The position numbers and the translations under genes are program-made. From the IMG/VR virus record IMGVR_UViG_2877948078_000003: DNA of 64,000 bases; one strand, given 5' to 3'. Within the stretch, counting starts at the first letter, position 1; every line of letters begins with the position of its first letter. The notes beneath the pieces are model-generated. The model saw only the letters and a program-made list of their open reading frames with translations, did not search any database and had not been told where the DNA came from. This document shows positions 1 to 64,000 of the stretch, one piece after another. This DNA is from a virus (lineage: Duplodnaviria > Heunggongvirae > Uroviricota > Caudoviricetes).

Positions 1-156
1 TTGTCATAGCGTTCGCCTTACTTTGAGATGAACCTTTGCTGCATAGGAGATCAGCCCGTCAAGGCTCACCAGCACTAACTGACTACTCAAAGGCTCATTC
101 CAAAGGGTTTGGTTCGACGTGGTTGAGTGCGCTGCGATGCGCGGTGAAATACCTGT

Positions 157-185
157 ACAAAAATGCCCCGCATCTGCGAGGCATT
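157..185 (-). terminator. Rho-independent terminator downstream of Rz (hairpin reads as a terminator on both strands)
   Basis: GC-rich hairpin TGCCCCGCATCTGCGAGGCA flanked by A run and T run, about 40 bp past the Rz stop on the minus strand. Confidence 0.5.
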
Positions 186-224
186 TTCCTGAAAGTCACG
201 TATTAAATTTCAGTGAAATTAAAA

Positions 225-677
225 TTATTTTAAGCACTGCGTCCTGATGTACTCCTGCAGGTAGTTGACCTGCGCGGTTATCTTGTCGATTCCACTTCTG
301 AGACGGTAATAATTGAGTTCAGCATCTGCTGTAAGTCCTGGGCTTTCTCCATCGCCCATGCTGCTGGCTCCGGTCGTTGACTTTGCACAGGTGGCGGCGA
401 CTTGCAGGCGCTTACGCCCAGCAGAAACATCAGCACGGAGACTTTCGATAGTCGCGTTAGCATCAGCAAGCTCCTTTGTGTATCTGGCGTCAAGTTCTGC
501 TACATCACGTTGACGCTTCTGCATGTCAGCGATGATGTACCTGGCTTTATCGCGCTGTTCTTTATAGGTAATGGCGTTATCACGGTAATGATTAACAGCC
601 CATGACAGGCAGACGATGATGCAAATAACCAGAGCGGAGATAATCGCGGCTACTCTTCTCACTGATCTATCCCCCAA
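225..677 (-). CDS. Rz: i-spanin Rz (inner-membrane spanin subunit)
   Basis: 150 aa with N-terminal TM segment then coiled-coil-like region; overlaps the endolysin stop; last gene of the lysis cassette; lambda Rz-like. Confidence 0.8.
278..463 (-). CDS. Rz1: o-spanin Rz1 lipoprotein, embedded in Rz in another frame
   Basis: Embedded ORF with lipobox-like LLGVSAC followed by proline-rich CKSPPPV...PAAWAMEK, resembling lambda Rz1; start codon uncertain (Met at 463 or 430). Confidence 0.55.
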
Positions 678-1192
678 CAGGCTAATGCGCTTTCCTGGTC
701 ACGACGAATAACCTGTCCGTAGCAGTTATTTGAACGTGTGCGGCAATCACGCCCACCGTCCTTAATCCACCAGCGAATCGACTCACAGGCACCTTTACGA
801 TCACCGGCATTAAGCCGCTTATAAAACGTCGACGGGAAACACTTACCCGGGCCAATGTTGTAAGGACAGAATGACGCAATACCCGCTTTCTGGGGTTCAG
901 TCAGTGGCACTTTGATGTTTTTCGCCACCCATGCCAGCGCCTTATCACGCTCAATGGCGTTAACCCGGTCGCATTTCCCCTTCGACAGCTTCATGCCAGG
1001 AATAACAGGCTTGCCATCCACCATGATGGCACCTCGGCAGATGGTCCAGATACCCGCACCATCACGGTATGCCGTGGTGTGGTTGCCTTCCTTTTCATCC
1101 AGAAACTGGTCGAGGATTTCAGGCGCAGAAGCACCTGCGGCAATCAGCGCCAGAACGGCAGCCGATAAACCATAGCGGAGTTTCCTGCTCAT
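659..1192 (-). CDS. R: SAR endolysin, phage lysozyme (GH24, R21/P1 Lyz type)
   Basis: 177 aa; N-terminal signal-anchor-release-like hydrophobic segment; catalytic E-x8-D-x5-T pattern in [24 protein letters not shown]; sits between holin and Rz. Confidence 0.85.
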
Positions 1193-1196
1193 CAGC

Positions 1197-1412
1197 TTAC
1201 TCTCCCCGTGCCGCCTTACGCCGGTCCTCTCTGATTTTGAAATACAGGTTCGTCAGGTACGTCAGCAGACCAAACAGCAGACTCCCCAGCACGCCTATTG
1301 CCGCCCACTGAGACGGGGAAACCCTGTCCAGCAACTGCAGGAACCAGTAGCCCGTTCCCACCGCTGACGTGGTGTATGACACACCTGTTGTGATTTTTTC
1401 CATCTGGTACAT
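1197..1412 (-). CDS. S: Pinholin / antiholin with dual start (phage 21 S21-like)
   Basis: 71 aa starting MYQMEK (Met1 and Met4 dual-start motif); two TM helices; C-terminus [20 protein letters not shown] as I recall for S21; RBS GGAG upstream. Confidence 0.85.
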
Positions 1413-1781
1413 ACCCCGTCTCCCGCAATCCGGAAGCTCACAACATGAAAAAGGCCGCCAGTGCTCCACTGACAGCCTCGTGTAGTTACTCTGAGTGCCC
1501 AACAATTCCCTGTCAAACGTGTTGACATTAAGAATCGCTTTTGTGTAGAAAAATTATGGCATGCATAACAATAAAACCTCACAGCCGTACTATTTCCACC
1601 AGAAGCATGACGCATTTCTCCCTGTGCTTACTGGTGGATTTTTTTTGCCCCGCAAATACCGCTGACACATATTGACAATAAGAATATTTTTCATTTAAAA
1701 ATATTCATGTACAAAAATGTTTCTCTGGAGTGTCCATAGAGCTCACCCGCCAGTCCATTCCGGTAACTGGCGGCTTTTTTA

Positions 1782-2244
1782 TCATGCCGCAGTGTCTGTG
1801 CTGTTCACTTCCACCGCAATGCTGTCAATCAGCAGCGTATACGTCGCCGATTTTGATATATCGGTCAGTTGCAGTTTGTCCACCGCCCCCGATGCCGGTG
1901 ACTTCACCAGTGTGAACGCCGCTCCCCGTTTCTCATCCAGTACTGGTGTCACCTGAATGCTGTTGTTTCCGGCAAACTCAAAAGCCAGCGTGTGCCATCC
2001 GTTATCAAAGACCCCGAATGTATCCAGCTTCGCATTCGGCTTCCTGTGATGCATCGCGTTCAGGTTCGTCGTATCCGTCTGCAGGAAGAAAGACATCAGC
2101 ATATCGTTACCTTCTCCTGACAGCGTCACCCCCTCCGGCAGGGACGACAACTGCCAGTAAATGCCCAGGGCAAACTGATTCGGCACCAGTGAACCCGGCA
2201 ACTTAAACCGTACGCTCACACGTCCGCCCTTCTTCAGTAACTCC
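1782..2244 (-). pseudogene. nanS-p: 3' (C-terminal) fragment of a nanS-p-type sialate O-acetylesterase gene, cut off by the Mu-like insertion
   Basis: Translation ELLKKGGRVSVRFKLPGSL...IDSIAVEV aligns to the C-terminal ~155 aa of the intact 680-aa paralogue at 36834-38876; homology stops exactly at the Mu-like left end. Confidence 0.8.
2240..2244. repeat. Left copy of the 5-bp target-site duplication ACTCC
   Basis: ACTCC directly outside the prophage left terminus; identical pentamer at 41125-41129; removing the element and one copy restores the nanS-p frame (GAELLKKGG). Confidence 0.6.
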
Positions 2245-2420
2245 TGTAACCAGGTGAATCATTTGATACCAACGAGGGTTTTAGTGAAAGGAGGTGAAAT
2301 CACCTGTAAGATACTGAAATAAAACAGGTGATGTCTGGATGAGCGCTTAAAGTCTATTTGATACCGATTGTGCAATAATTAATCGTTTATTCTAAAATCG
2401 GCAAAACTTTTGATACTGCG
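2245..2420 (+). repeat. Mu-like left end (attL) with repeated candidate transposase-binding motifs
   Basis: Begins 5'-TG; TTTGATACC at 2262-2270 and 2357-2365, TTTGATACT at 2408-2416; the reverse complement GGTATCAAA / AGTATCAAA recurs three times at the right end. Confidence 0.55.
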
Positions 2421-2494
2421 ATCTCAACTTTTTAAAGCGTTTAAAACTTCATTAAATCTATATGGCAACTAACATACGGGCCAGCCTCGCCAAA

Positions 2495-3025
2495 CTAACC
2501 CGCTTTAGATTCTACCGGATTTGATTGCCTACTTGTCTCGGTTTTTTCCAAAATCTCTCTGACGCAATCGTCTGGCATATCTACAATCATCAACGCAGCC
2601 AGGCGCTTCCTGCCTTCTAGTTGTAATAAATCCTGGTTTTCTTTATCCAGCAGTGTCAGAACCGTCTCTACACCTTTGCGAGCAAGGAGATTGGTTAACT
2701 GTTCTCGTTCGTCTTTCGTAAGGAATGAAAGCATCTGTGTAAGTTGATCTCCCTTATCACCAGAACGACCAAAATTACCACAAATACCAACATCGTTTGG
2801 TGATTCACCCTTGCCCTCTTTAAGCCACTCAAGACTAACTCCTTCACTTTCAGAAATTCGTATAAGGATACTTTCTCTGGGGGCTGGTTGTGTTTGTCCT
2901 CCCTTGAAATAGCTGTTTAATGTGTTGATATTGATTCCCCACGCTCTGGCAGCTGCACTTCTTGAAGGGTAGCGCTTTGTAAGCATTCCAATACGTTCAA
3001 TAACAGGTTCTTTTCCCTGCGACAT
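2495..3025 (-). CDS. c: Mu-type repressor (c / Repc-like)
   Basis: Leftward gene between attL and ner; N-terminal HTH-like region MSQGKEPVIERIGMLTKRYPSRSAAARAWGININTLNSYF; likely start at the internal Met (ORF extends to 3100). Confidence 0.7.
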   Translation of the reverse strand: MSQGKEPVIERIGMLTKRYPSRSAAARAWGININTLNSYFKGGQTQPAPRESILIRISESEGVSLEWLKEGKGESPNDVGICGNFGRSGDKGDQLTQMLSFLTKDEREQLTNLLARKGVETVLTLLDKENQDLLQLEGRKRLAALMIVDMPDDCVREILEKTETSRQSNPVESKAG

Positions 3026-3215
3026 AAAGATACCTCTTGGTGCTTTTCTAAGGAAAGGTTTCTTTCTATTTATCCAATTGAAAAATAAGGATAAAAGCAA
3101 AAAATAGCCAAAACACCAAAAATACCTTGATTTGGTATTTTTAGTGATGCATTATTTACCCGTGCAGATATCCGCACGAATATCCGCGCGGGTAACTTTT
3201 TAGAATAGAGGAAGT
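3026..3215. promoter_or_regulatory. Divergent repressor/early promoter and operator region (Mu O1-O3, Pe, Pc equivalent)
   Basis: AT-rich intergenic region between divergent repressor and ner genes; assigned by position only. Confidence 0.4.
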
Positions 3216-3464
3216 ATGAGTAGAAGAGAAGTTTCAGATCACGATTGGCCGCCTGAAATCATCAAGGCGCGCTTACACATGGCTGGCTTATCACTGCGCT
3301 CTTTATCTTTAAAGGCTGGTTACAGCAGGGATTCGCTGAAAAGCGTATTACGTACTCCTTGCCGACCGTATCAGCAAATAATTGCTGATGCTCTTGGGGT
3401 ATCGCCTGAAGAAATCTGGCCCAGTAGATACCAGGTTAAGAGCTATATGAGAAAGGCGTCATGA
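3216..3464 (+). CDS. ner: Ner-like DNA-binding protein (negative regulator of early transcription)
   Basis: 82 aa; motif GLSLRSLSLKAGYSRDSLKSVL...IIADALGVSPEEIWPSRY resembles Mu Ner; directly upstream of the transposase. Confidence 0.8.
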   Translation: MSRREVSDHDWPPEIIKARLHMAGLSLRSLSLKAGYSRDSLKSVLRTPCRPYQQIIADALGVSPEEIWPSRYQVKSYMRKAS

Positions 3465-3465
3465 T

Positions 3466-5556
3466 ATGTATGTCATTGCAAAAGAACTGATTGGCGCGCC
3501 CGGAATGCCTGCTACAACAAAAGGTATTCGCCAGGCATTACAACGTTACGTACAAGGGAAAAGCTGTTGTTCCCGTCGTCGCTCAGGCTCTAAAGCAACT
3601 GAATACAGCATCGACTGTTTACCTGAAGTGACGCAGCAGGCATTACGTGAACGTTATGCCCTGCAACTGATGACGCAAAAAGCCGATGAATCACCGGCTC
3701 CGGTGGTGACAAAGGCCAGACGCTCATCTGACGTGGTTGATGCGGTGGAGGCATATCGCGGATCACCACAACTGATGGTCGAACGCCTCAATGCCCTGAC
3801 TGAAAACCAGCGCCAGGTGGCTGATGCACGAATCGCGATCGTCAGCGAAGTGATGAAAGTCGCGCAACAACCCGGTTTCAGCTGCGCGAAGGCTATCCGG
3901 TTTATCGTTGACAACCTGGCACGTTCACAGCTGGACGAGCGCATTGTGGCAATGGTTGAGACGGCGAACGCCAAAAAGGGAAACAGCCGTGCGTTGAGTG
4001 AAATCACGCTGAAGCGATGGATTGCGGCCTTTAACAAGGCACAGAACGCCGCTGAACGCCTGCTTTTACTGGCACCGGGTAAACGCCAGGAAATAAAAGC
4101 CGAAGATATTAACTGGCTGCCCGAATTTCTGGCGCAGTATCGCCAGTCAAACGGCCGACCAATGACCGAGGCTTACGAGGATTTTGTTGCTGAATGGCAG
4201 CACCGGCACGCTGATGAGCCTTATATGCTCGATATCATGCCCTCTTATGACACCATTCGCCGCGCAATGAAGAAACTGCCGGAAGTGGTGAAACAAAAAG
4301 GCCGGGTGACAGGCAGTGAATACCGTCAGCTTGAGGGATTCACGCGCCGCGACTGGTCCAGAATGCCGGTGAATTATGTCTGGATTGGTGACGGTCACGG
4401 CATGAAGATGAAATGCAGGCACCCGGTTCACGGGCGGCCATTTGCACCGGAAGTGACCTTTGTTATCGACGGTGGCACGCGCTTTGTGGTGGGCTGGAGC
4501 CTTGACCTGGCTGAAAATGTTTTCGCCGTAGCCGGTGCCATACAGCACGGTATTCGCCATCACGGCAAACCGTTTCTGTATTACTCGGATAACGGTTCGG
4601 GGGAAACCGCCGACATCCTGGATAAGGAGGTTGTGGGGATCCTGCCGCGCCTGGGGATTAATCACCCGACAGGGATTGCCGGTAATCCGCAGGGGCGAGG
4701 CATTATCGAACGGCTTAACCGCACATTACCGATGCGCATAGCCCGTAAATACCGCACCTATTTCGGGAAAGGTGCAGATCGCGAGACGTTACGCAAAACC
4801 AACCGCGATTTACGCTCGGCATTCACTGCCCTGCAACAGGACAAACGGCTGAACGCCCGGCAGCAGTCAGCGATGCGTGATTTACCGTCCTGGCCTGAAC
4901 TGATTGATGCCATCCGTGATGGTGTCGAGTGGTACAACAACCGGCCGCACAGCGGATTGCCGGTGAAACCGAACGGTAAGCATTACAGCCCGGCGGAATA
5001 CAGGAAAAAACGCCTGGCAGAAGAGGACACGGAAATTGAATGGCTGTCCGATGTTGAGCTGCGGGATATGTTCCGGCCGATGGTGGAACGCCCGGTAAGA
5101 CGCTGTGAAATACGCTGGCTGAATAATATTTACTACGCGCCCGAGCTGCGTGATGAGCATGGCCGTAAGGTGCTTATCAGCTATGACATTCATGATGCCG
5201 AACGAATTACCGTGCGTCGCCTGGATGGCAGCGTGATTTGCGAGGCGGTATGGGACGGCAATAAACGCGAAGCCTTCCCGGTCAGCGCGGAATACTACAA
5301 ACAGCAGCAACGCCTTAAAGGCATGCGTAAACGCGCAGAGGAAAAAATCCGTGATGCCGAGGATGAGGTGGTCAACGTGCTGGAGCACAAGCCGCAAGAG
5401 CCCTGGCTGGAAAACATCTATCGCCCGGTAGGTAATACGGTGGCCGTTCAGCAACCTGCCGTTGATGATGAGCCTGATGAAGAATACGAGCGTAATTTCC
5501 AGCGGGGATTGCAGTTGCTCGAAGCGAAATTAAAAGAAAATGACCCGCTGGCCTGA
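3466..5556 (+). CDS. A: Mu-type DDE transposase A
   Basis: 696 aa (MuA is ~663 aa); internal DDE-like region (VWIGDGHG ... YYSDNGSGE ... IERLNRTL); position after ner. Confidence 0.9.
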   Translation: MYVIAKELIGAPGMPATTKGIRQALQRYVQGKSCCSRRRSGSKATEYSIDCLPEVTQQALRERYALQLMTQKADESPAPVVTKARRSSDVVDAVEAYRGSPQLMVERLNALTENQRQVADARIAIVSEVMKVAQQPGFSCAKAIRFIVDNLARSQLDERIVAMVETANAKKGNSRALSEITLKRWIAAFNKAQNAAERLLLLAPGKRQEIKAEDINWLPEFLAQYRQSNGRPMTEAYEDFVAEWQHRHADEPYMLDIMPSYDTIRRAMKKLPEVVKQKGRVTGSEYRQLEGFTRRDWSRMPVNYVWIGDGHGMKMKCRHPVHGRPFAPEVTFVIDGGTRFVVGWSLDLAENVFAVAGAIQHGIRHHGKPFLYYSDNGSGETADILDKEVVGILPRLGINHPTGIAGNPQGRGIIERLNRTLPMRIARKYRTYFGKGADRETLRKTNRDLRSAFTALQQDKRLNARQQSAMRDLPSWPELIDAIRDGVEWYNNRPHSGLPVKPNGKHYSPAEYRKKRLAEEDTEIEWLSDVELRDMFRPMVERPVRRCEIRWLNNIYYAPELRDEHGRKVLISYDIHDAERITVRRLDGSVICEAVWDGNKREAFPVSAEYYKQQQRLKGMRKRAEEKIRDAEDEVVNVLEHKPQEPWLENIYRPVGNTVAVQQPAVDDEPDEEYERNFQRGLQLLEAKLKENDPLA

Positions 5557-5627
5557 AATAAAAAAATAACCCGAGCGGCGACTCAGGTTATTTGATTAAA
5601 CAAGGTATCAAATGAGAGGTTAATAAT

Positions 5628-6560
5628 ATGACTGATATTAACGATGTAATCAAGACCATTGATGAACTTATTGATGGCGGCGTACTGACGCAGTATGCCA
5701 TCGCCAGAGAGGCGGGAATTTCCGACGGCACATTATCGGCTTTCCGTAAGGGAAAATATAAAGGCGATAACGCTGCTGTGGCTGCTTCCCTGCGCTCCTG
5801 GTATGAGAACTGGAATAAACAAAGCGCACTGCCGGAACCGCCGCAGTTTGTGGAAACGCAGACAGTCCAGGAGCTGCGCGCACTGTTTCAGGCGGTTCGT
5901 CTGATGGGCTGTATTAACGTTATTGTGGGCGTACCGGGTGTGGGTAAAACGGCCACCGCCCGTAATTACTGCCAGGAGCAACCAAACACCTGGATGATCA
6001 CCCTGTCTCCCGCGCATTCCAGCGTCACGGAGTGTCTGCTGGAGCTGGCCGATGCGCTGGGGATTGATTACACCCGCGCGAACAAAGGGGCATTATCCCG
6101 CGCCATCCGCCGTCGCCTGATGGGAACGCGCGGACTGGTGATTGTGGATGAGGCGGATCATCTTGGTATTGACGGTCTGGAGCAACTCCGGGCAATTCAG
6201 GACGCCACGGGGATCGGGATGGTGCTTATTGGTAACCCGCGCGGACTGTTTAAAGGTGGACGCCGCGCCTTTGATGATTTATCGCGCCTGTTCAGCCGTC
6301 TTGCCCGTACAAAACAACTTCGCAGGGCTAAAAAGGCGGATGTGCTGGCTATTGCCAGGGCATGGGGTATCAGTGGTGAGGCCGAGCTGGCTGTCATGCA
6401 GGCTATTGCTGAAAAACCGGGAGCATTACGTGTTCTGACACATACGCTTAACCAGGCGTGGCTCACAGCCAGCGGTGAAGGCGCGGCGCTGACAGAAAAA
6501 CATATTAATGCGGCCTTTAAAGAGGTTTACACCAACCCTGAATTACTCTCGCAGGTGTGA
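5628..6560 (+). CDS. B: Mu B-type ATPase (transposition target-DNA activator)
   Basis: 310 aa; N-terminal HTH; Walker A GVPGVGKT and Walker B VIVDEADHL; follows A. Confidence 0.85.
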   Translation: MTDINDVIKTIDELIDGGVLTQYAIAREAGISDGTLSAFRKGKYKGDNAAVAASLRSWYENWNKQSALPEPPQFVETQTVQELRALFQAVRLMGCINVIVGVPGVGKTATARNYCQEQPNTWMITLSPAHSSVTECLLELADALGIDYTRANKGALSRAIRRRLMGTRGLVIVDEADHLGIDGLEQLRAIQDATGIGMVLIGNPRGLFKGGRRAFDDLSRLFSRLARTKQLRRAKKADVLAIARAWGISGEAELAVMQAIAEKPGALRVLTHTLNQAWLTASGEGAALTEKHINAAFKEVYTNPELLSQV

Positions 6561-6784
6561 TTATGGCTGTATTTAATATTCCTGATATTTACGGACGCTT
6601 TTACCTGGTGAATTTCGATAACGTCAAAGCAGTCTCCATGTCTGACAGTGAAGAATGTGGCGATTTACTCTTTGAATTTAATGATCGCACCCGAATGGCA
6701 ATATCGGCAGGACTTGATCGTGAAGGTGCGAAAGAAGCTTACAGCAATATTTGTCGCTTTATCGGTGCAAGACGGGTTAGTTAA
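6557..6784 (+). CDS. Small early protein in the Mu kil position
   Basis: 75-aa ORF with GTG start overlapping the B stop (GTGA); named by position only. Confidence 0.45.
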   Translation: MIMAVFNIPDIYGRFYLVNFDNVKAVSMSDSEECGDLLFEFNDRTRMAISAGLDREGAKEAYSNICRFIGARRVS

Positions 6785-6796
6785 ACGAGAGGTTAT

Positions 6797-7216
6797 ATGA
6801 AAATGCAGATACAGCAGGAAATCAATGTTCTCCACAGCTTTCGAGAGTTTAACGTCGATGACGGGGAGGTTTGTGATTATATCTATGAATTGATGGACGG
6901 TGATGGTGTGTGTTTTCTGTATATAGACCTGTATCAGTGGTATGCAGACATGCAACTTGATTCCATCAGACGCCGTTTTAATCATGAATGCTTTGATGTG
7001 GATGTATGGGAAAGCCTGTGCTTTGGTTTTCTGATTATGGATGATTATCGCCAGGGGTGGCGACACGGTTACTCCATTCTTCGTGCAATCATGCGTGGCG
7101 AAACCCGAAAAATGCCGGGGATGGGTAAAGTTAATCGAGGCTTCCTGTCAGAGCTGGCTGCATTGCGCATGAATCCATTACTGATACAACCGGAGTTCAC
7201 TTATGAATTTGTTTGA
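6797..7216 (+). CDS. Hypothetical early protein (acidic, 139 aa)
   Basis: ORF with RBS GAGAGG upstream; early semi-essential region. Confidence 0.5.
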   Translation: MKMQIQQEINVLHSFREFNVDDGEVCDYIYELMDGDGVCFLYIDLYQWYADMQLDSIRRRFNHECFDVDVWESLCFGFLIMDDYRQGWRHGYSILRAIMRGETRKMPGMGKVNRGFLSELAALRMNPLLIQPEFTYEFV

Positions 7217-7433
7217 TTCACTGAATAACGCCCGTCGCCTGACCGAGCTTGCCGGTGCGGTACTGGAACGCAGTAAGCGCTATCCGCAACGCTTTGCACT
7301 GAAAACCACGCCGCCGGTAGGTGAGGTTCAGGGGAGTGGTGAGGAAATTGAAATCACCGTTAAGACCAACGGCCTGCGCCGCCGTGTGAAAGCCACCCGC
7401 ATAAGCGGATGCACGGTTTACTGGGAAGTATGA
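7203..7433 (+). CDS. Hypothetical early protein (76 aa)
   Basis: ORF overlapping the preceding stop; operon context. Confidence 0.4.
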   Translation: MNLFDSLNNARRLTELAGAVLERSKRYPQRFALKTTPPVGEVQGSGEEIEITVKTNGLRRRVKATRISGCTVYWEV

Positions 7434-7507
7434 AGTTGCTTCATGGTTCGGCTCTGTCATCAGGTCAGATGCCGGGTCAGTTATCCGAACAAAACGAGAG
7501 CCAGAGG

Positions 7508-7780
7508 ATGAGTAAAGTCGTACGCATTATTTTCGAATACAAGGAAGATGTTATCTGCAAAAACTCTGATGGCAGCACGCACAGAGGGGTAAGTCTGGAT
7601 ATACGTTCAACCGGAATAAAGAAGAAAGATAATGGACCCGCCATGATTTTTGGGGTGGTTATGCTGGCAGAAAGCAGAAACTTCGCAGAGCTTGTGGCAA
7701 TGAAAGCCAGTGCATTCATGAAAGACAGGGGTATGGCTTCCGGGGTTATTAACGGTAATGAATTTAATCAGCAGGGGTAA
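7508..7780 (+). CDS. Hypothetical early protein, tandem paralogue 1
   Basis: Starts MSKVVRIIFEYKED; the next gene starts MSKVRVIFEFEH, indicating a tandem duplication. Confidence 0.45.
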   Translation: MSKVVRIIFEYKEDVICKNSDGSTHRGVSLDIRSTGIKKKDNGPAMIFGVVMLAESRNFAELVAMKASAFMKDRGMASGVINGNEFNQQG

Positions 7781-7784
7781 TTCC

Positions 7785-8078
7785 ATGAGCAAAGTACGCG
7801 TTATTTTTGAATTTGAGCATGTTTCGCATGACGAAAAGCTGGCAGGCAATGACTGTGTTGAAGTGCATGAAAAGATTGGAGTGAATGTGAAAACAGAACG
7901 TGATACGGAGAACAGCCCGACGTCACTCTGTGATGTTTATGCAAGTATTCTCCAGTATCACAGTCCTGCAATTATTCAGCTTCTCTCAGCGGAATTTCAG
8001 GCATCTGTACAGGCTTTTGGGGCGGATGCCATCATTAAACGCCACCGTGTGCATAAAGCATCAGGCACGCTGCAATAA
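7785..8078 (+). CDS. Hypothetical early protein, tandem paralogue 2
   Basis: Starts MSKVRVIFEFEH; same operon and strand as paralogue 1. Confidence 0.45.
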   Translation: MSKVRVIFEFEHVSHDEKLAGNDCVEVHEKIGVNVKTERDTENSPTSLCDVYASILQYHSPAIIQLLSAEFQASVQAFGADAIIKRHRVHKASGTLQ

Positions 8079-8088
8079 GGAAAACAAA

Positions 8089-8619
8089 ATGGTTAAACGT
8101 GTTACAAAATTAAAGGCCGCAGCCGAGGCCGCACCACAGACCCGCGAAGAAGTCAGCCGCGATATCCGCACTCTGGGCGATATTCAGCGAGAGGCGCTGC
8201 GCCTGGAAACGGCAATGAATGATGAAGTGGCAGAAATCACCGCCCGTTATACGCCGCAGATTGAAAACCTTAAAAAAGAAATCAAAGTGCTTTTTAAAGG
8301 GATTCATGACTGGTGTAAAACCAACCGCAATGAGCTGACGAACGGCGGCGAAACCAAAACTGCCAATCTGACCACCGGAACGGTGTCATGGCGGCTGGGA
8401 AATCCATCATGCAGCGTCAGTCGTGATGTGGAAGGTGTGATTGAAATGCTGCGTCGTATGGGGCTTGAGCGCTTCATCCGCACGAAAGAGGAAGTGAATA
8501 AGCAAGCTGTCCTGGCGGAGCCGGATGCGGTGAAAGGGATTGCTGGTATTAAGGTGAATAAAGGCGCTGAAAGTTTTCATGTCGAGCCTTTTGAACAGGA
8601 CGCCGGACTGAATAAATAA
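8089..8619 (+). CDS. gam: Gam-like protein (Ku-like host-nuclease inhibitor / DNA-end binding)
   Basis: 176 aa; LGDIQREALRLETAMNDEVAEIT ... ELTNGGETKTANLTTGTVSWR ... RFIRTKEEVNK closely resembles Mu Gam as recalled. Confidence 0.8.
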   Translation: MVKRVTKLKAAAEAAPQTREEVSRDIRTLGDIQREALRLETAMNDEVAEITARYTPQIENLKKEIKVLFKGIHDWCKTNRNELTNGGETKTANLTTGTVSWRLGNPSCSVSRDVEGVIEMLRRMGLERFIRTKEEVNKQAVLAEPDAVKGIAGIKVNKGAESFHVEPFEQDAGLNK

Positions 8620-8703
8620 CACCGCATTAAATCTTTAAATATCACATCGTTTTAATTATGGCGCTTGCGTCAGGGGACTGCTCGCGCCTGAATGAGGCAT
8701 ATC

Positions 8704-9282
8704 ATGAGTATAAAATATCGTTATTTTAAAATGAATGAGCGCGATTCCCGTCATTATCACAGGGAATGGCTTGATTGCGCTGGCAGGGAGCGCAAGAAAT
8801 TGATTGATGATTTTCTCAGTAATCATAGAGCTAAAGGATACCTTTACTTCTGGTGTTATGGGCATATTTTTGTCACATCAATACTGGTTCATGAGGATGT
8901 TGATGTCGGAAGAAATAAGCGGGTGCTGTCTGATAAATTTGATGAAGATGGCCGCGTTTTATTTTCAGTTAAGCCCGACCGCAGATTCCGAGAGGGAAAA
9001 AAACTGAACAAAGCACTGAATATCTTAAACGAGAAGTTAAAACAGCTTCCGTCATTCAGTACCTGGATGGTTAATAAACTGGACTGCTATTTTGAGGTTT
9101 TTGGTGTCAGCAACGGCCGCACAGTTATGGCGTGCTCTTCTGCCGGGTTCTATGGCGACAAAGGGGCTGTTGTGGTTCGTATTCCTGTCGGTGAATCAGA
9201 TAATGCCTTTTCCCCTGAAAAGCTGCATCCGTCATTGATGGCAATCAAGCATTCCGAATTCATCGCAATAACGGAGGAATAA
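8704..9282 (+). CDS. Hypothetical protein, AT-rich cargo gene in the early region
   Basis: 193-aa ORF with RBS GAGG; local AT content clearly higher than flanking Mu-like genes; no recognisable motif. Confidence 0.5.
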   Translation: MSIKYRYFKMNERDSRHYHREWLDCAGRERKKLIDDFLSNHRAKGYLYFWCYGHIFVTSILVHEDVDVGRNKRVLSDKFDEDGRVLFSVKPDRRFREGKKLNKALNILNEKLKQLPSFSTWMVNKLDCYFEVFGVSNGRTVMACSSAGFYGDKGAVVVRIPVGESDNAFSPEKLHPSLMAIKHSEFIAITEE

Positions 9283-9285
9283 TTC

Positions 9286-9819
9286 ATGATTGATGCAAAA
9301 GTGCTTGAAGGGGTTAAAAACTGGCTGAGTATTTACGGGCGTCTGACTTGCGGTGTTCTGGCTGAAAAAATGAATATGCCGCCATCCTCGATGGTTTATT
9401 TTCTGCGTGATGCGGTTGATGCAGGCGTGCTGACGGAACGTAACGGTTTTTATGATATTCCGCGTCCCCGCCCGGTGCAGCCGGTTCGTCGCAAATGCAG
9501 CCAGGAATGTGCGGCTGATGATGTTCAGTGGTGCAGCTTCAGAAAGTCCCTGCCGTGGATTGAGGGGCATGATATTCCGTCGATGGCGTGGGAATTTGCT
9601 CAGGGCGTTCTGACCTGTGAAACCGTTTATGTGGTGGCTGAAGTTGATGAGCAGGCCATGAAAGAAGGCGTGCCCCAGTTTGTGATGGCGTATATCGACA
9701 TTCGCCTGGGTGTCATCATCTGCGGTTTAAGCGGCTGGAATATCACCGCGCGTGTTCTGCGCTACCTGATTGTTGACCGGACAGCAGCGCCTGCCGGGAT
9801 ATCTGCGGAGGTGGCGTAA
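9286..9819 (+). CDS. Hypothetical early protein (177 aa)
   Basis: ORF immediately downstream of the previous stop; operon context. Confidence 0.5.
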   Translation: MIDAKVLEGVKNWLSIYGRLTCGVLAEKMNMPPSSMVYFLRDAVDAGVLTERNGFYDIPRPRPVQPVRRKCSQECAADDVQWCSFRKSLPWIEGHDIPSMAWEFAQGVLTCETVYVVAEVDEQAMKEGVPQFVMAYIDIRLGVIICGLSGWNITARVLRYLIVDRTAAPAGISAEVA

Positions 9820-10334
9820 TGTTCTTTAAAACATCAAACCCTTCCGCGCTGGCTGCGTGGCAAAAATACCAGCAGGACTGCCAGAAAGTTAAGGATGAGG
9901 CAAAGCGCCTTGAGGCTGTGCTGAATGTTGCGTGCCGGTCGGTATTTGAATTCAGTATCAGTGGCTTTTGTTTTAAGGGGCTGCGTTTTACGGATGACAA
10001 ATATCCTTTTCATCGTGATTTATGGCGAAAACCAACTGCGTCGAATGGCTGGAGCTGCACACCGCGCACATCACGTATTCCCAAAGCCCTGCGCGTTGCC
10101 TCTGACGAACTTAACAGTCTGTGGCGTGAATATTCGCCCGTCACGTATGCCAGAACCGATGCCCTGTTGTTCTGGCTGGGCATTGATTTCTCGGCAATCC
10201 TGTTTGGCCCTGTGGAGTGGTTCTGCGTTGACGATGTGATTTACCTTCAGTGCGGCGTAAAACCCGCAAAACAGAAAATGACCGAAATTCTGTCTGATGA
10301 GTTTTATGCTGCTGAAAAGCGAGTCAGGGGGTGA
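9819..10334 (+). CDS. Hypothetical early protein (171 aa)
   Basis: ORF start overlaps the preceding stop; operon context. Confidence 0.5.
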   Translation: MFFKTSNPSALAAWQKYQQDCQKVKDEAKRLEAVLNVACRSVFEFSISGFCFKGLRFTDDKYPFHRDLWRKPTASNGWSCTPRTSRIPKALRVASDELNSLWREYSPVTYARTDALLFWLGIDFSAILFGPVEWFCVDDVIYLQCGVKPAKQKMTEILSDEFYAAEKRVRG

Positions 10335-10337
10335 TGC

Positions 10338-10889
10338 ATGATGATATTACAACCCATGGGGCGAAAAGGCCGTGCACCCGCTCATGTTCGCGCATGGACA
10401 CCTGAAGAAGATGCGCTGCTGATTGCGCTTTATCCATCCACCCCGGTTAAGGATATTGCTGTCAGGATAAAAAGAAGTTTCTGGGGTGTACATAACCGGA
10501 TTGTTTTATTACGCGGTACTTACCCGGAGTTGCTCAAATGCAAACGTCCAAGATTTAAACATGATGAAGATAAATTTATCCGAAAAAATGCCAGAACGAT
10601 GACCGGTAAGCAAATAGGAGAATATCTGGGGCGAGACCGGGATTCTGTCCACAATCGGGCGCGATATATTGGCGTAAGCATGAAAAAATACGGAGAATTG
10701 CTGCCCTTCACCCGTATACCTGACGATGATGTTCATCTTATTCGTGAATTACGGGATGCTGAATCACCACGACGTCTTACCTTCCGGGAAATAGGCGAGA
10801 AATTTGAATTATCCGAGAGTACGGTGAATTTTATTTATCACCATCGCCGGACTGCCGAGGACGCTGTATTACGGGAGTTAACGCCATGA
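10338..10889 (+). CDS. Hypothetical protein with repeated HTH-like segments (possible DNA-binding)
   Basis: 183 aa; three spaced helix-turn-helix-like stretches (WTPEEDALLIALY, GKQIGEYLGRDRDSVHNRARYIG, LTFREIGEKFELSESTV). Confidence 0.5.
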   Translation: MMILQPMGRKGRAPAHVRAWTPEEDALLIALYPSTPVKDIAVRIKRSFWGVHNRIVLLRGTYPELLKCKRPRFKHDEDKFIRKNARTMTGKQIGEYLGRDRDSVHNRARYIGVSMKKYGELLPFTRIPDDDVHLIRELRDAESPRRLTFREIGEKFELSESTVNFIYHHRRTAEDAVLRELTP

Positions 10890-11071
10890 TAAAGAGACTT
10901 GTATTTTTCGCAATTTTCGTTCCGGTGTTGGGGGTTGGTTTTATATTTGCGATTACAGGAAACCTGTCCATGATGCCAGATATTTGGTTCTTTATCAGGA
11001 TGTCGCTCTTCCTGTTTATTATGAATCTTCTTATCGACATATATATCCGTATTACTGGAAAACATAAATGA
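10886..11071 (+). CDS. Small membrane protein (2 predicted TM helices)
   Basis: 61 aa, strongly hydrophobic; first gene of an AT-rich sub-cluster. Confidence 0.45.
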   Translation: MIKRLVFFAIFVPVLGVGFIFAITGNLSMMPDIWFFIRMSLFLFIMNLLIDIYIRITGKHK

Positions 11072-11442
11072 GAAAAATCACGTCCTTGTCAGAGTTACAG
11101 GAGATGAATATGAGTATTGAATTAAGATCGTCTTATGAGTATCGCAAATTTCTTATCGCCGGAGGCATGAAACCGGAAGATGTGGAAAAAATCGTTTCTT
11201 TTATGGATAAGGAATGTGACAAGCGGGATGTGTCAGAAATTATTATGGATGACATGATTCTGGATTCAGTCGTGGCGTTAAGTCCGTTATGGATTGTGCA
11301 TTCTCTTGCGGAAATTGCCAAAGGCACCGATAAACAGGCAGCTGTTGCTGCCCTTCAGACGCTTAATGAAATGCGTATATCTCCACGCCCGACATTAATA
11401 CAGATGATTTTGTCCAGTATGGAGGATAAAGCAAATGAATAG
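11068..11442 (+). CDS. Hypothetical protein (124 aa)
   Basis: ORF overlapping neighbours by 4 bp; AT-rich sub-cluster. Confidence 0.45.
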   Translation: MRKITSLSELQEMNMSIELRSSYEYRKFLIAGGMKPEDVEKIVSFMDKECDKRDVSEIIMDDMILDSVVALSPLWIVHSLAEIAKGTDKQAAVAALQTLNEMRISPRPTLIQMILSSMEDKANE

Positions 11443-11632
11443 TCTACCCGCTGGATGGGCGCGCCCTCTGATGGCTAAGAAGTATCATTTTTTTAAAACT
11501 GGCGATAATATCAGTATATGTAGGCGGTGGTTATATCTGGCTCATAATCGCGAGCCGGATACATTTGAAAGCCCTGATGACTGTGCCGAATGTCGCAGAA
11601 GACTGAATAAGGAGAAAGATAATGGACAGTAG
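11435..11632 (+). CDS. Hypothetical small protein (65 aa)
   Basis: ORF overlapping neighbours; AT-rich sub-cluster. Confidence 0.4.
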   Translation: MNSLPAGWARPLMAKKYHFFKTGDNISICRRWLYLAHNREPDTFESPDDCAECRRRLNKEKDNGQ

Positions 11633-11918
11633 TTCGCAGTTGTTCTGGTGTTTATATATCACATCGTTTTTCGGTGCATTCGTCATTACACGATGGCTGT
11701 GCCGGAAAGTTATCAGTATTTTTCATAAAAAATACCTGATTGGGCTGGCGGCGACTTCTCTGATTAATGCACTTGCCAGATATCATAAGGGGGAATACTA
11801 CTCAAGAATAAAAACTGATGATGGTTTTAATATTTTTGTGATTCCTCCGGAGTATCGGGTTCAGCTCGATCGGGAAAGTAATATCTATCATATCAGCAGG
11901 AGTGTTGATACAGCATGA
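11622..11918 (+). CDS. Hypothetical membrane protein (98 aa)
   Basis: N-terminal hydrophobic helices; AT-rich sub-cluster; ends overlapping the gemA start. Confidence 0.45.
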   Translation: MDSSSQLFWCLYITSFFGAFVITRWLCRKVISIFHKKYLIGLAATSLINALARYHKGEYYSRIKTDDGFNIFVIPPEYRVQLDRESNIYHISRSVDTA

Positions 11919-12424
11919 GAGGGAAACTGATATCCGCTATTCATGTGGCAAAGCGCGAGCTTGCCCTGGATGATGAGACCTACACATTCGTACTACTGGC
12001 AGCCACCGGCAAAACCAGTTGCCGGGATATGTCACCCGGTGAGTTATCCCGCGTGCTGGATGTTTTCAAAAAACGCGGTTTTAAAGTGCGTCAGAAACCG
12101 GTTAACCGGGCCTTAAAACCGGGTACGGTGACCGCCAAAATTCGCGCCATCTGGAAAGTGATGCACCGGCAGGGCTTTATCTCTGATGGTGCGGAAACCG
12201 CTCTTAACCGCTGGGTGAAATCGCAGACGGCCGCGCAGAACGGCGGCGAAGGTGTGGCAAACTGGCAGTGGCTGGAGCAACACCCCGCCCTGGCCTCAGA
12301 TGTGCTGGAGCGTCTCAAGCGATGGCACCGCCGCAAAATGCTGGCCGCGATGGGAATGCCCGAACGCACGCTGATGGGGTATGACGCCGTTTGCAGGCAG
12401 TATGAAAAATCACTTCCCCGTTAA
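11915..12424 (+). CDS. gemA: GemA-like regulatory protein (Mu gp16 family)
   Basis: 169 aa; position directly upstream of mor; sequence character consistent with the Mu GemA family. Confidence 0.65.
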   Translation: MRGKLISAIHVAKRELALDDETYTFVLLAATGKTSCRDMSPGELSRVLDVFKKRGFKVRQKPVNRALKPGTVTAKIRAIWKVMHRQGFISDGAETALNRWVKSQTAAQNGGEGVANWQWLEQHPALASDVLERLKRWHRRKMLAAMGMPERTLMGYDAVCRQYEKSLPR

Positions 12425-12493
12425 CCCCAAATCCCGCCACAACGCGGGATTTTTATTTTAAACTTACCGGGAACGCGAGAACCGGAGGCTGAT

Positions 12494-12919
12494 ATGGCAG
12501 AAACTCAGATGAGCATGTTTGGTGGTGACAGTGAGCAACTGCACGCCCTTATCGACCGCCTTGATGACATCCCTGATGATGTTCTCAAAAAGAACTGGCC
12601 GCGGACCCTGTCAGAACTGGTTGAAGTCACCGGCGCAGAACTTCAGCGTCAGGGGATTGAGCCGGTACTGGCCGGTAAACTGGCACGCAAGGTGGCTGCG
12701 GCTCAGGCAGCCTATATGGGCGGACGGGGTTATTACCTGCCGGTCGGGGAATCTCTCTTTGCCGAGCTGCGAAACAATGAGATATTTTCGCGCTGGGACC
12801 GGGGCGAGAAGATTGAATCCCTTCGCCGCCATTACCGGATGTCAGAAACCCAGATTTATACCGTCATACGTGAACAGCGCCGTCTGCATCTGGCAAGAAC
12901 GCAACCGCCACTTTTCTGA
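12494..12919 (+). CDS. mor: Mor/C-family transcriptional activator (middle/late operon regulator)
   Basis: 141 aa; C-terminal HTH (RRHYRMSETQIYTVIREQRR); position between gemA and the lysis genes. Confidence 0.75.
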   Translation: MAETQMSMFGGDSEQLHALIDRLDDIPDDVLKKNWPRTLSELVEVTGAELQRQGIEPVLAGKLARKVAAAQAAYMGGRGYYLPVGESLFAELRNNEIFSRWDRGEKIESLRRHYRMSETQIYTVIREQRRLHLARTQPPLF

Positions 12920-12990
12920 TATTCCGCAAAGCCTGCCGCCTCTCCTTCACCGTTACGCTGACTCAGAGAACATCATGAGACAGCGTAACA

Positions 12991-13491
12991 ATGCCAAAAC
13001 TCCCCGCACCACTGCGTAAAAAGCTGATTGCCCTTGTTCTGGCCGGTGCCGGGACGTTCACGATTGCCACGCATTACACCGGTTACTGGGAAGGGAAAGA
13101 AAACTCCACGTATATCGATCCCACCGGTACACCCACCATCTGTTACGGCCATACCGGCCCGGATGTGAAACCGGGTATGACCCTGACAGATGAAGAATGC
13201 CTGGAACTACTGGAAAAGGACATGAAATGGGCCTTTGCGGCCATTGATCGGCGTGTTCAGGTGCCGCTTACCCGTGGTCAGACGGTGGCGCTGGCTTCGT
13301 GGATCTTCTGGGCCGGTGAAACGAACTTTCGCAACTCCACGCTTCTGCGCCTGATCAATGCCGGGCAGATGCCCGCGTCCTGTAAGCAGTATATCCGCTG
13401 GATTTATTCAAAGGGGGTGAAACTTCCCGGCCTTGAGGCCCGCCGTTCGGCGGATGAATGGTTATGTCGCTACGACTTGCCGAAAGTCTGA
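12991..13491 (+). CDS. lys: Mu-type endolysin (lysozyme with N-terminal signal-anchor)
   Basis: 166 aa; hydrophobic N-terminus; catalytic pattern WEGKENSTYIDPTGTPTICYGHTG (E...D...T). Confidence 0.8.
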   Translation: MPKLPAPLRKKLIALVLAGAGTFTIATHYTGYWEGKENSTYIDPTGTPTICYGHTGPDVKPGMTLTDEECLELLEKDMKWAFAAIDRRVQVPLTRGQTVALASWIFWAGETNFRNSTLLRLINAGQMPASCKQYIRWIYSKGVKLPGLEARRSADEWLCRYDLPKV

Positions 13492-13564
13492 ACCGCTTCT
13501 GGCGACCGCTCATGATAGCGCTGCTGTGTGCGGTACTGCTGTTACGGGGTGTCCTGTGGCTGCG

Positions 13565-13954
13565 GTGAATAACGCCTTACCGGCCCTGATTGCCGGGGCG
13601 TGCATGGCGGCGCTGGGGACTATCGCTGTACTGGTTGCCGCGATATGGGGAATGCACCAGAAGACGCAGCGCCTTGAAGACAATAATCAGGTGCTTGTGC
13701 GTGAGCGGGATGAGGCGCGTCAGGTGCTGGCAAATCAGCAGCACACCCTGCAACTCATTTCACAAATCAGTGAGGCGGCCACGAATGAAAAGCAACAGAA
13801 CATTCAGCACAGCGAGGAGCAGCAGAGCGTTGTCCGCCGGTCGCTGGCAGCAGTGCCTGCGGCCTCTGTCCCTGTTCCTGATGATGTGGCTGACCGGGTG
13901 CGCCGGGCCGTCTGTGAAATACGTGCCTGTGAAGCCGGTGCCGATCCCCGCTGA
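13565..13954 (+). CDS. Rz-like i-spanin of the Mu-like lysis module
   Basis: TM helix (LPALIAGACMAALGTIAVLVAAIWG) then coiled-coil-like region; GTG start inferred, upstream part of the longer ORF disregarded. Confidence 0.5.
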   Translation: MNNALPALIAGACMAALGTIAVLVAAIWGMHQKTQRLEDNNQVLVRERDEARQVLANQQHTLQLISQISEAATNEKQQNIQHSEEQQSVVRRSLAAVPAASVPVPDDVADRVRRAVCEIRACEAGADPR

Positions 13955-14156
13955 ATGGCTGGCTGACTGCCTGGTCCCTCCTGCGCCGGAGCCGTTCACG
14001 TTTGGGGCATCGGTCACTTACAACCTGCAACTGCTGGCGGTGATCAAGAACTGCAACGTGGATAAGGCCAGTATTCGTCGTCTGGAGGCGCGGCGACAAC
14101 ATGAATTTACTGATATGGCCGGAACGCCTGCTGTTCCGGCAGGAAAGACGAAGTAA
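13785..14156 (+). CDS. Rz1-like o-spanin lipoprotein, overlapping Rz in another frame
   Basis: Lipobox LTGCAGPS after a hydrophobic stretch, proline-rich mature part; start codon uncertain. Confidence 0.45.
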   Translation: MKSNRTFSTARSSRALSAGRWQQCLRPLSLFLMMWLTGCAGPSVKYVPVKPVPIPAEWLADCLVPPAPEPFTFGASVTYNLQLLAVIKNCNVDKASIRRLEARRQHEFTDMAGTPAVPAGKTK

Positions 14157-14166
14157 GGAAAAAGGT

Positions 14167-14394
14167 ATGGATGATTCAGATCGTGCTCAGGCTGTGATGG
14201 AGCGGGGATCAGAACGCGCCCTTTGTAACCGGCTGACACGTAAGCGCCAGGCAGTGGATACGCCGGGCAGACGTGTCTGCGCGGACTGTGGCGGAGAGAT
14301 CCCCGCCGCACGTCTTGTTGCTGTGCCGGATGCCATCCGTTGTGTGAACTGCCAGAACATCATGGAGGCCCGTCATGTGGGTCAGCATCGTTAA
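14167..14394 (+). CDS. TraR/DksA-family C4 zinc-finger protein
   Basis: 75 aa from the internal Met; CADCGGEIPAARLVAVPDAIRCVNC matches the C4-type CxxC-x17-CxxC motif. Confidence 0.6.
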   Translation: MDDSDRAQAVMERGSERALCNRLTRKRQAVDTPGRRVCADCGGEIPAARLVAVPDAIRCVNCQNIMEARHVGQHR

Positions 14395-14683
14395 AGATTA
14401 TGTTGTGCCGATCCTTTCGGCGACGGCAACCGCTGGCGGGATATTCATGGCGCTGATGCGCAAAACGTTTGTCCCCCGCGAGGCCTTTGAAAAACTCTCC
14501 GACCGCGTTGAGAAGGTGGAAACCCGTCTGTCGTCACTGCCGACAGAAGCCGAGGTCAACCGTCTGAATGTGGAAATCGTGACCCTGCGGGGTGAACTGA
14601 AAACCACGAACGCCACGCTCCGCTCTGTCTCCTATCAGAACGAACTGCTGCTGGAGCAGGCTGTAAGGAAAAAAACGCAATGA
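14375..14683 (+). CDS. Membrane/coiled-coil protein (Mu gp25 position)
   Basis: 102 aa; N-terminal TM helix then coiled coil. Confidence 0.5.
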   Translation: MWVSIVKDYVVPILSATATAGGIFMALMRKTFVPREAFEKLSDRVEKVETRLSSLPTEAEVNRLNVEIVTLRGELKTTNATLRSVSYQNELLLEQAVRKKTQ

Positions 14684-14970
14684 GTGATTTCATTACTGAA
14701 GATCAGCGTCTGGTCATTCTGCGGTCGCTGGCAGATTACAACGGTGAACTGGGTGAATCCGTGCTCCAGGACTGTCTGGATGATTACGGCCACCGCGTGT
14801 CCCGCGACACCGTTCACACCCACATTGCCTGGCTTGCCGAGCAGGGACTGGTGCGCAAACGTGTTCTGATTAACGGTTATTTCATCGCAGAGCTGACCGG
14901 CCGGGGGCAGGATGTGGCGGAAGGCCGCGCCAGTGTTCCGGGTGTGAAGAAACCACGCGCAAGGGGGTAA
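14680..14970 (+). CDS. Mu gp26-position protein
   Basis: 96-aa ORF, overlapping stop/start with neighbours. Confidence 0.5.
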   Translation: MSDFITEDQRLVILRSLADYNGELGESVLQDCLDDYGHRVSRDTVHTHIAWLAEQGLVRKRVLINGYFIAELTGRGQDVAEGRASVPGVKKPRARG

Positions 14971-14972
14971 CG

Positions 14973-15554
14973 ATGGACAAGCCGACGCGTGGTCGTGTAC
15001 GCAAGGTGGATTTGCTCCCCGACAGTATCCGTAAGCCGCTGCTGGAAATGCTGCGTGAAAAACGTCTGACGCAGGTCCAGATCCGCGAGGAAATCAACCG
15101 TCTGATCCGTGAGGCGGGCCTGCCGGAAGAGCAGCAGCTTTCACCGGCGGCCATCAGCCGGGAAGCCTCCCGTAATGAGCTGATTGCCCGTAACCTGCGT
15201 GATTTACGCGAGCAGACAAAAGCCATGATGGCCGAACTGGGGGACAAGCCGACCGGTGAAACCACTGCACTGATTCTGGAGATGTCCCGCGCCCTGATGT
15301 ACCGCCGTCTGCGTGCCGCCACCGAATCCCTGAACAGCGACAGCGACGTGGATATGCGTCTTATTAAGGACATCCTCCTGTCAGCACAGCGTGCGGAAAG
15401 TGCCGCCGAGCGCAGCATTAAGCGTGAAAAAGAAATCCGGGCTGCATTTGCTGAAGAGATGGCAAACGCCGTCACCGACGAGCTGCGCGGCGTGGACGGG
15501 ATGAGTGAACAGCTTGAGTCCCGTATTAAGGGGATTCTGTTGGGTAAAGCCTGA
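14973..15554 (+). CDS. Mu gp27-like protein (putative small terminase / DNA-binding)
   Basis: 193 aa, immediately upstream of the large terminase; N-terminal HTH-like segment. Confidence 0.6.
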   Translation: MDKPTRGRVRKVDLLPDSIRKPLLEMLREKRLTQVQIREEINRLIREAGLPEEQQLSPAAISREASRNELIARNLRDLREQTKAMMAELGDKPTGETTALILEMSRALMYRRLRAATESLNSDSDVDMRLIKDILLSAQRAESAAERSIKREKEIRAAFAEEMANAVTDELRGVDGMSEQLESRIKGILLGKA

Positions 15555-17218
15555 TGAATAACGCCGAAGAACGCTCACCCTTACTGACGAATACCGTCTC
15601 CACCCGCAAAATTGATCTGGCCGGTGAAAAAGCCCTGCTGGGCGTGGATGTGCCGGACAGCCTTGATTTGCCCGGTGATATGCCGGTGTTTCTGGATTAT
15701 CAGGCCCGCTGGTTTGAGGATGAAAGCGAGGTCTGCATCGCGGAAAAATCCCGCCGCACCGGGCTTACCTGGGCGGAAGCCGGGCGTAACGTCATTACCG
15801 CTGCAAAACCGAAGCGGCGTGGTGGCCGCAATGTGTTTTATGTGGGGTCAAAGCAGGAGATGGCGCTGGAATATATTTCTGCCTGTGCATTGTTCTCCCG
15901 TGCCTTTAACCAGCTGGCCGATGCTGATGTGTATGAGCAGACCTTCTGGGATCGGGATAAAAAAGAAGAAATTCTGACCTACATGATCCGCTTTCCGAAC
16001 AGTGGATTCAAAATTCAGGCGCTGTCTTCCCGTCCGTCAAACCTGCGCGGCCTTCAGGGGGATGTGGTGATTGATGAAGCCGCGTTCCACGAGTCGCTGG
16101 ATGAACTTCTCAAGGCGGCAATGGCGCTTACCATGTGGGGCGCGCGCGTGCGTATTATCTCCACGCATAACGGCGTCGATAATCTGTTTAATCAGTACAT
16201 TCAGGAAGCCCGCGAGGGGCGCAAGGATTACAGCGTCCACCGCATTACCCTGGATGATGCCATTACGGACGGGTTGTACCGTCGTATCTGTTATGTCACC
16301 GGCCGCGAATGGTCACCGGAAAGCGAGCAGAAGTGGCGTGATGATCTCTACAAAAACGCCCCGACCCGTGAGGATGCCGACGAGGAATACGGCTGTATCC
16401 CGAAAAAATCCGGCGGTGCCTATATTCCTCACGCACTTATTGAAATGGCGATGATCCGCGACATCCCGATTCTGACGTTTGAAGCCCCGGACGACTTCAT
16501 CAGCCGTGCCGCATGGCTGCGTGAATCGGAAGTTTTAACCTGGTGTGAAGAACATTTAAAACCGCTTTTAGAGGCGTTAAATCCCCGTTCCCGCTTCAGC
16601 TTCGGGGAAGACTTTGCCCGCACCGGTGACCTGTCCTGCTTTGTGCTGCTGGAAATCACTGAATCCCTGGCAAAACGCGAGGTGTTTCGCGTGGAGCTGC
16701 GCAACCTGCCGTATGCCCAGCAGGAGCAGGTGATGATGTACATCCTGACCCGCGTTCCGGCGCTGGTCGGTGCGGCGTTCGACGCCACCGGTAACGGCGA
16801 CTATCTGGCCGAAGCCGCGCTGCTGGCCTTTGGCCCGGACATCATCGACTGCGTGATGTTATCGCCGAAGTGGTACGGCGAGTGGATGCCAAAACTGAAG
16901 GCCGAGTTTGAAGATCAGAATATCCTCGTCGCCCGCCATCAGACCACGCTTGATGATTTGCGCCATGTGAAGATGGTGAACGGTATCCCGCAAATCGACA
17001 AGGGGCGCACGAAGGACCAGAACGCAACGGCTGTGAACGCCCGCCGCCATGGCGATTTTGCCGTGGCGCTCTGTATGGCAAACCGGGCGTCATACATGGA
17101 GGGCTTCATCCTGGATGAATCAGCCTGTCAGGCGCTGCCGGAGCGGTCGCGGGCAATGGAGGGCGGTTATCGTGATGACGATGAGGCATATCATGAATTT
17201 GATCGGGGGTGCTGGTAG
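15554..17218 (+). CDS. Terminase large subunit (Mu gp28-like)
   Basis: 554 aa; position and size match Mu gp28; ATPase/nuclease-type acidic motifs. Confidence 0.85.
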   Translation: MNNAEERSPLLTNTVSTRKIDLAGEKALLGVDVPDSLDLPGDMPVFLDYQARWFEDESEVCIAEKSRRTGLTWAEAGRNVITAAKPKRRGGRNVFYVGSKQEMALEYISACALFSRAFNQLADADVYEQTFWDRDKKEEILTYMIRFPNSGFKIQALSSRPSNLRGLQGDVVIDEAAFHESLDELLKAAMALTMWGARVRIISTHNGVDNLFNQYIQEAREGRKDYSVHRITLDDAITDGLYRRICYVTGREWSPESEQKWRDDLYKNAPTREDADEEYGCIPKKSGGAYIPHALIEMAMIRDIPILTFEAPDDFISRAAWLRESEVLTWCEEHLKPLLEALNPRSRFSFGEDFARTGDLSCFVLLEITESLAKREVFRVELRNLPYAQQEQVMMYILTRVPALVGAAFDATGNGDYLAEAALLAFGPDIIDCVMLSPKWYGEWMPKLKAEFEDQNILVARHQTTLDDLRHVKMVNGIPQIDKGRTKDQNATAVNARRHGDFAVALCMANRASYMEGFILDESACQALPERSRAMEGGYRDDDEAYHEFDRGCW

Positions 17219-18807
17219 TGGGACGCATAATTGATCTTGACGGAAAACCTTTCTCCTTTGACCCGGAGATGCAGAGTGCCGTGCTGGATATTCCGCAGAT
17301 TGCCAGCCGTTATATTGAGCATCCGGCCTCGGGTATCACCCCGAACCGGGCGGCACAGTGCCTTCGCGGGGCTGAACGTGGCGATCTGATTGCCCAGTCC
17401 GATCTGGCCGCTGACATTGAAGAAAAGGATACCCATCTTTTTGCAGAGCTGGGCAAGCGACGTCTTGCCATTCAGGGGGTGCCCTGGAGTATTGAGCCGC
17501 CCCCGAACGCCAGCGCGAATGAGAAAAAGGACGCGGAAATGCTCGACGAATACCTGCATTCCGCCGACTGGTTTGATGCCATGCTGTTTGATGCCACCGA
17601 TGCCATCCTGAAAGGCTATTCCTGCATGGAGATTGAGCACGGGATGCTCGGTAAAATGCACATCATCCGCGCCATCCGCTGGCGTGACAGCGGGCATTTC
17701 TGCCTTAACCCGGATGATTTGAGCGAACTGCGGCTGCGTGACGGCAGCCATGCCGGGGTGGCGTTTCAGCCCTTTGGCTGGATAGTGCATCAGTCACGTT
17801 CACGCACCGGTTACGGCGGCGCAACAGGGCTTGTCAGAACGCTTATCTGGCCGTTCATTTTCAAAAACTATTCCGTGCGCGATCTGGCTGAATTTCTGGA
17901 GGTGTACGGCCTGCCGATGAAGGTCGGTAAATACCCGTCCGGGGCAACACCGGAGCAGAAAAGCGCCCTGATGCGGGCGGTGATGGATATCGGGCGACGT
18001 ACAGGCGGGATCATCCCGGCCGGGATGTCGCTGGAGTTTCAGGCAGCCGCGAACGGTCAGGCCGATCCGTTTGAAACCATGATTTCGTGGGGGGAGCGTT
18101 CCATCTCCAAAGCAATACTCGGCGGCACGCTGACCACGGAAGCCGGAGACAAAGGCGCGCGCTCGCTGGGTGAAGTGCATAACGAGGTGCGCCGGGAAAT
18201 CAGGGATTCTGATTTACGCCAGCTGGCCGCCACGCTGAACCGCGATCTGGTGTATCCGCTGTATGCCCTGAACACCGCCCACGCCATTGATATCCGTCGC
18301 CTGCCGCGTATCTGTTTCCAGACAAAAGAGCCGGGGGATATCACCAAAATCACCAGTGCGGTGATGCAGCTCAGTACGGGGATGGATATTTCTGATCCCT
18401 GGATAAGGGAGCAGACCGGTATTCCGCAGCCCACGCCCGGTGAAGCCATCTTCCGTGTCCGTCAGAGTGGCAATGAACCTGCTCAGACAGACAAAGAGAT
18501 GCCACCGGAAAAACAGGAGAAGACAGAGCAGACAGCGCTGGCTGCCAGACTGCCGGAAGCGAAAAGCAGCCCCCGTGATGAACTGGACGACATGGGGGAT
18601 GCGGTGCCTGCCCGCCGGTTACAGGAGGCCATCGACCCGGTACTGGAGCCGGTCATTGATGCCATCAGAACGCGGGGGCTGGCGGAGGCACTGGCAGACC
18701 TGCCCGCCCTTTACCGTGAAATGGATGATTCCCGCCTGATGACGCTGCTCAGTGATGCCATGTTTGCTGCGGAAATGAAGGGGATGCTGGATGGCACAGG
18801 GGATTGA
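17209..18807 (+). CDS. Portal protein (Mu gp29 / H-like)
   Basis: 532 aa following the terminase; Mu-like portal size and order. Confidence 0.85.
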   Translation: MLVVGRIIDLDGKPFSFDPEMQSAVLDIPQIASRYIEHPASGITPNRAAQCLRGAERGDLIAQSDLAADIEEKDTHLFAELGKRRLAIQGVPWSIEPPPNASANEKKDAEMLDEYLHSADWFDAMLFDATDAILKGYSCMEIEHGMLGKMHIIRAIRWRDSGHFCLNPDDLSELRLRDGSHAGVAFQPFGWIVHQSRSRTGYGGATGLVRTLIWPFIFKNYSVRDLAEFLEVYGLPMKVGKYPSGATPEQKSALMRAVMDIGRRTGGIIPAGMSLEFQAAANGQADPFETMISWGERSISKAILGGTLTTEAGDKGARSLGEVHNEVRREIRDSDLRQLAATLNRDLVYPLYALNTAHAIDIRRLPRICFQTKEPGDITKITSAVMQLSTGMDISDPWIREQTGIPQPTPGEAIFRVRQSGNEPAQTDKEMPPEKQEKTEQTALAARLPEAKSSPRDELDDMGDAVPARRLQEAIDPVLEPVIDAIRTRGLAEALADLPALYREMDDSRLMTLLSDAMFAAEMKGMLDGTGD

Positions 18808-20122
18808 TTTAGGTTATGCCGCCACCCTTCCCTCAAAAGAGGCGGTGGCATACTTCCGCGCCAAAGGGGAGCATATCAGCTGGAACTGGTTCGAAACAGA
18901 CGCGGATGTTCATGCCCGTTCATTCACGGCGGCAAGAGTGGCACGCCTGGACGTACTGACCACACTACAGGCGGAAGTGCAGCGTGCTGTTGATGAGGGG
19001 ATTTCACAGAAAGCATTTATCAGCACGCTGACACCCCGCCTGCAAAAGCTGGGATGGTGGGGAAAACAGATTGTGGTGGACAGCGCCGGTAACGCAGAAG
19101 AAGTGCAGCTGGGCAGTCCCCGCCGTCTGGCGCTGATTTACAACGTGAACACCCGTGTGGCTTACAATGCCGGGCGTTACACGCAGATGATGAACAACAC
19201 GGACACGCATCCGTTCTGGCAGTATGTGGCGGTGATGGACAGCCGCACCCGCCCGGCGCATTCCGCTCTTAACGGTCTGGTATTCCGCTATGACGATCCG
19301 TTCTGGAATACACACTACCCACCCAATGGCTGGAACTGTCGCTGCCGTGTCCGGCCATTGTCTCAGGCCCGTCTGGATGCAATGGGGTTATCCGTTTCAT
19401 CCGGTCAGGATCATCTCTCCACCCGCAATGTTGAGGCTGGCGTGGATAAGCAGACCGGGGAAGTCAGAGAAATGCCGGTGACCACATATTCAGATGGCAC
19501 CAGAACCATGACACCGGATGTGGGCTGGTCATATAACCCCGGTTCGGCGGCGTTCGGCACAGACCAGGCGCTGATCCGTAAACTGATCGAGGTGAAAAGC
19601 CCGGCGCTGCGGGAAATGGTGGTTCAGGAGATGAACAACAGCCCGGAGCGGCAACTGGCGTTCCGCATCTGGGCAAAAAACATCATGAAAACCCGGCGAG
19701 GCGGTAACGATATCCGCACGCTGGGCTTTATGACCGAAAGCATTGCGCAGGCGGTGGAAAGCCGGACGGGAACGCCACCAGCCCGCCTGCTGGCGATGAG
19801 CGGTAAAAATGTGCTCCATGCGGACAGCATGAAACATCAGAATGACGGTATCGCCCTGACGCCGGAGGATTTCGGGCGCTTACCGGCAATGCTGGCAAGG
19901 CCAAAAGCGGTACTGTGGGACAAACGGCACAACAATCTGATGTATATCGTGGAAAATCAGGATGGCAGTGTGCAGATTGCCGTTAATGCACCGTACAGCC
20001 TGAAGCGTCAGCCGGATAAACTGGATGTGATTGTTAATGCTTACCGGGTTATCAATATGGATAAGCTGAAATCGGATGTCCGGGGCGGAATGCTTGAGGT
20101 ACTGGAAGGAGATATTGATTAA
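18791..20122 (+). CDS. Mu F-like head morphogenesis protein (gp30)
   Basis: 443 aa; follows portal; typical Mu F family features (NGWNCRCR motif). Confidence 0.8.
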   Translation: MAQGIDLGYAATLPSKEAVAYFRAKGEHISWNWFETDADVHARSFTAARVARLDVLTTLQAEVQRAVDEGISQKAFISTLTPRLQKLGWWGKQIVVDSAGNAEEVQLGSPRRLALIYNVNTRVAYNAGRYTQMMNNTDTHPFWQYVAVMDSRTRPAHSALNGLVFRYDDPFWNTHYPPNGWNCRCRVRPLSQARLDAMGLSVSSGQDHLSTRNVEAGVDKQTGEVREMPVTTYSDGTRTMTPDVGWSYNPGSAAFGTDQALIRKLIEVKSPALREMVVQEMNNSPERQLAFRIWAKNIMKTRRGGNDIRTLGFMTESIAQAVESRTGTPPARLLAMSGKNVLHADSMKHQNDGIALTPEDFGRLPAMLARPKAVLWDKRHNNLMYIVENQDGSVQIAVNAPYSLKRQPDKLDVIVNAYRVINMDKLKSDVRGGMLEVLEGDID

Positions 20123-20207
20123 CGGTCAGTGGCGGGGGTCGAACCCGCATACATGATCCACCCGGAGGCAGGCACCGACTTTACCAGTTAAGCGTACACT
20201 GACCGCC
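20123..20207. other. Structured inverted-repeat element between F and G (tRNA T-arm-like hairpin inside a 9-bp stem; possible terminator)
   Basis: CGGTCAGTG ... CACTGACCG encloses GCGGGGGTCGAACCCGC and is followed by a T-rich run; does not fold into a full tRNA cloverleaf. Confidence 0.3.
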
Positions 20208-20243
20208 TGTTTATTTTATATTCATCCTTTATGCGGAGGCAAT

Positions 20244-20717
20244 ATGTCATCCATTGATGCCGCTGTCGTTGTTGACGTTACGCGTCTCCAGCGGGTCTTT
20301 GCCCGGCTTCAGTTTGTGGGTGGTGGAAAAGACCTGACCCGCAGTGTGGCGTCCAGCCTTCTGTCATCGTCAGAAATGGCGTTTGAACAGGAAAAAGAGC
20401 CGGACGGCGAACGCTGGCATGACTGGTCAGATCCTTACCGCAAGTGGCGTACCCGTAAGGGATACATGCCCGGCAAAATCCTGACGCTGAACGGCGATCT
20501 GGCCCGACGCCTGACCACGGATTATGGCGATACCTGGGCGCTGATTGGATCAAATGAGCCTTATGCGGCCATTCATCAGTGGGGGGGCCTGCCAGGTATG
20601 CCGCCTGGACCGGCGGCCATTGGTGCACGTCCGTATATGGGCTTTGATCAGGTGGCAGAGCAGGAGATCATGGACGAAATCAGAAAACGCTTTAAAAAGG
20701 CCACAGAAACGCCTTAA
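20244..20717 (+). CDS. Mu G-like virion morphogenesis protein (gp31)
   Basis: 157 aa; position between F and I; size matches Mu G. Confidence 0.7.
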   Translation: MSSIDAAVVVDVTRLQRVFARLQFVGGGKDLTRSVASSLLSSSEMAFEQEKEPDGERWHDWSDPYRKWRTRKGYMPGKILTLNGDLARRLTTDYGDTWALIGSNEPYAAIHQWGGLPGMPPGPAAIGARPYMGFDQVAEQEIMDEIRKRFKKATETP

Positions 20718-20892
20718 TTGTTTAAGGTATGCAAATGCATTACCTTACCCCCTTCAGGCGCGTGTCGTGATTTTCTAACCTGTATTTAACGGGCTTTAAA
20801 ATCTGCGTGAAGCGCCTTTGCATTTTTTCCTGAAAGCACTTCCTGAAATCCCGCAAAACCCGCCCTGAAAATTCCCGGCCTATGCTGCCGGA

Positions 20893-22017
20893 ATGAAGAC
20901 GAAAAACACGCCCAAACTTGCTTATGCCATTCTGAATGCCATCAGCCTGTCCGCAGACGGGGACGGTGACTGGTGTCAGATCATGCCAGCCGGTCGGGTA
21001 AAGGCCCGTGACGGTCGCCCGGAAAAACCGGCCGAGGGCTGGCTGATCAACCATGCAGCCGTTGAGCGCATGGTCTCCCGTGTTGTGGCGCTCAATCAGC
21101 CGGTGAAAATTGACTACAACCACCAGACCCTGATTGAGGGACATCCGGCACCGGCTGCCGGTTTTGTGATGGCCTCACCGGAGAATTTTCGCTTCAGTGA
21201 AGAGCGAGGTTTCGAGGTGCGCCCGAAGTGGAACCCTCCGGCCCTTGAACATCTGCGTAATAACGAATTCCCCTGGTTTTCACCGGTGATTGGCTATGAC
21301 GAGAGCACCGGCGAACCTGTCGAACTTCGGATGCTGGCTATTACCGGTGACCCCGGTCTGACCGGCATGAATCCTGTCGCCGCACTGTCGGCGGATGACC
21401 TTTATAACGCCTTAAACCCTCCTTTAAAGGATACCTCCATGAATGAGCAATTACGCCAGTTGCTGACGGCGCTCGGTCTGACCGTGGCTGACGGTGACGA
21501 ATTTACGCCGGAGCTGGGCACGGCAGCGCTGTCTGCCCTCACCGGGATCAAAACCCGTGCGGATGCACACGACAACCTGAAAACACAGGTCGCCAGTCTG
21601 TCGGCAGAGCTGGAAACTGCAAAAGGCACACCGGCTGGCGGCAGTATTGACCTGACGAAATACGTGCCCGTTGAAACGTATAACGCCCTGCGTACCGAAT
21701 ACGTTGCGCTGTCGGCGCAGCACGGCAGCACCACGCTGGAGCAGTTGCTGGACAAGGCCGAGTCCGAAGGACGCATCTTCAAAAGTGAACGCGGCTATCT
21801 GGAACAACTGGGCGGGCAGATTGGCGTGGCGGCACTTTCTGCACAGCTTGACGCCCGCCAGCCGGTTGCGGCCCTGACCGGCCTTCAGACCGACACCGTG
21901 ACCGTGCCGGATAAAAAGACTGCCACCGCTGTGCTGTCGGCTGAAGATATCGCGGCCGCCAAACTGCTGGGTAAAACCGAAGCCGAGTTCCTGAAAATGA
22001 AAGAGGAAATGCAATAA
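20893..22017 (+). CDS. Mu I-like head protease / scaffold (gp32)
   Basis: 374 aa immediately upstream of the major head protein; C-terminal coiled-coil scaffold-like region. Confidence 0.75.
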   Translation: MKTKNTPKLAYAILNAISLSADGDGDWCQIMPAGRVKARDGRPEKPAEGWLINHAAVERMVSRVVALNQPVKIDYNHQTLIEGHPAPAAGFVMASPENFRFSEERGFEVRPKWNPPALEHLRNNEFPWFSPVIGYDESTGEPVELRMLAITGDPGLTGMNPVAALSADDLYNALNPPLKDTSMNEQLRQLLTALGLTVADGDEFTPELGTAALSALTGIKTRADAHDNLKTQVASLSAELETAKGTPAGGSIDLTKYVPVETYNALRTEYVALSAQHGSTTLEQLLDKAESEGRIFKSERGYLEQLGGQIGVAALSAQLDARQPVAALTGLQTDTVTVPDKKTATAVLSAEDIAAAKLLGKTEAEFLKMKEEMQ

Positions 22018-22964
22018 TGCCTACCCCGATTACACCGGCGATGATCACCGCCCTGATGACGGGCTACCGTTCTGATTTTCAGGCCGGGATGTCCATGGCC
22101 CCGTCGCAGTACAAAAAAATTGCGATGACCGTGCCCTCCACATCGAAATCCAACACCTACGGCTGGCTGGGGCAGTTCCCGCAGTTCCGTGAGTGGATCG
22201 GCTCCCGCGTCATCGAGAAGATGAAGGCCTATGGCTATGCCATCGTGAACAAAACCTTTGAAGGCACCGTCGCCATTAACCGCGATGACTTCGAAGACGA
22301 TAACCTCGGTATTTATTCCCCGTTGTTCCAGGAGATGGGGCGCGCTGCGGCGGTACAACCGGATGAGCTGGTCTTTGCTGCCCTGCGTGACGGGATCAGT
22401 GCGGCCTGCTATGACGGTCAGAACTTCTTTGATACCGAACATCCGGTTTACCCCAAAGTGGATGGCTCCGGGGATGCGCAGATGGTCAGCAATATGTTTG
22501 TGGCAAAAACCGGCTCTGTCGGCGCACAGGCTGATTACAGCGGTCCGGCCTGGTATCTGCTTGACTGCTCCCGCGCGGTAAAACCGCTGATTTATCAGGA
22601 TCGCCGTAAGGCTGAACTGGTTGCCCAGACCAAAGTCGATGAAGGTCGCGCATTCACCGATAACGAATTTGTGTTTGGTGCATCCGCCCGTCGCAATGTG
22701 GGCTACGGCTTCTGGCAGATGGCCTACATGATGCAGTCACCGCTGACGCTGGATGCACTGTGGCACGGCTGGTCAGCCATGCGCGAATTTACCGCTGACG
22801 GTGGCCGCAAACTCGGCATTAAACCCACCCATATTGTTGTCCCCACCTCGCTGGAAAAACAGGCGGTGCAGCTGCTGGAGCGTGAACTGTTCGCAGACGG
22901 AAACGCAACCGTCTCTAACGAGATGAAGGGCAAGCTGGAGCTGGTTGTCGCGGATTATCTGTAA
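22017..22964 (+). CDS. Major head subunit (Mu T / gp34-like)
   Basis: 315 aa; position and size as for Mu T. Confidence 0.85.
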   Translation: MPTPITPAMITALMTGYRSDFQAGMSMAPSQYKKIAMTVPSTSKSNTYGWLGQFPQFREWIGSRVIEKMKAYGYAIVNKTFEGTVAINRDDFEDDNLGIYSPLFQEMGRAAAVQPDELVFAALRDGISAACYDGQNFFDTEHPVYPKVDGSGDAQMVSNMFVAKTGSVGAQADYSGPAWYLLDCSRAVKPLIYQDRRKAELVAQTKVDEGRAFTDNEFVFGASARRNVGYGFWQMAYMMQSPLTLDALWHGWSAMREFTADGGRKLGIKPTHIVVPTSLEKQAVQLLERELFADGNATVSNEMKGKLELVVADYL

Positions 22965-23007
22965 ACGGTGAGCCGGGCTTACGGCCCGGCCCCTGCGGAG
23001 GGCAAAT

Positions 23008-23361
23008 ATGAATGAACATCACACTGTGGCAGCAACAGATGATTCAGGTCTTCAGGTCAGTGGTGACAATTCTGTCACGGTGCTGGCAGAAGTGCGTTGC
23101 AGTCGTTCGGCGTTTCGTCGTGCGGGGTTCCTGTTCACGCGTGGACGTCAGCAGGTTGAGGTCACCCCGGAGCAGCTTGCCCGACTGGAGGCGGAGCCAT
23201 GCCTCACTGTGCGAATACTACAGACGCCTGCTGATGATGCGGGGAGCGTGGCGGGTGTGGTTCATGCAGTGGCCGGTACAGATTTAGCCGAAGCCGGACA
23301 GGATACTCCCCGGAAAAAGACCGGTAACAAAGCGAAACAGGCGAAAAAGGCCCGCGCATGA
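23008..23361 (+). CDS. Hypothetical head-region protein (Mu gp35 position)
   Basis: 117-aa ORF; basic C-terminal tail. Confidence 0.5.
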   Translation: MNEHHTVAATDDSGLQVSGDNSVTVLAEVRCSRSAFRRAGFLFTRGRQQVEVTPEQLARLEAEPCLTVRILQTPADDAGSVAGVVHAVAGTDLAEAGQDTPRKKTGNKAKQAKKARA

Positions 23362-23777
23362 ATTACGCCACTGAAACCGATATGCGGGCGCGTTACCGCG
23401 AGGATTTGCTCAGGCCGTTACTGGCTGTGCCCCGTTCGGATGAGCCGGACACGCGCAAGCTGAACCGGGCGCTGACAGATGCGTCGGCGCTTATCGACAG
23501 CTATCTGTCCGCCCGTTACACGCTGCCGCTGGAGGTTATCCCGGCAGTTCTTGTTCAGCACTGTTGCGCGATTGCCTTTTATTACCTGTGCGATCAGCGA
23601 GCCTCCGATCAGGCGCGTGACCGTTACCGTGAAGCGCTGGCCTGGCTGAAAGATGTCATGAACGGCAATGTGCCGGTAGGTGTGGATACGAACGGTGCGG
23701 CCCCTGAATCCGGGGATTTACCGCAGGTTCAGTCTGATGCAGCGGTATTCGGGCGCAACCAGAAGGGCTTCATATGA
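23358..23777 (+). CDS. Mu gp36-like protein (head-tail joining region)
   Basis: 139-aa ORF with overlapping start; Mu order. Confidence 0.55.
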   Translation: MNYATETDMRARYREDLLRPLLAVPRSDEPDTRKLNRALTDASALIDSYLSARYTLPLEVIPAVLVQHCCAIAFYYLCDQRASDQARDRYREALAWLKDVMNGNVPVGVDTNGAAPESGDLPQVQSDAAVFGRNQKGFI

Positions 23778-24337
23778 TTACGGAAACCGAACAGGCATAC
23801 ATCGCCCGTATCCGTGAGTATTTCGGGAATGAACTGGTGTCTGTTGACACGCATCCCGGCGACTGGAGCGACAGCGTACTGCGCACCATGCTGATTAACG
23901 CCCCGGCGATCTACGTTGCCTGGCTGGGTGCCGGTGAAGGCCGTACCCGTGGTCGCCTGGTCAGTCACTGGGTGTTCTACGTCATCGGCGACATGCTCAA
24001 CGGGCGTGAGGCCAGCCGTCCCGGACTGTATCAGATTGTGGCCCGGCTGATTGCCGTGCTTAACGGCTTCAGAACCGAAAAAACTTCACCGCTTTACTTT
24101 GAAAAGGCGGTCAACGGTTACACCGAAACCCAGGCGGACAGTGGTGCGGTGATGTATGCGCTTTATTTCTCCTGCGAGGAAATGATCGCACCGCTGACCG
24201 ATATCAGCTCGCTGGACGACTTCCTGCGTCATTACGAAACCTTCACCGAACCGGAAGGTACACCGGCATTTGAGGCACACATCAGCCTGCCTGGTGCAAC
24301 CGCCGCCGGTGAAAAAGCCGGACCGTCAGAGGAATAA
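23774..24337 (+). CDS. Mu gp37-like protein
   Basis: 187-aa ORF with overlapping start; Mu order. Confidence 0.55.
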   Translation: MITETEQAYIARIREYFGNELVSVDTHPGDWSDSVLRTMLINAPAIYVAWLGAGEGRTRGRLVSHWVFYVIGDMLNGREASRPGLYQIVARLIAVLNGFRTEKTSPLYFEKAVNGYTETQADSGAVMYALYFSCEEMIAPLTDISSLDDFLRHYETFTEPEGTPAFEAHISLPGATAAGEKAGPSEE

Positions 24338-24340
24338 CAG

Positions 24341-24571
24341 ATGACAACCATTTTTATCAAACCCGCGCCGGGATGCCTGATTCGTGATCCCGACACAATG
24401 CGCCCGCTGGCACAGGAGGGGGAAGAAAAACCCTTCACACCGTTCTGGTGTCGGCGTCTTGATGACGGCGATGTGATTGAGATTGAAAAAACAGCCGGTT
24501 CTGCGGATGCACCGGCAGAAAAACCCGCAGCGACTGTAAAACCCGTGGCATCTGACAAGGAGGCTTCCTGA
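24341..24571 (+). CDS. Mu gp38-like small protein
   Basis: 76-aa ORF directly upstream of the tail sheath gene. Confidence 0.5.
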   Translation: MTTIFIKPAPGCLIRDPDTMRPLAQEGEEKPFTPFWCRRLDDGDVIEIEKTAGSADAPAEKPAATVKPVASDKEAS

Positions 24572-26052
24572 TGATCAACTTTGATTCCATCAGTAATACA
24601 AACCGTATTCCGCTTTTTCAGGCGGAATTCAATAACTCCATGGCGGTAACCGGTACTCCGCCGCAGCGTCAGTGTGTCCTGTTGTTCGGACAGAGAAGTT
24701 CTTCTGTTGGTGGTGTTATTAACGTTCCGTACCGTATCACAAGGGCAGAACAGGCCGCCGAGCGCTGGGGAAGAGGCTCCATGATTGCCCGCATGGTGGC
24801 TGAATTTATTGCCATCAATCCTGATACAGAACTGTATGCCATCGCACAGGATAACGGGACAGGCAAAAACGACGCCGGAACGATTACGATGAGCGGAACA
24901 TCCGTTGTTGACGGTGTGCTCAGTATTTATATCGCCGGTAAGGGGTATCCGGTGGCTGTCAGCAAAGGAGAAAAAGCGGCGGATGTTGCCGGAAAACTGG
25001 CTCTGCTCATAAATCAGGATCTGGATGCGCCTGTTGCTGCTGTGGCAAACGCCCCGTCAGACAATAGTGATGCCACAAAAAAAGTCATCGCACTGTCAGC
25101 AAAGTTCGTCAGCGAGTGTGACCATGATGTCCGGCTGAATTACTACCCGGAGGATGTTGCTCCGCTGGGGATTACCGTGATCATCTCCGGTCGCTCAGCC
25201 GTCCCCAAAAACCCGGATATCACCCGCAGCGTGGCTGCGATGGGGGATCGGCAGTACAACTATATCGTCATGCCGTATAAAGATGCAGCCAATCTGAAGA
25301 TTCTGGCGAACGAACTGCTGACGCGCTGGGGACCGGAAAAAATGAATGATGGTATGGTCTGGATGGCGCATACCGGTACGTTTGGTAATGTGTCCAGCTT
25401 CGGGGAGTCCAGAAATGATTTTCTGTTTACCTGTACCGCGATCCCAAAAGCACCGGAGCCGGATTATATCTGGGCAGCCACCCTGTGCGCCACCTGTGCG
25501 CCGTCTTTATCAGTCGATCCGGCGCGACCTCTGCAATCTCTGGCATTGCCTTCCCGACTGGCTCCGGCATTGTCTGCCCGCCTTACAAATGAGGAACGAA
25601 ACAGTCTGTTGTATACGGGGATTTCCACAGTAACGGTGGGAGCCGGTGATGTGATGCAGATTGAGCGTCAGGTGACCATGTATCGCCAGAACGCATACGG
25701 CGAAAGCGATCCCAGCTATCTGGATGTGGAAACCATCTACACCCTGTCATATCTGCGTTACTCCCTGCGGGTATTCATTACACAGCGTTTCCCCCGCCAT
25801 AAGCTGGCAGATGACGGAACGCCTGTTGGTCCCGGACAGTTCATTGTGACACCGCAGATCATGAAGCTCCAGTTGATTGCTCTGGGTGAAGAGTGGATTG
25901 AACAGGGGCTGGTCGAGAATATGGAGGTATTTAAAAACAATCTGCTTGTGGAGCGTAACGCAACCGATCGTAACCGTCTGGATGTGATGTGTACACCGGA
26001 CCTGGTTAACCAGTTCCGCTTCATGGCAGCGCAGATCCGTTTCATTTTGTGA
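24571..26052 (+). CDS. Contractile tail sheath protein (Mu L / gp39-like)
   Basis: 493 aa (Mu L ~495 aa); followed by the tube gene. Confidence 0.85.
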   Translation: MINFDSISNTNRIPLFQAEFNNSMAVTGTPPQRQCVLLFGQRSSSVGGVINVPYRITRAEQAAERWGRGSMIARMVAEFIAINPDTELYAIAQDNGTGKNDAGTITMSGTSVVDGVLSIYIAGKGYPVAVSKGEKAADVAGKLALLINQDLDAPVAAVANAPSDNSDATKKVIALSAKFVSECDHDVRLNYYPEDVAPLGITVIISGRSAVPKNPDITRSVAAMGDRQYNYIVMPYKDAANLKILANELLTRWGPEKMNDGMVWMAHTGTFGNVSSFGESRNDFLFTCTAIPKAPEPDYIWAATLCATCAPSLSVDPARPLQSLALPSRLAPALSARLTNEERNSLLYTGISTVTVGAGDVMQIERQVTMYRQNAYGESDPSYLDVETIYTLSYLRYSLRVFITQRFPRHKLADDGTPVGPGQFIVTPQIMKLQLIALGEEWIEQGLVENMEVFKNNLLVERNATDRNRLDVMCTPDLVNQFRFMAAQIRFIL

Positions 26053-26060
26053 GGTAAGGC

Positions 26061-26426
26061 ATGAGCGGAAAACAGTATCAGGGCACGGCCACTATCCGTG
26101 TGAACGGTCAGGAATACTCCACCCTTGAGGGGGCCACGTTCTCCCCGTCCGGCTTTGAGCGTGAAGTGGTGAAAGGCGCAAAAGTCTATGGCTATCGCGA
26201 GAAACCACGTGAAGCGACGCTGGACTGCAAATTTCCGGCAGGCGGAGACGGTTCACCGGCTGCTGATGAAATCAACACCTGGACTGCGGTCACCATCGAG
26301 TTTGTGGCGGACACCGGCGAAGTCCACATGATGACGAAGGCCTGGAGCAGTGAACCGGCCTCACTTGACGGTGGCGGGGAGATCTCCGCGAAGTTCGCCA
26401 GTGCCACCAGTACCCGTGTCCAGTAA
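26061..26426 (+). CDS. Tail tube protein (Mu M / gp40-like)
   Basis: 121 aa directly after sheath. Confidence 0.75.
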   Translation: MSGKQYQGTATIRVNGQEYSTLEGATFSPSGFEREVVKGAKVYGYREKPREATLDCKFPAGGDGSPAADEINTWTAVTIEFVADTGEVHMMTKAWSSEPASLDGGGEISAKFASATSTRVQ

Positions 26427-26440
26427 TCAGGAAAAATAAA

Positions 26441-26917
26441 ATGACCACACGTAAGAAAAAAACAGCGGTTTCTGACGAAGCCGTTATTGAGGCTATCCGT
26501 GATGCACTTGAGGACGGCGATCCACGCACCGCCGGTCTGGCTGAACAACTGGCGAAAGGCTATGTGGATCTGCTTGATGGTCTGCCATTCGGTGAGTCCC
26601 GTGAATACCGCGTCACCTTCCGTGAACTGACGGCGAAAGACAGCATTGATGCGGAAACCGATGCTGAACGTCTTATGGAAACCCGAAATGGCCCGGTTCT
26701 GGTGGCATCACCGGCCCTGCGCGGTATTGCGCTGCTGCGTCGCCAGATTGCCGCTGTCGGTGACATTCAGGGGCCGTTGTCACAACGCCAGATTGGACAG
26801 TTAAGCGAGCGCGATCTCTCCCGTCTGATGGCAGCGGTCAGCCTGCTGGATACAGCGCTTGCCGGAAAGCTGGCGGCTGATCGGGGGCGAGCAGGCGCAG
26901 TGTCGGGCGCAGATTGA
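26441..26917 (+). CDS. Tail assembly chaperone (Mu gp41-like)
   Basis: 158 aa between tube and tape measure. Confidence 0.55.
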   Translation: MTTRKKKTAVSDEAVIEAIRDALEDGDPRTAGLAEQLAKGYVDLLDGLPFGESREYRVTFRELTAKDSIDAETDAERLMETRNGPVLVASPALRGIALLRRQIAAVGDIQGPLSQRQIGQLSERDLSRLMAAVSLLDTALAGKLAADRGRAGAVSGAD

Positions 26918-27041
26918 AGAAGCGGCAATAGTGCTGGGGATGGTGACCAGAAGCGGCCCGGAATGGGCACTTAACCTCCCCTTATCGCAACTTTACCGGC
27001 ACTGCCAACAAACGGAAAAAATTCTCAGAACGAAGCAGTAA
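26859..27041 (+). CDS. Possible frameshift extension of the tail chaperone (overlapping ORF ending just before the tape-measure gene)
   Basis: 60-codon ORF in the +1 (equivalent to -2) frame overlapping the last 59 nt of the chaperone gene and stopping 3 nt before the tape-measure start; analogous to conserved tail-chaperone frameshifts. Confidence 0.35.
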   Translation: MPESWRLIGGEQAQCRAQIEEAAIVLGMVTRSGPEWALNLPLSQLYRHCQQTEKILRTKQ

Positions 27042-27044
27042 TCC

Positions 27045-29099
27045 ATGGCAAAAAACCTGAAAGCCTCCCTGATTGTCGATTTACTCGGCAATGTTTCCGC
27101 CAAATCCCGCCAGTGGTCACAGGAGCTGGGAGCGTTCTCCCGCGTCGGCAGGACGGGGCTGGGTGGTATTGGAAATGCAGCCCGCCGTGCCGGTCAGGAG
27201 ACAGAGCTTGTCGGCTCCCGTATGCAGCGTACGCTTGCCGGTGTCCGTGGCAGTATCCGCACGGTAACGTCGGATTTTGACCGTCTTCAGGGCAGTATTA
27301 CCGGCACACTGGGACGTCTCAGCAACCTTTACGGGATGCTGGCAGGAGGGGCTGCGGTCTACGGTTTTAATAAAGCCTTTATCCGCCCGGCCGCAGAGAT
27401 GGAGAACTATATTCTGCGTCTCAATGCCATTAATCATGGCGATACGGCAAAAACGGAAGCAGTGAAAGCCTGGGCGGTACAGAACGCAAAGGAAACCACC
27501 TGGGGGCTGGCGGGGGTTATGCAGGAATACGCCTCCAGTCGCGGGTTCGGTATGAGTGACAGGGAAGCCCGCCGCTTTATTACCATGCTTCAGGATCAGG
27601 GCGGCTATCACGGCTGGTCACTGTCAGATGCACAGGGTGCGTCCCTGCAACTCAAACAGATGTTTGCCCGCCAGAGTATCCAGGCCGCGGACGCCAGTAT
27701 CCTGACCGGATACGGGATAAACGTTTACCAGTTGCTGGCCGATAAACTGGGTGTAAACCAGAAGACCATCCGTGAGAAAGGCGAGAAAGGAAAACTGGGA
27801 CCGGACAGCATTCGGCTGTTATTTCAGGTGATGGCCGAACAGGCAAAAGGTGCCCAGAAAAACGCCATGAACTCATGGACAGGGATGACATCCATGATGG
27901 GCGACGTCTGGGACGGATTTGCCCGTGAAGTAATGGCAAAAGGGCCATTTGACAGCCTGAAAAAGAGCCTGAAAGGCTTCCTGGATTATGCCGATGCGGC
28001 ACAGAAAAGCGGCTTACAGGACAAGCTGGCCACACAAACAGCCTCAGCCCTGAATCAGGGGTTTGAGTATGCCAGAGACGCAGCGACGGGTTTTTACCGG
28101 GCCATTCAGAAAGTCAGGGAAACGCTTCAGGCATTGCGTGACGCTGGTTATGGCGATGCGCTGAATCGCATTGGTCAGGGCGCACAGACCGCCGCGAAAT
28201 ATCTCCTGTATATGTATCTCGCCACCCGTGCGCTGAAGGCTGTCCGCGCCATAGGTCTTGGGGCACTGCGACCGGGGGCGGCATTGTTGGGGTACGGGTT
28301 ATCCACGGCCGCTGTGCTGACCTCGCCTTTTCGTAAACCGCAGACCACCGTTCCGGGCACGCAGCCAGGACGTGGCCAGCGTTTTATGAACTTTCTTACC
28401 GGGGTAAATCCTGCTGCCGTTCAGCCCGTACTGGTCACCAACTGGCCTGCGGGTGGTCTGGCATCAGGTGGCGGGGATGTGGTGGTCAGCGGTGACGGCA
28501 AAACCGTGCGCGGTCGTAAAAAACGCGGCCCCGGACGTGGGCGGGGTGTTTCGACCGTTGTGACCGCAGGCGAACAACTGGCAGAGAGTGCCGGTAAACA
28601 GGGCTTCTTCGGTCGAATGATGAGCCGTGCCGGTGGTCTGCTTTCGGCTGCCGGAAACCGCATGGGACTGGGGCGTTTTGCCGGGCTTTTCCGTGGTGCT
28701 GGTCGGCTGGGTGGTGGTGCCCTGTGGGCCGGTGCCATGGCGGCTCCTGTACTGCTGGACAGCAGTGCCAGTGCCGTTGATAAAGCCGGTGCCGTGGGTT
28801 CCCTTGCCGGAAGTATCGCCGGTGGTGCGCTGGGGGCTGCCGCCGGTCCGGTCGGGGTTGCCATTGGTTCCACGGTGGGCAGTTATCTCGGTGATTATCT
28901 GGGGGGATGGCTGACCGAAGCCTGGCAGAAATTACGGGGCAGTGATGAAAATGGCGGACAGGCCACCGCGAAAACCGCCGCACGGGTGGAGCTTGTGGCC
29001 CCTGAAGGCTGGCGGGCACGCAGTATTGATGTGGATGATACCGTACAGCATGGCCTGGATGTGAACGTCTGGAACGGAGGGAACTATGGCCTCTACTGA
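27045..29099 (+). CDS. Tail tape measure protein (Mu gp42-like)
   Basis: 684 aa, Gly/Ala-rich with predicted TM-like stretches; position. Confidence 0.8.
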   Translation: MAKNLKASLIVDLLGNVSAKSRQWSQELGAFSRVGRTGLGGIGNAARRAGQETELVGSRMQRTLAGVRGSIRTVTSDFDRLQGSITGTLGRLSNLYGMLAGGAAVYGFNKAFIRPAAEMENYILRLNAINHGDTAKTEAVKAWAVQNAKETTWGLAGVMQEYASSRGFGMSDREARRFITMLQDQGGYHGWSLSDAQGASLQLKQMFARQSIQAADASILTGYGINVYQLLADKLGVNQKTIREKGEKGKLGPDSIRLLFQVMAEQAKGAQKNAMNSWTGMTSMMGDVWDGFAREVMAKGPFDSLKKSLKGFLDYADAAQKSGLQDKLATQTASALNQGFEYARDAATGFYRAIQKVRETLQALRDAGYGDALNRIGQGAQTAAKYLLYMYLATRALKAVRAIGLGALRPGAALLGYGLSTAAVLTSPFRKPQTTVPGTQPGRGQRFMNFLTGVNPAAVQPVLVTNWPAGGLASGGGDVVVSGDGKTVRGRKKRGPGRGRGVSTVVTAGEQLAESAGKQGFFGRMMSRAGGLLSAAGNRMGLGRFAGLFRGAGRLGGGALWAGAMAAPVLLDSSASAVDKAGAVGSLAGSIAGGALGAAAGPVGVAIGSTVGSYLGDYLGGWLTEAWQKLRGSDENGGQATAKTAARVELVAPEGWRARSIDVDDTVQHGLDVNVWNGGNYGLY

Positions 29100-30444
29100 C
29101 ACGCCGGGGCGTGGCTCCTTTCGTGGTGTACCGTTTCTGGTTTATCAGGAACAACGGGAACGGGGCGGACGTAACATTGTACGCCGTGAATATCCTCTGC
29201 GGGAAAGCGGCGGCGCGGATGATTTGGGGCCAAAACTCCCGGAGTTTACATTCACGGCTCTTGTGATCGGCGATGATCTTCAGACGCAGCGAAGCCGCCT
29301 GCGGGATGCGCTGCGGGCACCCGGTGCCGGTGAACTGATGCACCCGGATTACGGCACCTTAAACGTGCTGATAAACAGCTTTGAAAGCCGTTATAACGCC
29401 AGCGAACAGGGAACGGTTGAGTTCACAATCAACGTGATCCCCGCCTGTGATGATACCGCACCGGCGGTGGCTGAAGACACGGCTGCCGTTCTGGAGCAGA
29501 AAAGCGGTTCAGCAATGAATCAGTTGTTTAACACGCTTTCAGACGGCTGGACAGTGATTTCAGACGGCCTGCATGATGTGCAGGCCATGACCGACACCAT
29601 CAGCGATAAAATTGATGCGCTGGAGAATGCCGTTTCGGGAATGGGGATTGTGCAGGATATCAGTGCCTTTACGGCCAGTTTCACTGCCCTGAAAGGGAAT
29701 GCTGCCGCCCTGATTAATTCGCCCCGTCGCATGGCTGAATCTCTGGCCGGAATGTTTGCGGTGCTGACGGGACTGCCCGGCGATCCTTCCCTGTCACTGA
29801 CCGGGAAGGCCGCAACGCCGTCCGGCAGCCTGACCACAAACCGTGACAGCATGACAGAGCAGGCAATGCCGCAACTGTACCGCACACTTTCTTCCCTGCG
29901 TTATACCCTCAGCGGGCAGGATGATCCGCAGATCCTGATTGGTCTGACGCCTGCGGCACAGAAAAATATCTGTCTTCTGCGGACAGTCATGCAGAGCGCA
30001 ACCCTGGTGTCACAGGCGCAGACGGTAGGAAAACTGCTGGATCAGGTCGTCCGGCAGAGTGCGACGCACGTTCAGGATACTGACCGGGAGGGCGGACTGG
30101 CCTGGCTGGAAAGTTCTGCCGATGTGCAGCGGCTCAACCGGGATTTGAGTGATGCCCTGGAACAACAGGTGCTGGATTTGTCCGCACAGGGCCATACCGG
30201 AACCGCCCTTGCATTACGTGATGCCAGGCTTGCGCTGACAGAGGATTTAACAACGCGTAGCGTGCATCTTCCCGGCGCTTCTCAGGTCATGGTGCGAACC
30301 ACCGAACCGGCACTGGTCACGCTGTACCGTGCCACCGGCAACAGCCGTCGCTGGCAGTATTTTGTCCGCAGGAACAACATCCCTGATCCGGTTTTTGTTC
30401 CTGGTGGTCGCAGTGTGGAGGTGATCAGTGAGCAGCATGATTGA
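29086..30444 (+). CDS. Mu N-like DNA circularisation / tail protein (gp43)
   Basis: 452 aa; order after tape measure. Confidence 0.7.
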   Translation: MASTDTPGRGSFRGVPFLVYQEQRERGGRNIVRREYPLRESGGADDLGPKLPEFTFTALVIGDDLQTQRSRLRDALRAPGAGELMHPDYGTLNVLINSFESRYNASEQGTVEFTINVIPACDDTAPAVAEDTAAVLEQKSGSAMNQLFNTLSDGWTVISDGLHDVQAMTDTISDKIDALENAVSGMGIVQDISAFTASFTALKGNAAALINSPRRMAESLAGMFAVLTGLPGDPSLSLTGKAATPSGSLTTNRDSMTEQAMPQLYRTLSSLRYTLSGQDDPQILIGLTPAAQKNICLLRTVMQSATLVSQAQTVGKLLDQVVRQSATHVQDTDREGGLAWLESSADVQRLNRDLSDALEQQVLDLSAQGHTGTALALRDARLALTEDLTTRSVHLPGASQVMVRTTEPALVTLYRATGNSRRWQYFVRRNNIPDPVFVPGGRSVEVISEQHD

Positions 30445-31555
30445 GCTGTATATTGGTGGCAGTATTTTTTCCGGCTGGCTGACAGTAAGCGTCCGTCGTT
30501 CTCTGGAGCATCTGGCCGGGTCGTTTGAACTGGGGCTGATGCTGCCCGGTGAGCGCATCCCCTCAGCCCTGCGGACCGGTCAGTCCCTGACGCTCAGAAT
30601 TAACGGGCAGACGGTCATCAGTGGCTGGCTGGATCAGGTCAGTCAGCGGATCAGTGCAACCCGTCATCAGATCAGCATCAGCGGTCGGGATAAAACCGGC
30701 GACCTGGTGGACTGTGCCGCCATCCATCCCGGCAGTCAGTGGCGAAACCGGACGCTGGCACAGATTGCCGCAGATTTATGTGCGCCCTTCGGAATAGCCG
30801 TGCGCTGGCAGGTTAACGACGACACGGCTGCACGCCCCTTCAGCTCTTTTACCCTGGAAAACTCAGAAACCGTGGCGGATGCGCTGACCCGTGCGGCCCG
30901 GCATCGTGGGGTGCTGGTGACCAGTAATGCTGACGGCGATCTGGTGTTCACCCAGGCAGGAAATCAGCAGACGGACAGACTGGTGCTGGGGGAAAACCTG
31001 CTTGATGCCGATTACAACACGGACTGGCGCGGACGATACAGCGAATACCGTGTCCGGGGGCATGGACGCGGTGGTGGCAAACGGGGAGACAGCGAATCCG
31101 CCGCCCGGCTGGCGGCCCCTGTGGGTGTCATCAGTGATGATCAGATCGGTCGCTACCGGCCGAAAATCATCCTCGCCGATCAGCAGACAGACACCACCGG
31201 TGCACGGCAGCGCGCCCTGCGGGAGATGCGCCGTGCGGTTGCCCGTTCAGAGCGGTTTTCCGCCACCGTGCGTGGCTGGTTCCGGGATGATGGCCGGTTA
31301 TGGGATGTCAATCTGCTGACCGGTGTTTCGGCCCTGCGTTTCGGTATCGAACAGACTGAGCTGCTGGTCTGCCAGGTGGAGTTTTTACTGGATGAACAGA
31401 ACGGGGAAGTCACCCGGCTGGTCCTGGCACCGCGTGACGGCTTTATCGTTCCGGCAGAGCCGGACAGCAAAGGCCGTGGCGGTGGTTACGGTGACGATGT
31501 TGATGCCTTTATTCGCCAGCAGATGAAAAAACAGGGGATCAGCTTTGATGAATGA
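30428..31555 (+). CDS. Mu P-like tail/baseplate hub protein (gp44)
   Basis: 375 aa (Mu P ~379 aa); order. Confidence 0.75.
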   Translation: MSSMIELYIGGSIFSGWLTVSVRRSLEHLAGSFELGLMLPGERIPSALRTGQSLTLRINGQTVISGWLDQVSQRISATRHQISISGRDKTGDLVDCAAIHPGSQWRNRTLAQIAADLCAPFGIAVRWQVNDDTAARPFSSFTLENSETVADALTRAARHRGVLVTSNADGDLVFTQAGNQQTDRLVLGENLLDADYNTDWRGRYSEYRVRGHGRGGGKRGDSESAARLAAPVGVISDDQIGRYRPKIILADQQTDTTGARQRALREMRRAVARSERFSATVRGWFRDDGRLWDVNLLTGVSALRFGIEQTELLVCQVEFLLDEQNGEVTRLVLAPRDGFIVPAEPDSKGRGGGYGDDVDAFIRQQMKKQGISFDE

Positions 31556-32159
31556 TGAAGTGTTCAGCCGCCTGATTGCCCCGGTAACGCGCGGCATTCG
31601 CCTGTTGTTTGGCCGGGGCGTTCTGACCGGCACACATGACGAACTGAAAATGCAGAATGTGCAGCTCACCGGCATGGACGGCGAAACCTTTGATGATGTG
31701 GAGCGTCCCCAGCAGTACGGGCAGATCAGCGTTCCCCTGCCGGGTGCGGAAACCTTTTTTGCCTGTCTGGGCGGGCAGCGTGATCAGACCGTGGTGCTTG
31801 TGGTGGAAGACCGCCGCAGTCGCCCGACCGGACTCACTGCCGGAGATACCGGCGTGTATCACCATGAGGGACACCGTATACGTCTTACCCGCGACGGGAG
31901 GATCATCGTGACCTGTAAGACGCTGGAGATTTACGCCGATGAAGGTGTTCAGGTGGATACACCGGAAGCCACTTTTACGGGCAATGTCACGGTGGATAAA
32001 AACCTGCATATCAAAGGTAATCTGACCATTGACGGCACAGGAAAATCACAGGGTACGTTCACGATGTCCGAGGCTGTTATTGCCGGAATCACCTATTCCG
32101 GCCATGTACATCATGATAACGGTGAAGGCAGTAAGACAGGAGCGCCGGAGAATGGCTGA
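31545..32159 (+). CDS. Baseplate assembly protein V / spike (Mu gp45-like)
   Basis: 204 aa; order and size. Confidence 0.7.
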   Translation: MMNDEVFSRLIAPVTRGIRLLFGRGVLTGTHDELKMQNVQLTGMDGETFDDVERPQQYGQISVPLPGAETFFACLGGQRDQTVVLVVEDRRSRPTGLTAGDTGVYHHEGHRIRLTRDGRIIVTCKTLEIYADEGVQVDTPEATFTGNVTVDKNLHIKGNLTIDGTGKSQGTFTMSEAVIAGITYSGHVHHDNGEGSKTGAPENG

Positions 32160-32589
32160 TATTGCAATTGTGTGGGATAAGGGATGCGGTTCGCTGCAAC
32201 TGAACGGTGCAGACCTGCTGACAGATGACAGCCTGATGACAGCGGTTCTGATTTCACTGTTCACTGACCGCCGGGCACTGACGTCGGATGAAATCCCTGA
32301 TGGCACTCGTGACCGCCGGGGATGGTGGGGAGACAGCTTTCGCCAGCGTCCCATTGGCTCCCGTCTGTGGCTTCTCAGCCGGGAAAAAACGCTGGCCTCT
32401 GTGATAAGCCGTGCCCGTGCCTACGCGGATGAGGCGCTGGGCTGGCTCAGTCAGGATGGCGTGGCGTCATCCGTGGTCTGTCATGCAGAACGTGTGGGGC
32501 ACGCGCGGCTGGCGCTTTCGGTGCGCATAACCCTGCCTGATGGTTCGGTAAGACCCATGATTTTTTATGCTGATCTTAAGGGGGAGTAA
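32152..32589 (+). CDS. Baseplate protein (Mu gp46 / W-like)
   Basis: 145 aa from ATG at 32152 (longer upstream ORF disregarded); order and size match Mu gp46. Confidence 0.7.
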   Translation: MADIAIVWDKGCGSLQLNGADLLTDDSLMTAVLISLFTDRRALTSDEIPDGTRDRRGWWGDSFRQRPIGSRLWLLSREKTLASVISRARAYADEALGWLSQDGVASSVVCHAERVGHARLALSVRITLPDGSVRPMIFYADLKGE

Positions 32590-33671
32590 TGCCTTATCAG
32601 CCTTTACCGCTGGCACAGTTAATCACGCAGACACAGCAGGATATCAGCCAGCGTCTTCCCGGTTCGCAGCCGGGCGTGAATGAAACCACCCTGAATGCCA
32701 TTGCGTATGCTCAGGCAGGATTGTCTGCACAGGAGCATGAACATCTGGCCTGGATTGCACGTCAGATCATCCCGACAGAAGCCGATGAAGCCGAGTTGCT
32801 GAAGCACTGCGCTTTCTGGGGTGTCATGCGTAAACCCGCCTCACGGGGTGACGGGCCGGTTCAGCTGATGCTGACCACGGATGCGGGGATCACGGAAGGT
32901 GTGCTTCTCCAGCGCAGTGACGGCGTGGTTTACCGCATCACCTCCTCACTGACCGGTAAAGCCGGTACGCTGAATGTCAGTGTGGAGGCCGAAAGTGCCG
33001 GTCGTGCGGGAAATGCCCCGGCAGGGACGAAACTGACGTTTGTCACTCCGCAGGCGGGGATCAACCAGACGGCCACGGTGACCGGAACAGGGATCACCGG
33101 TGGTGCGGATGTGGAAACGGTGCCGGAGCTGCTTTCCCGTCTGGTTTTCCGGGTGCAGAATCCGCCGTCCGGCGGTACACAGTACGATTTTGAACGCTGG
33201 GCGCGTGAAGTGCCGGGGGTGACGCGGGCATGGTGCCGCCCGGAATGGCCGCAGGCGGGCTGCGTGGGGGTGACGTTCGTTCAGGACAACAACCCGGACA
33301 TTTTTCCCGGTGAAGGTGATGTGAAACGTGTGGCGGATTATATCCGCAGTCATGATGATCCGGCGACCGGTCAGCCTGTCGGTCAGCCGCTGGGGCCGAC
33401 GGTGACCGTGTTTAAACTGACCAATAAGCCAGTGCCCTTCAGTATCAGGATCATCCCGAAAACACCGGAGAATCAGGCGGCAGTAAAACAGGCACTGACC
33501 GACCTGTTATACAACGAATCCCGCCCCGGCGGTCTGGTTCTGGCGTCGTCTTTCTGGCGTGCCGTGGCGGGGGTGAAAAATCTGGAGGATTTTGAAGTGC
33601 GCAGCCCGCTGACGTCGGTTCAGGCGGGAGACAGCGAGCTGCTGACAGTGGGGGAAATCACATGGCTGTAA
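32589..33671 (+). CDS. Baseplate J-like protein (Mu gp47)
   Basis: 360 aa; order and size. Confidence 0.8.
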   Translation: MPYQPLPLAQLITQTQQDISQRLPGSQPGVNETTLNAIAYAQAGLSAQEHEHLAWIARQIIPTEADEAELLKHCAFWGVMRKPASRGDGPVQLMLTTDAGITEGVLLQRSDGVVYRITSSLTGKAGTLNVSVEAESAGRAGNAPAGTKLTFVTPQAGINQTATVTGTGITGGADVETVPELLSRLVFRVQNPPSGGTQYDFERWAREVPGVTRAWCRPEWPQAGCVGVTFVQDNNPDIFPGEGDVKRVADYIRSHDDPATGQPVGQPLGPTVTVFKLTNKPVPFSIRIIPKTPENQAAVKQALTDLLYNESRPGGLVLASSFWRAVAGVKNLEDFEVRSPLTSVQAGDSELLTVGEITWL

Positions 33672-34222
33672 CCCTCACTCCGCATCAGCGCGCCCTGTTG
33701 CAGTTGCTGCCTGACGGACTGGCCTGGGACAAGCGGCCGTCATCCGTACTGGCTGCGTTATGCCTTGGCCTCAGCCATTCCACCGAACGTGTTGCATGGA
33801 CGGGAAAACAACTGCTGGCAGAACGTTTCCCTGACAGTTCCCGTCTGCTTCTGGAAGACTGGGAGCGTTATCTCGGCCTTCCCGAGTGTGATATGGCCGG
33901 AGCCACCATCACAGAACGACAGCGTTATGCCGGGAATAAATACCGGATGAAACCTTCGCTGAACCGTGAATTTTATATCCGGTTTGCGGCAGAGTTTGGT
34001 TATGAAATAGATATTCAGCCATCACCGTATTCACAGTGGGTCAGTATTGTCACGATAAACAGTGAAACCGGCTACCGGAATATGAATGTGCTGGATGATA
34101 TTCTCACCCCGCTGCGTATTTATGAGGGCGGTGCGCTGGAATGTATTCTGAACCGTTATAAGCCTGCATGGCAGACGTTTATTTACGTGTATGCAAACAG
34201 TCACGAGGAGGAGAATATTTAA
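33662..34222 (+). CDS. Tail protein (Mu gp48-like)
   Basis: 186 aa; directly upstream of the tail fibre gene. Confidence 0.65.
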
Positions 34223-35082
34223 TGTTTCATGTTGATAATAATTCCGGCGTGGCGAATATGCCTGCGCTGGCACCGGCGCAGAGTAATACCACCGCCTGGT
34301 TTACCGAAGGTGACGGACAAAAAGGTATCAGCTGGATTGGTCAGGACTGGCTGAATATTCTCCAGGCCGAACTGCTGAATATTCTGGCTGAAGCCAGTAT
34401 TCAGCCGGATAAGGCGCAGTTAAACCAGCTTACGCTGTCTATTAAAGCCATTATCGCTGCGAATGCTTTTTCCCGGAAAAATAACCTGAAAGAAATTGCT
34501 GATGCCGGTGCGGATGCTCAGCGTCTGGCCCGTGGTTATCTTGGTCTGGGGACGCTTGCCACAAAAAACAGTCTTGGTCCCGGTGACGTTAATGCCCTGG
34601 CGAAGGTTCAGAATCTCGCCGACCTGGAGAATAAGGGAACCGCCCGTAATAATCTGGATGTTTACAGCAAGAGCGAAGGTGATAACCGTTACCTGCGCAG
34701 GGAGCAGCACGGCGCAGACATTCCGAATAAAGGGGCTTTTATCGATAACCTCGGTTTACGGGATACGGTAAACAGGGCTGCGAATGCCCTGCCATCAAAC
34801 GGTACGGCTGTTGCAGCAAGCAGGCTGGCAAATACCCGCAGAATCAATGGTGTCGCCTTTGACGGGACGCAGGATATAAACATCACATCCGGCATAACTC
34901 AGAGGGATGCTGATGCCCGATATGTTCAGAACGTAATGCTGGGTGCAAGTGCGCGGACAGAGACAACAGCACCAGCTGGATGTGTTGTAACATTTGTGGA
35001 TGGTGGCAGTAAAATGGAGTTTATAATGTATAAGCCTGTTCAAATATATATCGGGGGAGCATGGAGAACAATCTCTGGCTGA
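34222..35082 (+). CDS. S: Tail fibre protein S (constant part plus variable tip in the current orientation)
   Basis: 287 aa from ATG 34222; the gix crossover site lies inside the gene at 34739-34764; C-terminal [17 protein letters not shown] tip. Confidence 0.7.
34739..34764. promoter_or_regulatory. gix-L recombination site (Gin/Hin-type 12-2-12 crossover site)
   Basis: TTATCGATAACC-TC-GGTTTACGGGAT resembles the Mu gix / Hin hix consensus; inverted copy at 36094-36119. Confidence 0.65.
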
Positions 35083-35168
35083 TTTTTATTTATTCTGCGA
35101 AGCATCAGTAATACCCGCAGACAAAAAAATATATCATCGGCGGGGTTTATATAAAATACAGGTGAAAA

Positions 35169-35690
35169 ATGGAACTAATCAACGTTAAGCGATATAACCC
35201 GGAACACAAACCCTATGGTGAGAATGTTCAGTATTTCCAGAGTGAGGACGGAAGGGATTTTTATGAATCTATCCCGCTTTTCACAAAGAAATACAAACTC
35301 TGTATTTCGCCTGTAACGGGTATTATCTGCTCTGTTGCTGAAGATGTCTCTGCTTTATATCCGGCAGGTTTTACTGTTGTTGAAGTGGACGAACTGCCGG
35401 AAGGTGTGAATATTGACGGTAACTGGCAGTTTTCTGATGGCCTGATATCAAAGGTGCCGGTAAACTGGAAGACGGTTGCTGAAAATCGCCGCTCATCGCT
35501 GCTCCAGGAGGCCAACGGAACCGTGGATGACTGGAAAACAGAATTAAAACTGGACATGATTAGCGATGAAAATAAATTAAAGCTGACGCGCTGGATGGCG
35601 TATATCCGACAGCTTAAAGAAATGCACTTTAATGATATTGCCAGTGAGGGGCATTACCAGGCGATTCCCTGGCCGGAAAAACCGGAATAA
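35169..35690 (+). CDS. U: Tail fibre assembly protein (U / Tfa-like)
   Basis: 173 aa immediately after S; Tfa-like N-terminus. Confidence 0.7.
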   Translation: MELINVKRYNPEHKPYGENVQYFQSEDGRDFYESIPLFTKKYKLCISPVTGIICSVAEDVSALYPAGFTVVEVDELPEGVNIDGNWQFSDGLISKVPVNWKTVAENRRSSLLQEANGTVDDWKTELKLDMISDENKLKLTRWMAYIRQLKEMHFNDIASEGHYQAIPWPEKPE

Positions 35691-35724
35691 TTCAGAGGGT
35701 GCATTCAGCACCCTTTTCTGTGGT

Positions 35725-36105
35725 TTACACTGAACTCACCGTTCTCCAGGCATTATTAATATAAATCTGAACCGGGCGATAATAGACCCCACCGATATTA
35801 TCCGCAGACCGGGAGCCGGTATCCTGTACATGAATACCGGAAAGCATACAACCTGCTGGTGTTTTATAATCCCAGGTGACTTCATTACCCGCAGGAGAGT
35901 GGCGGCTCTGAGCACCAAGTTGCACATTACGAACATATCTGCCGTCTGCTGTAGCCTGGGTCATACCGGATGTAATAGTGATGTCTTTTGTGCCATCGAA
36001 CGCAACACCATTAATTTTACGTGCCGCAGACAGCTTGTTTGCCGCTACGGCTGTACCATTCGATGGCAGGGCATTTGCAGCCCTGTTTACCGTTTCCCGT
36101 AAACC
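35725..36105 (-). CDS. Alternative tail-fibre C-terminal segment S' (expressed only after inversion; no own start codon)
   Basis: Minus-strand frame open from gix-R down to the stop at 35725; after inversion it fuses in frame to the S constant part; ends YRPVQIYINNAWRTVSSV, paralogous to the S tip. Confidence 0.55.
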   Translation of the reverse strand, partial: GLRETVNRAANALPSNGTAVAANKLSAARKINGVAFDGTKDITITSGMTQATADGRYVRNVQLGAQSRHSPAGNEVTWDYKTPAGCMLSGIHVQDTGSRSADNIGGVYYRPVQIYINNAWRTVSSV

Positions 36106-36119
36106 GAGGTTTCAGGGAT
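36094..36119. promoter_or_regulatory. gix-R recombination site
   Basis: TTCCCGTAAACC-GA-GGTTTCAGGGAT, inverted relative to gix-L. Confidence 0.65.
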
Positions 36120-36173
36120 GCCGTATATCTGCTTTAAAAGGCCTTTCCACCTCTTTTTAAGGAAGGTAAATAC

Positions 36174-36734
36174 ATGCTGATTGGCTATATACGCGTATCA
36201 ACAAATGACCAGAACACAGGTTTACAAAGAAATGCGCTGGAATGTGCAGGATGTGAGCAGATTTTTGAAGATAAAATGAGCGGAAACACAACGCAGCGAC
36301 CGGGACTGAAGCGGGCACTGAAGAAACTAAAACCCGGTGACACACTGATGGTCTGGAAACTGGACAGGCTGGGGCGCAGTATGCGCCACCTTGTTGCGCT
36401 GACAGATGAATTACAGCAACAGGGGATAAATTTTCGTAGTCTTACTGACAACATTGATACGTCAACCCCCATGGGGCGCTTCTTTTTTCACATAATGGGT
36501 GCGCTGGCAGAAATGGAGCGTGAATTAATTGTCGAACGGACACGGGCTGGTCTTGCAGCTGCCCGTGAAAGGGGACGAACCGGCGGCAGACCCCGCCGTC
36601 TCACGCAGGAACAATACGAGCAGGTTGGGCGTTTACTGGCCGGGGGTGTCAGTCGAAGACAGGTGGCACTTATTTTTGATATCGGCCTTTCAACCCTTTA
36701 TCGTTATTATCCTGCGAGCGTTTCGGAAAAATAA
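36174..36734 (+). CDS. gin: Serine DNA invertase (Gin/Hin/Pin family)
   Basis: 186 aa; N-terminal MLIGYIRVSTNDQ catalytic-serine motif; C-terminal HTH; adjacent to gix-R. Confidence 0.9.
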   Translation: MLIGYIRVSTNDQNTGLQRNALECAGCEQIFEDKMSGNTTQRPGLKRALKKLKPGDTLMVWKLDRLGRSMRHLVALTDELQQQGINFRSLTDNIDTSTPMGRFFFHIMGALAEMERELIVERTRAGLAAARERGRTGGRPRRLTQEQYEQVGRLLAGGVSRRQVALIFDIGLSTLYRYYPASVSEK

Positions 36735-36833
36735 GACGCTCCCTTTGTTGGGCCTTTACTGAATTAACGCAAAATGGCGTTTATCGGTCTGTGGATATGA
36801 TAATTCTGTTTATTCAGGAACAGGCTGATTATT

Positions 36834-38876
36834 ATGACGTCCAAATGGGTTCAACTATCATCAATGCCCGGAAACTTTACCGTTAAAGTTTCCGGTGGTA
36901 CAGCGGCATTTCTTGAGGCTCCCTTTCCTCCGGCTGAAGCGAAAGGAGGAATGACATTTGCTGACTGTCTCATCAGTTTTAATACACGGGATTGCCTGTG
37001 GGTAAGACCAGTATCCGGTGATCCGAGTGTGGAAATTACCGGAGCGGGTATTGGTGCGGTCATTCCGTTAAGTGCTGATGTTGCCGGTACTGCTGAACCG
37101 TCAGACTGGGATAATGCTGAAACACATACCCGTCCGTCAGGAAATGAAACGGCTTCCAGCTCCCCTTCCTGGTATTACGTGGTGGTTCTTGCTGGTCAGT
37201 CAAACGGTATGGCTTACGGTGAAGGTCTGCCACTGCCGGAGACATATGACCGCCCCGAACCGCGTATTATGCAGTTAGCCCGTCGCAGTACAGTCACGCC
37301 GGGAGGTAAAGCCTGTCAGTATAACGACATCATTCTGGCCGACCACTGTCTGCATGATGTGCAGGATATGAGTGGAAAAAATCACCCGAAAGCGGATGTG
37401 GCTAAAGGGCAATATGGCACCGTGAGTCAGGGGCTTCACATTGCCAAAAAACTGCTGCCGTTTATTCCGGCAGATGCGGGGATTCTGCTGGTTCCCTGCT
37501 GTCGTGGCGGTTCTGCATTCACGGCGGGTGCTGACGGCACGTACAGTGACAGCACGGGTGCTTCAGAGGACTCAGCCCGCTGGGGTGTGGATAAGCCGCT
37601 GTATAAGGACTTAATCAGCCGGACAAAAGCGGCACTGGCGAAGAACCCGAAAAACCGCCTGCTTGCTGTGGTGTGGATGCAGGGCGAGTTTGATATTGAT
37701 GCGAAGCCGACGGAGCATTCTGCGCTGTTTCTGGCGATGGTGGAAAAATTCCGCACAGACCTGGCTGAAAAAGCGGAGCAGTGTATTGGTGGCCGGACTG
37801 AAACTGTGCCGTGGATTTGTGGCGATACCACGTATTTCTGGAAAAAGAAAAATGAACCGGCATATCAGGCAATCTATGGCGGCTACAAAAACAAAACAGA
37901 TAAAAACATTCATTTCGTCCCATTAATGACAGATGAAAATGGCGCGAATGTACCCACCAACAATCCGACAGAAGACCCGGATATTGAATCCATTGGTTAT
38001 TACGGCTCAACGTGGCGTAACAGTGCTGCCACCTGGACATCTGCGGACCGGGCCAGCCATTTCAGTGCCTGGGCGCGCCGGGGAATTATTTCCGACCGTC
38101 TGGCCACGGCTGTTCTGACTCACGCAGGGCGAACCACAGTAAAAGCCGATGTTCCATCTTCTGAAACTGATGCGCCAACGCCGTCACCTTCAGAAGCTGA
38201 AACAGTAACCACAACAACACTGCTGTCTTACCGTGCCAGTGAGTCTGAAGGGAAGCTGACCGAACAGGGCTGGAGTGCAGGTGGAGGTAAAGCGGAAATT
38301 GTTGCCGATGAAGGTGCAACAGGTGGTACCGCGATGAAGCTGAGCAAGGAGACAGGAGTGGGGTCATGGTATCTGGAGCATGATGCCGGCACTGGCGCTG
38401 AACTGCTGAAAAATGGCGGTTTAATCAGCTGCCGCTTTAAGGCATCCGGTGAACTGGTAGCAAATCAGTATGTCATTGCTCTTTACTGGCCGGTTTCCTC
38501 TCTGCCGCAGGGTGTCACCCTGACAGGGGATGCAGGGAATAATCTGCTGGCAGCGTTTTACATCCAGACAGATGCAAAAGACCTGAATGTGATGTACCAC
38601 AATGCGAAGGTGGCGACAAACAACCTGAAACTGGGAAGCTTTGGCGCATTTGATAACGAATGGCATACGCTGGCCTTCCGCTTTGCCGGGAATAACAGCC
38701 TTCAGGTGACGCCGGTTATTGATGGTCAGGATGGCACACCGTTCACGCTGACGCAGTCACCGGTCAGTGCCTTTGCGACGGATAAACTGCATGTGACAGA
38801 CATTACCAAAAATGCGACTTACCCCGTGCTGATTGACAGCATTGTGGTGGAAGTGAAAAAAGCGGTAACAGAATAA
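36834..38876 (+). CDS. nanS-p: NanS-p-type sialate O-acetylesterase (SGNH/DUF303 esterase with C-terminal lectin-like domain), cargo inside the Mu-like prophage
   Basis: 680 aa; central block VVVLAGQSNGMAYGEG ... VVWMQGEFD typical of the NanS family; ~75-85% identical over most of its length to the split host-prophage copy but with a different N-terminal ~130 aa. Confidence 0.8.
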   Translation: MTSKWVQLSSMPGNFTVKVSGGTAAFLEAPFPPAEAKGGMTFADCLISFNTRDCLWVRPVSGDPSVEITGAGIGAVIPLSADVAGTAEPSDWDNAETHTRPSGNETASSSPSWYYVVVLAGQSNGMAYGEGLPLPETYDRPEPRIMQLARRSTVTPGGKACQYNDIILADHCLHDVQDMSGKNHPKADVAKGQYGTVSQGLHIAKKLLPFIPADAGILLVPCCRGGSAFTAGADGTYSDSTGASEDSARWGVDKPLYKDLISRTKAALAKNPKNRLLAVVWMQGEFDIDAKPTEHSALFLAMVEKFRTDLAEKAEQCIGGRTETVPWICGDTTYFWKKKNEPAYQAIYGGYKNKTDKNIHFVPLMTDENGANVPTNNPTEDPDIESIGYYGSTWRNSAATWTSADRASHFSAWARRGIISDRLATAVLTHAGRTTVKADVPSSETDAPTPSPSEAETVTTTTLLSYRASESEGKLTEQGWSAGGGKAEIVADEGATGGTAMKLSKETGVGSWYLEHDAGTGAELLKNGGLISCRFKASGELVANQYVIALYWPVSSLPQGVTLTGDAGNNLLAAFYIQTDAKDLNVMYHNAKVATNNLKLGSFGAFDNEWHTLAFRFAGNNSLQVTPVIDGQDGTPFTLTQSPVSAFATDKLHVTDITKNATYPVLIDSIVVEVKKAVTE

Positions 38877-39025
38877 AAAAAATCCCGCCGGTCATGATAT
38901 GGCTGGCGGGAGCTACCTAACCCATAAAGGAAAATAAAAATACTCCCGAAGGAGTAGTTATCAGTCACTTCGTCATGTTTTTACCCGATAACGAATTATG
39001 TAGTCAATATCAAAGGTAAGGTTAT

Positions 39026-39208
39026 ATGACATTCGTTCATACAATGCTGCTTTATTTCTGCGCTGTGGTCAGTGCGTTATATCTGGTGAGCGGCGGTTAT
39101 AAGGTCATCAGAAATTATATTCGCCGTAAAATTGATGATGCGGCAGCTGAAAAACTCAGTAAAACAGCACAGGCACCGTCATCCCCAAACGACCCGCCCC
39201 CGCTCTGA
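39026..39208 (+). CDS. Hypothetical small membrane protein
   Basis: 60 aa with one TM helix; RBS AAGG upstream; downstream of the esterase. Confidence 0.4.
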   Translation: MTFVHTMLLYFCAVVSALYLVSGGYKVIRNYIRRKIDDAAAEKLSKTAQAPSSPNDPPPL

Positions 39209-39243
39209 TAACGGGGCAATATACCTGCAAAAGGAGAATATTC

Positions 39244-39489
39244 ATGCCAGAGATTAAAGGCACGGTTACTGAAGAGCTTGTCAAACAGGCACTTTATTCT
39301 GAAGAAGTGAACCGCGTGCTGAAGGCGCAGGTTCGCAAGGATTTTGAGGCACAAATCGACGCATATGTTGATGAAGTGCTGGCCCGAATGGTTGGCCGTT
39401 CTCCGGCTGAAAACAGCACGGAAAATGAGCCTCAACCCGTAGAGCAACCAGAGCCGGTTCAGCCCGGAACTGACGGTACTATGATGTAA
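39244..39489 (+). CDS. Hypothetical small acidic protein
   Basis: 81 aa; RBS AAGGAG 6 nt upstream of ATG. Confidence 0.45.
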   Translation: MPEIKGTVTEELVKQALYSEEVNRVLKAQVRKDFEAQIDAYVDEVLARMVGRSPAENSTENEPQPVEQPEPVQPGTDGTMM

Positions 39490-39796
39490 CAATACCGACC
39501 GGCAGGTTTCCCTGCCGGGTGAATTTGTTAATGCACGTTTTGTGTATTTTCCCTCCGGGGAGAACAGGCAGGACATATCAGCATCCTGAAACAGGAAGCA
39601 TTTTTTGGTTTGTATGTCTTGCCATTTTGAGATCGAGAACGGCGATAGATGAGCTGTAAGGGAGTCTTACAGGCAGGGCAAACAGGCTCTTTATCCATGA
39701 TAAAGATCTCCTTTTTATGCATCTCTGCTTTACAGGAGACCGGGGAATATCATAGGATACGACACGAGCTCGAAGTAAAGCATTGATGCAAGTTTT

Positions 39797-39835
39797 TACA
39801 GATTGACCCAGCATAGTTCCAGCTATGCTGGGTTT
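39797..39835 (+). terminator. Rho-independent terminator
   Basis: Hairpin CCCAGCATAG-TTCCAG-CTATGCTGGG followed by TTTCCCTTTTAT. Confidence 0.5.
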
Positions 39836-39989
39836 CCCTTTTATGTAGTATCCTGTTGATTTGAAACATACTACATATACGCGCGATCCTACCTTCACTG
39901 TATAAAAAGTCAATAAAATGATCATTTTATGATCGTTTTCACCACCTAACTCTTCGTTTTCTTTAAGTAAATAATCACCGCCCTGAATC

Positions 39990-40100
39990 ATTGTTGATGA
40001 CTTTTCAATCTATTTGTTGTATCAATTAAACAAATCGAATCGATCGTTTTTGTCGATCGATTGCATGAGAAAGGCATCAACAACAAAGCAGGAGGTTATG
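39990..40100 (+). promoter_or_regulatory. Putative com-mom promoter region with clustered GATC (Dam) sites
   Basis: AT-rich region with GATC-containing repeats (AATCGATCG, GTCGATCGATT) just upstream of com, as in Mu where Dam methylation and C control Pmom. Confidence 0.4.
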
Positions 40101-40105
40101 CGGCC

Positions 40106-40306
40106 ATGTATCGAAACATACGGTGCCGACACTGCAATAAGCTACTGGCACGGGCCAGTTTCAGTTATCTGGAAGTAAAATGTCCGCGCTGTAAAACCCT
40201 CAATCAAATCACATCTCCGAGCGCCACAGAGCACCCCACATACACAAGGAAATCCTGTCGTGGGGAACAGAAAGCAAGTCACATCCCGAATCATCAGCAC
40301 GCCTGA
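40106..40306 (+). CDS. com: Com-like zinc-finger translational activator of mom
   Basis: [31 protein letters not shown] (CxxC ... CxxC) resembles Mu Com; RBS AGGAGG upstream; overlaps the mom start. Confidence 0.7.
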
Positions 40307-40997
40307 ACTTATTCGCTATAACGACAATATCGTTGGTTATGGCTCCCGTGAGTTGCGGGTTGAGACAATAAGTTGCTGGCTGGCCAGACTGGTCATCGTC
40401 AATAAACATTACAGCCACCGTTTCGTAAATAACTCCTACCTTCATCTGGGCATATTTTCAGAACGGGAACTTGTTGGCGTAATGCAATGGGGTTACGCCC
40501 TTAACCCAAACAGTGGTGCACACGTCGTAACGGGTACGCAGAACCGAGAATATATGGAGCTTAACCGGCTATGGCTGCATGACTGTATGCCGAGAAACTC
40601 CGAATCAAGGGCAATCAGTTACGCGCTCAAGCTAATCAGACAGCTTTATCCGCAGGTACAGTGGGTTCAGTCGTTTGCAGATGAGCGTTGTGGCTGTCTT
40701 GGTGTCGTGTATCAGGCAAGCAATTTTGATTATGTAGGCAGCCATGAATCAACATTCTATGAACTTGATGGCGAGTGGTATCACGAGATTTGCAGGAATG
40801 CCATTAAACGAGGCGGACAACGAGGTGAACATCTGAGGGCTAATATCGACAGAGCCAGTGTTCATAAGTTCCGACAGTTTCGTTACATCCGGTTTCTGAA
40901 CAAGAGGGCCAGAAAACGCCTCAACACAAAGCTATTCAAAGTCCAGCCTTACCCAAAACCACAAACTGTTAAAACCGGTTTGAAAGAGATTGGGTGA
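40260..40997 (+). CDS. mom: Mom-like DNA modification protein (anti-restriction adenine modification)
   Basis: 245 aa starting at GTG inside the com 3' end as in Mu; last gene before the right end. Confidence 0.7.
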
Positions 40998-41039
40998 GTG
41001 CTTAAAAACTCATTCTAAAACGCAAAGGAAAAGCGCCGA

Positions 41040-41124
41040 TTTAGTATCAAATAAGTTGCGTATCGGCGTTTTTCAGCGGTATCAAATGAAATGCAAATCG
41101 GTATCAAAAAAATCGCCGCGCTAT
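41040..41124 (+). repeat. Mu-like right end (attR) with inverted candidate transposase-binding motifs
   Basis: AGTATCAAA at 41043-41051, GGTATCAAA at 41078-41086 and 41100-41108: reverse complements of the left-end motifs; terminus reads ...CGCGCTAT rather than the canonical CA. Confidence 0.55.
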
Positions 41125-41129
41125 ACTCC
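41125..41129. repeat. Right copy of the 5-bp target-site duplication ACTCC
   Basis: Identical to 2240-2244. Confidence 0.6.
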
Positions 41130-42631
41130 GCACCCTGTCCGGCTGCATCATGCTCCAGAAACCAGATGTGGTTTTCCGGTTTGTTCAGTTGCAGAGCCTT
41201 ACCTCCCGTAGCCCCCGCATCACTGACCACCGCTTCAGCAATGTTTTTGTTAACACTGTCTCCGCCCGCCGGTTTGTGATAATAGCGCCAGCCCTGTGAT
41301 GCCAGGTCTTCGCCGGATGCCAGCAGACTCATCAGGGTTCGGTTACTGACCGGGGCTTCCGCCTCTCTCTCCGGACCTTCACCGGAAGGTACGGTGGGCT
41401 TCACCATATCAGGCTGTTTTCCGGTAATGAATTCAGCGGTTCTCCCGGCGTGCACCAGAATCGCCGTTGCCAGACGGTCGGAAATAATCCCCCGGCGTGC
41501 CCAGGTGCTGAAATGGCTCGCCCTGTCCTGTGACGTCCAGGTGGCTGAGCTGTCACGCCATTTCGAACCGTAATACCCGATACCCGGAATGTCCGGGTCT
41601 TCTTCCGGTTTGTTCGTCGGCACATTCACCCCGTTCTCATCCGTCATGAACGGTACGAAATGGATATTCTTTTCCGTTTTGTTTTTATAGCTGCCGTACA
41701 CCGTCTGGTACGTGGATTCGTTCTTCTGCTTCCAGAAATACGTCGTGTCCCCGCATATCCAGGGAACACTGCCAGCAGAGCCACTGACGCACTGGCCTGC
41801 CATATCCGCCAGGTCTGCACGGAATTTATCAACCAGCGCACCAAACTGTGCTGCGTGATTTCCGGGCGTGCCGTCAAAATCAAATTCCCCCTGCATCCAC
41901 ACCACGGCAAACAGCACATTTTTCGGGTTCTTCTTCAGTGCTGCTTTTGTTCGACCGATAAGGTCCTTATACAGCGGCTTGTCCACACCCCAGCGCGCTG
42001 AATTCTCCGAGGCACCGCCAGCGTCACTGTATGTGCCATCAGCTCCGGTGGTGAACGCTGAACCACCACGACAGCACGGAACCAGCAGAATACCCGCATT
42101 CGCCGGTATAAACGGCAGCTGTTTTTTGGCGATATGCAGCCCCTGCCCCACGGTACCGTACTGCCCCTTTGACAGGTCCGCTTTCGGATGGTTAAGGCGG
42201 CTCATGTCCTGCACATCATGCAGACAATGGTCCGCCGGAATGATGTCGTTATATTTGCATGCTGCACCGCCCGGTGTCACCGTACTGCGGCGCGCCAGCT
42301 GCTTAATGCGCGGGTCCGGACGGTCATATGTCTCCGGCAGCGGAAGACCTTCACCATACGACATGCCATTTGACTGCCCTGCCAGAACCACAACAAAGTA
42401 ATACTCCGGGTCGCTGGTGGCACTGACAGCCACCACCTTACCCTCATTACCGGTCACCGCCACTGGTGTGGTGACATCACCTTCCGCCGCAATGGCCTGC
42501 ATCAGGGTATAAGGCGTGATGGCCACCGGACTGCCAAATGGCTGCCAGCCCTCCTTCAGTTTTTGTGTCAGTCGTTCAGCAAGGTCTGACGGCGATGCCG
42601 CCCTGACCACATCGTAGTGTTTAAATGCCAT
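41125..42631 (-). pseudogene. nanS-p: 5' (N-terminal) part of the nanS-p-type esterase gene interrupted by the Mu-like prophage
   Basis: Minus-strand translation from ATG 42631 through ...FLEHDAAGQGAE is NanS-like; beyond 41125 the frame reads through Mu-like end sequence to a fortuitous stop at 41015. Confidence 0.8.
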
Positions 42632-42699
42632 GAATCCTCCCGGCCGGGATAATGTTCTGAGTCAGAGAAGGCACGGGCTGACCTCCGGAAACACAAAAG

Positions 42700-42858
42700 T
42701 CACACAGAAAAACAGCCCGCAAAAAAGAAATACGCCCTTACAGTTGCGCAAGGTGATTACTCTAAGGTATTATTAGGGTGCTGAATAAATTACTTCACGT
42801 TTTGTTATTTATTCCTTGCTTCCTTGCCAACCGCTCTTCCCAGGAGCGGTTTTTTTTT
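42700..42858 (+). ncRNA. Candidate small RNA / conserved promoter-terminator module (copy 1)
   Basis: TTGCGC-18 bp-TATTAT promoter-like pair followed ~75 nt later by hairpin CCGCTCTTCCCAGGAGCGG plus T9; a second diverged copy at 45455-45590 keeps the same signals. Confidence 0.3.
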
Positions 42859-42859
42859 A

Positions 42860-43890
42860 CATGTAAAAAGGCTCCTGCGATGAGGAGCCTGGATGTATGC
42901 CTAATCTCTGTATACTGCATGGTGCCGGGTGCCTCCCGGTGAACAAATGTCCGTGATATCAGTCGGCCACACAGGAAATGATACGATATCACCCCTCCGC
43001 ACAGGGGGATTCACCATGCCCGTTTTTTTTAACAAACTCCTCATCAATCAGACAATCATCAACCTCATGAATTGTGAGGAATTTAACATTTCACAACACA
43101 GCCTTTTCCCTGCATAAAAAAGCCCCTCCGGAGAGGGGCTTCGCTACGTGTCTGTTAACCATATGCATGATGCCGGGTGCCTCCCGGTGAGTTCAGTATC
43201 AGCACCTGAACCCGCACAGAAAGGATAGAGTAGAAACACCTGCGCTGATATGCCCCTCCGCTCAGGGGGATTCACCATGCAGAACTTTTTTAACAACTCC
43301 CCGTAAGACAGGCAAGCATCAACCATCTGAACTGTGAGGAATTTAACATTTCACAACACAGCGTTTTTCCTGCATAAAAAAGCCCCTCAGGAGAGGGGCT
43401 GACACTGCGTATCTGTATCATCATGAACATGGTGCCGGGTGCCTCCCGGTGAGTCCAGTCTGGTGTCCCTGAACCCGCGTTTGCATTGCCTACAACAGAA
43501 AAGATGCAAATCACACCAGTCGCCCCTCCGCACAGGGGGATTCACCATGCAGAACTTTTTTAACAACTCCCCCTCAGACAGGCAAGCATCAACCATCTGA
43601 ACTGTGAGGAATTTAACACTTAACAACACAGCCTTTTCCCGCACAAAAAAAGCCCCTCCGGAGAGGGGCCGATCGCTATGTATACACCATAAGCAGCATA
43701 GTGCCGGGTGCCTCCCGGTAGATTCAGCCTGACTACTGAATCTGCGTATTGTGACCATCGCTATGGAGACCATGTCAGACGCCCCTCCGCACAGGGGGAT
43801 TCACTATGCTGGCTCGTTTTTACAAGACTTCCATCGATCAGACAATAGCCCATCAACCGAATTGTGAGTCATTTAACATTTCCATGAGGT
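42860..43890. repeat. Tandem array of four ~250-270-bp non-coding direct repeats with conserved hairpins and a variable core
   Basis: Each unit carries GGTGCCGGGTGCCTCCCGGTGA, CCCCTCCGCACAGGGGGATTCACCATGC, a variable ~40-bp segment, TGTGAGGAATTTAACATTTCACAACACAG and terminator-like AAAAAGCCCCTCCGGAGAGGGGCT; no ORF conserved between units. Confidence 0.7.
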
Positions 43891-44127
43891 AACTGATATC
43901 CAGCTAACAATCATCTACAATGGACGAAGCCAGTTCCAGAACTTGCCCACGGTACAGCAACAACCACTGCATACACATAATTACCACCGGACTCTCTGAA
44001 CCTGCCTACTGGCTAACCCCAGATACAACACCACCAGTCACAAAAGCATCTTATTCTGAAGTACAACTGCCGTGCGGCAGATACTAAAAGCGCCTGTATG
44101 TAACAACATAAATATACAGGATATGTT

Positions 44128-44406
44128 TTATCCACGGGATATAATTTTGATTTCATCAAAACCGTTACTACCTGCAATTCTGTTGTACTCCTGAACAAGA
44201 CTCAGTAACTCCGAATTAGCCGCGGTGAACTCCTCACAGACGTTCCGAAGTGCATCTACATCCAGAAGAACCATCTCCTGACCTGAACGTCGATCAGGGG
44301 TACAAAATAAAACTGTCAGACGACTGAAGACCTTTGTTCGTTCCACATTGACGGCTTCAATACGCTGTAACAGTTGGCTACATCTGATTTTCTCATCAAT
44401 ATTCAC
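44128..44406 (-). CDS. Hypothetical protein (92 aa) downstream of the AraC-family regulator
   Basis: ORF on the cargo strand, AT-rich. Confidence 0.45.
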   Translation of the reverse strand: MNIDEKIRCSQLLQRIEAVNVERTKVFSRLTVLFCTPDRRSGQEMVLLDVDALRNVCEEFTAANSELLSLVQEYNRIAGSNGFDEIKIISRG

Positions 44407-44495
44407 GCAAACACCAAATGATTATAACTTTTTATGCTGAACACATTCAGACTATATCTAATACAGTCAATCAATATATGCCTGATGAAAAAACA

Positions 44496-45221
44496 TCAGA
44501 TAACGTCTGCTTTCTGCAAATATGCATAGCTCTCAGGTGGTGCACCATAATACTGGTGAAATACAGAAATGAAGTAGGACTTACTTGAGTAACCACATTT
44601 TTCCGCTATCGCTTGTCCACACTCTCGCTGGAAACATACAAGATTAACAGCAACACGCATTCGCTCCTCCAGCAACAACCGACTAAAGCTATAACCTTCA
44701 TCCTTAAGTTTTCGCTTCAACAAGCTTTCGCTCATATGCAATTGTAATGCAATCACACCAAGCATCCAGCCTGCCGATATGTCGGTCTGAATTATAGCCC
44801 TTACTTTACAGCTGATATTATTTACAGCACCGGACAAAAATAATGGCAGACGTCTGTCTGTTGCAAATAAGGAGATACATGAAAATGCGGTTATAACAGA
44901 GAAATCCTTCAAAGTATCACTGGATTCACTATGCTGGGTTATTAAAGCCTCCGCCAGTTCCGTATTGTAAATATCAGACATCAAATAAAGAGGCATTTTT
45001 GTCGGTGTATACTCCGTCATTTCACACTCCCTTTCCAGATACTGATTGACGACGCTGTTACTTATATCTGCCATTTTCACTCTGTCGGCATAAGCACAGA
45101 AAAGCCCTCTTATATTTCTGGCAACAAGCATAACACTTCCGGCATCGAGTGAAACTTTTTCTTTTTCAAGAAAAATATCTATCGGATAGCGAATCAGGAC
45201 CACAGAGCAGGCAACATCCAT
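44496..45221 (-). CDS. AraC/XylS-family transcriptional regulator (prophage-encoded, PatE/GadX-like class)
   Basis: 241 aa; C-terminal double HTH of the AraC family (KCGYSSKSYFISVFHQYYGAPPESY); AT-rich. Confidence 0.8.
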   Translation of the reverse strand: MDVACSVVLIRYPIDIFLEKEKVSLDAGSVMLVARNIRGLFCAYADRVKMADISNSVVNQYLERECEMTEYTPTKMPLYLMSDIYNTELAEALITQHSESSDTLKDFSVITAFSCISLFATDRRLPLFLSGAVNNISCKVRAIIQTDISAGWMLGVIALQLHMSESLLKRKLKDEGYSFSRLLLEERMRVAVNLVCFQRECGQAIAEKCGYSSKSYFISVFHQYYGAPPESYAYLQKADVI

Positions 45222-45304
45222 TTTGAATTAACCTGAGCAAAAAGACTTAATACCAGTATATTCCAAAAATGGCATTTTGGGAGATTACTTCTGCAAACCG
45301 CTCC

Positions 45305-45448
45305 CGCTAAATACATCCCTGATTTCCTGCGCAGTCTGTTCAAAACGCCCGGTATCCAGCTCAACGCCAGTTGCACGACGCCCCAGCGCCATCGCTGCTT
45401 TAACTGCCGAACCCTACCCCATGAAGAAATCTGCAACCAGGACACCCG
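45305..45448 (-). pseudogene. 3' remnant of a second N6-adenine methyltransferase gene
   Basis: ~140 bp near-identical to the 3' end of the methyltransferase gene at 46829-46990; homology breaks sharply at 45448/45449 where the promoter-terminator module begins. Confidence 0.55.
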
Positions 45449-45454
45449 GCAGAA

Positions 45455-45590
45455 GGGAGACTACAGCCCGCAATTCGAAAAAGGCCACGCTATTGCGCAG
45501 AGTGATTACTGTCGGGTATTATTCGCCAGTTGAAGTATTACTTCACGTTTTATTGTTTATTCCTTGCCGCCCGCGTCTCCCAGCGCGGGC
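45455..45590 (+). ncRNA. Candidate small RNA / conserved promoter-terminator module (copy 2)
   Basis: Same TTGCGC / TATTAT signals and terminator hairpin GCCCGCGTCTCCCAGCGCGGGC + T7 as copy 1. Confidence 0.3.
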
Positions 45591-45596
45591 TTTTTT

Positions 45597-45860
45597 TGTC
45601 CATAAGAAAGCCCCTCCGGAGAGGGGCTGAAGCCGCATTTCTGTATCACCATGAGCATGGTGCCGGGTGCCTCCCGGTGAGTTCAGCCCGGTGACACCAA
45701 ACCCGCGTATTCTCGCTTACGATCATCAAAGAGATCATACCGTTCACCAGTCGCCCCTCCGCACAGGGGGATTCACCATGCGAAATTTTTTTAACAAATG
45801 CTCAGTCTGACAGGCAACTGTCAACTTACTGAATTGTGAGGGATTTAACACTTCACAGAA
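45597..45860. repeat. Solo fifth copy of the ~260-bp repeat unit
   Basis: Contains all conserved blocks of the array units with its own variable core. Confidence 0.65.
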
Positions 45861-45916
45861 CAATATCTTTCCAGCGCCCCAAAATCATCAGGACAGGAGA
45901 AAATCTTCTCCCCCTG

Positions 45917-46345
45917 TCAGAGTTTAAAATCCAGCACGCCATTTCTAAATGCTTTATATACTCCTGAAGACGGTGGTGATGGTATATCAGCATTCTTTAC
46001 TGCATTCATCGCTTCACGACATAAATCGGGATCACCGCTTTCTCTTTTAACCTGTAGCAGAAGACCATTCGGGGCCATATACATTCTCAGTGAACACTCT
46101 TTTCCTGAATACTTACTCGCATCCTTTAACTGTTCTTCTATGGCTTTCCTGACCTGAATGGCATACTGCCGGATTTCTTCACTGGCATCAGGGGTACGTT
46201 CCGATGAGCTCAAATTTTGCGACTTTATTAATTTATCTGAGTGATACAGAGAAGCATCATGATTATTTGTCGATACATCTTTTGTGCAGCCAGTTGTCAG
46301 ACTGGCTAATATCAAAACAAGAACAGGTACAGCACGGCAATACAT
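45917..46345 (-). CDS. Lipoprotein of unknown function
   Basis: 142 aa; signal peptide with lipobox LTTGC. Confidence 0.6.
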   Translation of the reverse strand: MYCRAVPVLVLILASLTTGCTKDVSTNNHDASLYHSDKLIKSQNLSSSERTPDASEEIRQYAIQVRKAIEEQLKDASKYSGKECSLRMYMAPNGLLLQVKRESGDPDLCREAMNAVKNADIPSPPSSGVYKAFRNGVLDFKL

Positions 46346-46623
46346 TTATCCATCTCCATATTAACAAGAACAATTATCTATAAAATATAGTAAATATGCG
46401 GGATCCGGGAGGACTTGTAACTATCATCTCCGGATCAGCATGTAGTTTTTATTTTTCCGGATGATATATGCCGCAATAATACCCCTGCATACAGATGCCT
46501 GCAAATATCTACGAAGCATCCGGCGAGAATAAACAAGGAAGTCTGAGGCTATCTTATATGATAGCCTGTTGCTCAAAAGACAATGATTCACTCATCAGAA
46601 CCAACAACGCATAATGCAGATAA

Positions 46624-46700
46624 TGGACCGCCATCGAGGACTCGAACCCCGCGCAGCCAGCTTCGAAGGCTGGCGCTCTATCCCGATGAGCTAATGGCGG
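46624..46700 (-). tRNA. tRNA-Arg (anticodon UCG)
   Basis: Cloverleaf folded by hand: acceptor CCGCCAT/ATGGCGG, D stem GCTC/GAGC, anticodon stem CCAGC/GCTGG with loop CTTCGAA, T loop TTCGAGT, encoded CCA. Confidence 0.85.
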
Positions 46701-46709
46701 TATGTGATA

Positions 46710-46785
46710 TGGTGGCCCTTGCTGGATTTGAACCAGCGACCTGGCGATTATGAGTCGCTCGCTCTCACCACTGAGCTAAAGGGCC
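46710..46785 (-). tRNA. tRNA-Ile2 (anticodon CAU, ileX/ileZ-like); tRNA-Met not excluded
   Basis: GGCCCTTTAGCTCAGTGGTGAGAGC...CTCATAA...GGTTCAAATCC...GGGCCACCA closely resembles E. coli ileX as recalled; anticodon loop CTCATAA. Confidence 0.85.
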
Positions 46786-46825
46786 GGGCGCAGGATAATA
46801 ACGGTACGTAACTAATCCTGCAATA

Positions 46826-47884
46826 TCATCCATTCTGACTGACTAAATCCTGTACTTCCCTGACCGTCTGCTCAAAACGTTCAGTCTCCAGCTCAACGCC
46901 AGTTGCACGACGCCCCAGCGCCATCGCGGCTTTGACTGTCGAACCCGACCCCATGAAGAAATCTGCAACCAGGTCCCCCGGACGACTGCTCGCGCTGATT
47001 ATCTGCTGCAGCATTTCTGCCGGTTTTTCGCACGGATGTTTCCCGGGATAGTACTGCACCGGTTTATGCGTCCACACATCCGTGTACGGCACCTGCGCCG
47101 TCACGCCAAAATACCGCCGCAGATGCTTATATTCACTCTGCAGTTCCGCATACTGCCGGTTCAGTGAAGTATACGTCTCCAGCAGCTGGTGGTGGGGCTT
47201 TTCCAGTTCACCGCGCTGATGCTTCTCTTCTGCCACCCGGGCAAACAGCGCCTGTAATTTCAGATAATCACTTTCGTTCGGTAGCTGCCACTGACTGGCA
47301 CTGAACCAGTGCGACACCATGTTTTTCTTTCCTGTGGCATCCACTATCTGTTTTGCCGTTATCCCCAGGGCAGCACGCGCATCACGAAAGTAAGCAATCA
47401 GCGGAGCCATCACATGCTGTTTCAGTGCCCTGCCCTTCGCCTCATACCCGGCATCTTTCGGACGATACGGCCCCTGATAATGTTCCGCGAACAGAATGCG
47501 CTCTGTGGCGGGGAAATACGCCCTCAGGCTTTCCTTGTTGCACCCGTTCCAGCGTCCGGACGGCTTCGCCCAGATAATATGGTTCAGCACACTGAAGCGT
47601 TCACGCATCATGATTTCGATATCAGATGCCAGGCGATGGCCACAGAACAGGTAAAGACTTCCGGCAGGTTTCAGCACCCGCCAGAACTGCGCCAGACACT
47701 GGTCCAGCCATTTCAGGTAATCCTCATCACCCGTCCACTGGTTATCCCAGCCCTCAGGCTTCACTTTAAAGTACGGCGGGTCCGTGACTATCAGGTCAAC
47801 AGAATTTTCGGGTAACGACCGGATAAATTCCAGGCAGTCGGCGTTGATTAACTCACAACTGGATATTTTTACAGTATTAAACAT
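46826..47884 (-). CDS. DNA N6-adenine (or N4-cytosine) methyltransferase, orphan
   Basis: 352 aa; DPPY motif (IVTDPPYF) near the N-terminus and FxGxG (FFMGSGST) near the C-terminus; no adjacent restriction endonuclease. Confidence 0.85.
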   Translation of the reverse strand: MFNTVKISSCELINADCLEFIRSLPENSVDLIVTDPPYFKVKPEGWDNQWTGDEDYLKWLDQCLAQFWRVLKPAGSLYLFCGHRLASDIEIMMRERFSVLNHIIWAKPSGRWNGCNKESLRAYFPATERILFAEHYQGPYRPKDAGYEAKGRALKQHVMAPLIAYFRDARAALGITAKQIVDATGKKNMVSHWFSASQWQLPNESDYLKLQALFARVAEEKHQRGELEKPHHQLLETYTSLNRQYAELQSEYKHLRRYFGVTAQVPYTDVWTHKPVQYYPGKHPCEKPAEMLQQIISASSRPGDLVADFFMGSGSTVKAAMALGRRATGVELETERFEQTVREVQDLVSQNG

Positions 47885-48035
47885 GGATCATTAAGCCTGT
47901 CTCTGATAAGCTCATACCGCTTTTGCGCAAAGCAGATGGGCCTGAGGTTTGCTTGTGACCCCAACGCATGAGCAGATGGCTGGTGAGTGCCCCTAACACC
48001 CACCAGCCGCCCATTTACCACAAATAAAAAAGCCT

Positions 48036-48233
48036 TCAGGACTGAAGGCGTCTGTAACAACCAAACTGATAGTCTGCCAGACCCGCCATAACAAGCTGGG
48101 TCAGTATTAGCTGGCAGCGTTCGCGTGAAAGGTACGTATTCTGTGCAATCTCCCCGACTGTCGCCGGTTCGGTGGCACTTAATTCATTAAAAACTGCTCT
48201 GGCGGTTTCTGTCATATCCTGCTGTTTCAGCAT
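48036..48233 (-). CDS. Small HTH/winged-helix-like protein
   Basis: ~65 aa from the internal Met (ORF extends to 48269); TVGEIAQNTYLSRERCQLILTQLVMAGL resembles a DNA-binding helix pair. Confidence 0.4.
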   Translation of the reverse strand: MLKQQDMTETARAVFNELSATEPATVGEIAQNTYLSRERCQLILTQLVMAGLADYQFGCYRRLQS

Positions 48234-48406
48234 GTCTTTTTCCCTTTTCCGGTTAACGTGACACACCAATAACTCTTGTCAAAAAAGCCAGCAAGCTGAA
48301 AGACCGGTATTAATAACCACCTGCACATTTTATGTACTGCACCATTTTTCTGGCATAAAAAAACCGCTCAATGCCGGGCAGTAAAATCTTTATTACTCAG
48401 GAAATT

Positions 48407-49120
48407 TTAACGTACTCTGACAGTATTAATTTCAAAATCATTAATATTTCCGCTATTAAATATAACGAATTTCTTACCCCCACTCCTGTATGATTTCGAT
48501 AACACCAGACGATCATCATAGCGCGCAATAATGTAATACCATACATTCTCATAGTGGACCGCCTGATATTCCCTCTTAAACTGTGGTTTGTACCAACCGG
48601 CAATAAGAGAGAATGCCCAGAAATAAATCATAAACCCAGCCATCATGAACTCAATTCGGTGATGGCGAATAATAGACATTTCCGAAAAACATTTGACTGA
48701 AACAAGTCTTCTTCCAGACCTGACAAAAAGCGTGATTGCAAAGGCAGCAAGAACGCAGAAAATCAGTACATCTGGCTCAACATGCTGATGAATTACAGAA
48801 AACTCCAGAACAGGTGGAATAAAAAGCAGCAATATCGCGAGAAAAAGCCGGATAAAACTCAAATTTTGTATATTGCGCTTTTGTTTTATGCCCAAAAAGA
48901 AAACAATACCAACTCCCCATCCAATAAGGAATATAACAATAACTGTCACAGCATAAAACAAACTTCGTGCTACATCATCGACACCAGCCCCGACAACCCA
49001 CCATGGAAAGCCATAGTAAAATGAAGTACCCCACCCATAGAAATAAGCGCTCCCCCATCCGAGACAGCCCATATAAGCAACAAAAAGTGAAGAGTTTCTG
49101 AGCAGAGCACTGTCATCCAT
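48407..49120 (-). CDS. Multi-pass integral membrane protein, AT-rich cargo gene directly downstream of Q
   Basis: 237 aa; ~5 predicted TM helices in the N-terminal 160 aa plus a soluble C-terminal ~70 aa; local GC far below the prophage average. Confidence 0.6.
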   Translation of the reverse strand: MDDSALLRNSSLFVAYMGCLGWGSAYFYGWGTSFYYGFPWWVVGAGVDDVARSLFYAVTVIVIFLIGWGVGIVFFLGIKQKRNIQNLSFIRLFLAILLLFIPPVLEFSVIHQHVEPDVLIFCVLAAFAITLFVRSGRRLVSVKCFSEMSIIRHHRIEFMMAGFMIYFWAFSLIAGWYKPQFKREYQAVHYENVWYYIIARYDDRLVLSKSYRSGGKKFVIFNSGNINDFEINTVRVR

Positions 49121-49372
49121 AGTAACACCATTAACAACTCAAAAATATCAACACACATTACATAACAAATTGGATTCCATGCAGTCAAGGGGCGTCATTG
49201 ATGGAGAAAGTATTGGCACAATCGTCATCACGTTTAATGTCTATGCCATTTTTTGGGGGGTAAAAACCCGCTCGGTCACGGGTTTTAGTGGCTTTGCCAT
49301 CACGTATAATAACGGCAAAATATCAGATTTACACGAAATATATGCCTTTTTATCTACTTTTGCAATACTTTG
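49121..49372 (-). promoter_or_regulatory. Putative Q-dependent late promoter region (pR'/tR'-like)
   Basis: Intergenic region immediately downstream of the Q-like gene with hairpin AAAACCCGTGACCGAGCGGGTTTTT on the transcribed strand; by analogy with lambdoid pR'-qut-tR'. Confidence 0.35.
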
Positions 49373-50044
49373 CTATGAAAATGCCGCCTTTTGTTTTGAA
49401 CGTGTTCCCTCCACCAACAATAAAGCTTCACTATCCAGCCGATGAAAAATGTGTTTCATTGCAACCCAGTGACCAGTAAATGTCTTGGACCAGTTTTTGG
49501 TTGTTACTCCCACCAGTAACGCCAGTTCCTGGTATTCGTAACCTTCCCCACCAAAAAGCTCAGCTTTTACCGCCTGCGCCGCCAACCAGATCAACGTCTT
49601 CAGGCGCACCAGAGTTTTTCCTGCAATTTTTCTGGTACCGGATTGAGCATTAAATTCAGTCCACGCCCACTGCGTTATCGCGATCTGATGCTCCCAGCAA
49701 ATGCTACCGCTGTAACACCACAGCAGCCAGGCTTTATGATGTTCTTCAAGAGACAGAACGGCGCGTCGCCATGATGATGTCGAAAACTCAACCGGACTGA
49801 CCAGGGCAATTGATGAGCCTTTCGCCAGTGATTGTTTACCCGGGATCGGGGGATTATCCCGCGTGATCATTTTTCCGGTTACCTCATCGCGGTAACGAAT
49901 TTTTTTGCGTCTGTAACGCCCTGTATCGAACAGGGCATTTTCCTGCCAGACTTCCAGCTGGCCTTTTGTCGACCCACTAAGATCCGCAGTGGCAATCATG
50001 AGTTGCTCACGAACAAACTGTAAATACTGGTTATTCATGCACAC
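49373..50044 (-). CDS. Putative antitermination protein Q (long Q family)
   Basis: 223 aa located directly after rusA as in DLP12/Qin-type prophages; assignment rests mainly on position. Confidence 0.55.
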   Translation of the reverse strand: MCMNNQYLQFVREQLMIATADLSGSTKGQLEVWQENALFDTGRYRRKKIRYRDEVTGKMITRDNPPIPGKQSLAKGSSIALVSPVEFSTSSWRRAVLSLEEHHKAWLLWCYSGSICWEHQIAITQWAWTEFNAQSGTRKIAGKTLVRLKTLIWLAAQAVKAELFGGEGYEYQELALLVGVTTKNWSKTFTGHWVAMKHIFHRLDSEALLLVEGTRSKQKAAFS

Positions 50045-50393
50045 CCACCTCTGTAATTCTTATCTCCAGCCGTCCACCAGATACTGGCTTGCCACGTACA
50101 ATATTGATTTCATCAAACTGCTCATCGTCCATTAACAACCCCGCGTGCGTCAGCGCATCCAGCGGTGCTTTCAGAATATTGTCCAGGTCACGGCGGCGCT
50201 TATCCGGTGGCTCTGCAATAATTTTTATTGCCAGCCGTCCGGACAGGCTTAATTTCAGTCGCTGCTGGCGAACAATAAGCGCCACTGCCCGGCGATAACG
50301 CTCCCCGGCTTTTGATACAAAATATGTGCTGCCACGGCGTCGCCAGTAAGTGTTCACCGTCGGCGGGTAAGGTAAAACCAAATCTATGAGCAT
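50031..50393 (-). CDS. rusA: RusA Holliday-junction resolvase
   Basis: 120 aa; YPPTVNTYWRRRG ... RRDLDNILKAPLDALTHAG matches the RusA family. Confidence 0.85.
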   Translation of the reverse strand: MLIDLVLPYPPTVNTYWRRRGSTYFVSKAGERYRRAVALIVRQQRLKLSLSGRLAIKIIAEPPDKRRRDLDNILKAPLDALTHAGLLMDDEQFDEINIVRGKPVSGGRLEIRITEVGVHE

Positions 50394-50405
50394 CAGTCAC
50401 CTCTT

Positions 50406-51455
50406 TTACCCGAGCACGCCAGTCGCAAAGGCGTGATCAAGAAAACGAAAAATTAACTCAATCTGAGAGCCGTACTTTTTCTCAAACTTCAGCGGGTCTG
50501 CATGAAGTTCGTTGTGGTGCTCCCGGCACAACGGTAGCGTGAAAATATCGTGGGCCTTTGTTCCCACTCCCCCCTGACCATGACCAATCAGGTGATGCGG
50601 ATCGTCAGCTGGCTTACCACAACACGCACACGGCTGTGTCTTTACCCAGCGCGTGTATTTCTCATTAACCCAACGGCGACGTTTAGGCCGCCTCATGAAC
50701 GATTCAGGAGACTCCGGATCAACGGCGATACTGACAACCGTTTTTTTCTGTGGTGGATTTTGTTGCTGGTGGACGTGAAGTGGCAGCGCAATATTTTTTG
50801 TGCGCTGCTTCAGTATGCTGATGGCTGTCTGTTCTCCCGGTACGATGTCACTCTCACGGTATACGGAGCGGATTTTTTCCGCTGGTAATCCCAGCGAACG
50901 ACGCGCTACTGCCTCAGGTAGTGCATCCACCACCTGATTGCAGGCCGCCCACCAGGATAATTCGGCCAGCGATAACTCCCTCTCCTGCGTACCGCTTATT
51001 GCGTGACGGATGACATCAATCATCCAGGCAACCAGATTCTGCTGAGCAAGTTGATCGAGTGATTCTGATGTCTGGTCGCGCAGCTGGTTGTCACAGTGCC
51101 AGCACAACACCATCGCGCCGGTACCATAACGGTGAATGACTGTTTCGCTGTGATGATAATCGCCGTGTGGCCACTGGCAGGATTTCACGTGACGTAATAA
51201 CCAGTCAGACAGTGCACCTGCACCACCTGCTGCACGAATAACCCGCTCATCGCTGAAAAATGGCAGTAATGTTTTATCCTCTGCCAGCGGCTGGCGAACG
51301 GCAGGAACGACTCCGGACGGCAGACCGCGCATGTTTTTCGGTTCCGGCTTCACCAATATTCTGCCGTTATGGAATACTGACATTGATTCACGGCCTGGCT
51401 TAACGATAACCAGACCGAGTTCCGGTACCAGAACAGGTCGAAGTAATACCCGCAC
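50406..51455 (-). CDS. DUF968 / YdfU-like prophage protein
   Basis: 349 aa; C-terminal Cys/His-rich motif CACCGKPADDPHHLIGHGQGG ... CREHHNELH; position between hok and rusA as in Qin. Confidence 0.65.
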   Translation of the reverse strand: MRVLLRPVLVPELGLVIVKPGRESMSVFHNGRILVKPEPKNMRGLPSGVVPAVRQPLAEDKTLLPFFSDERVIRAAGGAGALSDWLLRHVKSCQWPHGDYHHSETVIHRYGTGAMVLCWHCDNQLRDQTSESLDQLAQQNLVAWMIDVIRHAISGTQERELSLAELSWWAACNQVVDALPEAVARRSLGLPAEKIRSVYRESDIVPGEQTAISILKQRTKNIALPLHVHQQQNPPQKKTVVSIAVDPESPESFMRRPKRRRWVNEKYTRWVKTQPCACCGKPADDPHHLIGHGQGGVGTKAHDIFTLPLCREHHNELHADPLKFEKKYGSQIELIFRFLDHAFATGVLG

Positions 51456-51456
51456 G

Positions 51457-51735
51457 TTACCTCCAGATGCGCTGCTGGAATGTGCGGGACGGACGCGGTG
51501 GGCGTTCGGAATAAGGGAGCCTGACGGAGATTATCCAGTGACGACGATCGAAGCTGAGATCTTTCTGAAACTCGTAACCACGTCTGCGGTAGCACTGAAT
51601 CAGCCATTCGGCCTGTTCTTCAGTGCATGGGTCATGCTGGAACCAGTCAGATTTGAATGCATGAGAACACCGCCCGTGCCTGCTGGCAAAGACGGCTGAA
51701 TTATCAGAATTGTTAAGTTTCTTGTAATGCACCAC
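51457..51735 (-). CDS. Hypothetical protein (92 aa)
   Basis: ORF whose stop overlaps the DUF968 gene start. Confidence 0.4.
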   Translation of the reverse strand: MVHYKKLNNSDNSAVFASRHGRCSHAFKSDWFQHDPCTEEQAEWLIQCYRRRGYEFQKDLSFDRRHWIISVRLPYSERPPRPSRTFQQRIWR

Positions 51736-51800
51736 TACTATCCTCGTAATGGTGCGACAGACGCCAGTTGTTCAGGCTGGCTTTACTACAGCATTATAAT

Positions 51801-51995
51801 CTAGTCTCTTTTAATGCTGAAGTAACTGACCGAATCCGCATGCGATTCTTTGCTGATCAGAATAACATCAGATGGCAATGGCATTACGATAAACTCACCA
51901 TTCCCAAGAACTATTACTTCATAATTACCTGGTATAGAAAGCGCAGCAATTAATTCCTTATCGTTCATAACAAAAATCCCATGAACTATAAACAC
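51801..51995 (-). CDS. Hypothetical small protein (64 aa)
   Basis: ORF between hok and the DUF968-region genes. Confidence 0.35.
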   Translation of the reverse strand: MFIVHGIFVMNDKELIAALSIPGNYEVIVLGNGEFIVMPLPSDVILISKESHADSVSYFSIKRD

Positions 51996-52248
51996 CTCCC
52001 CTTATGGGGGCCATCCCTCTTATCCCTGCGCGCTACTTAAGAGCCTCGATTCTAGCCGTGAAGACATGCCAATCAACAGCAATAAACCACCTGAATAACA
52101 GAATCAGCCAGCCACATCGGTACAACCAGATGCATCACGCTCACCGAAAATAAACAACAAAAAACCGCCGAAGCGAGTTAAGTGGGGTGCGTTGAGGATG
52201 CCTGACACATCAGAGGTGGCGAGGGATTTCTCCCTCGCCTGGTCACTC

Positions 52249-52404
52249 TTACTTCTCAGATTCGTAGTCTACGAAGACAGCAACCTCCGTCTGGCCGGTT
52301 CGGATTCGTACCTCGCAGAGGTCTTTCCTCGTTACCAGTGCCGTCACTATGACGGTTAAACAGATGACGATCAGGGCGATTAACATCGCCTTTTGCTGCT
52401 TCAT
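52249..52404 (-). CDS. hok: Hok/Gef-family type I toxin
   Basis: 51 aa MKQQKAMLIALIVICLTVIVTALVTRKDLCEVRIRTGQTEVAVFVDYESEK, near-identical to Hok/Gef toxins as recalled; the frame is also open upstream (70 codons in total). Confidence 0.85.
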   Translation of the reverse strand: MKQQKAMLIALIVICLTVIVTALVTRKDLCEVRIRTGQTEVAVFVDYESEK

Positions 52405-52700
52405 AGCCTGCTTCTCCTTGCCTTTCGGCACGTAAGAGGCTAACCTACGTTTGTGAAGCATAGATTGGGCCTCAGATTAATGTTAAGTGTCCTGCAAGAC
52501 GCGTAATGTTAACTGGGGCTTTTCTCTGTCTGCCTTACGGCGGCATGCCCGAGGCAAACAGCCTCAAGCACCCGCAGCAATTCTACTTAACTCTCCTTTT
52601 CCCGCAAACCGTTTTTATCCCCAGCGGCAAATCGAATACACCACCAGCGCCACCGCCAGTGCGATTCCTACCGTTGTGAATGCTTCAGACCAGGTCATCG
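52405..52700 (-). promoter_or_regulatory. hok mRNA leader region, expected to carry the mok-overlap and sok-like antisense RNA
   Basis: Inferred from the conserved organisation of hok/sok loci; GC-rich structured leader upstream of hok. Confidence 0.35.
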
Positions 52701-53039
52701 TAAAATATCCTCCACGCTTATCAGTCCGTTCCGCTCCAGATAACTCATCGCCTTATCCGGTAATTTGCAGTCTGGCTTCGCTTTCCTCAGTTGCCAGGTT
52801 AACTGCTTTACCAGCATGGTTAACTCATCGACCAGACGCTGATATCCCACTGGTTTGTATTCATGCAATTTACCGGCTGGCTCTGCTGCCAGCGATACCA
52901 GTGCGATTTCCAGAACAGCAATATCCATCTTATATGTGCGGATGATGTCATGGTCGATTGTGCCCGGTATGCACAGTCTCTGTGCTTCAATAGTCTCCTC
53001 TGCGTGAGCTATTAACTGCTCCCTGGTAAAAGTCGTCAT
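52695..53039 (-). CDS. Hypothetical nin-region protein (114 aa), tandem paralogue
   Basis: Starts MTTFTREQL and contains [10 protein letters not shown]; the upstream neighbour starts MTTITKERI and contains [10 protein letters not shown]. Confidence 0.5.
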
Positions 53040-53203
53040 GCCGTAGCCCCTTCTTGATATTTTTCAAACCAGAACACAACCGGCTCTGCTTCCAGCGATG
53101 CCAGCGCAATCCGTGCCAGTTCCATTTGTTCACCACGGGTAAGCCCGTTTTCAAGCGGGTTTTTAATGAACAATTCAATACGTTCTTTGGTAATAGTGGT
53201 CAT
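53036..53203 (-). CDS. Hypothetical small protein (55 aa), tandem paralogue of the downstream gene
   Basis: Hand-translated [58 protein letters not shown]; ATGA overlap with the next gene; below the 60-aa cut-off of the ORF track. Confidence 0.45.
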
Positions 53204-53213
53204 GTGTTACTCC

Positions 53214-53477
53214 TTAACCCGTAGTGCTTTCAACTGATGAGGGGAACAAAATCTTTTCATCAAACCCTGCATTCATATCATGAACAGCAACACACCAATC
53301 CATCGACGAACGATTATCAAGAGCCTCCATGATTTCATCCATGCGGCGTAGGTCATACAGGTAAATGCTTTTATCGCCAATGGTGTAAAAGCCAATTTTT
53401 TTCGGTGATGGACAGCGATCAAGAACTTCCTGTAATTCGTTCAACCATGCCCGTTCTTTTTTTGTCAAAGTTGCCAT
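53214..53477 (-). CDS. Hypothetical protein (87 aa)
   Basis: Start at the internal ATG with RBS AAGGAA upstream. Confidence 0.45.
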   Translation of the reverse strand: MATLTKKERAWLNELQEVLDRCPSPKKIGFYTIGDKSIYLYDLRRMDEIMEALDNRSSMDWCVAVHDMNAGFDEKILFPSSVESTTG

Positions 53478-53478
53478 A

Positions 53479-53697
53479 TCAGTTTTCCTTATACGGATTA
53501 ATTTTATTGTGCAGTGTGTTGAACGACGCCCATACAACGTCGGTATACAATTCAGTAACTGGCTCAATTATTTTCCCGATTGCCCAGACAAAAATTAGAG
53601 GGGATATCGGTATCATCAATACGATAAACAGAATGTGAAACAAAAATTCTGTCGCCCTACTTTTTTGCGGATATTCTTTTCTGAATAATGTAGTCAT
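53479..53697 (-). CDS. Small membrane protein (72 aa)
   Basis: One strongly hydrophobic helix (FLFHILFIVLMIPISPLIFVWAIG). Confidence 0.4.
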   Translation of the reverse strand: MTTLFRKEYPQKSRATEFLFHILFIVLMIPISPLIFVWAIGKIIEPVTELYTDVVWASFNTLHNKINPYKEN

Positions 53698-53729
53698 TTC
53701 TTACCGCCCTTTCGGGCGGCCTCCCGACA

Positions 53730-53942
53730 TTAATCGTTGTGGTAACTCATGGCTTCATTTGCAGCATCAACCGGATCAACCTCCCACCAGCAATAATTTG
53801 GTGCGTTTCCTTCAGGTGTCCACGGTTCTAATTCATTTTTTGCCACATTCTCGTCGCCAGTAATTTTAAAAATCTGCTCAGAGAATTTTTTCACCCACTC
53901 GTTATATTTTTCAGTGTTAATAATTTTCTGTGTATTTGACAT
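53730..53942 (-). CDS. Hypothetical protein (70 aa)
   Basis: ORF with RBS GGAGG upstream. Confidence 0.45.
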   Translation of the reverse strand: MSNTQKIINTEKYNEWVKKFSEQIFKITGDENVAKNELEPWTPEGNAPNYCWWEVDPVDAANEAMSYHND

Positions 53943-54047
53943 AGATATACCTCCAGTTAAGGATTGAATTTTATTTACAGTGCTGAACTTAATTATTCAG
54001 ATTTGGATTATGCTTTCTCTTCACGAAGTTCCGATTGTTAATTTGGC

Positions 54048-54455
54048 TCACAACAGCACCTTCTGAAAATTCCCCTGATAGAAAGCCAGCACACGCTGCA
54101 TAACTTCGCTCTGGCGGCACTCACGACAAATTATGTTCTGCCGTCTGTTGTAACGACGTATTTCTCCGTCAGGTAACTTTCGAATCAGTGTCGGGTCAGC
54201 AGCCTTCTCCGGTGTCTTACGCCATACGCGATACGCCTGCTCTGATGGAAATACCCCGCAATCAGAGAGCCAGACATCACCACTGGCCGCAAGCGCACCA
54301 GATAAACGACGAATAGCGGTCTTACTGACACCCGTGTTATCTGCCAGTTGTCGAAAAGTTTCTCGTCCGCTCAGGCGCACGAATTCCACAATGCGCGCCT
54401 TCACTTCTTCCCGCTCTTCTGGTGTAAATACTTTTGCCATAAGCGCCTCCGGCAA
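54048..54455 (-). CDS. HTH-containing hypothetical protein (135 aa)
   Basis: HTH-like segment ETFRQLADNTGVSKTAIRRLSG; Cys pair near the C-terminus. Confidence 0.5.
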   Translation of the reverse strand: MPEALMAKVFTPEEREEVKARIVEFVRLSGRETFRQLADNTGVSKTAIRRLSGALAASGDVWLSDCGVFPSEQAYRVWRKTPEKAADPTLIRKLPDGEIRRYNRRQNIICRECRQSEVMQRVLAFYQGNFQKVLL

Positions 54456-55226
54456 TCACTTTTCCGATACAACACGGCGGGAAGAATCAGTAATCTGTCG
54501 AACAATATCCCGGTGCTTGTTCAGCTCCCGCAGCGCGGCGCAGACTCGCTCCCACTTCTGAACATCACTTTTCGCCCTGCGCAGCGCCAGGTTTGCCCTG
54601 CGCAGGGACGGAAAAATCAGCTCATCTGCTTGCGTTTTGGTAAACGATGGCAACGACTGCACAATGTCCGCCACAGTTTCTGTTTTAATTTCTTCCTGTG
54701 TTGCGGCTTCCCGGACTGGTAACGCAGCACCTGCTGGCTGAGGAAAGGCCTTACCATCATTTTCCGTTACCGGCGCGGCTTTCGGATCTGCTGGTAAATT
54801 ACCCCCCGGCATGCAGTAACGAAATTTACCGTTCTGATTAACGCGTGCCAGCCGCCCCGTTGCGGTTACCACCGCCAGCGTGGAGGCAACCTTGCGAGTA
54901 CTGACGCCGAACTTACCCGCCAGTTCCTCACACGTTTTAGCACCATCCTGACCGATAAACTCAATCATCATGTCTGCGGTAACTTTTTGTTCGACCTCCC
55001 CGGTCAGCATATCCTGTGCTTCAGATTTTACTGGCCGCTCTTCGGTTACCCGGGATTCACCTTCGCCAGCCAGAAACCAGGTGTGACCCGTTTTATCAAC
55101 AACGCCATTTTTTTTGAGTTCCCACAGTTCGTTGAGAACTTCTTCACGGCTGATATCAAGCCGCGCCGCCAGTTCAACAGAATTGGCTTTACCCATCGCT
55201 TTCAGTGCATGCAATACGGTTTCCAT
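54456..55226 (-). CDS. Hypothetical replication-region protein with two winged-helix-like segments
   Basis: 256 aa directly downstream of the DnaC-like gene. Confidence 0.5.
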   Translation of the reverse strand: METVLHALKAMGKANSVELAARLDISREEVLNELWELKKNGVVDKTGHTWFLAGEGESRVTEERPVKSEAQDMLTGEVEQKVTADMMIEFIGQDGAKTCEELAGKFGVSTRKVASTLAVVTATGRLARVNQNGKFRYCMPGGNLPADPKAAPVTENDGKAFPQPAGAALPVREAATQEEIKTETVADIVQSLPSFTKTQADELIFPSLRRANLALRRAKSDVQKWERVCAALRELNKHRDIVRQITDSSRRVVSEK

Positions 55227-55255
55227 TAAAACTTCCTCCGGATAAAAATTACTTC

Positions 55256-55996
55256 TCAGTTCCTGTGCTGGCTGACGTTCGGACGCCAGCTCTCCCAGTT
55301 AAACGTCACCCAGCGACCACCGTTCATGGACATGCGGTCCATCACCCGCTCGCCGAGAAGTGTATTCATCGCTGCATGGTTAAGATTTGTCAGCATCCCC
55401 ACACTGAGTAACGATGCCGTTCTGCGGTCAACAATCTGATTCAGCGTGACCTGCTCATTACGCGTATCCCGTTGCATGCCAATTTCATCCAGTACCAGCA
55501 GGTCAACGCCACACAATCCCTGCAAAAATTTTTCGCCCGAGTTTTTGTTGTCGTAGCTGCCATGTAACGCCAGCATCACATCCGCCACTGTTATCACAAT
55601 CACACTGCGACCTTTCGCCAGAAGGTGGTTGCCAATAGCCGCCGCCAGGTGGTTTTTTCCTGTGCCAGGCCTGCCACTGAAAACAAAATTCGTACAGCCG
55701 CCTTCCAGCTCTGCCGCAATGGATTTCGCCTGACTCAGGGCATGGCGCTGACCATCGTTCTGCACCCGGTAGTTACCGAACGTACACTTCCGGTGAAGCG
55801 GCTGGATACCGGAGCGGTTAATGATTTTTTCAACCCGCGTCTGATGATTCAGACGATTAACCTCCTCGCTTCGCTTACGCCCTTCAGCAAGCTGCCATTC
55901 CCGCCACTCCGCCACCCTACGGTACGGAGGGATTGCATCCTGCGGCACAAATCTGCTGACTCTTGCCAGAACACCACCTGACGTAATGTTTTTCAT
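55256..55996 (-). CDS. DnaC/IstB-like replication ATPase (helicase-loader homologue)
   Basis: 246 aa; Walker A GRPGTGKNHLAAAIG and Walker B LLVLDEIG. Confidence 0.8.
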   Translation of the reverse strand: MKNITSGGVLARVSRFVPQDAIPPYRRVAEWREWQLAEGRKRSEEVNRLNHQTRVEKIINRSGIQPLHRKCTFGNYRVQNDGQRHALSQAKSIAAELEGGCTNFVFSGRPGTGKNHLAAAIGNHLLAKGRSVIVITVADVMLALHGSYDNKNSGEKFLQGLCGVDLLVLDEIGMQRDTRNEQVTLNQIVDRRTASLLSVGMLTNLNHAAMNTLLGERVMDRMSMNGGRWVTFNWESWRPNVSQHRN

Positions 55997-56002
55997 GGTG
56001 CG

Positions 56003-56971
56003 CTACCCCCTGAAACCAGGCGGAATTTCGGTATCCGGTTCAGAAATATGATTCACGCAACGCTGCGCGGGCGAACGCCCCAGGCGAATAACCAGTTCAT
56101 CCCATTTTTCCCGGAGTTTTGCCGGACTCATGATGTTTTTTACCCAGAACGAATCCCGCTGAACACGCCCAAACATTTCACAAATCTGTCGGTGACTACG
56201 TCCATCCAGCATACGCATCATGCGCACATCATTCGCCCAGGTCGTCCAGTTAGGCTCTCTGGGGCGTGATACCTCCCCATCATCACTGGCGGCCTGTTCA
56301 TACAACGCAACAACCCGTCCCCAGATCCACTGTGCACACGTCAAATCCTCCCGGGTTCCCCACTGTCGCTTCGGGACATTCCAGGTATGCGCATCCGGGT
56401 GTTTCTCCAGAAATCGCTCAACCGGTGATGATTGTTTTTCGTCCGGCAGTGAAACGTCCGGACAAGAAGATCTTTTATCTGACGGTTCAGGTTTTAATAC
56501 TGACGGATCGGGGTCAATCATCGCCCCCCTAATCGGCAGTTTTTTATCAACAGTTGATCCATCAAAATTTGACGGGCCAACCGTTGAGGGGTCAATATTT
56601 GACGGGTCATTTTTTGCCAGGCTAATTTTTCTTTTTGGTTTATATGCCTCACGCGCCGCCGCTGCAGCTGCTTCAAGTTTTTCCACATTAAGCCGATAGA
56701 TATTGCTTACGTTACGCCCACCGACCTTACGCTCTTCCTTCGTCAGCCAGCCCTCTTTCGCCAGTTCTGCAATAGCAGATTTAACGGTGGATTCACTTCT
56801 TGCACCGATCTGACGCCGGATAGTTTCAATAGCAGGCCATGACACGCCCTCGTCATTGCTGTAGTCTGCAAGACGGGCCATAACTGCCACCCTGGATAAG
56901 ATCATGCCGGTGAAGGCGCACCCTTCCCAGACAAGACCATGAAGCTTGCTGCTCATAACCCCCCCGAACAC
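56003..56971 (-). CDS. Replication initiation protein (O-like, N-terminal HTH)
   Basis: 322 aa; N-terminal winged-helix (WPAIETIRRQIGARSESTVKSAIAELAKEGWL); position upstream of the DnaC-like gene. Confidence 0.65.
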   Translation of the reverse strand: MFGGVMSSKLHGLVWEGCAFTGMILSRVAVMARLADYSNDEGVSWPAIETIRRQIGARSESTVKSAIAELAKEGWLTKEERKVGGRNVSNIYRLNVEKLEAAAAAAREAYKPKRKISLAKNDPSNIDPSTVGPSNFDGSTVDKKLPIRGAMIDPDPSVLKPEPSDKRSSCPDVSLPDEKQSSPVERFLEKHPDAHTWNVPKRQWGTREDLTCAQWIWGRVVALYEQAASDDGEVSRPREPNWTTWANDVRMMRMLDGRSHRQICEMFGRVQRDSFWVKNIMSPAKLREKWDELVIRLGRSPAQRCVNHISEPDTEIPPGFRG

Positions 56972-56978
56972 CGTGCTT

Positions 56979-57404
56979 TTAGTGCATCACCACAGCATTC
57001 CCTGCCGGGCCGCCGCGATTTATCTGGTCATATAAAACGACCGCTGACGCAACAAAATCATCGACATCCTTCACCAGCCGATCTCGCCGTTCGACAATCT
57101 CCCGGTAATACTCAGAACTGTGACTGCGCATACGGGCCACCAGCAAAGGCGGCATCGCCTTTTCGATCGCCGGTAACAACGCCTGAATTTTTTCAATAGC
57201 ATCAGACGTGTCCTTCTCCACCCAGCGGAAAATTTTCTGGGTATTACGGGCCAGGGCTTCCGGATGGCTGTCGTCGTAAAGTTCCGGGAACGTCATCCCC
57301 AGTTCGAAATAAGCCCGAGCTATTTCAGCTGCAGGTACTTTCTCACCGTCCGGATACGCCCAAGCATTCATCGCCATGCGGATGTGTTCATGCTTGATTT
57401 TCAT
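56979..57404 (-). CDS. YdaT-like regulatory protein (cII position)
   Basis: 141 aa directly after the cro-like gene, as in Rac-type prophages. Confidence 0.5.
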   Translation of the reverse strand: MKIKHEHIRMAMNAWAYPDGEKVPAAEIARAYFELGMTFPELYDDSHPEALARNTQKIFRWVEKDTSDAIEKIQALLPAIEKAMPPLLVARMRSHSSEYYREIVERRDRLVKDVDDFVASAVVLYDQINRGGPAGNAVVMH

Positions 57405-57663
57405 GAATCAACTCCGGTGTATTTTGTGTGTTAGCCTTATCTCCAGCAGGCAACCCGTCGGTTGGATTCGGATATAAATCTGGTCGCAATTCATGAGGAG
57501 TCACCCCAGTTGCAATATAAATTTGACGAACCCGCTCCCCTGTCGGCACTCGACCATTGTATTCATTTGCCCATTTGTGTATTTGAGACGGCCAAGCCCC
57601 TATTGCACGCCCTAGCGGACGAATACCACCAGCAATCTTTATTGCCTTGTCCAATGCTGTCAT
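57388..57663 (-). CDS. Cro-like repressor (YdaS/DicC class)
   Basis: 91 aa; HTH-like segment; divergent from the CI-like repressor gene. Confidence 0.6.
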   Translation of the reverse strand: MTALDKAIKIAGGIRPLGRAIGAWPSQIHKWANEYNGRVPTGERVRQIYIATGVTPHELRPDLYPNPTDGLPAGDKANTQNTPELIHENQA

Positions 57664-57766
57664 ACAACCTCCAATTCAATCAGCCACAACAATTGTTCAC
57701 TTAAAGAGAACATAAGTCAACACTACGAGGAATTGTTAGTGTTCACTGAACGGTTATAATTGCTAA
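57664..57766. promoter_or_regulatory. Immunity-region operator/promoter interval (OR-like)
   Basis: Palindrome TGTTCACTTAAAGAGAACA at 57704-57722 and half-site GTGTTCACTGAACGG; a related palindrome TGTTCATTTGAAGAGAACA lies right of the repressor gene. Confidence 0.5.
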
Positions 57767-58156
57767 ATGGACATGAGAAAAAAGCAATACGACACCCCGC
57801 TGGCAGAAAGGTTAGATACGATCTCGCAACAGCATCATTTAAGCGGTTCAGATTTAGCGCGCATCGCTGGTGTAGGACGCTCATCAGTCAACGCCTGGAA
57901 AAAAAGAGGGACAATCAGTAAAGATTCCGCAGCCAAAATTGCAGAAGCGACAAATGTTTCCCTTTCCTGGCTACTGACAGGAAAAGAAGATACAAACAGA
58001 GAGGCGCTTGATGATGATGAGAAAGCCCTGCTTGATGTTTACAGAAACCTGCCACCTGTAGAGCGTAGAAATATGCTGGCAGCTTTTCAAATGCGCCTTC
58101 AAAAACTGACCGAATTTTACTCAGAATACGTTGACCCAATAACGCGACAAAAATAA
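57767..58156 (+). CDS. CI-like repressor of DicA/RacR type (HTH_XRE, no LexA-like protease domain)
   Basis: 129 aa; HTH LSGSDLARIAGVGRSSVNAWKKRG; divergent from the cro-like gene. Confidence 0.75.
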   Translation: MDMRKKQYDTPLAERLDTISQQHHLSGSDLARIAGVGRSSVNAWKKRGTISKDSAAKIAEATNVSLSWLLTGKEDTNREALDDDEKALLDVYRNLPPVERRNMLAAFQMRLQKLTEFYSEYVDPITRQK

Positions 58157-58175
58157 TTCTTTATTTTACAAAACA

Positions 58176-58202
58176 ATACCGCCGGAAGGCGGTTTTTTTT
58201 TG
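58176..58202 (+). terminator. Rho-independent terminator after the repressor gene
   Basis: Hairpin CGCCGGAAGGCGG followed by T9. Confidence 0.6.
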
Positions 58203-58204
58203 CC

Positions 58205-58250
58205 TCTTGCGCATTCACAATGTTGACATATGTTCATTTGAAGAGAACAA
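58205..58250 (+). promoter_or_regulatory. Putative pL-like promoter with operator palindrome
   Basis: TTGACA at 58221-58226 overlapping palindrome TGTTCATTTGAAGAGAACA (58229-58247). Confidence 0.45.
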
Positions 58251-58325
58251 TATATCCCATCAAAGCACAACGGTGCGACAGGTCTTAGTTCCGCCCCCCC
58301 GGCGTTAAGGGCAAATGAGGTCAAC

Positions 58326-58478
58326 ATGGATACGCTCAATCTTGGCAACAACGAATCTCTGGTATGCGGCGTGTTTCCCAACCAGGACGGCACGTTTACC
58401 GCGATGACGTATACCAGAAGCAAAACGTTTAAAACTGAAGCTGGCGCGCGTCGCTGGTTAGCAAGAAACTCTGACTAA
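58326..58478 (+). CDS. Small early-left protein (50 aa; ydfA/ydaF-like position)
   Basis: Hand-translated ORF MDTLNLGNNESLVCGVFPNQDGTFTAMTYTRSKTFKTEAGARRWLARNSD with RBS GAGG 6 nt upstream. Confidence 0.5.
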   Translation: MDTLNLGNNESLVCGVFPNQDGTFTAMTYTRSKTFKTEAGARRWLARNSD

Positions 58479-58591
58479 TGAAGTCTGGTAGTTAAGGAAT
58501 CCTCCACGGGGAGAACTGGTGCACACGCGCCGGACACAAGCAAGCATCCGGCATGCTCTTTAACAATCTGGATATCCATAACAGTAACAAT

Positions 58592-59149
58592 CTACAGATT
58601 GCCGTTCAGTTTTCTGGCCAACTCCTCAATAGATGGAGGCGATACATAATCCGGATTTTTATTCATAAGAAACTGATTTTCACAGTAGAGGCACCTGCTT
58701 TTATGAAAAAACTCATGTTCTCTAACCGGGAATGGTTGAAGTATCGATACTATCTTTTGTCCAAAACATTTTGGACAAAGATGCATGATTATGCTGCCGC
58801 CGTTCACGGTTACCTCCTTCGAGTACACAAAAGTTCCCGACTCAAGTTGGTTAAGGATATAACCTTCCGTCTGAGCCTCAAAGTTTTCAAATTCTGCAAT
58901 TTTAGCTTTGAGAGAAGCATTTATTTCTTGATAAGTGCTCACCAGCTCAACGAGAGACACGCATTCGTGCTGAATAGATGCAAGCTTTGAGTTCAGTTCA
59001 CCAATAGCCGCATTTACTTCAGCTTGAGTTTTTGCCTCGTTCATTAGTTTTGCAATCTGAGCGGTTTCACGAATAGCCGTCATTGCTGCCGTTAATTCAG
59101 CGATCACATTCAATACTCTTATTGTTGTTGGGGATATCCAGATTAACAA
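58592..59149 (-). CDS. Coiled-coil protein with C-terminal CxxC-x24-CxxC zinc-ribbon, oriented against the pL operon
   Basis: 185-aa ORF (TTG start; alternative ATG at 59083 gives 163 aa); ~100 aa heptad-like helix then CPKCFGQK ... CLYCENQ. Confidence 0.5.
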   Translation of the reverse strand: MLIWISPTTIRVLNVIAELTAAMTAIRETAQIAKLMNEAKTQAEVNAAIGELNSKLASIQHECVSLVELVSTYQEINASLKAKIAEFENFEAQTEGYILNQLESGTFVYSKEVTVNGGSIIMHLCPKCFGQKIVSILQPFPVREHEFFHKSRCLYCENQFLMNKNPDYVSPPSIEELARKLNGNL

Positions 59150-59635
59150 GATCCTTGTTGTTGGGGAATAACAGGTCCACCTCGCCTGACGTGGTTAAAA
59201 GCAGGCACACAACACGAAAGCGCTCGGCGAAGTTAGTCTCTCTGTATATGTCGTCGTTAAATGTAATTCGATCGTGCGCTTCCGGTTGTGGCAATCCGCG
59301 AAATGGCGCGGCGGTAAGTATGGCTGGGGCTTCCTCCATTGCTCCAGAAAATGCACCGGGTTGTCAGGTTGACCATACGCCTGAGTGACAACACCGCCAC
59401 AACAACCTCTGTTATCACTTTTCTGGTGATTCGGCGGAAATGGATATCCGCCATTTTTAAAGTGTATTTTGTGATGCGGTGAATGCGGCTAAGCGCACGC
59501 GGAACAGTTAAAACAAGCGGTCTTTTACTGGCGTAACAGACATCAACTAACAATCCGGCGTTAATTGTTAACTGGTTAACGTCACCTGGAGGCACCAGGC
59601 ACCACATCACAAAATTCATTGTTGAGGACGCGATA

Positions 59636-59824
59636 ATGGAAACGTCACTACCAAACGTTAATACATCTGAAGGGTGTTTTAATATTGGTATTCTGCTCAG
59701 TAACCGGGAGTTTACTGAGGACGCCATCAGGATGAGAAAATATGAGCCTTATCTTCTCAATGATAATTCCATACTCTCCAGAATTGCCCTTCTTGAACTT
59801 GGCATTTTCGGAGGGCAGCAGTGA
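59636..59824 (+). CDS. Hypothetical small protein (62 aa)
   Basis: RBS GAGGA 7 nt upstream of ATG; stop overlaps the next start. Confidence 0.4.
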   Translation: METSLPNVNTSEGCFNIGILLSNREFTEDAIRMRKYEPYLLNDNSILSRIALLELGIFGGQQ

Positions 59825-60009
59825 GTTCAGCGTTTGCACTGATGATGACGGTTTTTCTGATAACAGGTGAGCCACAGAATGTGATTACCGGAATTTATGC
59901 CAGTAAAGAATCCTGCCATCAGGCAAGAGACGAGCAAAAAATTTCCGGTGAATGTCTCCCGTTAAACAAAGTATCGCTGTACCTGAATAACGAAACACCG
60001 GCTGGATAA
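59821..60009 (+). CDS. Small signal-peptide/membrane protein (62 aa)
   Basis: GTG start overlapping the upstream stop; hydrophobic N-terminus SAFALMMTVFLITG. Confidence 0.4.
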   Translation: MSSAFALMMTVFLITGEPQNVITGIYASKESCHQARDEQKISGECLPLNKVSLYLNNETPAG

Positions 60010-60104
60010 CCCGCCAGCCATATTAACGCCATACCAACGGATTAAAAATGCCAGCAATGGCAGGGATTCGTTCACCCTGAAATCTGTAATGAGGTTTAAA
60101 CACA

Positions 60105-62576
60105 ATGAGTAAAATATTTATTTGCGCCGCCATTCCTGACGAACAGGCAATAAAAAACGAGGGCGCTGTTGCTGTGGCCACAGCCATTGAAGCCGGTGAT
60201 GAACGTCGCGCCCGCGCAAAATTTCACTGGCAATTCCTTGAACATTATCCGGCTGCTCAGGACTGCGCTTATAAATTTCTTGTCTGTGAGGATAAACCCG
60301 GTACACCCCGCCCAGCCCTCGACTCCTGGGATGCTGAATATATGCTGGAAAACCGCTGGGATGAGGCGTCTGCTTCCTTTGTCCCGGTTGAGACTGAATC
60401 AGATCCGATGAACGTCACTTTTGACAAGCTGTCCCCTGAAGTACAGAACGCTGTCATGGTTAAGTTCGACACATGTGAAAACATCACCGTTGATATGGTG
60501 ATTAGCGCACAGGAATTGTTGCAGGAAGACATGGCAACCTTCGACGGACATATCGTTGAAGCGTTGATGAAAATGCCAGAAGTTAACGCCATGTATCCGG
60601 AGATTAAACTGCATGCCATCGGGTGGGTTAAGCATAAATGTAAGCCTGGTGCCAAATGGCCAGAAATTCAGGCAGAGATGCGCATCTGGAAAAAACGTCG
60701 CGAAGGTGAACGCAAGAAAACCGGAAAATATACGTCTGTTGTTGATCTCGCACGCACCAGAGTTAACCAGCACCTCACCGAAAACTCAGCAGCAAAAATC
60801 AACCCTGTCACTACAGCCATTCGTCGCGAATACAGGCAGACATGGAAAACACTGGATAAAGAACTGGCCTGCGCCCTCTGGCCCGGGGATGTGGATGCAG
60901 GAAACATTGACGGTACCATCCATCGCTGGGCTAAAAATGAGGTTATCGACAAGGATCGCGAAGACTGGAAGCGTATCTCAGCATCAATGCGCAAACAGCC
61001 TGATGCGCTTCGCTATGACCGTCAGACTATTTTCGGCCTTGTTCGTGAGCGCCCGATCGACATTCACAAAGATCCCGTTGCACTGAACAAATACATCAGC
61101 GAATACCTGACGACAAAGGGCGTGTTTGAACATGAAGAAACAGACCAGAGCTCTGCTGATGCTATCCTGTCGTCAGCAGCACAAACTGATCCAGTGGAGA
61201 CGGCGGAATCCAATTCTCAAAAAAATGAAATCCTGGTGGAAGCTGAACCATCTGTAGAGCGTGAAGGACCGTTTTATTTCGTCTTTACCGATAAGGACGG
61301 GGAAAAATACGGCAGGGCAAACAAACTTTCTGGCCTGGACAAGGCGCTGGCTGCCGGTGGTACCGAAATCTCAAAAGAAGAATATTTTGCCCGAAAAAAT
61401 GGCACATATACGGGCTTACAGCAAAATACAGATACCGCAGAAGATTCAGAACAACCAGAGCCGGTAAAAGTTACCGCAGACGAAGTAAACAAAATTATGC
61501 AGGCAGCCAATATCAGCCAGCCTGACACCGATAAATTGCTTGCTGCATCACGTGGTGAATTTGTTGAAGGGATGAGCGACCCGAATAATCCGAAATGGGT
61601 TAAGGGGATTGAAACCCGCGATTCTGAGAACCAGAACCAGCCCGAATCGGAACAAAACGACCAGAAAGCGGAACATAACAGCCCAAATGCGTTACAAAAC
61701 GAGCCAGAAACGAAACAGCCTGAACCAGAAGAGCAACAAGAACCGGAAAAAGTCTGCACCGCCTGCGGTCAGATCGGCGGCGGCAACAGTCCTGACTGTG
61801 GCGCGGTGATGGGCGACGCAACATACCAGGAAACATTCGATGAAAAAAATCGGGCTGAAGTTCAGGAAGATGATCCGGAGGAAATGGAAGGCCCTGAACA
61901 TCCGAACAATGAGAATGCTGGTAACGATCAGCATCACACCAGCGATAGTGAAACTGGAGAGGCGGCAGATCCCTTAATTGCGGTGAACGGTCATCACGTT
62001 ATCACATCCACCAGCAGAGTGTGGATTCACCTGTCGGTCGACCTTGAAACGATGGGAACAAATCCTGATGCGCCAATCAACTCTATTGGCGGTAAATTTT
62101 TTGATCCGGCAACCGGAGAGATGGGGCCTGAATTCAGTAAAGCTATCGATCTGGAAACCTCCGGCGGAATCATCGACCGTAAAACAATAAAGTGGTGGGC
62201 GAAACGATCACGCGAAGCACAATCCGCTATTTTTACCGATGAAATCTCGTTAGATGTTGCTCTCCGGCTATTCATAGAATTTATCGAAAAAAACTCCGGC
62301 GGGCGTTTTGTCCAGGTATGGGGAAATGGAGCCAACTTCGACAACGTAATTTTACGCCGTTCATATGAACGGCAGGGGATCCCCTGCCCGTGGCTTTACT
62401 ACAACGATCGCGATGTACGCACAATCGTTGAACTGGGTAATGCCATTGGCTTTGATGTCAGAATGGCTATTCCATTCGAAGGCGTACCCCACAATGCGCT
62501 GGACGATGCCCGTCACCAGGCAAAACAAGTTTCAGCAATCTGGCAAAAACTGATCCCGAGTCAGGCTGATTTTTAA
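60105..62576 (+). CDS. Large prophage exonuclease with C-terminal DnaQ-like (DEDDh) 3'-5' exonuclease domain
   Basis: 823 aa; C-terminal motifs SVDLETMG (Exo I), NGANFDNVIL (Exo II), HNALDDARHQA (Exo III); acidic low-complexity linker; pL-operon position of exo/recE. Confidence 0.75.
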   Translation: MSKIFICAAIPDEQAIKNEGAVAVATAIEAGDERRARAKFHWQFLEHYPAAQDCAYKFLVCEDKPGTPRPALDSWDAEYMLENRWDEASASFVPVETESDPMNVTFDKLSPEVQNAVMVKFDTCENITVDMVISAQELLQEDMATFDGHIVEALMKMPEVNAMYPEIKLHAIGWVKHKCKPGAKWPEIQAEMRIWKKRREGERKKTGKYTSVVDLARTRVNQHLTENSAAKINPVTTAIRREYRQTWKTLDKELACALWPGDVDAGNIDGTIHRWAKNEVIDKDREDWKRISASMRKQPDALRYDRQTIFGLVRERPIDIHKDPVALNKYISEYLTTKGVFEHEETDQSSADAILSSAAQTDPVETAESNSQKNEILVEAEPSVEREGPFYFVFTDKDGEKYGRANKLSGLDKALAAGGTEISKEEYFARKNGTYTGLQQNTDTAEDSEQPEPVKVTADEVNKIMQAANISQPDTDKLLAASRGEFVEGMSDPNNPKWVKGIETRDSENQNQPESEQNDQKAEHNSPNALQNEPETKQPEPEEQQEPEKVCTACGQIGGGNSPDCGAVMGDATYQETFDEKNRAEVQEDDPEEMEGPEHPNNENAGNDQHHTSDSETGEAADPLIAVNGHHVITSTSRVWIHLSVDLETMGTNPDAPINSIGGKFFDPATGEMGPEFSKAIDLETSGGIIDRKTIKWWAKRSREAQSAIFTDEISLDVALRLFIEFIEKNSGGRFVQVWGNGANFDNVILRRSYERQGIPCPWLYYNDRDVRTIVELGNAIGFDVRMAIPFEGVPHNALDDARHQAKQVSAIWQKLIPSQADF

Positions 62577-62640
62577 TGTTCAACCCCGGTCGTCGTCCGC
62601 AAGCTATAGTGGCGGCGGCCATGATTAGCGAACAACGCTC

Positions 62641-62889
62641 ATGGCAAGACTTATTCTGCTCACTGAGTGGGCAAAAGAGGAATTCAGTGAACCGGTCCCT
62701 ACTCCGGGCACGTTAAGTAAATACGCTAAAGCCGGAATGATATTTCCTCTCCCCAAAAAAGTTGGAAGACACTGGCGAGTGGATCCTCGAGCTCGCTTTG
62801 TCGGAATGGTAAACAAGCCGGAAGTGATCGCCACAGATCACCCTGCGTTGAAGAGGATACTGGAAGATGGCGCGCCCACGAAAATATAA
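62641..62889 (+). CDS. xis: Excisionase (Xis-like)
   Basis: 82 aa immediately upstream of int with overlapping ends; lambda Xis-like size and basic character. Confidence 0.6.
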   Translation: MARLILLTEWAKEEFSEPVPTPGTLSKYAKAGMIFPLPKKVGRHWRVDPRARFVGMVNKPEVIATDHPALKRILEDGAPTKI

Positions 62890-64000
62890 AACTGAAGTTC
62901 CGGGATTATCTCCGTATTTTGACAAAAGAAATAACAAAGTTTACTGGCGTTACAGGCATCCCATAACAGGAAAAAATCACGGGCTCGGCAGTATTGACCA
63001 GAAACAGGCAGAAGCTATTGCAGCAGAAGCGAACAGCCGTCTTGCCAGGCAACAAATGGAACAAATGCTCACTCTGCAGGAGAAAATTATTCGTGATACC
63101 GGTGGTTCATCAACCGTTTCTGTTTTTCTGAATAGTTACCGAAAAATTCAACAGGAAAGATATGAAAACGGAGAGATCAAACTCAACACACTGAAACAGA
63201 AAGCATCCCCTCTCAGGGTATTTGATGAACGTTTTGGTACCAGACCATTAGATGCCATAACCGTAAAAGATGTGGTATCGGTGCTGGAAGATTATAAGGC
63301 AAAAGGACATAACAGAATGGGACAAATTTTCAGGAAAGTACTGATTGATGTTTTCCGGGAGGCCCAGCAAATGGGCGATGTCTCGCCAGGCTTTAACCCT
63401 GCAGAATCGGCAAAAAAACCACAGGTACGGATATCACGGCAACGACTGACCTTTGATGAGTGGATGATGATTTATAATGCAGCGGAAAAGGATGGTTACT
63501 TTTTACAGCGTGGTATGCTGCTGGCGCTGATGACAGGCCAGCGCCTTTCAGATATTTGCAAAATGAAATTTTCGGATATCAGGGATGGTTATCTTCATGT
63601 CGAACAGCAAAAAACAGGAACCCGGATTGCCATCCCTCTGGCTCTGCGTTGTGATAAATTAAATCTCACCCTGGATGATGTGGTGTCATCCTGTCGCGAT
63701 TGCGTTCTTAGTCCGTGGTTATTGCACCACCATCATGCTAAAGGGACAGCTAAGCGCGGCGGGATGGTTAAGCCAGCAACGTTAACCGTTGCATTTAAAA
63801 AAGCCCGGGATTCTGTGGATTACAACTGGCGTGCTAATGGCACCCCACCCTCTTTCCATGAGCAGAGATCTTTATCAGAACGATTGTTCAGAGAACAGGG
63901 AATTGATACCAAAATTTTGCTGGGCCATTCGAATCAAAAAATGACCGATATTTACAACGACGCACGCGGTAAGGAATGGAAAAAACTGGTCATTAGATGA
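62867..64000 (+). CDS. int: Tyrosine integrase (lambda Int family)
   Basis: 377 aa; C-terminal catalytic region with R ... HxxR ... Y pattern (LLGHSNQKMTDIY); stop codon is the last triplet of the window. Confidence 0.85.
   Translation: MARPRKYKTEVPGLSPYFDKRNNKVYWRYRHPITGKNHGLGSIDQKQAEAIAAEANSRLARQQMEQMLTLQEKIIRDTGGSSTVSVFLNSYRKIQQERYENGEIKLNTLKQKASPLRVFDERFGTRPLDAITVKDVVSVLEDYKAKGHNRMGQIFRKVLIDVFREAQQMGDVSPGFNPAESAKKPQVRISRQRLTFDEWMMIYNAAEKDGYFLQRGMLLALMTGQRLSDICKMKFSDIRDGYLHVEQQKTGTRIAIPLALRCDKLNLTLDDVVSSCRDCVLSPWLLHHHHAKGTAKRGGMVKPATLTVAFKKARDSVDYNWRANGTPPSFHEQRSLSERLFREQGIDTKILLGHSNQKMTDIYNDARGKEWKKLVIR

Follow-up and report, generated by a model that had tools for sequence, protein, structure and literature searches.

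How can a phage that alternates between two tail-fibre tips manage with a single tail-fibre assembly chaperone (Tfa), when the gene for that chaperone lies inside the invertible segment and is turned antisense to the fibre whenever the segment inverts? The question is raised by a locus in a 64-kb stretch of phage DNA (64,000 nucleotides, here called the window), in which our analysis confirms a Gin-type invertible tail-fibre segment, read here as the switch by which a Mu-like prophage of the Sp18 type changes its host range. An earlier note on this DNA had described a Gin-type switch with only one chaperone gene, and domain and structure matches, together with the finding that U is the sole Caudo_TAP gene in the window, bear this description out. 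Below we set out the anatomy of the switch, its orientation in other genomes and the evidence from relatives that have lost or never show inversion, and we argue that one chaperone probably serves both tips.

Anatomy of the switch

The invertible segment (34751-36107, 1357 bp) is bounded by the gix sites and contains Sv, U, a hairpin and the convergent, silent tip Sv' (Table 1). An inverted repeat spans its ends, with arms of 200 nt each (34747-34946 and 35912-36111) that are 73% complementary and have 965 nt between them. Exactly two copies of the 17-mer AACCTCGGTTTACGGGA are present in the window, one on each strand, against a mean of 0.02 matches in shuffled sequence, where no shuffle contained two. 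These copies lie in the two gix-like sites that had been proposed previously, and the sites stand in inverted orientation and share the crossover dinucleotide TC. Compared by hand with Mu gix, TTATCCAAAACC-TC-GGTTTACAGGAA, gixL matches at 22/26 positions and gixR at 20/26.

Table 1. Features of the invertible tail-fibre locus, in coordinates of the window
Feature	Position	Strand	Remarks
Sc, constant N-terminal part of tail fibre S	34222-34750	+	outside the invertible segment
gixL crossover site	34739-34764		TTATCGATAACC-TC-GGTTTACGGGAT; central TC at 34751-34752
Sv, fibre tip active in the window orientation	34751-35082	+	in frame with Sc
Spacer, AT-rich, 86 nt	35083-35168	+	Sv stop to U start
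U, tail-fibre assembly chaperone (Tfa)	35169-35690	+	PF02413 Caudo_TAP, 8.9e-18
Hairpin, GC-rich	35694-35716		between convergent U and Sv'; terminator scan
Sv', silent alternative tip	35725-36107	-	phrog_1833, 5.5e-54
gixR crossover site	36094-36119		reverse complement ATCCCTGAAACC-TC-GGTTTACGGGAA; central GA at 36106-36107
gin, serine DNA invertase	36174-36734	+	outside the segment; Resolvase PF00239 4.2e-51, HTH_7 PF02796 1.7e-14

The serine invertase gene reported to follow the segment is intact. Its product aligns with the Mu Gin structure 3uj3 over residues 1-182 (E = 1.6e-91, ~80% identity) and keeps the catalytic Ser9 and the RVSTNDQ motif. The 5' 389 nt of gin share 75% DNA identity with Mu gin, including a highly conserved block; in Mu, the Fis-dependent recombinational enhancer (sis) is located within the 5' part of gin. 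With its recombinase domains and Ser9, its inverted 26-bp sites and the occurrence of both orientations across genomes, the locus falls among the Gin/Hin/Cin/Pin (Din) systems.

Sc matches Mu S residues 1-192 (5yvq_A, E = 4.5e-47) and the tail fibre protein family phrog_1833 (2.9e-129), and a homologue of Mu gp48 (33662-34222) lies directly before it. The sequence MFHVDNN, shared with Mu S, makes 34222 the most likely start of the fibre, in preference to an alternative upstream ATG at 34168. Sv' has no start codon of its own, its frame being closed by a stop codon in the outer half of gixR. Inversion of 34751-36107 in silico joins Sc in frame to Sv' and yields a fibre of 303 aa, as expected from the claim that inversion would fuse the constant part to a tip encoded on the minus strand. 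The same Sc-Sv' arrangement is found at the fibre position in the related loci L001, L004 and L005 and in Sakai (ECs_4989), and the annotations of PA20, 89-3156 and Sakai include an Sc-Sv' protein.

The two tips are 56% identical overall. They had been described as alike over the first ~50 residues and divergent later, and in our alignment near-identity covers roughly the first 60 residues, with divergence beyond; both carry the C-terminal motif Y(K/R)PVQIYI..AWRT. A profile of the tip family matches residues 424-503 of 5yvq_A, the tip of Mu S, with E = 2e-9, and on this comparison Sv and Sv' belong to one family homologous to that tip. Among known structures the closest relative is PDB 9cuy, a 'short tail fiber'; Sf14 was considered as the phage source of 9cuy and rejected. 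The U-adjacent tip is often swapped among loci (the Sv allele of the window is rare and present in one genome only), and U and Sv' are conserved.

Membership of U in the Tfa/Caudo_TAP family is clear at the sequence level: it scores 65.1 bits for PF02413 against a cut-off of 22.1, and it matches Mu U (5yvq_B) at 4.9e-16 and phrog_136 at 2.6e-58. Mu S (5yvq_A) and Mu U (5yvq_B) were crystallised in one PDB entry. Searches of the 64 kb by tblastn, in which U and a Mu-type U' served as queries, found no second chaperone gene, so that no U' open reading frame had been overlooked, and the PGAP annotation of relatives likewise lists one tail fibre assembly protein each. Just 34 nt separate the U stop from the Sv' stop, and this gap is occupied by the hairpin, with no U' remnant. 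On the U strand the hairpin has the form of an intrinsic terminator, and the opposite strand folds as well (folding z-scores of -3.05 for the + strand and -3.23 for the - strand).

Both orientations in nature and relatives fixed in one of them

The switch is present in some 200 of 5426 complete E. coli genomes, and junction-specific searches found the window state in 27 and the flipped state in 184, a count that is heavily affected by clonal O157 sampling and in which the orientation of each prophage is without direct selection. Near-identical phages also differ in orientation: L006 and L007 are ~99% identical with a precisely gix-bounded 1385 nt inverted, and L005 differs from the window, to which it is ~98% identical, by inversion of 35169-36111. 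Both orientations are seen in such pairs and across the genomes. Prophage Sp18 of strain Sakai is in the flipped state, with the chaperone antisense to the fibre exactly as had been deduced for the inverted segment of the window. The flipped orientation also occurs in a Mu-like phage recently transposed into Stx phages. In L005, gin is frameshifted and the segment is locked in the flipped orientation. Many O157-type loci carry a C-to-G change adjoining the gixL crossover (ATAACG), where gixL of the window is canonical; in SfMu, a gix change of similar kind has been suggested to slow or abolish inversion (PMC4406740). The published, long-read-confirmed inversion in CP066032 was rejected as an example of this architecture, as it belongs to a classical two-chaperone Mu-type locus.

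Some relatives lack gin altogether. These loci, which include L014, L015, L018-L021, L031 and E. coli CI5, are all fixed in the layout 'fibre -> <- U', and a query with their junction matched 7 complete E. coli genomes at a coverage of at least 80%, again all in this layout. Their sole fibre has an Sv'-type tip, and U is intact. The five gin-less loci that were aligned have one deletion junction in common and share a 320-nt region upstream of U, 98% conserved, which carries ATGATA-17-TATAAT. This promoter-like match (10/12) is present upstream of U in the gin-less L014 type only, in sequence absent from invertible loci. Among the U genes of the gin-less relatives dS is 0.1-0.43 and dN/dS 0.10-0.23, values that indicate purifying selection on U. 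The junction is 98% identical while dS in U reaches 0.43, showing that U alleles recombine; the purifying selection need not, therefore, all date from the fixed convergent context. The lineage has spread and recombined across strains while permanently convergent. A scan of species-representative genomes with U gave no confirmed relatives, and a tRNA-like feature annotated in one relative was not found in the 64-kb window.

These observations bear on the possibility that the flipped state is off or defective. Without co-transcribed U, the Sc-Sv' fibre would remain unassembled and the particles would be fibreless, and the segment, instead of switching host range, would be either an on/off switch of infectivity or the decaying remnant of a two-chaperone G segment. 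The asymmetric anatomy, in which fibre and U form one transcription unit only in the window state, is what such an explanation predicts, and the gixL change in many O157-type loci and the locked L005 can be counted in its favour. However, every Sv' examined is intact and strongly conserved (identity of 99-100% or 82% in type-A loci) and fits the tip family like any other member; among the genomes the flipped state outnumbers the window state, and it includes the phage that recently moved into Stx phages; and the gap between U and Sv' contains no U' remnant. The gin-less lineage weakens the explanation further, since it is fixed in the very layout that would be non-functional and has nonetheless spread and recombined with U apparently under selection. 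We regard a defective or silent flipped state as improbable.

One chaperone and two related tips

We propose instead that a single U, generic for short tips of this Mu-S-like family, assists Sv as well as Sv', and we give this reading a probability of roughly 0.55. Recombination by Gin at the TC core common to both gix sites would invert 34751-36107. With the segment oriented as in the window, the late operon would run through Sc-Sv and then U, and in the inverted orientation it would run through Sc-Sv' and end at the central hairpin. A chaperone able to act on either tip would explain why U' is unnecessary.

Support comes from non-invertible relatives, in which a tip is followed by a U-family gene within 0-17 nt. 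The tip is Sv-like in L036 and Sv'-like in L038, L040 and L041, and the U proteins of the latter three are 94-95% identical to that of L036 (90-95% among all four). Read from this gene neighbourhood, pairing of closely similar U proteins with either tip type seems probable, and the neighbourhood together with the homology of the tips to Mu S predicts that U is needed for their trimerisation. Residues 1-90 of U, which correspond to the fibre-binding domain of TfaMu (PMC9608196), are better conserved across all tip classes than residues 91-173 (mean column conservation 0.80 vs 0.62). The earlier note had offered three fates for the fibre with the alternative tip, namely independence of any chaperone, use of a borrowed one, or lack of function. 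This list was incomplete: the comparative data favour the use of the same U by both tips, since the tips form one family, U proteins 90-95% identical stand behind either type, and the gin-less lineage keeps U.

If U serves both tips it must be made in either orientation, and this implies transcription that is independent of the fibre. How U would be transcribed in the flipped state is the weakest part of our proposal. An independent transcript could begin in the long spacer, in the upstream tip or on the gin side of gixR, and in the window orientation read-through from S would add to it. The spacer before U measures 51-121 nt in all single-chaperone invertible loci, as opposed to 0-17 nt in the non-invertible relatives, which fits an uncoupling of U from translation and transcription of the fibre. 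The Sv-U spacers of different alleles are not homologous, and RNA structure in the Sv-U spacer is not significant (z = -0.87). Consensus scans of the window, L003, L004 and L016 revealed no sigma-70 promoter for U above shuffle background, a result that is absence of evidence only, because such scans would miss promoters of the Mu late type, which require the activator C. A search for the C-dependent late-promoter motif led to a perfect dyad at 20723-20752, upstream of a protease gene, that recurs nowhere else in the window, the vicinity of U included.

The lack of a detected sigma-70 promoter, and the antisense position of U relative to the late operon when the segment is flipped, could also mean that the Sv' fibre is independent of the resident U, which would then partner the adjacent tip only, while Sv' would either do without a chaperone or receive a Tfa in trans from another prophage. 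Chaperones in trans might be at hand: STEC genomes contain many lambdoid prophages, and the Mu-like phage of the window is itself inserted in one. Some Mu-like fibres, in phage Sf14, have been reported to lack any chaperone (PMC11821841), and U is physically linked to the adjacent, often swapped tip, with both U and Sv' conserved. Against this, non-invertible Sv'-like tips always directly precede a U-family gene, gin-less relatives with an Sv'-type tip retain an intact U under apparent selection, and the 64-kb window has no further Tfa gene. Reliance on a foreign prophage for infectivity would, moreover, transfer poorly to new hosts. We consider such independence unlikely, if somewhat less so than a defective flipped state.

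Besides changing tip sequence, the segment may also toggle whether U is made together with the fibre, an idea that we hold to be about as doubtful as a defective flipped state. The two orientations might give a U-decorated and a U-free or U-poor fibre, so that inversion would set both tip identity and chaperone dosage; in its extreme form this might amount to an on/off switch for infectivity, a design not known to have been described for Gin-type systems. Tfa proteins of Mu reportedly remain on the fibre and aid host binding (North and Davidson, in 2021).

A shared chaperone would have practical as well as biological consequences. Two alternative tips and many swapped alleles, combined with one Tfa, constitute a natural experiment on chaperone specificity, and if our proposal is correct, fibres of this family could be retargeted by exchanging a tip of ~60-70 residues without matching the chaperone. 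The locus also poses the regulatory question of how a gene within an invertible segment is expressed in both orientations, for which the gin-less, fixed convergent relatives are a ready control. Shiga-toxin E. coli often carry Sp18-type Mu-like prophages, which transpose into other prophages, Stx phages among them, so that the host range of these Mu-like phages bears on gene flow among pathogens.

Comparison with known systems

The element is of the type of prophage Sp18 of E. coli O157:H7 Sakai (ECs_4989-ECs_4992) and its STEC relatives. Window and Sp18 share the gene order gp47, gp48, S, U, silent tip, invertase and DUF6645 protein, ~94-99% DNA identity and a single chaperone. They differ in that the window copy has the opposite orientation to that of Sakai, a canonical gixL in place of the ATAACG of many O157 copies, and a rare U-adjacent tip allele known from one genome. 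That Sp18 has an invertible host-specificity region with genes differing from those of Mu was noted in 2009 (PMC2669165), and in the literature searched we found no discussion of its single chaperone or of how that gene is expressed. The locus itself is not new; it is a little-described variant of a known system.

The classical serine-invertase fibre switches include the C segment of P1 with Cin and the P segment of e14 with Pin. As in Mu G and P1 C, the constant N-terminal part of the fibre lies outside the segment and alternative tips are joined to it in frame, but the locus lacks the two chaperones, one per tip orientation, of those systems, and an 86-nt spacer takes the place of a chaperone immediately downstream of the fibre. 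The likeness to the Mu G segment extends to a ~80% identical Gin encoded outside the segment on its right side, to gix sites with the same TC core and 20-22 of 26 positions in common, to the homologies of Sc (Mu S 1-192), tip (Mu S 424-503) and U (Mu U), and to a central hairpin between convergent genes, which in Mu are U and U'. In contrast, the segment is 1.36 kb long rather than about 3 kb; the fibre has ~290-300 aa, as compared with 504 aa for Mu S, and is missing the central shaft; there is one chaperone instead of two; the tips are paralogous (56% identical) where those of Mu are of two distinct types; U is preceded by a spacer of 86 nt as opposed to 2 nt; and the chaperone is antisense to the fibre in one orientation.

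Two further groups of relatives can be set beside this arrangement. The two-chaperone loci L075, L065 and L081 also have a serine invertase, a constant fibre part with alternative tips, and a U-family chaperone after a class-3 tip, but their second tip is long and of Mu-S type and has its own chaperone, only ~26% identical to U. Two chaperones thus go with two unrelated tip types, whereas in the window related tips go with one chaperone. The gin-less Sp18-like prophages (E. coli CI5, L014 and further loci) share the fibre, the U family, the central hairpin and the DUF6645 neighbour, and their layout equals the flipped state of the window; they differ by deletion of the invertase and the second tip, and by the conserved region with its TATAAT promoter-like site upstream of U.

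Architecture of the switch and its single chaperone

The 17-mer core shared by gixL and gixR occurs in the window at these two sites only (chance expectation, 0.02), and the sites agree with Mu gix at 22/26 and 20/26 positions, respectively. Together with the TC cores, this bears out the coordinates and inverted layout proposed in the earlier note. An inverted repeat of 200 nt (73% complementary) represents the homologous initial ∼60 codons of the two tips, Sv and Sv′. The serine invertase gene that had been placed 3′ of the segment is intact, and its product aligns with Mu Gin (structure 3uj3; residues 1-182, E = 1.6e-91), keeps Ser9, and is ∼80% identical to it as judged from the alignment by eye. 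In gixR the reading frame of Sv′ meets a stop codon, which leaves this silent copy without its own start. In-silico inversion of 34751-36107 fuses it to the constant part of the fibre (Sc) in one frame, as had been anticipated, yielding a 303 aa Sc-Sv′ protein.

Features of the invertible fibre region, in window coordinates
Feature	Position	Remarks
Fibre gene S	probable start 34222	MFHVDNN, as in Mu S
gixL	34739-34764	TC crossover dinucleotide
Sv, expressed tip	ends 35082	window orientation
Spacer	between Sv end and U start	86 nt, AT-rich
U chaperone gene	35169-35690	sole Caudo_TAP gene
GC hairpin	35694-35716	between U and Sv′
Sv′, silent tip	35725-36107	minus strand
gixR	36094-36119	same TC dinucleotide as gixL
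gin	36174-36734	Resolvase and HTH_7 domains

The product of the chaperone gene, U, is homologous to Mu U (5yvq_B, E = 4.9e-16). Searches of the 64 kb by tblastn, with U and with Mu-type U′, revealed no further chaperone gene, and thus no overlooked U′ ORF. The U and Sv′ stops are only 34 nt apart, with a hairpin between them that folds on either strand (z ∼ -3 each), and NCBI annotation gives each relative one tail fibre assembly protein. The observation made in the earlier note thus holds in all its particulars.

Occurrence of both orientations

In LC727895, a Mu-like phage transposed into an Stx1a phage, the segment is inverted relative to the window, with an intact Sc-Sv′ ORF of 321 aa and U antisense. 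Between the related loci L006 and L007 (∼99% identical), the inversion covers the gix-bounded 1385 nt exactly; between the window and strain 89-3156 (∼98% identical), it covers 35169-36111. A junction-specific search of 5426 complete E. coli genomes found the window state (Sv′ adjoining gin) in 27 and the flipped state (Sc fused to Sv′, U antisense) in 184, figures that are inflated by clonal O157 sampling and so demonstrate occurrence, not switching rates. The antisense position of U predicted for the inverted state is seen in LC727895 and also in Sp18 of O157:H7 Sakai, which carries fibre (ECs_4989), chaperone on the opposite strand (ECs_4990), silent tip (ECs_4991) and invertase (ECs_4992) genes. 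A lone orientation with a mutated gin, named beforehand as evidence against a switch, is not the situation here, as both orientations exist and the window Gin is intact.

Some copies carry altered switch components. A near-identical prophage in strain 89-3156 has a frameshifted gin (21846-22405 of that locus) and is locked in the flipped state, providing a natural locked control. In many O157-type copies (L004, L006-L010, L012 and type-B loci) the Sc-proximal gix reads ATAACG-TC-GG, with a C-to-G change beside the crossover, and gixR is canonical; work on SfMu (PMC4406740) suggests that a change of this kind might make inversion slower or prevent it. One metagenomic copy (L009) has a coordinated change to a TT core at both sites. 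Both window sites are canonical.

Proposed chaperone use by the two tips

Sc aligns with Mu S residues 1-192 (E = 4.5e-47), although the window fibre lacks the central shaft of the Mu fibre. A profile built from 12 tips of the Sv/Sv′ family matches the tip of Mu S (PDB 5yvq chain A, residues 424-503; U is chain B of this entry; E = 2e-9) and a solved 'short tail fiber' (9cuy, E = 1.9e-15), identifying Sv and Sv′ as paralogous Mu-S-type tips. They have in common the invariant G, Y, Q and W residues as well as a C-terminal Y(K/R)PxQ...W(R/K)T. The U-adjacent tip has been exchanged much more frequently than either U or Sv′. None of the 5426 complete E. coli genomes contains the window allele or its spacer (34900-35170), and the exact fibre protein is on record for one chromosome only, CP031892.1. 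The tip nearest to Sv belongs to a non-invertible phage (L036; 77% nucleotide identity over 107 nt).

To compare chaperone use, 80 IMG/VR loci with U relatives were sorted into classes. Single-chaperone invertible loci comprise two U types, only ∼61% identical to each other, and include both orientations and several alleles of the U-adjacent tip. In non-invertible loci, a U-family gene begins 0-17 nt after a fibre gene that ends in a tip of the Sv/Sv′ family. Here the tip is Sv-like in L036 and Sv′-like in L038, L040 and L041 (...SGI.VQ.TG...ADNIGGVYYK..QIYING.WRTVSG), and since the four U proteins are 90-95% identical to one another, essentially one chaperone stands behind either tip class. 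In two-chaperone segments (L065, L075, L081), a U-family gene behind an Sv/Sv′-family tip faces a Mu-U-type gene that is only ∼26% identical to U and that, in L075, for which ORFs were listed, lies behind a long Mu-S-type tip; two chaperones thus accompany two unrelated tip types. Within U, residues 1-90, corresponding to the fibre-binding domain of TfaMu (summarized in PMC9608196), have a mean column conservation of 0.80 across all tip classes, versus 0.62 for the other half. These neighbourhood patterns and the conservation of U argue that it is generic for the Sv/Sv′ tip family and that a second chaperone is unneeded.

We propose, with a probability of roughly 0.55 and from sequence comparison, that U would act as a shared, orientation-independent chaperone for Sv and Sv′. 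The earlier note correctly described a Gin-type switch that has a single chaperone; its three options for the alternative fibre (no chaperone needed, a borrowed one, or a non-functional fibre), however, omit shared use of U, which the tip-chaperone pairings of relatives make the likeliest. Assembly of Sv′ independently of a chaperone, or with one supplied in trans, seems unlikely beside those pairings. The one-chaperone design is testable by simple genetics.

If U serves Sv′, it must be made even when pointing against the late operon. The spacer 5′ of U measures 51-121 nt in every single-chaperone invertible locus, in contrast to 2 nt in Mu and 0-17 nt in non-invertible relatives. No convincing promoter was found 5′ of U in the invertible loci, where spacers of different alleles are unrelated, and this counts against expression of U when flipped. 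An off or defective flipped state is a reading we consider improbable in light of a gin-less lineage (L014, L015, L018-L021, L031) that is fixed with fibre gene and U convergent. Short unique sequence replaces gin and the second tip in this lineage, and its junction is matched by 7 complete E. coli genomes, including CI5. The five members that were aligned have a common junction, and the ∼320 nt upstream of U, 98% identical among them, contain ATGATA-17-TATAAT. In L014 (3851-4000) and CI5, the 3′ end of gin survives as 40 nt, followed by ∼50 nt of novel sequence that includes a perfect TATAAT; an L003-type spacer and U come next. The gin-less U genes show dS of 0.11-0.43 and dN/dS of 0.10-0.23, and the associated tips differ. 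A selected U that is permanently convergent with the only fibre gene indicates that such a convergent layout is workable.

Prophage setting and relation to Mu and P1

A Mu-like prophage (∼2400-41125) carries the switch in its tail module, downstream of homologues of Mu gp47 and gp48. The prophage right end agrees with that of the inserted phage in LC727895, and the insertion is in a lambdoid prophage of Shiga-toxin E. coli, with Q antiterminator and DNA methyltransferase genes in the flank; insertions of related phages are annotated within Stx1a and Stx2c phages (LC727895, LC727881). An attempt to define the late-activator site of the prophage gave none. The 175-nt gap 5′ of the protease/scaffold gene contains a perfect dyad, TAAGGTATGCAAATGCATTACCTTA, with CCCCC after it (20723-20752), that occurs nowhere else in the window and may be a candidate binding site for the late activator (C homologue, 12494-12919).

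In every Sp18-type locus gin is followed by a gene (36834-38876 in the window, filling the stretch between gin and com) whose 680-aa product combines a SASA carbohydrate-esterase domain with DUF6645 at its C-terminus (phrog_143, unknown function) and could be an esterase that modifies the virion or the host surface. In gin-less relatives this gene adjoins U divergently. At the right end (39990-40997), a Com-like regulator and a DNA cytosine methyltransferase, annotated in the near-identical 89-3156 prophage, stand in place of the com-mom pair of Mu.

The segment DNA is 94-99% identical to a Mu-like prophage present in many STEC genomes, including Sp18. Asadulghani et al. (PMC2669165) already noted that the Sp18 invertible region differs from that of Mu, and one Sp18 function is marked atypical in their table; the literature accessible to search yielded no treatment of the single chaperone. 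The element was sequenced long ago and is already known to be invertible; its convergent layout with one chaperone varies the Mu/P1 scheme in a way that has been little described.

Follow-up and report, generated by a model that had tools for sequence, protein, structure and literature searches.

Two alleles of the EcOnc08/21/42-type small RNA gene in a mosaic prophage late region, probably doubled by a single illegitimate crossover

Results and discussion

The 64,000-nucleotide stretch of Caudoviricetes DNA analysed here (IMG/VR record IMGVR_UViG_2877948078_000003; hereafter, the window) carries two plus-strand copies of a promoter-terminator module, located at about 42700-42858 (copy 1) and 45450-45597 (copy 2). 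Both modules are, in our assessment, most probably alleles of the EcOnc08/21/42-type sRNA gene, doubled by a single crossover in the late region. Judged by its sequence, copy 2 is the EcOnc08/21/42 sRNA gene, which is known but uncharacterised, and copy 1 is a diverged allele. The element is of a known kind; EcOnc08/21/42 has already been reported, and current views stand. What the present analysis shows directly is how closely the copies resemble known loci, where they lie, how they terminate and how conserved they are, as well as the junction together with its parental forms.

Anatomy of the two modules

Each copy contains a proximal promoter-like element, read from the sequence, in which a -35 hexamer TTGCGC and a -10 hexamer TATTAT are separated by an 18-nt spacer (plus strand; 42744-42773 in copy 1, with the hexamers at 42744-42749 and 42768-42773, and 45493-45522 in copy 2, with the hexamers at 45493-45498 and 45517-45522). 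The element scores 8 of 12 against the consensus, since TTGCGC agrees with TTGACA at three of six positions, and it was not called in the consensus scan, for which the threshold was 9 of 12. The predicted short sRNAs, a diverged EcOnc08/42 allele with a putative 5' end in copy 1 (42780-42858, plus strand) and an RNA of EcOnc08/42 type in copy 2 (45528-45597, plus strand), each end in a terminator identified by that scan: a hairpin at 42829-42851 followed by T9 to position 42858, and a hairpin at 45569-45590 followed by T7 to position 45597. These two are among 14 terminator-like sites found, compared with 3.7 +/- 2.1 in shuffled sequences. Directly 5' of the terminator, both copies present a CCUUGCC seed (45562-45568 in copy 2), which is duplicated in copy 1 (CCUUGC at 42814-42819 and CCUUGCC at 42822-42828). 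The predicted folds are stable (-20.6 kcal/mol, z -4.8, for copy 1; -20.9 kcal/mol, z -4.65, for copy 2).

The two copies share 69% identity overall (113 of 164 aligned columns) and 94% over a 31-nt core, ATTACTTCACGTTTTRTTRTTTATTCCTTGC. Copy 1 departs from the EcOnc08 type in its terminator stem (AACCGCTC/GAGCGGTT) and its 5' end, and its seed is repeated through a 9-nt duplication. The first-pass annotation of this DNA had described a module that occurs twice, each time next to a repeat unit, with TTGCGC and TATTAT hexamers 18 bp apart and a run of T7-T9 after a GC hairpin. All of these features were recovered, and the module is directly followed by a repeat unit on the minus strand, whose 3' end lies at 42859 (copy 1) and 45598 (copy 2).

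Neighbouring genes

The repeat unit is the STnc100 sRNA gene (RF02076), for which Rfam yields five matches of 119-172 bits over model positions 1-206, compared with a gathering score of 47. Four of these genes stand in tandem on the minus strand (42859-43048, 43110-43308, 43370-43579 and 43643-43838; 119-142 bits), forming an array (42859-43838) convergent with copy 1, and the fifth (45598-45810, minus strand; 172 bits) is convergent with copy 2. STnc100 (EcOnc27/EcOnc05/EcOnc13, related to PasD) is the convergent partner of the module on the opposite strand and distinct from it; here it has been amplified into a four-copy tandem array, all five copies in the window being full-length. The region is highly mosaic, and STnc100 copy number differs among relatives.

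The 5' part of nanS-p, which codes for a sialate esterase of the SASA family and is the gene normally preceded by the module, occupies positions 41125-42631 (minus strand). An AT-rich insertion of 1289 bp (43972-45260, minus strand; 40.7% GC), separate from the junction described below, contains an AraC-family regulator (44496-45221; Pfam HTH_18 and HTH_AraC) and a 92-aa ORF (44128-44406). Both L049 and NZ_CP075697 lack the insertion, and their flanks are clean.

Relationship to EcOnc08/21/42 and the EPEC candidate

Over 108-148 nt, copy 2 matches loci in the E. coli O157 Sakai prophages Sp4 and Sp15, in EPEC E2348/69 PP6 and in Stx phages at 94-96% identity. In Sp4 (L003) and Sp15 (L005) a module of the copy-2 type lies between STnc100 and nanS-p, and in PP6 (L128) the sRNA body is identical. 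EcOnc08, EcOnc21 and EcOnc42 are Hfq-crosslinked RNAs of Sakai, encoded on the strand of the module (Tree 2014, PMC4104026). The CRAC peak EcOnc08 (1179938-1180010, minus strand) corresponds to L003 3939-4011, which extends exactly from the terminator to the -10 hexamer. In the same locus, the probe used for EcOnc08/21/42 in northern blotting falls at L003 4010-4045; the offset of the Sakai CRAC coordinates was verified by means of the EcOnc05 probe. EcOnc21 is a second CRAC peak that covers the part antisense to the UTR (PMC4104026).

In EPEC, the intergenic locus E2348C_1409.E2348C_1408.IGR is a listed sRNA candidate, with EcOnc08/21/42 named as its homologue (Pearl Mizrahi 2021, PMC8550237). 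Its RIL-seq chimeras, which represent proximity ligations, include cfa (767), dppA (197), pcm (118), perA (30), tir (29) and espC (26); the partners are mRNAs or 5' UTRs, with no sRNAs listed, the target motif is GGCAAGG/GGCAGGG, and the chimeras fall in the 3' part that comprises the seed and terminator (PMC8550237). In both copies of the window, the CCUUGCC seed is complementary to the published GGCAAGG motif and the terminator lies on the antisense strand. For Hfq binding, detection of the transcript and the RIL-seq partners we rely on this literature, in which Hfq binding and a detectable transcript are published for the Sakai and E2348/69 loci only (PMC4104026, PMC8550237). The sRNA-gene shape proposed in the first-pass annotation is thereby supported, inasmuch as near-identical loci yield Hfq-bound RNA from the same strand in published CRAC, northern and RIL-seq experiments.

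Like EcOnc08/21/42, copy 2 combines the same strand, the position relative to STnc100 and nanS-p, the terminator and the CCUUGCC seed; unlike it, copy 2 is devoid of the nanS-p side, where EcOnc21 and the long isoform lie. What copy 1 shares with EcOnc08/21/42 is limited to the hexamers of the promoter, the seed and the 31-nt core, and overall identity is about 69%.

Conservation and genomic slot

Of 5426 complete E. coli genomes, 990 (~18%) carry the EcOnc08-type sRNA gene, which is also present in Stx1, Stx2a and Stx2d phages and is never annotated. Rfam contains no family that matches the module, either at E<=1 over positions 40000-50000 or, at the gathering threshold, in the full 64,000 nt; the sole hit was a chance one to rli32 (E=0.96). 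Among 129 occurrences, which represent 40-58 distinct variants, the TTGCGC hexamer is unchanged in 58 of 58 variants and TATTAT in all except one; the seed is invariant, whereas parts of the promoter spacer vary. Conservation of TTGCGCA could also reflect a small hairpin and T-run on the late strand. Four types of terminator stem were distinguished by eye; each folds into a hairpin that leads into a U-tract, and there is a GC-to-AU compensatory change. RNAalifold detected little formal covariation among 19 variants, because the hairpin of the copy-1 type is in a shifted register.

The position of the module is largely fixed. In 110 of the 119 occurrences with sufficient flank (92%), ~165-173 nt separate it from the start codon of nanS-p, and STnc100 comes next after it in 119 of 126. 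Copy 1 shows this arrangement in full, antisense to the late operon and between STnc100 and the nanS-p start; copy 2 retains STnc100 and about 45 nt of the nanS-p UTR, after which the junction is reached.

The junction and the methyltransferase remnant

Attached to copy 2 is a remnant of the nanS-p 5' UTR (45448-45492, plus strand, antisense), recognised in a three-way alignment that includes L090 and in which the UTR homology of the window starts at GGCAGAAGGGAGAC. It is preceded by what is left of the 3' end of a DNA methyltransferase gene (45285-45449, minus strand), recognised by sequence identity and designated a pseudogene by PGAP (NCBI) in the identical genome L001. Along the plus strand, methyltransferase homology stops and nanS-p UTR homology starts at 45448/45449, an illegitimate-recombination junction with GG microhomology. 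The remnant is 97% identical to the 3' end of an intact 356-aa gene in L021 and 83-84% identical to the corresponding part (46839-46983) of the resident intact methyltransferase gene (46826-47884, minus strand), which belongs to the left-hand parent, termed phage A. The fragment reported at first reading is therefore real and does align, but "near-identical" to the resident gene it is not. The sharp break that had been placed at 45448/45449 recurs at the same position in the three-way alignment, and its interpretation as a recombination junction inside a methyltransferase remnant is upheld by the alignment and the parental forms.

The junction occurs with an identical breakpoint in 88 complete genomes, and both unrearranged parental arrangements are found elsewhere, in L090 and L021. 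An intact methyltransferase gene upstream of the AraC gene was not found among the complete E. coli genomes; this arrangement was found in the IMG/VR locus L021. Since both parental arrangements exist, one illegitimate crossover accounts for the junction, with no mobile cassette.

Proposed origin and mode of action

Each module would constitute an sRNA gene antisense to the late operon of the prophage (minus strand here), in the conserved slot between the late-strand STnc100 and nanS-p that holds AsxR/AgvB in other Stx-type phages. The RNA would end at the intrinsic terminator and, as suggested by the homologues, bind Hfq, and its CCUUGCC seed most likely pairs in trans with GGCAAGG-like sites in mRNAs; the proximal TTGCGC/TATTAT promoter, a promoter at the nanS-p start, or both may drive its synthesis. 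The 5' end, the regulatory outcome and the activity of the window's two alleles are in this sense what we infer. The late region of phage A would have comprised Q, methyltransferase, tRNAs, a TolA-like lipoprotein, STnc100, the sRNA and nanS-p, and that of phage B methyltransferase, STnc100, the sRNA and nanS-p. A crossover at the 2-nt GG microhomology, between the nanS-p 5' UTR of A and the interior of the methyltransferase gene of B, would have left two moron cassettes stacked on each other, both ending in a pair of convergent sRNA genes. The sRNA gene would then be present twice because the late regions of the two phages were joined by one illegitimate crossover.

Morons have been described in lambdoid phages downstream of PR' (Juhala et al. 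2000, as cited in PMC4104026). As in the morons described in that citation, AT-rich accessory genes (AraC-family regulator, TolA-like lipoprotein) are found here between Q and the lysis genes and are bounded by terminators; as opposed to them, the window appears to have two cassettes stacked by a traceable illegitimate crossover, each with its own convergent sRNA pair.

Promoter choice, transcript length and alternative interpretations

A distal promoter-like site, ATGCCA-17-GATAAT (42625-42653, plus strand; 9 of 12 in the consensus scan), overlaps the RBS and start codon of nanS-p, which lie on the other strand. An antisense RNA begun there would measure ~199 nt and share the terminator of copy 1. 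The start predicted for the EPEC equivalent of this site is 12 nt from the published coverage-based 5' end at 1444978, and the size of the EPEC homologue was estimated as ~182 nt from RNA-seq coverage (PMC8550237). In Sakai, a northern blot revealed ~271 nt for the EcOnc08/21/42 homologue (PMC4104026); its probe, mapped on L003, sits over the proximal promoter, and therefore at least one transcript begins further upstream. The sRNA may accordingly measure ~70-80 nt (proximal promoter) and/or ~180-270 nt (promoter overlapping the nanS-p start). Copy 2 is without the upstream region and so could be silent if the distal promoter alone works.

These data bear on the proposal that the main product is a long (~180-270 nt) cis-antisense RNA from the nanS-p start codon that in lysogens governs the stability or translation of nanS-p; the short shape would then be incidental or a product of processing. 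The northern and coverage sizes, the EcOnc21 peak over the UTR-antisense part and the 9-of-12 site all favour it, but the RIL-seq chimeras fall in the seed and terminator part with partners in trans, the promoter-to-terminator unit of copy 2 is intact despite loss of the nanS-p overlap, and AsxR, which has the same promoter geometry, possesses a primary 5' end mapped by RACE (PMC4104026). We consider this proposal unlikely as the whole account; it is compatible with a function in trans, and both may hold. A dual-mode RNA, with a long isoform acting in cis on nanS-p and a short TTGCGC/TATTAT isoform acting in trans via CCUUGCC, is a tentative possibility to which we accord somewhat limited weight. 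That the module is simply the nanS-p 5' UTR, or a terminator or insulator element, with no transcript of its own, seems to us the least credible view: it does lie within the nanS-p upstream region, a small late-strand hairpin and T-run cover the -35 hexamer, and back-to-back terminators could shield the morons from the lysis genes, yet the strong terminator is oriented to serve the antisense strand, and near-identical loci give antisense signals in Hfq-CRAC, RIL-seq and a northern blot. The published Hfq-bound transcript on the module strand therefore makes the module more than a nanS-p 5' UTR, the case that the first-pass annotation had named as its own refutation and that these strand-specific data on homologues contradict.

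An anti-sRNA (sponge) that titrates a core-genome sRNA, instead of regulating mRNAs, would align the module with AsxR/AgvB/EcOnc03 (RF02703, RF02702), whose genes fill this slot in the late region of lambdoid phages: they too run antisense to the late operon and converge on STnc100. In AsxR, as in the module, the TTGCGC -35 hexamer is equally far from the nanS-p start and the spacer is 18 nt; both groups bind Hfq (published at homologous loci for the EcOnc08 type) and end in a GCCCG...CGGGC-type terminator. The variable 5' ~17-20 nt followed by a conserved 3' part, and the presence of dppA, a GcvB target, among the RIL-seq partners, point in the same direction. The RNA bodies are unrelated, however, the module giving at least 69 nt compared with 51-60 nt, and the partners of AsxR/AgvB are core sRNAs whereas those published for the module homologue are mRNAs or 5' UTRs. 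The AsxR/AgvB covariance models gave no match at E<=1 in 40000-50000, while the same Rfam search recovered AsxR at 88 bits in Sakai Sp5, and the conserved 3' ~42 nt of AsxR/AgvB (GUAUCUCAUGC..UUGCCCGAACCCAYUCGGGC) is missing from the module. Membership in the AsxR/AgvB family was consequently rejected on the covariance-model result, despite the shared slot and promoter geometry, and a sponge function appears quite improbable. The first-pass annotation had favoured a mobile cassette or recombination hot spot made up of module and repeat, an idea in keeping with two copies in two contexts, the mosaic region and the variable STnc100 copy number. We give it very little credence: no terminal inverted repeats were found flanking the module and there is no transposase, 92% of occurrences share one fixed position relative to nanS-p, nanS-p UTR sequence was carried along with copy 2, and all 88 genomes have one breakpoint, a profile that does not conform to an IS- or MITE-like element and, with both parental forms in existence, leaves that claim unsupported.

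Two other candidates were examined. PasA, PasC and PasD were rejected, as PasD is STnc100-like and PasA and PasC lie downstream of nanS-p. Mimicry of Spot 42 was also rejected; the core shares an 11-mer, UUACUUCACGU, with nt 40-50 of Spot 42 (P ~0.004-0.008 as a single comparison), but this is insignificant given the number of known sRNAs, and the RIL-seq seed lies elsewhere, so that the match is retained solely as a weak lead.

Significance

If the dual-mode reading is true, the window would represent a natural separation of function, in which copy 2, severed from nanS-p, acts in trans only, and copy 1 keeps the cis overlap and has evolved a tandemly repeated seed; in broader terms, the position upstream of nanS-p would form a fixed promoter/terminator frame with swappable sRNA bodies (AsxR, AgvB, EcOnc03, EcOnc08 type). 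To the EcOnc08/21/42 sRNAs, the window adds an allele that has diverged and duplicated its seed, a nanS-p-severed copy that serves as a natural test of promoter use, and a fully traceable case of moron stacking via illegitimate recombination. The published RIL-seq partners of the homologue include cfa and dppA, which are core genes, and the virulence genes tir, perA and espC, and naming the EcOnc08-type sRNA, together with a family model, would improve the annotation of STEC and EPEC prophages.

Gene order in the late region

The modules stand in the late region, expressed from the minus strand, of a lambdoid prophage of the Stx type that has no stx. In order, its genes are Q, a methyltransferase gene (46826-47884), tRNA-Ile2(CAT)/tRNA-Arg, a gene for a TolA-C-domain lipoprotein (45917-46345), STnc100 and module copy 2; these are followed by a methyltransferase remnant, an AraC-family regulator gene (44496-45221), four tandem STnc100 genes, module copy 1 and the sialate esterase gene nanS-p. 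The repeat units described in the first-pass annotation are full-length Rfam STnc100 matches (119-172 bits, threshold 47), and every module is convergent with an STnc100 gene, the terminators standing back to back. The array at 42859-43838 contains four tandem STnc100 copies with a period of 260-270 nt. Relatives have fewer copies at this site, e.g., a single array match in L021, and array size is therefore evolutionarily labile. The 142-aa moron product encoded at 45917-46345 (minus strand) carries a TolA C-terminal domain (Pfam PF06519, 81 bits), and its gene, between the phage tRNAs and STnc100, occupies the position of stx in Stx phages. A sok antitoxin RNA (52399-52573, minus strand; Rfam RF01794, 116 bits) lies in this prophage's early region, and hokD is annotated in the relative.

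Sequence features and distribution of the module

Both copies of the module were found as the first-pass annotation had given them, with two promoter-like hexamers, an 18-nt spacer and a hairpin followed by a T-run, all on the plus strand. In copy 1, the -35 TTGCGC (42744-42749) and -10 TATTAT (42768-42773) precede a hairpin at 42829-42851 and a T9 ending at 42858; in copy 2, the same hexamers (45493-45498 and 45517-45522) precede a hairpin at 45569-45590 and a T7 ending at 45597. The copies share a 31-nt core that is 94% identical and blocks recovered by a repeat finder; global identity is 69% over the extents used in the first-pass annotation. Both hairpins were called as plus-strand intrinsic terminators in a consensus scan, in a region with 14 terminator-like sites versus 3.7 +/- 2.1 in shuffles. 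Since the hexamer pair matches the consensus at only 8/12 positions, below the scan threshold, the promoter call depends on comparative evidence and not on consensus strength. The short RNAs are predicted to fold with a mostly open U-rich region preceding the terminator (z -4.7 to -4.8).

A pattern scan of IMG/VR and fetched loci yielded 129 occurrences, which fall into 40-58 distinct variants according to how much length is compared. No variant departs from TTGCGCA or from the CCTTGC seed, and TATTAT is present in all variants but one; the core was set by the search pattern. Variation is found in parts of the spacer and over the first 17-20 transcribed nt. The terminator stems are of four types (GCCCGCG/CGCGGGC, CCCGCGC/GCGCGGG, GCCCGCAT/ATGCGGGC and AACCGCTC/GAGCGGTT), each forming a perfect hairpin followed by T6-T9. 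RNAalifold picks up a GC-to-AU compensatory pair, while being hampered by the register shift. Of the 119 occurrences with enough flank, 110 have the module at 165-173 nt from the start of nanS-p, and STnc100 is next after it in 119 of 126, counts that are not independent, as many loci are related. Among 5426 complete E. coli genomes, 990 have the copy-2 type, as do 55 phage records (Stx1, Stx2a, Stx2d), and none of these bears an RNA annotation at this position.

On the late (minus) strand, a small hairpin with a T-run (42736-42753 and 45485-45500) overlaps the sRNA -35; its conserved form in Sakai is GCGCAAYWGCGCGGCCTTTTTCG. Placed upstream of nanS-p, this element might weakly terminate or attenuate late-strand transcription, and the conservation of TTGCGCA could be due to it instead.

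Identity with reported prophage sRNAs

The Rfam search of the window returned no family for the module. Tree et al. 2014 (PMC4104026) described "convergent sRNAs" at the moron site of Sakai prophages Sp3, 4, 5, 9, 10, 11, 15 and 17. Sp5 is arranged like the window, with stx2B, STnc100, the antisense anti-sRNA AsxR and then nanS-p; a copy-2-like sequence, 94% identical, fills the same slot in Sp4 and Sp15 (Stx1 phage). The published Hfq-CRAC peaks are EcOnc08 (1179938-1180010, minus strand) and EcOnc21 (1180016-1180101) in Sp4 and EcOnc42 in Sp15 (Table S2, PMC4104026). With the Sakai coordinate frame verified via the EcOnc05 probe, the EcOnc08 peak covers exactly the terminator to the -10 hexamer of the Sp4 homologue. 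The EcOnc08/21/42 northern probe (AATAATATCCGACAGTAATCACTCTGCGCAATAGC) matches positions 4010-4045 of the Sp4 locus (L003) and would detect module-strand RNA; the RNA was given as ~271 nt (Tree et al. 2014, PMC4104026). Later papers describe EcOnc42 as an sRNA 3' of stx1AB. The sRNA body is identical in prophage PP6 of EPEC E2348/69, where Pearl Mizrahi et al. 2021 (PMC8550237) reported the candidate E2348C_1409.E2348C_1408.IGR (minus strand, 1444797-1444978), explicitly called homologous to EcOnc08/21/42. The module was rightly recognized as an sRNA gene, as published Hfq-CRAC, northern and RIL-seq data at homologous loci attest, and this gene has already been reported under provisional names.

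Which promoter sets the 5' end has arguments on both sides. The proximal promoter is favored by the conservation of both hexamers and their 18-nt spacing, and by the CRAC peak boundary at the -10. At the AsxR promoter, where TAP-dependent RACE located the primary 5' end (PMC4104026), the -35 and geometry are identical to those of the module. Against the proximal promoter as the only one are the ~271 nt seen with a northern probe lying over it, and the 182 nt of the EPEC coverage estimate. The scan also detected a distal promoter-like site, ATGCCA-17-GATAAT (42625-42653; 9/12), which overlaps the nanS-p start and would yield an RNA of about 199 nt; the predicted start at its EPEC counterpart is 12 nt off the published estimate. 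The distal region is missing from copy 2.

Presumed seed and partner mRNAs

RIL-seq chimeras of the EPEC homologue involve the cfa 5' UTR (767), dppA 5' UTR (197), pcm (118), perA (30), tir (29) and espC (26), and the partners have the motif GGCAAGG/GGCAGGG in common (PMC8550237). Its complement, CCUUGCC, lies directly 5' of the copy 2 terminator (45562-45568). In copy 1 the seed is doubled (42814-42819 and 42822-42828); here a 9-nt tandem duplication at 42810-42828 (TTCCTTGC|TTCCTTGCC) doubles the presumed seed, and a copy-1-like allele in L049 is without it. In duplexes predicted against the published target snippets, the CCUUGCC segment takes most of the pairings for both window alleles; as these targets are the source of the motif, the result serves only as an illustration.

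A core 11-mer (UUACUUCACGU; window 42790-42800 and 45538-45548, locus L127 239-249) is common with nt 40-50 of E. coli Spot 42, an sRNA reported to affect nanC/nanT. It is distinct from the RIL-seq seed, and the match (P ~0.004-0.008 as a single comparison) is not significant given the number of known sRNAs.

Recombination junction and insertions

The methyltransferase-like fragment beside copy 2 is real; at 83-84% identity it falls short of the near-identity to the resident gene first ascribed to it. In a three-way alignment, the window tracks the intact L021 methyltransferase gene (a 356-aa ORF, 97% identical to the remnant) up to ...CAGGACACCCGG (45449) and matches the L090 nanS-p 5' UTR from GGCAGAAGGGAGAC (45448) onward, with a 2-nt overlap (GG). 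The first-pass annotation was correct in placing a recombination junction here. Both parental arrangements exist: L090 ("phage A") has methyltransferase, tRNAs, TolA-like gene, STnc100, copy-2-type sRNA and nanS-p, and L021 ("phage B") has the intact methyltransferase, AraC insert, one STnc100, copy-1-type sRNA and nanS-p. The window joins the left part of A to the right part of B. Its breakpoint recurs unchanged in 88 complete genomes (79 with >=99% identity), and no terminal inverted repeats were found flanking the cassette. The single shared breakpoint, the parental forms and the lack of inverted repeats therefore indicate that one illegitimate crossover stacked two moron cassettes, which is ordinary lambdoid mosaicism.

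The AraC-regulator segment (43972-45260, 1289 bp, 40.7% GC) is a separate AT-rich moron insertion, with the methyltransferase remnant on one side and the STnc100 array on the other. It contains the gene for the 241-aa regulator of the AraC family and a 92-aa ORF that matches nothing in Pfam, and its boundaries show AT microhomology only. L049 and NZ_CP075697 lack it, with clean flanks, and both keep the junction.

A 38,880-bp insertion (2245-41124) interrupts the nanS-p gene; it is flanked by a 5-bp target-site duplication, ACTCC (2240-2244 and 41125-41129), and has TTTGATAC/GTATCAAA as inverted repeats at its ends. Its left end encodes a transposase resembling MuA (3466-5556) and an ATPase resembling MuB (5628-6560); it is a Mu-like transposable prophage inside the esterase gene of the lambdoid prophage. 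In the relative L001, nanS-p is uninterrupted.

Proposed function

Several less likely readings can be set beside that of a base-pairing sRNA. The module might be a cis-antisense regulator of nanS-p, or a UTR-only element; an Hfq-bound RNA and chimeras with trans partner mRNAs were recorded at its homologues. A role as an anti-sRNA would parallel AsxR, which shares its slot and promoter geometry; the partners reported in EPEC are mRNAs. Together with the repeat, the module might also be a mobile cassette, or mark a hot spot, as first proposed from its two contexts; the junction is evidence for neither, and the cassette has no terminal inverted repeats.

The module RNA is most likely a prophage-encoded sRNA that is expressed in the lysogen and acts by Hfq-dependent base pairing. 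The back-to-back terminators may also close off each moron cassette, and CCUUGCC would pair with GGCAAGG-like sites of core and virulence mRNAs.

Follow-up and report, generated by a model that had tools for sequence, protein, structure and literature searches.

On the minus strand of a lambdoid prophage region, we identified five repeat units that are members of STnc100, a catalogued prophage small-RNA (sRNA) family known in pathogenic E. coli as the EcOnc27/PasD group. The window analysed is the whole 64,000-nucleotide stretch of viral DNA. In a covariance-model scan, all five units (U1 to U5) are full-length matches to the Rfam family RF02076, with scores of 119.5-172.4 bits against a curated gathering score of 47 bits and a full model spanning positions 1-206. 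The cmscan E-values, from 2e-26 to 6e-40, exclude chance as the source of the repeats. The first-pass annotation had matched the units to no RNA family, and the Rfam search now provides one for all of them. Its proposal of structured small-RNA genes on the minus strand is supported by these matches together with helix covariation and terminators. From the observed anatomy and strand of the units, their family membership, the covariation of their helices and their genomic setting, we consider it probable that the units are separate STnc100-family genes carried as lysogenic-conversion cargo by a lambdoid prophage of Shiga-toxin-type E. coli.

The repeats are real but mostly ordinary, and the four head-to-tail copies are their sole unusual point. 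Such a four-copy tandem array is rare within E. coli, present in 79 of 5426 complete genomes, all of one prophage lineage; strains 2013C-3181, O113:H21 FWSEC0010 and O91:H21 FWSEC0008 are examples of carriers. Arrays of two to four copies recur in prophages of other Enterobacterales, and about 30 of 227 loci have arrays of this size. Across this order only the core is kept while the flanks differ, with core-bearing taxa including Citrobacter, Enterobacter, Pantoea, Erwinia, Klebsiella, Rahnella, Salmonella and others. A megablast search against phage genomes returned 352 records, all partial matches, none of which spans at least 80% of the locus. To the literature found, this analysis adds the rarity of the array, its pseudoknotted core and a placement of the seed based on PasD.

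Gene anatomy and genomic setting

A repeat search recovered four head-to-tail copies at 42858-43889 and a solo copy at 45599-45865, the arrangement first described, along with every shared block quoted for it. The 125-nt repeat family D1 has start-to-start spacings of 260, 270, 260 and 1972, and the 39-nt family D4, GGTGCCGGGTGCCTCCCGGTGA, has spacings of 248, 262, 269 and 1959, with an array period of 248-270 nt. Tandem Repeats Finder did not detect the array because its copies have diverged by indels. On the minus strand, U1 occupies 42858..43101 (RF02076, 141.3 bits, model 1-206 of 206), U2 43112..43361 (141.7 bits), U3 43372..43631 (140.8 bits), U4 43642..43889 (119.5 bits) and the solo U5 45599..45865 (172.4 bits); within the array, U4 comes first in the order of transcription and U1 last. 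About 1.3 kb at the locus is blank in the current RefSeq annotation.

Aligned with one another, the units have conserved blocks that are 88-100% identical and an internal segment with only 13-58% identity between units. U2 and U3 illustrate this, with flanks that are 89-96% identical and a core that is only 46% identical. The internal segment measures 52-76 nt, longer than the roughly 40 bp first estimated, and it is not the single variable segment it was taken to be, as the 3' linker is a second one (22-77% identity among units).

The promoter layout of the units is sigma-70-like, with a -35 element TTGYCT, a spacer of about 18 nt and an extended -10 element, TGTTAAAAA. These hexamers lie directly upstream of the first helix, P1, across the family. 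The -10 element is a weak one (TAAAAA), which a consensus promoter scan missed. In U1, TTGTCT lies at 43055-43050 and TGTTAAAAA at 43034-43026, and a conserved block identified by alignment and sequence reading lies upstream at about 43070-43101; U5 has TTGCCT, 18 nt and TGTTAAAAA. A TGTGA-N13-TCACA inverted repeat is also seen upstream of four of the five units. Homology with the mapped 5' end of PasD2 predicts that transcripts start at the G of GCAUGGUG, position 43019 in U1. The corresponding predicted 5' ends are 43280 in U2, 43550 in U3, 43809 in U4 and 45781 in U5, and the predicted minus-strand RNAs would measure about 155-185 nt.

At the other end of the gene, U2-U5 carry the hairpin AGCCCCTCTCCGGAGGGGCT with a T-run after it, which scores as an intrinsic terminator on the minus strand. 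The role first assigned to this hairpin thus holds for four units, and U1 ends instead in a different terminator, AGGCTCCTCATCGCAGGAGCCT plus Ts. The linker and terminator span 42916-42858 in U1 (terminator stem 42890-42869) and 43164-43112 in U2, and the terminator stems of U3, U4 and U5 lie at 43400-43381, 43670-43651 and 45628-45609. A terminator scan gave 14 terminator-like sites where 2.9 +/- 1.7 were expected, and a terminator follows 3-85 nt past the P5 helix in 141 of 226 family members.

With Q (49373-50044) on one side and the lysis genes on the other, the array occupies the cargo (moron) region, and the gene positions bear out the cargo location originally suggested. Its neighbours are an AraC-like gene, a TolA-like gene (TolA_C) and a SASA esterase gene (41015-42631). 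The same placement is found in Superficieibacter, where the order is DnaB, RusA, Q, three cores and lysozyme.

Only U1 and U5 form convergent sRNA dyads, each lying between cargo and esterase and meeting a short sRNA-like gene of the plus strand tail to tail. The gene facing U1 (42744..42859) combines a GU-rich body with a promoter-like TTGCGC..TATTAT and with a plus-strand terminator at 42829-42851 followed by a T-run, and is a direct repeat of 45493-45597 (repeat families D7, D10 and D11). Its position is that of the anti-sRNA partner in the dyads of Tree et al. 2014. The gene convergent with U5 (45493..45598, terminator 45569-45590) has a near-identical counterpart at the corresponding position in the Stx2a phage Stx2_14040, and the 3' part of the window gene, CACGUUUUAUUGUUUAUUCCUUGCCGCCCGCGUCUCCCAGCGCGGGCUUUUUUU, matches the EPEC RIL-seq candidate E2348C_1409.E2348C_1408.IGR. 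Terminators of opposing strands abut at 42829-42890 and 45569-45628. An E2348 candidate with 73 interactions, considered as a homologue of the partners, proved to be a plasmid RNA. Membership of the partners in the AsxR/AgvB families (RF02703/RF02702) was rejected on the covariance models, which gave no match to E = 1 over 40000-49000, covering both plus-strand partners, and none to E = 10 in the second partner (45485-45605). The same search found AsxR in Sakai at 88.1 bits.

A pseudoknotted core and a variable linker

The 5' domain of the units, 96-120 nt long, consists of the closing helix P1, P2, a strand S1, a hairpin of variable length, P4 and P5. The P2 hairpin carries a conserved GCGG loop, P5 stacks directly on P1, and S1 pairs with the loop of P4 to form a pseudoknot. 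In U1, P1 is formed by 43019-43012 with 42924-42917, P2 by 43007-42992 and P5 by 42939-42925, and the pseudoknot joins UGAUAUC with GAUAUCA. U2 pairs GCAUGGUG with CAUCAUGC in P1, including one G-U pair, with P2 at 43268-43253, P5 at 43187-43173 and a pseudoknot of UAUCAGC with GCUGAUA. In U3, P2 lies at 43538-43523 and P5 at 43449-43435, and CUGGUGU pairs with ACACCAG. The P1 of U4, GCAUAGUG with CACUAUGC, departs from that of the other units by a compensatory double change; its P5 lies at 43718-43704 and its pseudoknot is CUGAC with GUCAG. U5 has P5 at 45677-45663 and pairs CUGGUGA with UCACCGG. The pseudoknot is kept in all five window units, by four different sequences.

Covariation analysis over homologues, which had been proposed as a check on the units, supports P1, P4 and the pseudoknot. 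P1 is 93% paired with compensatory changes at seven of eight pairs, and P4 is 95.5% paired with compensatory changes at all seven. The covariation score is 0.369 against 0.159 for shuffled alignments (0 of 500 as high) and 0.08-0.12 for slid registers. For the pseudoknot, fixed MAFFT columns pair only 50% of cells, as subfamilies differ in register by 1-2 nt, and they were replaced by a duplex test of own against permuted partners. S1 pairs with its own P4 loop at an average duplex energy of -7.08 kcal/mol; with permuted partners the figure is -3.43 +/- 0.17, and 0 of 2000 permutations reach the own-partner value. The pairing is formed by 100 different duplexes with 5 bp or more. Of the 1013 pairs in the pseudoknot, 123 are G-U, as are 254 of the 1258 in P4, and, being strand-specific, these G-U pairs support the assignment of the RNA strand. 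The invariance of P5 is an ascertainment artefact, as the P5 18-mer was the search key.

Several junction and loop nucleotides are invariant (GAAUCC, the GCGG loop and the GCG ahead of P4), and mutual information between P2-loop and junction positions revealed no further tertiary pair. In a single-sequence minimum free energy fold of U5 (z = -2.78), P2 is paired to the terminator; this fold was set aside, as it conflicts with the covariation-supported one. The "hypervariable core" of the first-pass annotation is structurally constrained, comprising the pseudoknot strand, the variable hairpin and P4, all upheld by compensatory changes, which contradicts its reading as a free targeting cassette. 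The core pseudoknot may be missing from the structure line of RF02076.

The linker between this domain and the terminator is 24-27 nt long, single-stranded in the model and different in each unit. In PasD, the seed predicted from RIL-seq (UGUGAG) lies in the 3' linker just ahead of the terminator and fits the motif common to PasD RIL-seq targets. By homology, the seed of the units is likely to be the 3' linker and not the core. The UGUGAG motif is absent from the linkers of the window units, and the linker of U3-U5 contains CAUGGUG, a copy of the 5' strand of P1. A riboswitch-like hairpin between the 3' strand of P1 and the linker, considered in view of this copy, is unsupported across the family (-2.98 kcal/mol for own linkers against -3.30 for permuted ones).

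Function of the units and competing explanations

Judging from their homologues, lysogens would produce the unit RNAs, Hfq would be bound by the module of linker and terminator, and the variable linker would be the part that pairs with mRNAs. The array would then supply several paralogous regulators with differing specificities, and the conserved 5' domain may be a stabilising scaffold, possibly one that binds protein. In this account, U2-U4 are additional copies gained upstream of the first dyad, probably via recombination between such modules. Two observations sit uneasily with separate base-pairing genes. The most conserved part of the units is the 5' domain and not the putative seed, which is unusual for base-pairing sRNAs and suggests that the domain has a function of its own. 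In addition, a few related arrays (Pantoea L170, IMG/VR L011) have cores 20-35 nt apart with no terminators in between, a poor fit to one seed per core.

An alternative that we regard as possible but unlikely is that the pseudoknotted 5' domain (P1, P2, the S1:P4-loop pseudoknot and P5) is itself the functional unit, an autonomous module, kept in late regions of Enterobacterales prophages, that binds a protein or small ligand, with Hfq pairing secondary or absent. Arrays would then act as multivalent decoys or sponges, tandem copies raising valency. Conservation of the core alone across Enterobacterales with differing flanks would fit such a role, as would the polycistronic core-only arrays and the recurrence of two- to four-copy arrays, and the combination of invariant junction and loop nucleotides with covarying helices and a pseudoknot is typical of aptamers and protein-binding RNAs. 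However, no partner is known, and most members carry a classic Hfq module of AU-rich linker and terminator. The seed predicted for PasD is located outside the core and agrees with the RIL-seq target motif, and PasD, which is without P5, still yields Hfq chimeras. No Rfam riboswitch or ribozyme family matches the domain, and the lack of support for a P1/linker hairpin weighs against a switch. A riboswitch or attenuator was likewise rejected for the locus, where the covariance-model scan gave no Rfam riboswitch match, the promoter lies right at P1, and each unit is followed by a further unit or by a convergent gene. If the decoy reading were true, the targets might be, for example, a host RNA-binding protein or a defence nuclease, and the Hfq-dependent seed would be a later add-on.

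It is improbable that the units work in cis, on the late transcript of the phage, as serial terminators, attenuators or 3' stabilisers that would insulate the moron genes and nanS-p in the lysogen. They share the orientation of the late operon, every one finishes with an intrinsic terminator, and they lie directly downstream of cargo (stx2B, TolA-like or AraC-like) and upstream of the esterase and lysis genes, as such a role would predict. Yet each unit has its own promoter at P1, PasD and EcOnc27 accumulate as discrete Hfq-bound RNAs, and a bare terminator would be enough to insulate, with no need of a 100-nt covarying pseudoknotted domain. We give very little credence to the idea that the repeats function as DNA, whether as a protein-binding array, recombination sites or a degenerate MITE or IS, or that they encode small proteins. 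Tandem repeats with conserved blocks, short ORFs with conserved ends on both strands and the inverted repeat upstream of four units are what would recommend it. Compensatory changes and strand-specific G-U pairs instead indicate selection on an RNA fold, and they contradict the array of protein-binding DNA sites originally offered as an alternative. A MITE or IS remnant, named at the outset as a refuting case, was discarded: the inverted repeats found are terminator hairpins and chance pairs only, and no terminal inverted repeats flank the units. As for small proteins, a plus-strand frame, "MPPGE...SPLRTGGFTM", is kept in three of the five units, so the small ORFs are not wholly unconserved as claimed. 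Family-wide, however, the spacing of conserved blocks has no multiple-of-3 bias (64/77/58 by remainder over 199 members), and stops interrupt 106 of 187 translations in the sense frame and 138 of 206 in the antisense frame, leaving no coding constraint and no case for a small protein gene.

The locus shows that the STnc100 family can expand into arrays of diverged paralogues inside one prophage. The most variable segment of STnc100 is held in shape by a pseudoknot, and its invariant part is a large 5' domain common to Enterobacterales. The locus offers handles on the function of the family.

Relation to known small RNAs

STnc100 is among the most frequently annotated bacterial sRNA families and is listed without a function. 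Its member EcOnc27/sRNA103 lies downstream of stx2B in the Stx2 phage Sp5/933W, was recovered by Hfq-CRAC and has been detected by Northern probing. The stx2-adjacent STnc100 copy overlaps with sequence variants that have been reported as predictors of haemolytic uraemic syndrome. The window units resemble EcOnc27 in strand relative to the late genes, in position between cargo and the nanS-p esterase gene, and in terminator and promoter layout. The Sakai EcOnc27 copy scores 207.7 bits against RF02076, and the 3' linker and terminator of U1 resemble those of this copy. Outside the variable hairpin, U5 and the copy that follows stx2B in Stx2a phage Stx2_14040 are near-identical. Unlike EcOnc27, the units occur as four tandem copies plus one 2 kb away, and their cargo neighbours are AraC-like and TolA-like rather than stx. 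EDL933 has 11 transcribed STnc100 copies, one confirmed by Northern blot, and these are dispersed, one per prophage, in contrast to the array described here.

PasD1 and PasD2 (EcOnc13, EPEC E2348/69), for which Northern bands and RIL-seq chimeras on Hfq are available, share P1, P2 and P4 with the units. Their 5' end falls exactly at the G of GCAUGGUG, as predicted for the units, and they have the same linker-plus-terminator design and the same location upstream of a sialate esterase gene. The PasD pseudoknot, AUGAUC with GAUCAU, corresponds to the S1:P4-loop pairing. PasD2 differs from the units in its score (41.4 bits, under the RF02076 threshold) and in being without the P5 hairpin. Common ancestry has been proposed by Zhu et al., and the functions of the Pas sRNAs are described as "not elucidated". 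Although related to PasD, the window units are of the STnc100 type.

Dyads at the PR' moron site of EHEC, in which the anti-sRNAs AsxR and AgvB face EcOnc27 and EcOnc06, were described by Tree et al. 2014. U1 and U5 are similar in facing a short plus-strand sRNA-like gene between cargo and esterase, and the Sakai locus, with STnc100 and AsxR, has the same arrangement. In contrast to the EHEC dyads, the window partners fall outside AsxR/AgvB and resemble an uncharacterised EPEC candidate, and U2-U4 are without a partner.

For the decoy reading only, the units can be compared with CsrB/RsmZ and ToxI, which also consist of repeated structured modules, in tandem and sometimes co-transcribed; the ToxI modules are pseudoknotted, as the units are. 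The units differ in being about 250 nt rather than 36 nt long, with no GGA-loop motifs and no adjacent toxin gene, and in that each STnc100 unit is usually a separate gene. A ToxI-like type III antitoxin array was rejected on the period of 248-270 nt against about 34-36 nt and on the AraC-like, TolA_C and SASA esterase neighbours. OmrA/OmrB, PrrF1/PrrF2 and Qrr1-5 are paralogous sRNA genes that each have their own promoter and terminator and share a scaffold. They have no sequence relationship to the units but resemble them as adjacent or multiple paralogues that differ in part. Whereas OmrA/OmrB, PrrF and Qrr keep the seed and vary elsewhere, the units keep the pseudoknotted 5' domain, and it is their putative seed that varies.

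STnc100-family units and their genomic setting

Sequence reading and a repeat search place four head-to-tail units at ~42858-43900 (U4 to U1 in order of minus-strand transcription) and a fifth, solo unit, U5, at ~45599-45875, with start-to-start spacing of 248-270 nt inside the array and ~1960-1970 nt to U5. Tandem Repeats Finder reported nothing at the array because the copies differ by indels. When the five units are aligned on the minus strand, they share an upstream conserved block, GAAATGTTAAATTCCTCACAATTC, the further blocks GCATGGTGAATCCCCCTGTGCGGAGGGGC and ACCGGGAGGCACCCGGCACCATGC, and, as a third conserved kind of sequence, a GC-rich hairpin followed by a T-run. Identity between units is 88-100% in the conserved blocks, only 13-58% in an internal segment, and 22-77% in a second variable segment that runs from the last block to the terminator. 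A terminator scan scores the hairpins as intrinsic terminators of minus-strand transcription; its 14 terminator-like sites in 3.4 kb compare with an expectation of 2.9 +/- 1.7. These results bear out the first-pass annotation, made by reading the sequence, in its account of a tandem array with a solo copy and of hairpins that would terminate minus-strand transcripts.

It matched the units to no RNA family, but they belong to a known one: a covariance-model scan against Rfam assigns all five, full length and on the minus strand, to RF02076, "Gammaproteobacterial sRNA STnc100" (172.4, 141.7, 141.3, 140.8, and 119.5 bits; gathering score, 47 bits). The repeats are real and non-coding, and the window units add new, unannotated members to a known family of prophage sRNAs. 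EDL933 carries 11 dispersed STnc100 copies, which are transcribed, one having been verified by Northern blot. The copy 3' of stx2B is the Hfq-bound sRNA EcOnc27 (alias sRNA103), STnc_100 RNA has been detected in STEC outer-membrane vesicles, and a 2026 preprint concludes that the EPEC sRNAs PasD1 and PasD2 have a common ancestor with STnc100. The Sakai Sp5 copy scores 207.7 bits with the RF02076 model.

Late transcription of the window prophage uses the minus strand, along which the genes run NinG-like/DUF968, RusA, Q (49373-50044), two small ORFs, DNA methylase, tRNA-Met(CAT), tRNA-Arg, TolA_C lipoprotein, U5, a methylase 3' remnant, an AraC-family regulator, a 92-aa ORF, U4 to U1, and a SASA/NanS-p esterase. 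Strain 2013C-3181 has an identical prophage in which holin, lysozyme, and lysis genes come next and the annotation is empty over the array. The proposed cargo position between Q and the lysis genes is supported; it is the "moron" site of Tree et al., where those authors found convergent sRNA gene pairs in at least eight Sakai prophages. Neither the 92-aa ORF (44128-44406, minus), which adjoins the AraC-like regulator, nor a 237-aa ORF downstream of Q (48407-49120, minus), a predicted multi-pass membrane protein, has a Pfam match.

The esterase ORF 3' of the array (41015-42631, minus) has 538 aa, compared with 654 aa in the otherwise identical 2013C-3181 prophage. To its left, where lysis genes would stand, come a plus-strand Mom-family gene (40260-40997) and, also on the plus strand, a second SASA esterase with DUF6645 (36834-38876), and 36834-42631 may be a junction or rearrangement of two prophage segments. 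The tRNA at 46710-46785 (minus) is Met(CAT) according to ARAGORN and tRNA-Ile in the RefSeq and Sakai annotations (ileZ-like, presumably lysidine-modified); followed by tRNA-Arg(UCG), it forms a typical Stx-phage tRNA cluster upstream of cargo. In the early region, Rfam matches the sok antitoxin RNA at 52399-52573 (minus, 115.8 bits), and the homologous RefSeq prophage has a Hok/Gef gene annotated at that position, which together indicate a hok/sok type I toxin-antitoxin locus.

The dyad architecture of the moron site, two sRNA genes converging tail to tail, is present twice in the window. Short plus-strand sRNA-like genes, each with a plus-strand terminator, face U1 (42744-42859) and U5 (45493-45598), and the repeat search identifies them as direct repeats of each other. 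Both have a promoter-like TTGCGC..TATTAT, a GU-rich body containing CCUUGC, and a strong terminator. Whereas the partner in the Sakai dyad is AsxR (RF02703, 88.1 bits), the window partners do not match the Rfam AsxR, AgvB, or Esr41 models. Among EPEC RIL-seq candidates they match the uncharacterised E2348C_1409.E2348C_1408.IGR, and they also match the element at the corresponding place in Stx2a phage Stx2_14040.

A pseudoknotted RNA core

Mapping put the 5' end of PasD2 at the G of GCAUGGUG (NC_011601 position 741157). In the window units this G lies 6 nt 3' of an extended -10, TGTTAAAAA, with an invariant TTGYCT ~18 nt further upstream, as seen in the alignment and by sequence reading. Among 226 members of the family, TTGAC-type -35 and -10 hexamers end just 5' of the closing helix P1, and a terminator lies 3-85 nt 3' of hairpin P5 in 141. 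The predicted RNAs begin on the minus strand at 43019 (U1), 43280 (U2), 43550 (U3), 43809 (U4), and 45781 (U5), and are ~155-185 nt long. About 50 nt upstream of each -35 is a conserved block, GTTGTGAAATGTTAAATTCCTCACAATTC (43070-43101, 43330-43361, 43600-43631, 43860-43885, and 45842-45865, minus), which may serve as a binding site for a regulator or as a target for an RNA. In four of the five units its sequence makes up a TGTGA-N13-TCACA inverted repeat, and it includes CUCACA, which has been reported as the motif that the PasD seed targets.

Relatives were gathered from IMG/VR and GTDB species genomes with the 18-mer ACCGGGAGGCACCCGGCA; genome matches include Citrobacter, Enterobacter, E. 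albertii, Superficieibacter, Pantoea, Erwinia, Klebsiella, Rahnella, and Salmonella. A search of these loci with nhmmer found 312 copies in 227 of 242, most conserving only a core of 95-132 nt from UGGUGAAUCC to ACCGGGAGGCACCCGGCACCA. In 43 diverse cores, P1 is 93% paired with compensatory changes in 7/8 pairs, and helix P4 is 95.5% paired with compensatory changes in 7/7; P5 is invariant in the gathered set only because its sequence was the search key. Whole-structure covariation is 0.369, against 0.159 in shuffles (0/500 reach the observed value) and 0.08-0.12 in slid registers. G-U pairs are frequent and so settle which strand is the RNA.

Additionally, S1, the strand just 3' of hairpin P2, is complementary to the P4 loop, giving an H-type pseudoknot that is absent from the cmscan structure line. 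S1 pairs with its own loop at a mean duplex energy of -7.08 kcal/mol, versus -3.43 +/- 0.17 for permuted partners (z = -22; reached in 0/2000 permutations), and 100 different duplexes reach 5 bp or more. The pseudoknot persists in every window unit, in four different sequences (UGAUAUC/GAUAUCA, UAUCAGC/GCUGAUA, CUGGUGU/ACACCAG, CUGAC/GUCAG, and CUGGUGA/UCACCGG), and PasD2 keeps it as AUGAUC/GAUCAU. U4 also has a compensatory change in P1, GCAUAGUG/CACUAUGC. A mutual information search for additional tertiary pairs saw none. The "hypervariable core", previously read as a free targeting cassette, is therefore a structurally constrained region, its pseudoknot maintained by compensatory changes.

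Alternative readings and probable mode of action

A coding reading was rejected on the spacing of the conserved blocks (64/77/58, taken mod 3) and the common stops. Small ORFs crossing the units were earlier described as not conserved in frame or length; a plus-strand frame happens to persist in 3/5 window units. DNA-level repeats were likewise rejected: the repeat search found no terminal inverted repeats of the kind expected of a degenerate IS or MITE, and the RNA-type covariation speaks against the suggested array of protein-binding sites as well. The 3' linker of U3 (43426-43415), U4 (43691-43683), and U5 (45654-45643; all minus) starts with a near-copy of the P1 5' strand (CAUGAUG, UAUGGUG, and CAUGGUG, respectively), which could pair with the P1 3' strand as an alternative hairpin in the E. 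coli subgroup only. For the family as a whole, a member's own linker offers the P1 3' strand no better pairing than the linkers of other members do (P1 itself, as control, gives z = -27), and riboswitch-like switching is not supported.

Because the predicted PasD seed, UGUGAG, sits in the 3' linker, the linkers, which differ between window units, are more likely specificity determinants than the "hypervariable core". By analogy with these homologues, the likeliest mechanism would be Hfq-dependent base pairing through the variable linker, with the conserved pseudoknotted 5' domain acting as a scaffold. Evolution conserves this scaffold rather than the seed, which leaves room for it to bind a protein or ligand, a role we consider rather improbable.

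Rarity and origin of the array

Of 5426 complete E. coli genomes, 3117 contain locus-related sequence and only 78 the whole 4+1 arrangement. A query across a unit-to-unit junction is matched over its full length in 79 genomes, never below 99% identity; they represent a single prophage lineage, with strains such as O113:H21, O91:H21, and O22:H8. Tandem arrangement is rare in E. coli. Several observations from sequence comparison favour, as the probable origin, exchange between modules by recombination over a simple duplication in place: U2 and U3 have flanks 89-96% identical and cores only 46% identical, the 3' end of U1 matches Sakai EcOnc27, and U5 matches the copy in phage Stx2_14040. A 143-bp direct repeat of the DNA methylase 3' end (45307-45449 versus 46839-46981, 84% identity) suggests that recombination joined two cargo cassettes in succession, each with a dyad at its end. 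The 45307-45449 copy is a remnant, which the identical RefSeq prophage carries as an annotated pseudogene, and lies just upstream of the AraC-like cargo gene.

Outside E. coli, same-strand arrays of 2-4 copies occur in ~30 of 227 loci, one of which, in Superficieibacter, sits between Q and the lysozyme gene. In Ca. Pantoea formicae (L170:12780-13620, minus) and an IMG/VR sequence (L011:3050-3850, plus), three cores stand just 20-35 nt apart, with no terminator between them and one after the last; these cores would be co-transcribed, unlike the window's one gene per unit. The Pas sRNA preprint describes PasA and PasD copies as distal rather than as tandem duplicates, and the STnc100 copies of EDL933 occur one per prophage, whereas the window carries four in tandem plus one.
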